Assembly: GCA_027031765.1 (NCBI GenBank)
Contig: JALVPN010000076.1
Coordinates: forward strand, 1-5,471
Source: Promethearchaeota archaeon
GTDB taxonomy: Archaea; Asgardarchaeota; Thorarchaeia; Thorarchaeales; Thorarchaeaceae
Length of the DNA stretch: 5,471 nt
Direction: 5' to 3'
Part shown: one piece after another, positions 1 to 5,471 of the stretch
Layout of the letters: every line of letters begins with the position of its first letter
Position numbering within the stretch: position 1 is the first letter of the stretch
Notes under the pieces: generated by a model
What the model was told of the DNA's origin: nothing
Seen by the model: only the letters and a program-made list of their open reading frames with translations
The model's database searches: none
Program-made: the position numbers and the translations under genes

Positions 1-432
1 CCGGAAGGAGCCGTACATCTCGGTGATGCTCTGGGTCTCAATGCCACCCCCAAAGAGTTCGTCCAGGGCCTTCGAGCCGGTGGAAATCCTCCCGGCGCTG
101 CGACGCCGTTCAAGGAGCAGGTCTGCGGTCTCAAAGCCGATGTCCAACATGTCGCGTGCGGCTTTTATGATCTTGGTAGCGGTGGTCTCACCGATTGAAC
201 CTGCTGCCGCAAGTTCTGTGGGTGAAGCGACTGCAATGGCCTCCACGCTCCGGTAGCCGGCCTCTGCAAGTCGTTTGCCGATTGCGGGCCCGACACCGGG
301 AAGGTCTGTGACCCGGTAGCCTGACAGCCCTTCGCCGCCGAGTTCTGCCTCGCTCTCTGATGGTTCCGCCTCTTCAAACTCTTCATAGTCTTCAGCCACG
401 GCGTCATCATCCTCTACATTCTTTGCCTGTAT
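1..432 (-). CDS. radA: DNA repair and recombination protein RadA (RecA/Rad51 family), 5' part; continues beyond the left edge
   Basis: Manual translation of the minus frame (codons ending at positions 1 mod 3) gives ...[138 protein letters not shown]. It contains the RadA/Rad51 N-terminal HhH domain, the FxxA polymerisation motif (FETA, 124-135), the [18 protein letters not shown] motif and the start of Walker A. An in-frame stop lies just upstream; the start is ATA at 432 (behind an RBS) or GTG at 399. Absent from the ORF track. Confidence 0.96.
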
Positions 433-437
433 ATGAG

Positions 438-446
438 TGACCTCCC
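438..446 (-). promoter_or_regulatory. Putative ribosome-binding site for radA (GGGAGGTCA)
   Basis: Minus strand reads GGGAGGTCA-CTCAT-ATA; close to the archaeal consensus GGAGGTGA, with a 5-nt spacer before the in-frame ATA at 432. Confidence 0.6.
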
Positions 447-468
447 AGCGGCCCTACCCTGCGAACGG

Positions 469-476
469 ATATTAAT
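469..476 (-). promoter_or_regulatory. Putative TATA box for radA
   Basis: ATTAATAT on the minus strand, a rare AT-only run in a GC-rich region, about 25-30 nt upstream of the RBS. Confidence 0.45.
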
Positions 477-505
477 GCTAAGCTCGCCGCAGTCGAGTTA
501 ATCCC

Positions 506-710
506 TTCAGACGTCCCATCGGACAACAGTGCCACCCGGCCGCACAACGACGCCGCACCCGCGGACTGCCGTGGTACGGGCGGCCACCGCTCAACATGCA
601 CCACCCGAGTGCCACGGACAGGTCCCACAGGTCGTACCTGAGAGGGGAGTCCGAAAAGTGCCGGTGCTCCGGATAACGAGAAACTGCGGCCTACGGGAAT
701 GGGAGGTGAA
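506..710. ncRNA. Candidate structured RNA or structured UTR of unknown family
   Basis: Nested complementary segments found by eye: 506-509/707-710, 514-519/699-704, 538-544/685-691, 555-558/658-661, 562-567/648-653, 569-574/612-617, and a hairpin at 628-640. No convincing protein in any frame. No match to SRP, RNase P, 5S or tRNA signatures. Confidence 0.3.
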
Positions 711-732
711 TGGTTGTACGCAGTGCCGTACA

Positions 733-1035
733 TCACTCAGTGCGGGTGAGGGTGACCAGGATGAACTCGCTCTGTGGGGCAATCCGTATGCCACCCCGGG
801 TGGTCTGGATCTGGATGAACTGCATCTCGCCGCCTTCCTTGACCTGACTTATGACCTCCTTCGTCTTCCCAATCAGTGCGCTAAGGAGGGCGGAGATCTC
901 CTCAGCCCGCTCCATGGATACCCCGTAGCTGTTTATGGTGAACCCCTCGGGACTGATGAACAGTGCTGCATAGACGTCGGGGAACTTGCTGGTGATGTTC
1001 CGAATGGTCTCCTCGAATATCTCACGCTTCGGCAT
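733..1035 (-). CDS. Roadblock/LC7 (LAMTOR2-like / MglB-like) domain protein
   Basis: 100-aa product MPKREIFEETIRNITSKFPDVYAALFISPEGFTINSYGVSMERAEEISALLSALIGKTKEVISQVKEGGEMQFIQIQTTRGGIRIAPQSEFILVTLTRTE has the helix-strand-strand-helix-three-strand roadblock pattern (AALFISPEG, EEISALLSAL, C-terminal strands). The ORF track start at 1071 (GTG) adds 12 residues; ATG at 1035 is preferred. Confidence 0.88.
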   Translation of the reverse strand: MPKREIFEETIRNITSKFPDVYAALFISPEGFTINSYGVSMERAEEISALLSALIGKTKEVISQVKEGGEMQFIQIQTTRGGIRIAPQSEFILVTLTRTE

Positions 1036-1202
1036 CGTGGGCACGGTGAACACGTCCAGATGGGGTTTCACATCCCGTTTACAGTGTTAGGTGGCGAACA
1101 CCACAAGAAAAGGTTTGTCATTACGTATTTGGGTGTACCCGAGCCTGGTGATGCGGTATGCGACAGCCTGCGGGCCCGTAGAGGACAGGTCGGACCACTG
1201 GG

Positions 1203-1216
1203 GAAAAGTTGAATAG
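1203..1216 (+). promoter_or_regulatory. Putative BRE/TATA promoter for the PAP2-like gene
   Basis: GAAAAG followed by TTGAATAG about 25-30 nt upstream of GTG 1241, which would fit a leaderless or short-leader transcript. Lies in the divergent intergenic region 1036-1240. Confidence 0.35.
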
Positions 1217-1240
1217 TCCCACAACCGGGTCGACCGAGGC

Positions 1241-1879
1241 GTGGCAGATATGAGGTATGGGGATGCAGACCTGGAGGAGAGCGGCTGGCGGGTCACAGCT
1301 GCGCGGTTCATCTCCAGACTGACACCAGCCCCCCTTGTGAACCTCTATGTCGGGGCACTCATGGCCTTCAGTAGGCCAGACCTGCTGGGGCCGACACTCA
1401 CTGTCTGGTCGGCACTGGCCGTGTGTCTGGTGTTCATGGTCGTGGTCCCGGTGCTACCAATTCTCTGGCACGCCCGGCGCGGCCTCATCGACCTGGACGT
1501 CTCACGCAGGGAAACACGCCCGAAGTTCTTTCTCTTCGCCATCGCGTCCTACGCGTGTGCAGCACTGCTCTATGCCCTGACCGCATGCCACATCATGTTT
1601 GTCCTTGCCGTGGCGTACATCTTCGTCACGCTGGGCGTCCTTGCAGCAAACTCCGTGTCCAAGGTCTCGGTCCACTGCGCAGGGGTGAGTGGCCCCGGGA
1701 CCGCCTTGGTCTGCGTCTTTGGCGCCCCAGCCCTGTGGGTAGTGCTGTTGTGGGCCGTAGTGCTCTGGGCCCGCAACACCCTGCGACAGCATACATTTGT
1801 AGAGACCATTGCAGGACTGCTGATTGGTATGCTGGTGACCCTGCCCGTGTACGTGTTGCTCAATGGGTGTGGGGTCTAG
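1241..1879 (+). CDS. PAP2 / phosphatidic-acid-phosphatase superfamily integral membrane protein (divergent)
   Basis: About six hydrophobic segments; motifs DVSRRETRP (C1-like, x-x6-RP), KVSVH (C2, SxH) and WARNTLRQHTFVE (C3, R-x5-H-x3-E) followed by AGLLIG. The start may be GTG 1241 or ATG 1250. Confidence 0.75.
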   Translation: MADMRYGDADLEESGWRVTAARFISRLTPAPLVNLYVGALMAFSRPDLLGPTLTVWSALAVCLVFMVVVPVLPILWHARRGLIDLDVSRRETRPKFFLFAIASYACAALLYALTACHIMFVLAVAYIFVTLGVLAANSVSKVSVHCAGVSGPGTALVCVFGAPALWVVLLWAVVLWARNTLRQHTFVETIAGLLIGMLVTLPVYVLLNGCGV

Positions 1880-2080
1880 ACACCAGCACTGGCGCGATGG
1901 GGTGCATCCACACAATCCTTATGAAAACGCACGACGACTACCATACTGTAGAGAGACGAAGGCTGCAATGATGTGGCCGGCTCCGGATGACACTTCCCCG
2001 ATCCTGTCCGACATGTCCATTGCACGCACAGACGGAACGACCAATGAGAGGACTGTAGACCAGTGACAGCACCAGAACAC

Positions 2081-2090
2081 AGGAGCGTGA
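2081..2090 (+). promoter_or_regulatory. Putative ribosome-binding site (AGGAGCGTGA) for the Zn-ribbon/helical-repeat gene
   Basis: Purine-rich SD-like sequence 5 nt upstream of ATG 2096. Confidence 0.5.
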
Positions 2091-2095
2091 CGCCC

Positions 2096-3310
2096 ATGAG
2101 TGATAAGACTGTGTGTCCAAAGTGCGGAAAAGCAGTGGCCAGAGGGTCGACTTTCTGTATCAACTGTGGGAGCAGGATACCGACAGACCAGATACCGCTG
2201 ACCGAAGACCATGCACCTGATACTGCCGAAGAGGCCGACGTGACGCTGCCAGATGTAGACGAGACACTCCCATTGGAGGGACACCCTGGGCTCCCAGAAG
2301 ATGTGCTGCCCGACCTCGAAGAGTGGCACGGGCTATCAGCTGACGCGTCCGAGACAGGAACCGGGACACCAGCGGTTGGTACAGGTGAAACGGCACCTCT
2401 GCCATCAGCGGAGGGACAGACGCACGGTGCCCCCGATGAGGACCTGAGCGCCCTCTCGTGGGACGAGGGTACCATCAGGGAAGTCCCCAGTGACATGGTG
2501 AGAGAGGGCGACCCGTTCGTCGAGGTCGAGCCACCAAGAGTATTGGAGGAGGACACTGTGGCCGTGGCCCCAACGGGCGACCTTGAGTGGGAGGAGAGTG
2601 CTGTCACTGCCGAGGCGCTAGGGGATACGGTCGCCGTGGAAGCTGCTATGAGCCACCTCTTCCCAGAAGAGAGCAGACCCTCGCCGGACTTTATTGAGCG
2701 GATTGTGGGACGGGCACGCAAGATAGAGATAAGGGACAGGACCGCCGTGACAAGGGCACCGGTGTGCCCGAGCTGCGGGGCGGACCTGACAGAGGACGGG
2801 TTCACGTACCCACCATATGTGTTCGAGGCAATGGGACGTGCAAGAGTGGAAGAGGGCGAGCGGCGACTGGAGAACGACGACTATGAGAGAGCAATCGAGG
2901 AGTTCGAGAAGGCGAGGCTCCTGTACGAGAAGGCAGGGGATGAGAGGCTCGTCCAGGAGGCGGCGAGGCTTGTTGACAGGGCCTACGAGGAGGTGGCCGC
3001 GTCATACTTCGAACAGGGAGAGAGACATCTGAGGGAGCACGAGTTCGAGTGGGCCATCGTCCAGTTCAAGAAGGCAAGAGAACACTACATGCTGACGTCG
3101 GACGCCAAGAAGCGTGCGAAGTGTGCTGAGAAGGTACGCGAGTGTTATGAGGAGTGGGGCAAGGTCTTGGAGGCAGAGGGTGACCAGCTCGCCAAGAGCG
3201 GCCGCACACGGGCAGCCCTTGAACGCTACCGCCAGGCCGCGGAGAAGTACAGGCTGGCAGAGGCCGACAAGCGGCGGAGAGGACTGGAGAAGAAGATCCG
3301 CAAGATATGA
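2096..3310 (+). CDS. Zinc-ribbon, acidic linker and TPR-like helical-repeat protein (hypothetical)
   Basis: 404 aa from ATG 2096 (ORF track starts at GTG 2063). N-terminal CPKCG-x9-CINCG zinc ribbon (2114-2167), D/E/P/T-rich disordered linker, second CPSCG knuckle (from 2765), and three TPR-like repeats with glycines at 2855, 3017 and 3179. Confidence 0.85.
   Translation: MSDKTVCPKCGKAVARGSTFCINCGSRIPTDQIPLTEDHAPDTAEEADVTLPDVDETLPLEGHPGLPEDVLPDLEEWHGLSADASETGTGTPAVGTGETAPLPSAEGQTHGAPDEDLSALSWDEGTIREVPSDMVREGDPFVEVEPPRVLEEDTVAVAPTGDLEWEESAVTAEALGDTVAVEAAMSHLFPEESRPSPDFIERIVGRARKIEIRDRTAVTRAPVCPSCGADLTEDGFTYPPYVFEAMGRARVEEGERRLENDDYERAIEEFEKARLLYEKAGDERLVQEAARLVDRAYEEVAASYFEQGERHLREHEFEWAIVQFKKAREHYMLTSDAKKRAKCAEKVRECYEEWGKVLEAEGDQLAKSGRTRAALERYRQAAEKYRLAEADKRRRGLEKKIRKI
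2855..3307 (+). repeat. Three tandem 54-codon (162-nt) protein repeats, TPR-like
   Basis: Conserved G1, A13, F/Y17, A20 and Y24 in all three units and YEE at positions 44-46 in the first two; unit starts at 2855, 3017 and 3179; the third unit is truncated by the stop codon. Confidence 0.75.
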
Positions 3311-3371
3311 CACGACATAACACTACGTGACGTGTCCTAACACGGTGTTGCGTGGTGTGGTCCGGTCTGGT

Positions 3372-3389
3372 ACAGCAACAGTGTGCTGT
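3372..3389. terminator. Possible stem-loop between convergent genes
   Basis: ACAGCA-acagtg-TGCTGT, a 6-bp stem in the 99-nt gap between convergent stops at 3310 and 3410. A second stem, GACACG (3309-3314) / CGTGTC (3331-3336), and the inverted repeat AACAC-G-GTGTT (3339-3349) are nearby. No oligo-T tract. Confidence 0.25.
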
Positions 3390-3409
3390 CCGAGAACCCC
3401 CAGCGTGGC

Positions 3410-5461
3410 CTAGATCCAGTCGCCAGTTTCGAGTTTGCGCGGGATGTACTCATCAGTGAGGAACTCAAAGGAGTGGCTGGCAAAGGCCTGGATCTCGGCC
3501 TTCTCCTTTAGCTTCAGCATCAGCCTGAGGTCCTCGACCCATGGCTTGTTCTTCTGGACGAATGGCTCCTTCAACATGTCCTTCACACGCTTGATGTCAG
3601 CAGGCTCCATCGGGATGCGGACAGCCTTCGGGATATTGTATGCGTCTAGGTCGCGGCTCAGCACGCCGAGGAGTTTCAGCTCTGGGGTGGCAATGAAGGG
3701 CGACTCGTAGCTCAGTCGTTTGCTGCCCCTCAGGAACACAGAGTAGATGTAGTGTCCGTACGGGTCAGAGTCCACCAGTGCGAAGGCCGGTATCTCAAGT
3801 TCCTTGACGAGCATCTTCAGGAACGCACGAGTGGCAATATCGCCAGACCCCTTGCCTGTGAGGACTATGCAGGGCTGACGGTTCCAGTACTTGGCCTCGG
3901 CAAGCCGCATGACCGCTGCGTCTTTCTCTGAGAGCAGGATGAACTCGGCATCGCTCTCGACAATCTCTACCTGGTCCAGGAACGGTGTGATGGCCCAGCC
4001 ACCAGTGCCCATCCGTGTGAGGTCTATCAGGTCACCGCCGTCACGGATGATCACCCGTCCCATTGCAGAGCCCCGGGCGGAAGCAACAATGTGGATGCTG
4101 TCACGTGTGGTACGCAGCATGGACGCGACGTCCTCAATGATCTTGTCGCTGTGCTTCTGCTCACGGAACAGGTTCACATCGCTGTAGAAGACCTCTCGTT
4201 TCGTGGCGTGCAGGTTCGACTTGAGCAGCTGGTAGACGATCTCCATTATCCGTGCCGTGCGCGTGGCGTCCACTACGGAACCCAGCGAGTGATAGGGCCG
4301 GGTGATCTTGCGCATGCCCAGGAGCAACAGGTCGCGCACCTCGTCCCAGACAATGTTGTCGCTCGAACGGCTGGGGATCTCAAATGCCGGGCGGCCGGTG
4401 GTCATGGCCTCGTTCAGTACTTCCATCGCTACCTCAACGAGGCGTTCCATGGTCTCTTGCCTCGTGAGGTCAACCACCTCTACTGTTTCCAGTTGCACTT
4501 CTCTGGCCGCACCGGCTGCCTTCTCGGCCTCTCGCCACTGACGCTTCATCTCCTTGGCGAGCCGGACTATGGCGTCCGGGACCGGCAGACCGGACTTCTT
4601 GCGTCGTATCTTTGCGATCTCTGTTTTTTGTAGCCTTCCAGGTGTCCTCCTTGGGGTGCTCACTGTTTCCTTCTCCGCCTCACTCTTCTTCTTCCTGCTC
4701 CTCTTGCGCCTTGCCGGAGCAGCAGTCGTTGTAGTCGTGGTCCTAGTTGTCCTGCCCCTATCCGTAGCGGTGGGGGGCCTTGTCTCGCGGGCCGCAGTCG
4801 TGCGCCTTGTCCGTTTGCGGGGCGCAGCCACTGGAGCGCCGGTCACACGTGCCACCTCCACCTCACGGATCAGGTCCCTAGCTGCGGTCACGAGAGTCGC
4901 GGCACGTGCCTCGCTGAGCCCTGAGACCTTCTGGGCCACAGTGGAGGGACGCGAGCGTGCAAGACGCGCCACCGAGTCATAGCCGGCATCCCTGAGGCGG
5001 ACTGCAAGTCTTGGACCGACCCCGGGGACGTCGGTAAGCTCAAGTGTCGGCCCTGCTGGTGGTGCCCCTCCAGCCGAGGGTGCAGCAGCCGGTTCCTCAG
5101 GCGCGGCCGGTGCTGCGGGGGTGGTCGGTGGGGGTGCAGTGGTACGGCCCGTCCGCGGGACAGCGAGCAGCTCCTTTGCAGCGGCGACAATCCGTTCCGC
5201 GCGCTTCTCGCTCAGCCCCTCGACCTTCTTGGCGAGAGTCGCCGGCCGTGCCTTTGCGACCTTTCGCACTGTCTTGTAGCCCGCCGCTACCAGTCGTTCG
5301 GCCATCTTTTTCCCGACGCCCGGGATATCGCTCACGGTGGGGGCACTGGCAGCACGCGTACTCTTCTTCGACCTCTTGCGTGGTGTGGGCCCTGCGTCAC
5401 CGACCACACTGTCTAGAGTGACCTGTACGGGTTCGGCGCTCTTCTCCTTACGCCGTGGCAT
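3410..5461 (-). CDS. top6A: DNA topoisomerase VI subunit A (Spo11 family) with a long N-terminal extension containing two HhH domains
   Basis: The C-terminal ~350 aa carry Top6A/Spo11 motifs: FEIPSRSSDNIVWDE, winged-helix TKREVFY with catalytic Tyr (codon 4184-4186), Toprim EKD (Glu 3926-3928), TGKGSGDIATRAFL, DSDPYG (DxD from 3772) and KAEIQA. One uninterrupted frame from ATG 5461 (or GTG 5467); an in-frame TGA at 5468-5470 shows the ORF is complete at its 5' end. Confidence 0.95.
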   Translation of the reverse strand: MPRRKEKSAEPVQVTLDSVVGDAGPTPRKRSKKSTRAASAPTVSDIPGVGKKMAERLVAAGYKTVRKVAKARPATLAKKVEGLSEKRAERIVAAAKELLAVPRTGRTTAPPPTTPAAPAAPEEPAAAPSAGGAPPAGPTLELTDVPGVGPRLAVRLRDAGYDSVARLARSRPSTVAQKVSGLSEARAATLVTAARDLIREVEVARVTGAPVAAPRKRTRRTTAARETRPPTATDRGRTTRTTTTTTAAPARRKRSRKKKSEAEKETVSTPRRTPGRLQKTEIAKIRRKKSGLPVPDAIVRLAKEMKRQWREAEKAAGAAREVQLETVEVVDLTRQETMERLVEVAMEVLNEAMTTGRPAFEIPSRSSDNIVWDEVRDLLLLGMRKITRPYHSLGSVVDATRTARIMEIVYQLLKSNLHATKREVFYSDVNLFREQKHSDKIIEDVASMLRTTRDSIHIVASARGSAMGRVIIRDGGDLIDLTRMGTGGWAITPFLDQVEIVESDAEFILLSEKDAAVMRLAEAKYWNRQPCIVLTGKGSGDIATRAFLKMLVKELEIPAFALVDSDPYGHYIYSVFLRGSKRLSYESPFIATPELKLLGVLSRDLDAYNIPKAVRIPMEPADIKRVKDMLKEPFVQKNKPWVEDLRLMLKLKEKAEIQAFASHSFEFLTDEYIPRKLETGDWI
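4865..5338 (-). repeat. Tandem duplicated helix-hairpin-helix modules (RadA/Rad51-NTD-like) inside Top6A
   Basis: Module 1 (about 5162-5338) VSDIPGVGKKMAERLVAAGYKTVRKVAKARPATLAKKVEGLSEKRAERIVAAAKELL and module 2 (about 4865-5041) LTDVPGVGPRLAVRLRDAGYDSVARLARSRPSTVAQKVSGLSEARAATLVTAARDLI align without gaps at a 99-aa offset; 29 of 57 residues identical by manual count. Confidence 0.9.
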
Positions 5462-5471
5462 TGTCACTCAC

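Follow-up and report, generated by a model that had tools for sequence, protein, structure and literature searches.

The gene examined here raises the question of whether the DNA-cleaving subunit of a topoisomerase can genuinely be fused to helix-hairpin-helix (HhH) modules and, if so, what the enzyme would gain from them. The gene, referred to as HhH-Top6A, joins subunit A of topoisomerase VI (Top6A), an enzyme that is the ancestor of Spo11, to two such modules within one reading frame of an Asgard archaeon from the Thorarchaeota. Topoisomerase VI (Topo VI) is nearly ubiquitous in Archaea (Villain et al. 2022, PMC9348778). The window, that is, the whole stretch of DNA that was analysed, is the entire contig C76 (5471 bases) of a genome of 2.95 Mb in 229 contigs, which is 95% complete.

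Gene and Domain Architecture

HhH-Top6A occupies 3410..5461 on the (-) strand and, according to the open reading frame list and the translation, encodes 683 aa from the ATG at 5461 to a stop codon at 3410–3412; an alternative GTG start at 5467 would lengthen the frame to 3410..5467 (-) and the product to 685 aa. An in-frame TGA, read from the window sequence, stands directly upstream of the start at 5468..5470 (-), as the preliminary description had claimed for a single frame of 683 residues; its further claim, that the fusion is not an artefact of start calling, holds in view of the continuous frame and of the same fusion in 75 of the 76 genomes of the host family. The coordinates and architecture that it gave are correct overall, and the order of a basic tail, a first HhH module, a Pro/Ala linker, a second HhH module, a basic Thr-rich linker and Top6A agrees with both Pfam and the segment analysis. 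Since the NCBIfam Top6A models align only to residues ~330–683, the extra N-terminal part comprises ~295–330 residues, in keeping with the earlier figure of ~330 aa.

The N-terminal arm begins with a basic tail (residues 1–40; 5342..5461, (-)) of net charge +6, which is predicted to be disordered with a pLDDT of 33–39. This tail is followed by (HhH)2 module 1 (residues 41–101; 5159..5341, (-)), which is recognised by Pfam HHH_5, has a net charge of +8 and an AlphaFold2 pLDDT of 85–91, and bears PGVG and GLS hairpins in conserved alignment columns. A Pro/Ala/Thr-rich linker (residues 102–140; 5042..5158, (-)) of net charge 0, likewise predicted to be disordered and corresponding to the Pro/Ala linker previously placed at 5042–5161, separates it from (HhH)2 module 2 (residues 141–202; 4856..5041, (-)), which is identified by Pfam HHH_5 and Foldseek, with a net charge of +2 and a pLDDT of 91.1 for the separate module model. 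The Pfam HHH_5 match to the protein amounts to 8.9e-27 in two stretches; in the NCBIfam search, the N-terminal part otherwise matches RadA and a haloarchaeal-type L32e best. A Thr/Arg/Lys-rich basic linker (residues 203–295; 4577..4855, (-)), predicted to be disordered and carrying a net charge of +23, then leads to a conserved helix preceding the core (4472..4576, (-)), which is modelled with moderate confidence as helix 296–317 and at which S290 and W309 are invariant in an alignment of 52 homologs. Summed over the segments, the net charge of the arm is ~+39. In both Asgard and eukaryotic TopoVIA, Brinkmeier et al. 2022 (PMC9665070) reported an additional helix at the N-terminus, and the pre-core helix is probably its equivalent.

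In an AlphaFold2 run on the full-length protein using 52 close homologs, from which only the confidences of modules and linkers were taken, residues 41–100 and 141–205 reached a pLDDT of 85–93, and residues 1–39, 103–136 and 210–287 remained below 40. The core was modelled poorly and the mean pLDDT was 55.8; the model is therefore uninformative on the position of the arm relative to the DNA gate. A conserved short isoform arising from an internal start was considered and is improbable, as the 52-sequence consensus contains no conserved Met between arm and core.

The Top6A core (residues 331–683; 3413..4471, (-)), delimited by Pfam, NCBIfam and alignment to solved chains, consists of a 5Y-CAP/TP6A_N domain (residues 400–458; 4088–4264, (-); Pfam 6.3e-20) and a Toprim domain (TOP6A-Spo11_Toprim, PF21180; residues 507–677; 3431–3943, (-); Pfam 2.5e-53 over model positions 1–170 of 170). 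The nearest match of the core is S. shibatae Top6A (2zbk_A; 4.6e-61), which aligns end to end. The catalytic residues are intact, as had been claimed, and the codons of R422 (4196–4198), the catalytic Y426 (4184–4186), E512 (3926–3928), D564 (3770–3772) and D566 (3764–3766) were each checked on the (-) strand. In the alignment to 2zbk_A and 1d3y_A, R422 and Y426, which make up the R-x-x-x-Y motif, fall in the catalytic region, and both are invariant across the 52 homologs; the metal-binding E512, D564 and D566 (E and DxD) are likewise invariant in the 52-homolog alignment. A 5Y-CAP domain with R-x3-Y and a Toprim domain with E and DxD place the protein within the topoisomerase VI subunit A/Spo11 family, and HhH-Top6A is accordingly predicted to encode the DNA-cleaving A subunit of a type IIB topoisomerase.

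With the canonical Top6A proteins (S. shibatae 2zbk_A, 389 aa; M. mazei 2q2e_A, 369 aa; M. jannaschii 1d3y_A), HhH-Top6A thus shares the core of 5Y-CAP and Toprim, the R-x3-Y, E and DxD residues, and a Top6B gene next to it; unlike these solved chains, it possesses ~295 extra N-terminal residues with two (HhH)2 modules and basic disordered linkers, as well as an extra helix ahead of the core.

Fold and Relatives of the HhH Modules

The module 2 model was compared with solved structures by Foldseek and superimposes on the RadA N-terminal domain with a TMq of 0.82, an rmsd of 0.9 Å and 38% identity (M. maripaludis RadA). Further fold matches are Rad51, the AR domains of NusA, and the DNA-bound (HhH)2 domains of topoisomerase V (Topo V), the last with 43% identity in the fold alignment. 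Because the module is small (65 residues), the Foldseek E-values are weak (best 3.7e-3), and TM-score, rmsd and probability were relied on instead. By sequence search, Topo V is matched at 3.5e-8 and Rad51/RadA at 1e-6, and L32e of H. marismortui matches module 2 together with the linker at 1.6e-4. Over 52 modules, conservation extends to the P-G-V-G and G-L-S hairpins, with their glycines, and to the core of the fold; by the HHH_5 match, the fold match and these hairpins, the modules belong to the (HhH)2 domains of the Pfam HHH_5/RadA–Rad51 N-terminal type, a class in which two helix-hairpin-helix motifs with Gly-rich hairpins pack together into five helices.

An HMM built from the Top6A modules was searched against the host genome, where the same module type occurs in five other proteins: eL32, with an N-terminal module and a charged linker; eS25, with a C-terminal module behind a basic linker; an MFS-like membrane protein, with a C-terminal module; RadA; and a RadA paralog. 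Modules 1 and 2 of HhH-Top6A are 50% identical to each other, and the Top6A modules show 54% identity to the eS25 module, 45% to that of eL32 and 40% to the RadA N-terminal domain. An origin from the neighbouring RadA is disfavoured, since the modules of eS25 and eL32 are more similar, and within the lineage the module has the look of a portable unit and not of one copied from the nearby RadA. HhH-Top6A has the fold and module type in common with the RadA/Rad51 N-terminal domain and with the appendages of eL32 and eS25; in contrast to these proteins, it has neither a recombinase nor a ribosomal domain, and the host protein of the module is a different one. As the nearest modules in the host genome sit on eS25, eL32 and the membrane protein, the module is not specific to DNA enzymes, and it might bind RNA or something else.

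Distribution of the Fusion

The N-terminal 335 residues were used as the query in a survey of a sample of 301 Asgard genomes. HhH-Top6A was found in 75 of the 76 genomes of the host family, in frames of 642–863 aa, and its carriers include G236, a genome that is listed as a single contig. An HhH-bearing Top6A was found neither in the single genome of the sister family f2 (G108, 96% complete), whose Top6A ortholog is an HhH-less protein of 420 aa with a Lys-rich tail, nor in the 28 other Asgard families sampled; within this sample, the fusion is confined to the host family. A short basic, Lys-rich N-terminal tail is present in the Top6A of G108 and also in that of the Loki-type genome G213. The best 120 matching proteins measure 644–855 aa and all combine HHH_5 with TP6A_N and Toprim; where a source is named, the label is Thorarchaeota in nearly every case. 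Two modules are present in 115 of these proteins and 3–5 modules in the remaining five.

An assembly chimera or a gene-calling artefact would account for the fusion in a trivial manner. At the level of reads, Logan contigs of run X1 (a hydrothermal vent metagenome) cover 3300–4565 and 4742–5464 without differences, and 4566–4741, which lies within the Thr/Arg-rich linker, is bridged by no Logan contig of this sole matching run, a gap that would suit a chimera; the stretch was not found in run X3, and no RNA run was listed as containing it. However, the same continuous frame recurs in 75 of the 76 family genomes, across many assemblies and in the single-contig genome G236, which makes the fusion a family-wide trait and leaves the artefact with a negligible probability. 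The chimera that had been named as a possible refutation did not materialise, and the genuine single-gene fusion of two HhH modules with Top6A stands on both the Pfam assignment and this distribution. Similarly, the HhH part was seen as a separate gene in no relative that could be evaluated. Short frames in the family, which might suggest such a gene, begin or end at contig ends; in G158, where a split gene was considered, a frame of 444 aa breaks within the core rather than at the arm/core boundary, with unrelated sequence beyond, and this copy is a truncated one in a fragmented MAG.

Orthology and Partner Subunit

The host genome contains two Top6A and two Top6B genes. A canonical operon on contig C110 encodes a Top6B of 518 aa followed by a Top6A of 360 aa, the latter sharing 28% identity with the HhH-Top6A core and finding its best matches in the Top6A of M. 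mazei and M. jannaschii (8e-64); from these matches, the C110 operon is classed as a second, euryarchaeal-like Topo VI. A third, divergent B–A pair exists in relatives and was not detected in the host genome (95% complete). A tree with SH-aLRT supports was built from 51 Asgard Top6A sequences; in it, the fused forms constitute a clade (100) that is sister to the HhH-less f2 ortholog (99), and the two together nest in a clade with the main copy of nearly all Asgard families (99); the end branch of HhH-Top6A is short (0.1). Based on this position and on the core being closest to S. shibatae Top6A, HhH-Top6A is taken as the vertically inherited main Top6A of Asgard archaea, and the arm as a gain on the stem of the host family. 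HhH-Top6A therefore falls into the same orthologous clade as the main Top6A of other Asgard archaea and differs from them in its modules, as G108 and the 28 other sampled families have no HhH on subunit A. Its status as the main enzyme is grounded in phylogeny and not in expression, as the second, canonical operon coexists with it.

In two relatives with long contigs, a Top6B of 705 or 644 aa ends at, or up to ~14 bases from, the start of HhH-Top6A. Given this spacing, the TGA at 5468–5470 may be the stop codon of the long top6B; the contig and the window stop at 5471, which makes the sequence upstream of this codon unreadable. The matching long Top6B of the host genome runs off contig C59, being cut within its C-terminal part, and in light of the top6B–top6A adjacency in the two relatives, C59 most likely continues into the right end of the window, a join inferred from synteny. 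The neighbouring genes for RadA, a Roadblock/LC7 protein and a Zn-ribbon protein are common to the window and the relatives. In comparison with M. mazei Top6B, the long Top6B has an added basic N-terminal tail, a tail after the transducer and an insert of ~105 residues that separates the N box from the G1 box; the ATP-binding motifs are recognisable despite these additions. The GHKL-transducer B subunit that usually lies adjacent to Top6A is thus found through the adjacent Top6B of the relatives. A GyrA domain was not detected in the host genome (95% complete), so that this genome apparently has no type II topoisomerase family other than Topo VI; gyrase is seemingly absent in Thorarchaeota (Villain et al. 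2022, PMC9348778).

Proposed Role of the Arm

Taken as a whole, the observations are best explained, with a probability of about 0.6, by a main Top6A whose stem-gained arm serves as a non-specific DNA tether. Together with the long Top6B, whose gene lies just upstream, HhH-Top6A would assemble into an A2B2 enzyme, in which the arm would be joined just ahead of the helices that lead into the catalytic core. With one arm per A subunit, such a tetramer would display two arms of two modules each, which corrects the four flexible arms that had been envisaged for it. (HhH)2 domains bind to the backbone of DNA irrespective of its sequence, and from this family trait and from their net positive charge, the modules of HhH-Top6A would be expected to do likewise. 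Each arm would bind duplex DNA independently of sequence through its HhH hairpins and basic tracts, thereby raising the local affinity for DNA and keeping a weakly binding, distributive enzyme on its substrate; characterised Topo VI reportedly binds DNA weakly and acts distributively, as seen in work on the M. mazei enzyme. The arm could also help to hold a second duplex, with possible effects on processivity and on the capture of crossings. In solved structures of Topo VI, subunit A meets the transducer of B through its N-terminus, and the disordered linker of 93 residues could allow the modules to reach any part of the enzyme. Capture of the T-segment, sensing of crossovers and targeting to recombination by the arms, as suggested in the preliminary description, are a matter of speculation.

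The modules fold confidently in the models and the tracts between them do not, as judged by pLDDT, which speaks for modules held on flexible connections; the occurrence of two modules in most and 3–5 in a few of the best 120 proteins also fits a tether whose strength is tunable by dose. On the other hand, the fold matches include domains that dock onto proteins, namely NusA AR2 and the N-terminal lobe of RAD51 on the histone H4 tail, and the nearest modules of the host genome are carried by the ribosomal proteins eS25 and eL32 and by a membrane protein.

These latter observations feed two other readings. The HhH modules could dock onto proteins or chromatin and recruit Topo VI to histone chromatin, the replisome or another partner, a reading that draws on the NusA AR domains complexed with RNA polymerase and with SuhB, on the RAD51 lobe bound to the H4 tail, and on the long flexible linkers, which are common in recruitment domains. 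Nevertheless, the arm is strongly basic along its length, for which nucleic-acid binding is the simplest reading, and DNA-bound Topo V is among the nearest sequence matches of known structure; docking is therefore considered unlikely. Even less probable is that the module and its charged linker form a generic, portable nucleic-acid or condensate tag of Thorarchaeota that would gather varied proteins in a single nucleic-acid-rich compartment and have no specific role in strand passage, as might be supposed from the same module type and low-complexity linkers on eL32, eS25 and the MFS-like protein, and from the many other HhH-bearing frames in the family genomes. A generic tag would hardly explain that each module is distinctly conserved at its own position (across the family, second modules are 52–62% identical to module 2 of the host and first modules 38–48%) and that the fusion has been retained in 75 of 76 genomes; these two features fit a selected, enzyme-specific role.

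The identity of the module fold with the N-terminal domain of RadA/Rad51, together with a radA gene ~3 kb away in the window and in one relative, could also mean that RadA-like modules steer this Spo11 homologue to recombination intermediates or RadA filaments, for the formation or resolution of breaks. Such a function is highly improbable, because HhH-Top6A is orthologous to the single main Top6A that other Asgard families possess and has kept its ATPase partner, its modules are nearer to those of ribosomal proteins than to that of RadA (54% versus 40% identity), and a nearby radA is what common descent predicts within a single family.

Comparison with Topoisomerase V and Other Asgard Enzymes

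The C-terminal array of Topo V comprises 12 (HhH)2 domains and supports processivity and salt tolerance. Methanopyrus kandleri Topo V resembles HhH-Top6A in being a topoisomerase with attached (HhH)2 modules that are alike in sequence (3.5e-8) and in fold (43% identity), and it offers the best functional analogy for a DNA-tethering role. However, Topo V has a type IC core, and its C-terminal array is long and contiguous, whereas HhH-Top6A has a type IIB core and two N-terminal modules (rarely 3–5, in five of 120 proteins) between disordered linkers; the arm may work like the array of Topo V, yet HhH-Top6A is not a member of the Topo V-like (HhH)n arrays.

Subunit B is greatly enlarged in several other Asgard lineages. 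Top6B open frames reach 2258–4305 aa in families f5, f14, f16, f22, f25 and f26 and ~1000–1180 aa in f9, f24 and f27; one Top6B of 2311 aa was scanned and has matches to RAD51D_N (2e-26) and HHH_5 beyond the transducer. Taken with the arm on subunit A, these matches indicate that HhH additions to Topo VI recur in Asgard archaea on different subunits. At somewhat short of even odds, Asgard archaea may have repeatedly equipped their housekeeping Topo VI with RadA-type HhH modules, on different subunits and from a portable pool that also supplied ribosomal proteins, with Thorarchaeota placing modules at the N-terminus of A, and several other lineages placing arrays after the transducer of B in the frames of 2258–4305 aa. 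If this tentative view were true, it would suggest that tethering of Topo VI to its substrate is needed throughout the lineage, and a distributive enzyme would thereby be turned into a processive or crossing-capturing one.

Literature Status and Significance

A full-text literature search, outside which most subscription journals lie, found no description of HhH domains on Top6A, in agreement with the earlier statement that this architecture was not known for the subunit; it is not described in Garnier et al. 2021, Villain et al. 2022 (PMC9348778), Brinkmeier et al. 2022 (PMC9665070), or Allen and Maxwell 2024. HhH-Top6A is thus an apparently unpublished, family-wide elaboration of the main Asgard Topo VI, for which a tethering role is plausible. 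The Topo VI of Asgard archaea is unusually elaborated, with an additional helix in A, B subunits of increased size and as many as three paralogous operons. HhH-Top6A provides a natural Topo VI with built-in, putative DNA-binding arms, and close orthologs that are arm-less exist in the sister family; the armed and arm-less pair offers a ready comparison for the limits on DNA capture and processivity in type IIB enzymes. At the same time, the role of this domain fusion is fairly easy to predict, and HhH-Top6A has so far been seen in uncultured organisms alone. In public databases, such proteins are annotated as ‘helix-hairpin-helix domain-containing protein’.

Partner subunit and gene neighborhood

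The partner Top6B, a long B subunit encoded in relatives just upstream of the HhH-Top6A (the fused main form, 683 aa in the window), is found in the source genome, G000, at the end of contig C59 (L065, P0123), where its sequence includes a short stretch of N; a relative's copy lies at L005:5883–7997. The N-terminus of this subunit is a basic tail, and an insert of ~105 residues separates the N box from the G1 box of its ATPase, whose motifs are still visible even though Pfam HATPase_c gives no score at E ≤ 0.001.

The window further encodes, on the minus strand, the N-terminus of RadA (1–399), which comprises an acidic leader, HHH_5, and Rad51, and a Roadblock/LC7 protein (733–1071), together with, on the plus strand, a 212-aa membrane-like protein without family (1241–1879) and a 415-aa protein that begins with a zinc ribbon, is acidic in its middle part, and finishes in a tail of helical repeats (2063–3310). 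Relatives have this gene set close to their Topo VI operon as well. In one MAG of the family, G158, an interrupted HhH-Top6A (L068, G158:C264:1–2400) has a frame that ends at residue 444, within the 5Y-CAP region, and is followed by unrelated sequence; either the gene copy is truncated or the MAG is misassembled here.

Additional Topo VI forms

A second, canonical Topo VI operon occurs in G000 on contig C110 at about 18300–20900 (L001, L004), in which a 518-aa Top6B with HATPase_c precedes a 360-aa Top6A. The operon is euryarchaeal-like: the best PDB match of this Top6A is M. mazei (8e-64). With the HhH form's core it shares only 28% identity. The same type is present in families f2 (the sister family), f7, f12, f21, and f27. 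A third, highly divergent Top6B-Top6A pair is carried by the family relatives G236, G124, G046, and G069 (L016–L019), with Top6A scores of 1e-20 to 1e-24 for Toprim and weak ones for TP6A_N. This pair was not detected in G000; similar copies were found in f3, and the sole copy seen in f13 (G012) also resembles it.

In f29, f22, f16, f5, f14, and f25, the main Top6A measures 469–506 aa (L020, L026, L028, L031, L035, L036, L039) and bears a different N-terminal extension of 115–150 residues, which by eye looks like a candidate small beta-rich domain. Top6B frames reach 2258–4305 aa in f5, f14, f16, f22, f25, and f26. The sampled genomes G006 (f7) and G053 (f21) yielded no main-type Top6A, only 2–3 euryarchaeal-like (type 2) copies each, some with an N-terminal extension of ~85 residues that appears to be a candidate winged helix.

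HHH_5 modules on other proteins

In G000, HHH_5 modules are also borne by the ribosomal proteins eL32 (L062, G000:C215:5359–6261) and eS25 (L063, G000:C216:16635–17549), in each case joined by a linker that is charged and of low complexity. Within G000, the Top6A modules have their nearest relative in the eS25 module (54% identity). A module of the same type as those of Top6A forms the C-terminus of a multi-pass, apparently MFS-like membrane protein (L064, G000:C27:3237–4982), for which HHH_5 was the only family matched in a Pfam search, an unexpected location for a DNA-binding domain.
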